NCBI GenBank assembly: GCA_030430155.1
Contig: JAUIFV010000154.1
Coordinates: 1-11,963 of the forward strand
DNA from: Gammaproteobacteria bacterium
GTDB lineage: Bacteria; Pseudomonadota; Gammaproteobacteria; Xanthomonadales; SZUA-5
DNA length: 11,963 nucleotides
Reading direction: 5' to 3'
Below the pieces are notes generated by a model. It saw only the letters and a program-made list of their open reading frames with translations, was not told the DNA's origin and did not search any database. Below, piece after piece: positions 1 through 11,963 of this stretch. Positions within the stretch are counted from its first letter, which is position 1, and each line of letters begins with the position of its first letter. A program made the position numbers and the translations under genes.

Positions 1-5311: not shown

Positions 5312-5806
5312 CTACGCCGGCTCAAACCGCAAGGCCACCCCATTCATGCAATAGCGCAGCCCGGTCGGCGGCGGGCCGTCGGTGAAGACGTGGCCGAGGT
5401 GGCCACCGCAGCGGCGGCAGTGCACTTCGGTGCGGACCATGAACCAGCCGCGGTCCTCGCGTTCACCCACCGCGTTGGGCAGCGGCTGATAGAAGCTCGG
5501 CCAGCCGGTGCCGGACTCGTACTTGGTCTTGGCGTCGAACAGCGGCAGATCGCAGCCGGCGCAATGGAACACGCCGGCGCGCTTTTCGTCATTCAGCGGG
5601 CTGGTGCCGGCGCGTTCGGTGGCCTCTTCGCGCAGCACCGCATAGGCCTTCGGCGACAGCCGCTCGCGCCACTGCTCCTCACTCAAGGTGAACTCAAACT
5701 GCTCGGCCTCGCTGGCCTTGGCTCCCTTACCCAACAGCGCCATCGTGGTTCCTCCTGCGCTCAGCCAAAGTGCTGAGCTGAGTATGTTCCTGCGGTTCAT
5801 CATCAT
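5312..5806 (-). CDS. msrB: Peptide-methionine (R)-S-oxide reductase MsrB (SelR domain). The long form carries a Tat-like signal peptide. An alternative internal start at 5743 would give a typical cytoplasmic MsrB of about 143 aa.
   Basis: Two CxxC zinc pairs are present (HCAGCD.., HCRRCGG) with the catalytic region RYCMNGVAL. The N-terminus MMMNRRNILSSALWLSAGGTTMALLGKGAKA-SE has an RR motif and AxA site. GGAG lies 5 nt before the MMM start. AGGAGG lies 7 nt before the internal ATG (Met22). Confidence 0.85.
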   Translation of the reverse strand: MMMNRRNILSSALWLSAGGTTMALLGKGAKASEAEQFEFTLSEEQWRERLSPKAYAVLREEATERAGTSPLNDEKRAGVFHCAGCDLPLFDAKTKYESGTGWPSFYQPLPNAVGEREDRGWFMVRTEVHCRRCGGHLGHVFTDGPPPTGLRYCMNGVALRFEPA

Positions 5807-5968
5807 CCAAACTCCAAACTGCTTCGGTAGGCGAGTTTCCGCCTTCGCTACGACATAGACCGGGCTGCCGTCGCGGCGATCACACGCTCAAGACCCAACG
5901 ACCGTGATCGGCATATCTCATGCCCGCCGATCATTTCCCCGTCGGGCAGCGCAGGTTCAGGCTCTACG

Positions 5969-5982
5969 GACGTCTAGACGTC
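5969..5982. promoter_or_regulatory. Perfect 14-bp palindrome GACGTCTAGACGTC. It sits immediately upstream of the cysJ start and RBS.
   Basis: It is an exact dyad, located 18 bp before the proposed GTG start at 6000. Confidence 0.3.
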
Positions 5983-5999
5983 TGCAATGGAGCCAAGCC

Positions 6000-7760
6000 G
6001 TGAGCGCTGTAACCAAGCCACCTGCCGCCGAAGTGCTGGAGCGAGTCGACCAGGCCCTGACCGGGCTCGCCTCGGACAATCTGATTTGGCTCAGCGGCTA
6101 TTTGTACGGTCTGGCTCGTCAGCCTGGCGTCGACAGCGCCGCGGCGCCGGCGGTGGCCAGCGTCGATGTCTATTACGGCTCACAGACCGGCAATGCACGC
6201 CGCCTGGCTGAGGGTCTGGCCGAAGCGCTCAAGGCCGACGGTCGGTCGGCGCGGCTGAAGTCGCTGGGCGAGATTCGCCCGCGTGATTTGCGCGAGGTGG
6301 AGCAGGCGCTGTTTGTGGTCTCCACCCAGGGTGACGGTGAACCGCCCGAGGACTGCCGCGACTTTTTTGCCGCGCTGGACAGCGACCGCGCGCCTCAGCT
6401 GGCCAAGCTGCAGTTCGCCGTGCTCGGCCTGGGCGACTCCAGCTACCCGCAGTTCTGCGCCACCGCCAAGCAGCTGGACTCGCGTCTGCAGGCTTTGGGC
6501 GGCAGCCGCACCCAGGACCGGCTGGACGCCGACCTGGACTATGCGCGCAGCGCCAAGGTCTGGCTGCAGCGCTGGCAGGACCTGCTGCCGGCTGCGGCCG
6601 CGCCGGCACCAACGAAGCTCGCCGCGAGCATCGCGACCTCCCGCCGCAGCGGCCCCGATGCGCCGGTCAGCGCCGAGGTGCTCAGCAACATTCCGCTCAC
6701 CGCGCCCGGCTCGCTGCGTGAGGTGCGCCATCTGGAGCTGGCTTTCGACCCTGCCCTGCTCAGCTATCAGCCGGGCGACGCGCTGGGCCTGCGCTTTAGC
6801 AATCCGTCGCAGCTGGTCGAACCGGTGCTCGCCGCACTGGGTCGGTCGGGCGAGCAGCTGATCGCCCGCGACGGCCGCGAGGCGACCCTGCAGCAGTGGC
6901 TGACGGTAGAGCTGGAGCTCAGCCGCCTCAGCCGGCCGCTGATCGTTGCCTTCGCCGAAGCCACCGGCGCGACCGAGTTGCAGGCGCTGCTGGCGCCCAC
7001 CGCCGGCGAGCAGCTGCGCGAGTTTCTGCGCAGCTCGCAGCTGATCGATCTGCTCACCCGCTATCCCGGCGCCGTCGGCGCCGAGCAGCTGGTCGATCTG
7101 CTGCCGCCGCTGCAGCATCGCTTGTATTCGATCGCGTCCAGTCCAAAGCGCTACGCCGACGAGGTGCATCTGACCGTGGCCCTGCGCAGCGATCAGCGCG
7201 GCGAACGCACGGCTTACGGTGCCTGCTCTACCGCGGTGGCGGGGCTGCAAAGCGGCGACGAAGTCGGCGTCTGGGTGGAACGCAACGAACACTTCCGCCT
7301 GCCCACAGACGACAGCCGCGACGTGATCATGATCGGACCGGGCACCGGTGTGGCGCCCTTCCGCGGCTTCCTGCAGCAGCGCATCGAGAGCGCCGCCGGC
7401 GGGCGCAACTGGCTGGTCTTTGGCGCCCGCAAGCGCTTCACCGATTTCCTCTACCAGACCGAATGGCAGGACGCCCTCAAGCGCGGCCAGCTCGATCGCT
7501 TGTCGCTGGCCTTCTCCCGCGACGGCGAGCAGCGCACCTACGTGCAGGACCGCCTGCGCGCCGAGGGCGCCGAATTCTACGCTTGGCTCCGCGGCGGCGC
7601 CCACGTCTACCTCTGCGGCGACGCCTTCGATATGGCGCCGGCAGTCGAGGCCGCGATCATCGAAATCATCGCCGAACACGGCCAGCTGGAAGCCGAACAG
7701 GCCGCCGAGGCCTTCGCCCAGCTGCGGCGGGAGGGGCGGTGGTTGGTGGATGTGTATTAG
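6000..7760 (+). CDS. cysJ: Sulfite reductase [NADPH] flavoprotein alpha subunit CysJ (flavodoxin domain plus FAD/NADPH domain). The start is uncertain: a GTG at 6000 with a GGAG 7 nt upstream, or the ATG at 5904.
   Basis: The flavodoxin motif VYYGSQTGNARRLAEGL..STQGDGEPPE is present. The FAD/NADPH motifs RLYSIASS, GPGTGVAPFRGF and the C-terminal ..WLVDVY are also present. The protein is collinear with E. coli CysJ starting from the ..LIWLSGYLYG region. Confidence 0.9.
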   Translation: MSAVTKPPAAEVLERVDQALTGLASDNLIWLSGYLYGLARQPGVDSAAAPAVASVDVYYGSQTGNARRLAEGLAEALKADGRSARLKSLGEIRPRDLREVEQALFVVSTQGDGEPPEDCRDFFAALDSDRAPQLAKLQFAVLGLGDSSYPQFCATAKQLDSRLQALGGSRTQDRLDADLDYARSAKVWLQRWQDLLPAAAAPAPTKLAASIATSRRSGPDAPVSAEVLSNIPLTAPGSLREVRHLELAFDPALLSYQPGDALGLRFSNPSQLVEPVLAALGRSGEQLIARDGREATLQQWLTVELELSRLSRPLIVAFAEATGATELQALLAPTAGEQLREFLRSSQLIDLLTRYPGAVGAEQLVDLLPPLQHRLYSIASSPKRYADEVHLTVALRSDQRGERTAYGACSTAVAGLQSGDEVGVWVERNEHFRLPTDDSRDVIMIGPGTGVAPFRGFLQQRIESAAGGRNWLVFGARKRFTDFLYQTEWQDALKRGQLDRLSLAFSRDGEQRTYVQDRLRAEGAEFYAWLRGGAHVYLCGDAFDMAPAVEAAIIEIIAEHGQLEAEQAAEAFAQLRREGRWLVDVY

Positions 7761-7761
7761 C

Positions 7762-7965
7762 GAGGAGCGAAGAAAGGGCCCAGTAGCTAGGAGCGAAGAA
7801 AGGGCCCAGGGCCCAGAGGGGCAACAACGGAGCGGCTTCGCTCTTACTGGGCCCTAAGCCCTGTGCCCTGGGCCCTTCAGCTGGGGCCCGGAGCCCAGAG
7901 GCGCAACAACGAAGCGGCTTCGCTTTCGCTCTTACTGGGCCCTAAGCCCTGGGCCCTGGGCCCTC
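7762..7965. repeat. Repeat cluster of the GGGCCCT family in the cysJ-cysI intergenic gap. It holds two direct copies of aggagcgaagaaagggcccag, then two copies of a unit of about 60 bp (cccagagg.gcaacaacg.agcggcttcgct..cttactgggccctaagccctg.gccctgggccc).
   Basis: Direct repeats are seen at 7768-7789/7789-7810 and at 7811-7875/7893-7965. Each has an internal hairpin (gagcg-gctt-cgctc) and the same right-arm motif as at 3129-3160. Confidence 0.7.
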
Positions 7966-7979
7966 GTCAAGGAACCAAC

Positions 7980-9686
7980 ATGACCGCAACAAACCACAAC
8001 CCAACACCATCCCCCGTCGAAGCCATAAAGAAATCCAGCCAAGGCCTCCGCGGCACGCTGGCTGAGAGCCTGGCTGACGCGCATACCGCCGGGGTGCGGG
8101 AGGACGATGGGCAGTTGATCAAGCTGCACGGGATCTATCAGCAGGATGATCGCGAGCTGCGCGAGCAGCGCCGGCAGCGCAAGCTGGAGCCGGCGATCAG
8201 CTTCATGATCCGGGTGCGGCTGCCGGGCGGGGTGTGCACGCCGATGCAGTGGCAGGCGATGGACGCGCTGGCCGATCGCTACGGCAACGGCACGCTGAAG
8301 CTGACCACCAGACAGACTTTCGAGTTGCAGGGGGTGATCAAGGAGGAACTGGCAGCCACGCTGCAGGCGATGGACCGCGCCCTGCTCGACTCCATTGCCG
8401 CCTGCGGCGACGTTAACCGCAACGTGCTGTGCAGCGCCCAGCCGGAGCACTCCCGGCTGCACGCCCAGGTGCATCGGTGCTCGGTGGACTTGAGCGAGCA
8501 TCTGCTGCCCAAGACCCGCGCCTATCACGAGATCTTCTTAGGCCGCGAGCGAGTCGCCGGTGGCGAGGTGGAGGCCGAACCGATATATGGCGAGACCTAC
8601 CTGCCGCGCAAGTTCAAGACGGTCATCGCGGTGCCGCCGTACAACGATGTGGATCTGTACGCCCACGACCTGGGCTTCATCGCCATTGCCGACGGCGATG
8701 AGCTGCACGGCTTCAATCTGGCCGTCGGCGGCGGCATGGGCACCAGTCACGGCGAGCCGGCGACCTTTCCACGTCTGGCCGATGTGATCGGCTTTCTTAA
8801 GCCCGATCAGCTGCTGCAGGTGGCCACGACGGTGGTCGAGATCCAGCGCGACTTTGGCGATCGCAGCAACCGCAAGCACGCGCGGCTGAAGTACACCATC
8901 GCCGACCGCGGCGTGGAGTGGTTCACGTCCGAGCTGAGCAAGCGGCTGGGCTACGCGTTGCCACCGCCCAAGCCCTTCGTGTTCCTGCATCAGGGCGACC
9001 GCTTCGGCTGGCAGCGTGACAGCGCCGGCCGTTGGCAGCTTACCGTGCGCATCGAAGGCGGGCGGGTGCAGGATGCCGACGGGATCAACCTGCGCAGCGG
9101 GCTCGGTGAGTTGATGCAGATCCACACGGGCCGGCTGCGCATCACCCCGAATCAGAACCTGGTCATCGCCGATATAGCCGATACGCAGCGGGACCAAGTC
9201 GACCAGCTGTTGAAGCGGCACGGCGTGCTCGATCCGCTGGCCTGGTCACCGCTGCGCCGCGACGCCCTGGCCTGCGTGGCGCTGCCGCTGTGTCCGCTGG
9301 CGATGGCCGAAGGTGAGCGCTGGCTGCCGCAGCTGGGCCAGGCCGTAGACGCCCTGCTGGCCAAGCACGGACTGGCCAATCAGCCGCTCAGCCTGCGTAT
9401 CACCGGCTGCCCCAACGGCTGTGCGCGACCCTATCTGGCCGAAATCGGCCTGATCGGCAAGGCGCCCGGTCTGTACAACCTGCTGCTCGGCGGCGACCGG
9501 GTCGGCCAGCGGCTCAACGCGCTGTATCGCGAGAGCGTCGACGAAGCCACCCTGATGGCCGAGCTGGACCAGCTGTTTGCGCGCTGGGCCGGCGAACGCC
9601 AGCCGGAAGAGTCCTTCGGCGATTTTGTGCGCCGAGTTGATCTGGTTTCCGGCACCAGCCCCCATCCGCTATCCGAGGCCGCCTGA
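7980..9686 (+). CDS. cysI: Sulfite reductase hemoprotein beta subunit CysI (siroheme, 4Fe-4S)
   Basis: The ATG at 7980 is preceded by aaggaa. The protein is collinear with E. coli CysI (HGIYQQDDRE.., TYLPRKFKT.., and the cluster cysteines ACVALPLCPLAMAE ... TGCPNGCARP). The ORF-track start at 7863 lies inside the repeat cluster and is rejected. Confidence 0.92.
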   Translation: MTATNHNPTPSPVEAIKKSSQGLRGTLAESLADAHTAGVREDDGQLIKLHGIYQQDDRELREQRRQRKLEPAISFMIRVRLPGGVCTPMQWQAMDALADRYGNGTLKLTTRQTFELQGVIKEELAATLQAMDRALLDSIAACGDVNRNVLCSAQPEHSRLHAQVHRCSVDLSEHLLPKTRAYHEIFLGRERVAGGEVEAEPIYGETYLPRKFKTVIAVPPYNDVDLYAHDLGFIAIADGDELHGFNLAVGGGMGTSHGEPATFPRLADVIGFLKPDQLLQVATTVVEIQRDFGDRSNRKHARLKYTIADRGVEWFTSELSKRLGYALPPPKPFVFLHQGDRFGWQRDSAGRWQLTVRIEGGRVQDADGINLRSGLGELMQIHTGRLRITPNQNLVIADIADTQRDQVDQLLKRHGVLDPLAWSPLRRDALACVALPLCPLAMAEGERWLPQLGQAVDALLAKHGLANQPLSLRITGCPNGCARPYLAEIGLIGKAPGLYNLLLGGDRVGQRLNALYRESVDEATLMAELDQLFARWAGERQPEESFGDFVRRVDLVSGTSPHPLSEAA

Positions 9687-10438
9687 TGACTCTGTTCAGC
9701 CCCTGTGACGAACTGCTGGCCGAATCCAGCGCCGAACTGCTGCTAAGCGAACCCGGCGCGCAGTGCTTGAGAAACTACAACAGACAGCTGGCCGAGCTGA
9801 GCGCCGAGCAGCGTGTGCGTTGGGCACTCGACCACCTGCCCGGCAGCTTCGTGCTCAGCTCCAGCTTCGGCGCGCAGTCGGCGCTGCTGCTGCACATGGT
9901 CACCCGGATCCGGCCGCAGCTGCCGGTGGTGGTGGTCGATACCGGCTATCTGTTCCCGGACACCTACCGCTTCATCGATCAGCTCACCGAGCGTCTGCAG
10001 CTGAACCTGGTGGTCGCCAGACCGGCACATTCGCCGGCCTGGTATCTGGCCCGCCACGGTGAACTGTGGAGCCAGGGCGTGGACGGAATCCAGACTTACA
10101 ACCGACTGCACAAGGTCGAACCCATGCAGCAGGCCCTGGAGCAGCTCGATTGCGGTACCTGGATCGCCGGCTTGCGTCGCGATCAGTCGTCCAGCCGAGC
10201 TGAGATCCAGCCGCTGGCGGTGCACAACGGCCGCTACAAGCTGCACCCCATCTTCGACTGGAGCGATCGCCAGATCGGCCGCTATCTGAGCGAGCACGAA
10301 CTGCCCTACCACCCGCTGTGGGAGCAGGGCTATGTGTCCATCGGCGACACCCACACCACCGCCCCGCTGGGCGAAGGCATGAGCGCCGAGCAAACGCGCT
10401 TTTTCGGCGTGAAGCGGGAGTGCGGGCTGCACGAGTAG
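9686..10438 (+). CDS. cysH: Phosphoadenosine-phosphosulfate (PAPS) reductase CysH, of the E. coli type
   Basis: The motif LSSSFGAQSALLLHMV (PP-loop) is present, and the C-terminus ..RFFGVKRECGLHE matches the E. coli ECGLH motif. Its ATG overlaps the cysI TGA by 1 nt (TGATG), which indicates translational coupling. Confidence 0.92.
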   Translation: MTLFSPCDELLAESSAELLLSEPGAQCLRNYNRQLAELSAEQRVRWALDHLPGSFVLSSSFGAQSALLLHMVTRIRPQLPVVVVDTGYLFPDTYRFIDQLTERLQLNLVVARPAHSPAWYLARHGELWSQGVDGIQTYNRLHKVEPMQQALEQLDCGTWIAGLRRDQSSSRAEIQPLAVHNGRYKLHPIFDWSDRQIGRYLSEHELPYHPLWEQGYVSIGDTHTTAPLGEGMSAEQTRFFGVKRECGLHE

Positions 10439-10536
10439 GCTGTCCCAGGGTTCGGACCGCAGTGTCGCCAAGCTGCGACAGTGCGCCGGCAGGCGAATAG
10501 CAAAGTCCTTAACGATCAATGACGTAGATCGTTGGC

Positions 10537-11963
10537 ATGATGCGTGTAAGGACTGGCGCAACCTTAGCTGCGCGAGTCCTGCTCATGTTGATCCCATCCC
10601 TGCTGCTTAGCGCCTGCGTGGCCTCCACCGCGATGCCCGAAGCCGAGTTGTATTGGTCCAATAACCCGGAGACCAAGGCGCTCAAGGCTGGCGCCACCGA
10701 GAGCCACTACCGCATCGGTATGACCCGTTCCCAGCTGGACGCCGAGTTCAGCACCCAGCTGGGTCTGGGTCGGCAGCTGGTCGACATCGAAATGCAGTTC
10801 AACGGCAGCGCCAACGTCTTCGCTGGCGTCTGGAAGCCGGTCAACGGGCTGGTGTTTCCATTGTTCGAAGCCACCCAGGCGCAGTACGACGACTGGCTGT
10901 CCGACATGGCTGCGCGCAACGGGCGTTTCCTCGATGTAGAGATCACCGTGCGCAACGGCGCCTACCGATTCAACGGATTGTTTGTGCAGGACGGCGACGA
11001 TTATGACCACGACATCCGCACCCGGCGCAGCGAGTCTGCCTTTCGCGATCTGCTTGCCGGCCACGCCCGCGATGGCTACCAGCTGATCGACATCGAGGTT
11101 GGTCCCAATAACTCCACCGGGGCGACCATCTTCAGCGGGGTGTGGGTGCGTCACCCCAACCAGCCGAAAACCGCGGTGATTTATGACCTGGAGCCGGCCG
11201 AGTTCAGCGATCTGCTCAATCCGATGTCCGGTCGGGTGCTGGATGTGGAGCGCTACGCCAGCGATCTGCACGGTGAGACCCGCTACGCAATCATTTTCGC
11301 GATGGTTCCCGGCGGCACCTGGCGGGTGGCGCGCGGGGTCAGTCAGTCCACTCTGGCGACGCTGCAGAACAGCACCGCCGACGCCGACACCTTTCTGATC
11401 GATCTGGATCCCAACCCCTCGGTATCGAACTTCGATGCGGTCTGGGGCGAGCAGCCCAAGTCGCTCCGTGAGGTGGCGCCGATCGCCGCCGAAACCAACC
11501 TGCTCGCCCCGTCGGCGACGCTGCAGAATCTGATCAGCGCTTATGAAACCGGCGGTGACCGCAGCAACATCGTCGGGCTCTACGCGCGCAACCTGCGCAC
11601 CGGGACCAGCGTCGGCTGGCGCATGGACGAGTTCTTCCCGCTGGCCTCGCTGATGAAGTCCGCGGTGCACTTCCGGTTCTGGAATGCGGTGGGCAATGGC
11701 GATCTGAACGCGCTATCGGCCGCGCAGTACACCCGTTCGCTGAACGAACGCGACGATTGGTTCTGCGGCAATGGATCTGATGGTCGGTTGAGTTCGAGCA
11801 ACTTCGGTCAGAGCTTCACCCTGGATCGCTACTCGCGCTTCATGATGGAGGTGTCCGACAACGCCGCGACCTCGCTGCTGGTCGACCATCCCAGCTTCGG
11901 CACCGCCAATCTGGATCACACCCTGACCGAATGGCTGGCGTCGATGGATGGCGTGGGTCGCGG
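10537..11963 (+). CDS. Lipoprotein, partial because it runs off the 3' end of the window. It has a lipobox (LLSAC), then four tandem BamE/BLIP-like repeats of about 50 aa, then a class-A beta-lactamase-like serine-hydrolase domain (SxxK and SDN motifs present).
   Basis: The frame is open from 10537 (ATGATG; alternative ATG at 10585) to the window edge. It is missing from the ORF track only because no stop codon falls inside the window. Motifs include the signal ..LAARVLLMLIPSLLLSAC and GMTRSQLDAEF, matching the BamE/BLIP motif GMTxxQV. Repeats such as YQLIDIEV..IFSGVW are present. The serine-hydrolase motifs are FPLASLMKS and MMEVSDNAATSLL, a TEM-like SDN loop. Confidence 0.7.
   Translation, partial: MMRVRTGATLAARVLLMLIPSLLLSACVASTAMPEAELYWSNNPETKALKAGATESHYRIGMTRSQLDAEFSTQLGLGRQLVDIEMQFNGSANVFAGVWKPVNGLVFPLFEATQAQYDDWLSDMAARNGRFLDVEITVRNGAYRFNGLFVQDGDDYDHDIRTRRSESAFRDLLAGHARDGYQLIDIEVGPNNSTGATIFSGVWVRHPNQPKTAVIYDLEPAEFSDLLNPMSGRVLDVERYASDLHGETRYAIIFAMVPGGTWRVARGVSQSTLATLQNSTADADTFLIDLDPNPSVSNFDAVWGEQPKSLREVAPIAAETNLLAPSATLQNLISAYETGGDRSNIVGLYARNLRTGTSVGWRMDEFFPLASLMKSAVHFRFWNAVGNGDLNALSAAQYTRSLNERDDWFCGNGSDGRLSSSNFGQSFTLDRYSRFMMEVSDNAATSLLVDHPSFGTANLDHTLTEWLASMDGVGR

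What the first reader, a model, noticed from the sequence alone, without database searches (positions are those of the whole stretch)
10537..11963. Lipoprotein fusing four BamE/BLIP-like tandem repeats to a class-A beta-lactamase-like domain
The gene is absent from the ORF track only because no stop codon falls inside the window. After a lipobox (LLSAC) come four repeats of about 50 aa of the form helix-Gly-beta strands (..F..LL....G.(Y/R).L(I/V)D(I/V)E.....(F/Y).G(V/L)(W/F)). The first repeat carries GMTRSQLDAEF, the signature GMTxxQV motif shared by BamE (SmpA/OmlA) and the two domains of the beta-lactamase inhibitor protein BLIP. The C-terminal portion has the class-A serine beta-lactamase/PBP motifs FPLASLMKS (SxxK) and MMEVSDNAATSLL (SDN loop), with TEM-like spacing. 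A single lipoprotein that combines BLIP-like modules with a beta-lactamase-fold hydrolase is an unusual architecture. Candidate roles are a self-regulated or substrate-targeting peptidase or beta-lactamase, or a cell-wall sensor. The fold is also shared by non-lactamase peptidases.
Basis: partly seen in the sequence, partly recalled or inferred. Interest (0 to 1): 0.65.

Follow-up and report, generated by a model that had tools for sequence, protein, structure and literature searches.

The report
Bacterial polyglycine-hydrolase-like serine hydrolase gene
The cut-off gene at the window's end encodes a rare secreted bacterial enzyme that joins the five-repeat barrel known from fungal polyglycine hydrolases, not BamE/BLIP modules, to a class-A/PBP-A-type serine hydrolase domain, so it is probably a targeted peptidase and not a beta-lactamase with built-in inhibitors.

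Summary

BTRD1 joined to a beta-lactamase-fold domain is a recurrent architecture: 50 of 67 BTRD1 proteins sampled have it. My best reading is a secreted or surface-tethered acyl-serine peptidase whose barrel positions the substrate, built on the same logic as fungal polyglycine hydrolases but on a different scaffold. The substrate is unknown. Novelty: new variant of a known kind, of moderate interest.

The parts
10537..10617 (+). Start codon and signal peptide with lipobox (aa 1-27; L-S-A-C, Cys27)
   Evidence: This is the first ATG after an in-frame stop. The n-region is MMRVRTGATLAARV, the h-region LLMLIPSLLL, and the lipobox LSAC. The cysteine is not conserved in close relatives, so lipid anchoring may be specific to this organism.
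10618..10695 (+). Low-confidence linker between the signal peptide and the first repeat (aa 28-53)
   Evidence: pLDDT is below 50 for model residues 1-17, which correspond to aa 36-52. The segment aligns poorly across the family.
10696..10845 (+). BTRD1 repeat 1 (aa 54-103), strand-helix-strand-strand
   Evidence: This is the best Pfam PF17660 stretch, aa 58-100. Model elements are E57-62, H64-76, E80-88 and E93-100 (numbering offset +35). hhalign to repeats 2, 3 and 5 gives 94-98% probability.
10846..11001 (+). BTRD1 repeat 2 (aa 104-155)
   Evidence: Model elements are E105-112, H114-125, E129-139 and E142-151. The GRxLDxE motif is conserved in at least 90% of family members.
11002..11166 (+). 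BTRD1 repeat 3 (aa 156-210)
   Evidence: Model elements are E157-164, H166-178, E182-190 and E197-205. IDxE and GVW...PNQP are conserved.
11167..11316 (+). BTRD1 repeat 4 (aa 211-260)
   Evidence: Model elements are E212-218, H220-226, E233-242 and E247-255. GRxLDxERY is invariant or nearly so.
11317..11454 (+). BTRD1 repeat 5 (aa 261-306); it closes the five-repeat barrel
Evidence: Model elements are E263-268, H270-280, E286-293 and E298-304. hhalign to repeats 1 and 3 gives 95-97% probability.
11455..11556 (+). Inter-domain linker and N-terminal helix of the catalytic domain (aa 307-340)
   Evidence: It aligns with the N-terminal helix of PBP-A and class A enzymes. The corresponding P0001 model elements are E304-306 and H310-319.
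11557..11963 (+). First ~135 aa of the class-A/PBP-A-type serine hydrolase domain, cut by the window end. It holds the Ser371-x-x-Lys374 nucleophile motif (11647-11658) and Ser440-Asp-Asn442 (11854-11862).
   Evidence: Pfam PF13354 covers aa 347-466 at E 2.8e-11, matching profile positions 1-110 of 214. PBP-A (2j9o) matches at E 3e-6. Both motifs are invariant in 30 of 30 family members. The remainder is seen only in homologs 65-88% identical: the ~90-aa omega-region insert, K-G-G, the CARDB-like domain and the GFE tail.

Best explanation
The gene encodes the N-terminal 475 aa of an ~810-aa exported multi-domain acyl-serine hydrolase.

Domain order:
1. A signal peptide, here with a lipobox.
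2. A barrel of five BTRD1 strand-helix-strand-strand repeats, the same fold as the N-domain of fungal polyglycine hydrolases.
3. A class-A/PBP-A-type SxxK domain whose omega loop is replaced by an insert of about 90 aa.
4. In homologs, a CARDB-like Ig domain and a conserved GFE C-terminus.

Proposed mechanism:
- Ser371 is the nucleophile, assisted by Lys374 and the Ser440-Asp-Asn triad. The K-G-G strand completes the active site.
- The enzyme forms an acyl-enzyme with a peptide (amide) substrate and hydrolyses it.
- The five-repeat barrel, and probably the Ig domain, act as an exosite or anchoring module that holds a polymeric substrate. This is the role proposed for the N-domain of polyglycine hydrolases.

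I take it to be a secreted or surface-tethered endopeptidase, not a beta-lactamase.

Shown: the gene, the domain identities, the folds and the motif conservation. Inferred: peptidase chemistry, the exosite role, the cellular location and everything about the substrate.
For: Domains:
- Pfam gives PF17660 at 37.4 bits and PF13354 at 43.6 bits, both above their cutoffs.
- There are five related repeats.

Evidence that it is catalytic:
- S353, K356, S422, D423, N424, K601 and G603 (P0001 numbering) are invariant in 29-30 of 30 members drawn from several phyla.

Evidence that it is a peptidase and not a lactamase:
- The NCBIfam class A equivalog scores 25-50 bits against a cutoff of 200.
- The closest solved sequence relative is PBP-A (E 3e-17 with the family profile). 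PBP-A is a DD-carboxy/endopeptidase that lacks the omega-loop Glu (PMC11189452).
- PBP-A's 14-residue omega segment corresponds to about 88 profile positions in this family.
- hhalign places a hydrophobic residue (Ile in 23 of 30) opposite TEM Glu166.
- The residue after the motif-3 Lys is Gly in 22 of 30 members, where beta-lactamases and PBPs have Thr or Ser.
- Fungal polyglycine hydrolases, which have the same N-domain and a beta-lactamase fold, are proteases with no nitrocefin activity (PMC9912923).
- In other proteins BTRD1 partners with PF00144 (37/67), PF13354 (13/67), M23, astacin, reprolysin, subtilase and type-IX secretion (Por_Secre_tail) sorting domains.
- Family members also carry CARDB, FG-GAP, TSP3 and Calx-beta domains. 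These suggest an extracellular setting.
Against: - No biochemical data exist for any bacterial member.
- The window holds only the first 135 aa of the catalytic domain, so motif 3, the insert and the Ig domain are inferred from homologs 65-88% identical.
- The omega-region alignment needs three gaps and has low confidence. An invariant Asp (D469) or the mostly conserved Glu (E496, 23/30) in the insert could reach the active site and act like Glu166.
- The function of the polyglycine hydrolase N-domain is itself only speculated.
- A lipobox followed by Val at +2 in a gammaproteobacterium is equally compatible with a periplasm-facing outer-membrane lipoprotein that acts on the cell's own peptidoglycan.
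- There is no conserved gene neighbourhood to hint at a substrate.
Confidence: 0.6

Rival explanations
1. It is a peptidoglycan DD-carboxypeptidase or DD-endopeptidase, a low-molecular-weight PBP like cyanobacterial PBP-A. It would be tethered to the outer membrane by its lipid anchor and trim stem peptides, either of the cell's own wall or of a competitor's. The BTRD1 barrel would bind the sacculus.
For: - PBP-A is a DD-carboxy/endopeptidase (PMC11189452).
- The window protein has a lipobox.
- BTRD1 also occurs with M23 peptidases and DPBB lytic-transglycosylase-like domains.
Against: - K-G-G replaces K-T/S-G, which removes the hydroxyl that normally contacts the substrate or beta-lactam carboxylate. 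This role of the hydroxyl is established knowledge of class A enzymes and PBPs; I did not test it here.
- The family is rare and patchy, with about 29 clusters among 1.84 billion representatives and all loci in uncultured genomes (MAGs) from scattered phyla.
- It is not linked to cell-wall genes.
- The accessory domains (CARDB, FG-GAP, TSP3) suggest an extracellular location.
- The lipobox is not conserved.
Confidence: 0.2
2. It is a genuine class A beta-lactamase carrying accessory domains. An acidic residue from the insert (D469 or E496) would stand in for Glu166 as the deacylation base.
For: - SxxK, SDN and K-x-G are invariant.
- An invariant Asp and a mostly conserved Glu lie in the region that replaces the omega loop.
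Against: - The NCBIfam class A equivalog scores 25-50 bits against a cutoff of 200.
- No ExxLN motif is present in the family or in its nearest stand-alone relatives.
- The omega loop is replaced.
- Gly stands at position 235.
- Polyglycine hydrolases, the characterised enzymes with this N-domain, have no lactamase activity.
- An 810-aa architecture with adhesion-type domains is not what resistance enzymes look like.
Confidence: 0.1
3. It is an esterase or other non-peptide acyl hydrolase built on the class A scaffold, like ORF12 of the clavulanate cluster.
For: - A few BTRD1 proteins carry GDSL lipase domains.
Against: - The similarity to ORF12 is no higher than to many class A enzymes.
- Most BTRD1 partners are peptidases or PF00144 domains.
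Confidence: 0.07
4. One reading: BamE/BLIP-like modules fused to a beta-lactamase-like domain, so that the enzyme is self-inhibited or self-regulated. A related variant is a non-catalytic cell-wall sensor.
For: - A GMTxxQ-like string occurs in repeat 1.
Against: - Pfam gives no SmpA_OmlA or BLIP hit at E <= 10.
- GMT is not conserved beyond the closest relatives.
- The repeat topology is strand-helix-strand-strand.
- All catalytic motifs are invariant, which argues for an active enzyme.
- No transmembrane or signalling domain is present in any homolog.
Confidence: 0.03

Closest known systems
Fungal polyglycine hydrolases (Bz-cmp, Es-cmp, Fvan-cmp; PDB 7tpu; PMC9912923)
   Same: - In both, the barrel is followed by a serine beta-lactamase-fold domain that keeps SxxK.
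- The overall logic is the same: accessory barrel plus acyl-serine hydrolase.
   Different: - The source is bacterial (uncultured Lysobacterales/Xanthomonadales-like), not fungal.
- This family has a ~90-aa insert in place of the omega loop, an extra CARDB-like domain and a GFE tail.
- Sequence identity to 7tpu is only 12% in the N-domain.
- The substrate is unknown.
PBP-A (Tll2115) of Thermosynechococcus elongatus (2j7v/2j9o)
   Same: - It is the closest solved sequence relative (E 3e-6 with the single sequence, 3e-17 with the family profile).
- It shares the class A fold.
- SxxK, SDN and the GxN(S/T)xxPR segment are shared.
- Neither has a recognisable omega-loop catalytic Glu.
   Different: - PBP-A has no BTRD1 barrel and no Ig domain.
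- It has a short omega segment (14 residues against ~88 profile positions here).
- It has K-T-G where this family has K-G-G.
- It is a peptidoglycan DD-peptidase specific for amidated muropeptides (PMC11189452). No activity is known for this family.
Class A beta-lactamases (TEM-1, KPC-2, LRA-5 and others)
   Same: - Motif 1 (S70xxK73) and motif 2 (S130DN) are shared, as are the Lys and Gly of motif 3.
   Different: - The family fails NCBI's class A model (25-50 bits against a cutoff of 200).
- The Glu166/Asn170 omega loop is not recognisable.
- Gly replaces Thr/Ser235.
- The protein is three times larger and has three extra modules.
Other bacterial BTRD1 (PF17660) proteins, annotated in databases but uncharacterised
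   Same: - They share the repeat family.
- 50 of the 67 sampled also carry a beta-lactamase-fold domain, and 13 of those have PF13354.
[quoted passage not shown]
   Different: - Their catalytic domains do not match this family strongly; they hit the query only through the repeats.
- This subfamily is defined by the omega-region insert, K-G-G, the CARDB-like domain and the GFE tail.
- It amounts to about 29 clusters at E < 1e-30 among 1.84 billion representatives.
BamE (SmpA/OmlA) and BLIP
   Same: Only a short string in repeat 1 (GMTRSQL) resembles their GMTxxQV motif. They are also small alpha/beta modules.
   Different: - The motif is not conserved in the family. It sits at a helix N-cap, where repeats 2-5 have T/S-x-x-Q/E/A-type caps (repeat sequences).

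Membership tests
Pfam PF17660 BTRD1 (polyglycine hydrolase-like structural repeat) | Score above Pfam's gathering threshold | tested here: met
   37.4 bits against a cutoff of 23, E 2.4e-9, two stretches. 16 of 22 family members also match at E <= 0.001.
Pfam PF17660 BTRD1 (polyglycine hydrolase-like structural repeat) | Tandem strand-helix-strand-strand units of ~44-50 aa that form the five-repeat barrel seen in 7tpu | tested here: met
   [not shown]
Polyglycine hydrolases (fungal chitinase-modifying proteins) | N-domain of five structural repeats | tested here: met
Polyglycine hydrolases (fungal chitinase-modifying proteins) | C-domain of the class-C/PBP (PF00144) type with the Tyr150 analogue | tested here: not met
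   [not shown]
Polyglycine hydrolases (fungal chitinase-modifying proteins) | Cleavage of Gly-Gly bonds in polyglycine linkers of plant class IV chitinases | not testable with these tools
   This needs an enzyme assay. I searched for no candidate substrate.
Pfam PF13354 Beta-lactamase2 (class-A-type serine hydrolase fold) | Score above the gathering threshold, and the class A fold | tested here: met
   [not shown]
Class A beta-lactamase (bona fide, NCBIfam NF033103 equivalog) | Score above the curated cutoff of 200 bits | tested here: not met
   25.2 bits for the window fragment and 33-50 bits for full-length homologs.
Class A beta-lactamase (bona fide, NCBIfam NF033103 equivalog) | Ser70-x-x-Lys73 and Ser130-Asp-Asn132 | tested here: met
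   S371/K374 and S440-D-N442 are in the window. Both motifs are invariant in 30 of 30 members.
Class A beta-lactamase (bona fide, NCBIfam NF033103 equivalog) | Omega loop with Glu166 (deacylation base) and Asn170 | tested here: inconclusive
   The region lies beyond the window end. In homologs the omega segment is replaced by ~88 profile positions. hhalign puts Ile opposite Glu166, but across three gaps. No ExxLN motif is found. An invariant D469 and E496 (23/30) lie in the insert and could substitute; testing that needs 3-D coordinates.
Class A beta-lactamase (bona fide, NCBIfam NF033103 equivalog) | Lys234-Thr/Ser235-Gly236 | tested here: not met
   In homologs the motif is K-G-G. K is present in 29/29 and the last G in 29/29. 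The middle residue is Gly in 22 of 30 members and Ser in only 2. The window itself ends before this motif.
BamE (PF04355 SmpA_OmlA) / BLIP (PF07467) | Profile match or fold match of the repeats | tested here: not met
   [not shown]
Bacterial lipoprotein | Signal peptide ending in the lipobox [LVI][ASTVI][GAS]C | tested here: met
   LSAC is at aa 24-27, after a basic n-region and a hydrophobic h-region. This is a sequence pattern only. Three of the 30 family sequences (the window protein and two distant members) match the pattern, and the close relatives lack the Cys. Actual lipidation was not testable.

The most novel reading that the evidence does not exclude
The five-repeat BTRD1 barrel is a portable exosite that has been fused independently to two different beta-lactamase-fold scaffolds: class-C-like in fungal polyglycine hydrolases and many bacteria, and class-A/PBP-A-like here. 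Each fusion would turn the scaffold into a linker- or polymer-specific endopeptidase. On this reading the present family is a bacterial functional counterpart of polyglycine hydrolases. Its omega loop was swapped for a ~90-aa insert that supplies a new catalytic acid (invariant D469) and a narrowed substrate groove. The ring of conserved Asp/Glu residues on the barrel (GRxLDxE in each repeat) would be the ligand- or cation-binding face.
Probability: 0.2. Interest if true: 0.6.

Novelty: new variant of a known kind. Interest (0 to 1): 0.35.

Why it matters
- Polyglycine hydrolases are the only characterised enzymes with this N-domain, and the role of that domain is still unknown.
- A bacterial family that pairs the same barrel with a different SxxK scaffold shows the pairing is recurrent and probably functional. 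It also offers an easily expressed bacterial system for asking what the barrel binds.
- For resistance-gene surveillance, this is a useful negative example. The protein has class A motifs 1 and 2 and a class A fold, yet it should not be called a beta-lactamase.
- The practical stakes are modest. The domains are already in Pfam, NCBI already labels the family 'serine hydrolase', and no phenotype is attached to it.

Tried and rejected
2. I tried to recover the rest of the gene and failed.
   - An exact 38-mer from the window end found nothing in metagenome contigs.
   - A protein-pattern scan of the same collection found only a 1.5-kb contig with a 77%-identical fragment.
   - The genome collection gave at best an 81%-identical Lysobacterales MAG.
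3. I looked for conserved gene neighbours with an all-against-all BLASTP of ORFs from 12 loci.
   - Only the gene itself is shared by all loci.
   - The window's upstream cysJIH genes are absent from the homolog loci.
   - A 619-aa protein of unknown function recurs only in the Lysobacterales and Wenzhouxiangellaceae loci.
4. A promoter and terminator scan of the cysH-to-gene spacer found nothing.
5. A Foldseek search of AFDB50 for annotated proteins of the same architecture could not run, because the library was unavailable.
6. I could not locate a Glu166 surrogate in 3-D, because model coordinates are not exposed to scripts. Only sequence and profile alignment was possible.
7. NCBIfam offered nothing for the C-terminal GFE tail.
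8. Literature searches for BTRD1, PF17660 and polyglycine hydrolase found no study of a bacterial member.
Full report
**Observation.**
- The frame that starts at ATG 10537 stays open for 475 codons to the last base of the window. This ATG is the first start after an in-frame stop.
- The gene lies 98 nt downstream of a cysJ-cysI-cysH cluster (5904-10438). No promoter or terminator consensus falls in the spacer.
- The N-terminus is a textbook lipoprotein signal: a basic n-region, a hydrophobic core, and L-S-A-C with Cys27.
- Only three of the 30 family sequences (the window protein and two distant members) have such a cysteine. The closest relatives have ordinary signal peptides.

**The repeats.**
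- Pfam assigns them to PF17660, BTRD1, 'polyglycine hydrolase-like structural repeat' (37.4 bits, cutoff 23). It reports no BamE (SmpA_OmlA) or BLIP match at E <= 10.
- I cut the family alignment into five segments: aa 54-103, 104-155, 156-210, 211-260 and 261-306. Profile-profile comparison relates nine of the ten pairs at 68-98% probability, with E from 4e-13 to 5e-5. So there are five repeats, not four.
- I made an AlphaFold2 model of the window's own residues 36-312, using 30 aligned family sequences. It has mean pLDDT 90.2 and consists of five strand-helix-strand-strand units.
- The 7tpu paper describes its N-domain as five quasi-identical EHEE repeats of 44 residues that form a barrel-like fold, novel at the time (PMC9912923).
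- The 'GMT' signature is conserved only in the four nearest relatives. It sits at the N-cap of the repeat helix.

**The catalytic domain.**
- The window holds its first ~135 residues. They match PF13354 (profile positions 1-110 of 214, E 2.8e-11) and PBP-A/Tll2115 (E 3e-6).
- Homologs supply the remainder: 13 in the 90%-clustered protein database and about 29 clusters at E < 1e-30 among 1.84 billion 50%-identity representatives.
- Full-length members are about 800-850 aa, and some reach 2600 aa.
- The model of P0001 (81% identical, 809 aa) has pLDDT 89.5 and pTM 0.88.
- Foldseek's top hit is PBP-A, followed by class A enzymes such as KPC.
- In 30 aligned members from several phyla, Ser-x-x-Lys, Ser-Asp-Asn, and the Lys and final Gly of motif 3 are invariant. 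The middle residue of motif 3 is Gly in 22 of 30, giving K-G-G.

**Why it is not a bona fide class A beta-lactamase.**
- NCBI's class A equivalog model scores 25-50 bits against a cutoff of 200.
- A family profile aligns to PBP-A in two blocks. Between them, PBP-A's 14-residue omega segment faces about 88 profile positions.
- hhalign against a TEM-1-anchored profile gives 99.9% probability overall. The alignment puts a hydrophobic residue opposite Glu166, but across three gaps.
- No ExxLN motif is present.
- An invariant Asp (D469, in SIxDVDR) and a Glu conserved in 23 of 30 members (WAxEPxFR) lie in the insert. Whether either reaches the active site could not be checked without coordinates.

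**Wider architecture.**
- After the catalytic domain, homologs carry a seven-strand beta sandwich. It matches CARDB above threshold in some members.
- In 14 of 34 members there is a conserved C-terminal [IL]F.[DN]GFE, sometimes continued as GFESGDTxAWS.
- Longer members add FG-GAP, MopE, TSP3 and Calx-beta repeats.
- I scanned 67 proteins that hit the query mainly or only through the BTRD1 repeats. Of these, 37 carry PF00144 and 13 carry PF13354. Others carry M23, astacin, reprolysin, subtilase, DPBB, GDSL lipase or Por_Secre_tail domains.
- BTRD1 is therefore a common accessory of secreted hydrolases, above all beta-lactamase-fold ones.
[quoted passage not shown] It states that none of these proteins has been characterised.

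**Distribution and context.**
- The genome collection yields ten family loci, all from MAGs: Lysobacterales, Wenzhouxiangellaceae, a bin labelled Halomonas, Acidobacteriota, Thermoanaerobaculia, Anaerolineae (two copies), Planctomycetia and Sumerlaeota.
- This count is a lower bound, because only one peptide pattern was used in that scan.
- Neighbouring genes are not conserved.
- The window has about 65% G+C. Its closest relatives are from Xanthomonadales/Lysobacterales MAGs. The source contig was not found.

**Mechanism.**
- *Shown:* the gene is real, the domain identities and folds are as described, and the catalytic motifs are invariant.
- *Inferred:* the protein is an exported acyl-serine hydrolase. 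Ser371 attacks an amide bond, assisted by Lys374 and the SDN triad. The five-repeat barrel, and probably the Ig domain, hold or position a polymeric substrate, as has been proposed for polyglycine hydrolases.
- I favour a peptidase over a beta-lactamase for these reasons:
  - the family fails the class A model;
  - the omega loop is remodelled;
  - motif 3 is K-G-G;
  - the nearest solved relative is PBP-A, a DD-peptidase that lacks the omega-loop Glu (PMC11189452);
  - polyglycine hydrolases are proteases with no nitrocefin activity;
  - BTRD1's other partner domains are mostly peptidases.
- Between an extracellular protein- or polymer-directed endopeptidase and a peptidoglycan DD-peptidase, the accessory domains and the patchy distribution lean towards the former. 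The lipobox and the PBP-A relationship keep the latter alive.

**Verdict.**
- The BamE/BLIP interpretation, and the self-inhibition idea built on it, are wrong.
- The protein is a rare bacterial variant of the polyglycine-hydrolase type of architecture, built on a class-A/PBP-A scaffold instead of a class-C-like one. Databases annotate it only as 'serine hydrolase', and no member has been studied experimentally.
- Interest is moderate, at 0.35.

Noticed in passing
Homologs only (P0001 aa 803-809 and others); beyond the window end: 14 of 34 family members carry, at or near the C-terminus, a conserved [IL]F.[DN]GFE. Seven of them end exactly there; the others continue, mostly as GFESGDTxAWS. It looks like a C-terminal tag or sorting signal. 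NCBIfam and Pfam gave no match for it.
   Followed up: partly
window 10696-11454 (the repeats); P0001 D66, R113/D116/E118, D168/E170, R216/D219/E221, D272: Each BTRD1 repeat carries a (G)RxLxDxE motif on its second strand, invariant or above 90% conserved in the family. The wider BTRD1 consensus GYRLxDxExY shows the same motif. Five such repeats would place a ring of acidic residues on one face of the barrel, which could be a cation- or ligand-binding site. I could not inspect it in 3-D.
   Followed up: partly
window 5904-10438 (+): A complete assimilatory sulfate-reduction cluster lies immediately upstream. It has cysJ-like flavoprotein (5904-7760), cysI-like sulfite reductase hemoprotein (7863-9686) and cysH-like PAPS reductase (9686-10438, its start overlapping the cysI stop). 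It is not linked to the hydrolase gene in any homolog locus.
   Followed up: partly
window 1772-5776: Other genes in the window are an SPFH/Band 7 protein (1772-2905 +), a glucose/sorbosone dehydrogenase (3167-4342 -) and a molybdopterin-binding oxidoreductase (4362-5045 -). A 220-aa ORF (5114-5776 +) has no Pfam match.
   Followed up: no
window 10564-11670 (-): A 368-aa antisense ORF overlaps the gene and 'matches' antisense ORFs in five homolog loci. It is a shadow ORF of a conserved high-GC gene and is not evidence for a second gene.
   Followed up: partly
L001 5258-7117 / L002 546-2405 / L004 5129-7072: A 619-aa protein with no Pfam domain lies near the hydrolase gene in the Lysobacterales and Wenzhouxiangellaceae MAG loci. 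It is absent from the window and from the other phyla. In L001 and L002 a 783-aa beta-helix/PMP-like protein sits directly upstream of the gene.
   Followed up: no
P0076 (303 aa): This is a stand-alone relative of the catalytic domain with no BTRD1 repeats. It has FYLASVTK, a shorter omega-region insert (TSIATLDKNIW), GLNSASP and SKGGDK motifs. The remodelled catalytic subfamily may therefore predate, or exist apart from, the fusion.
   Followed up: no
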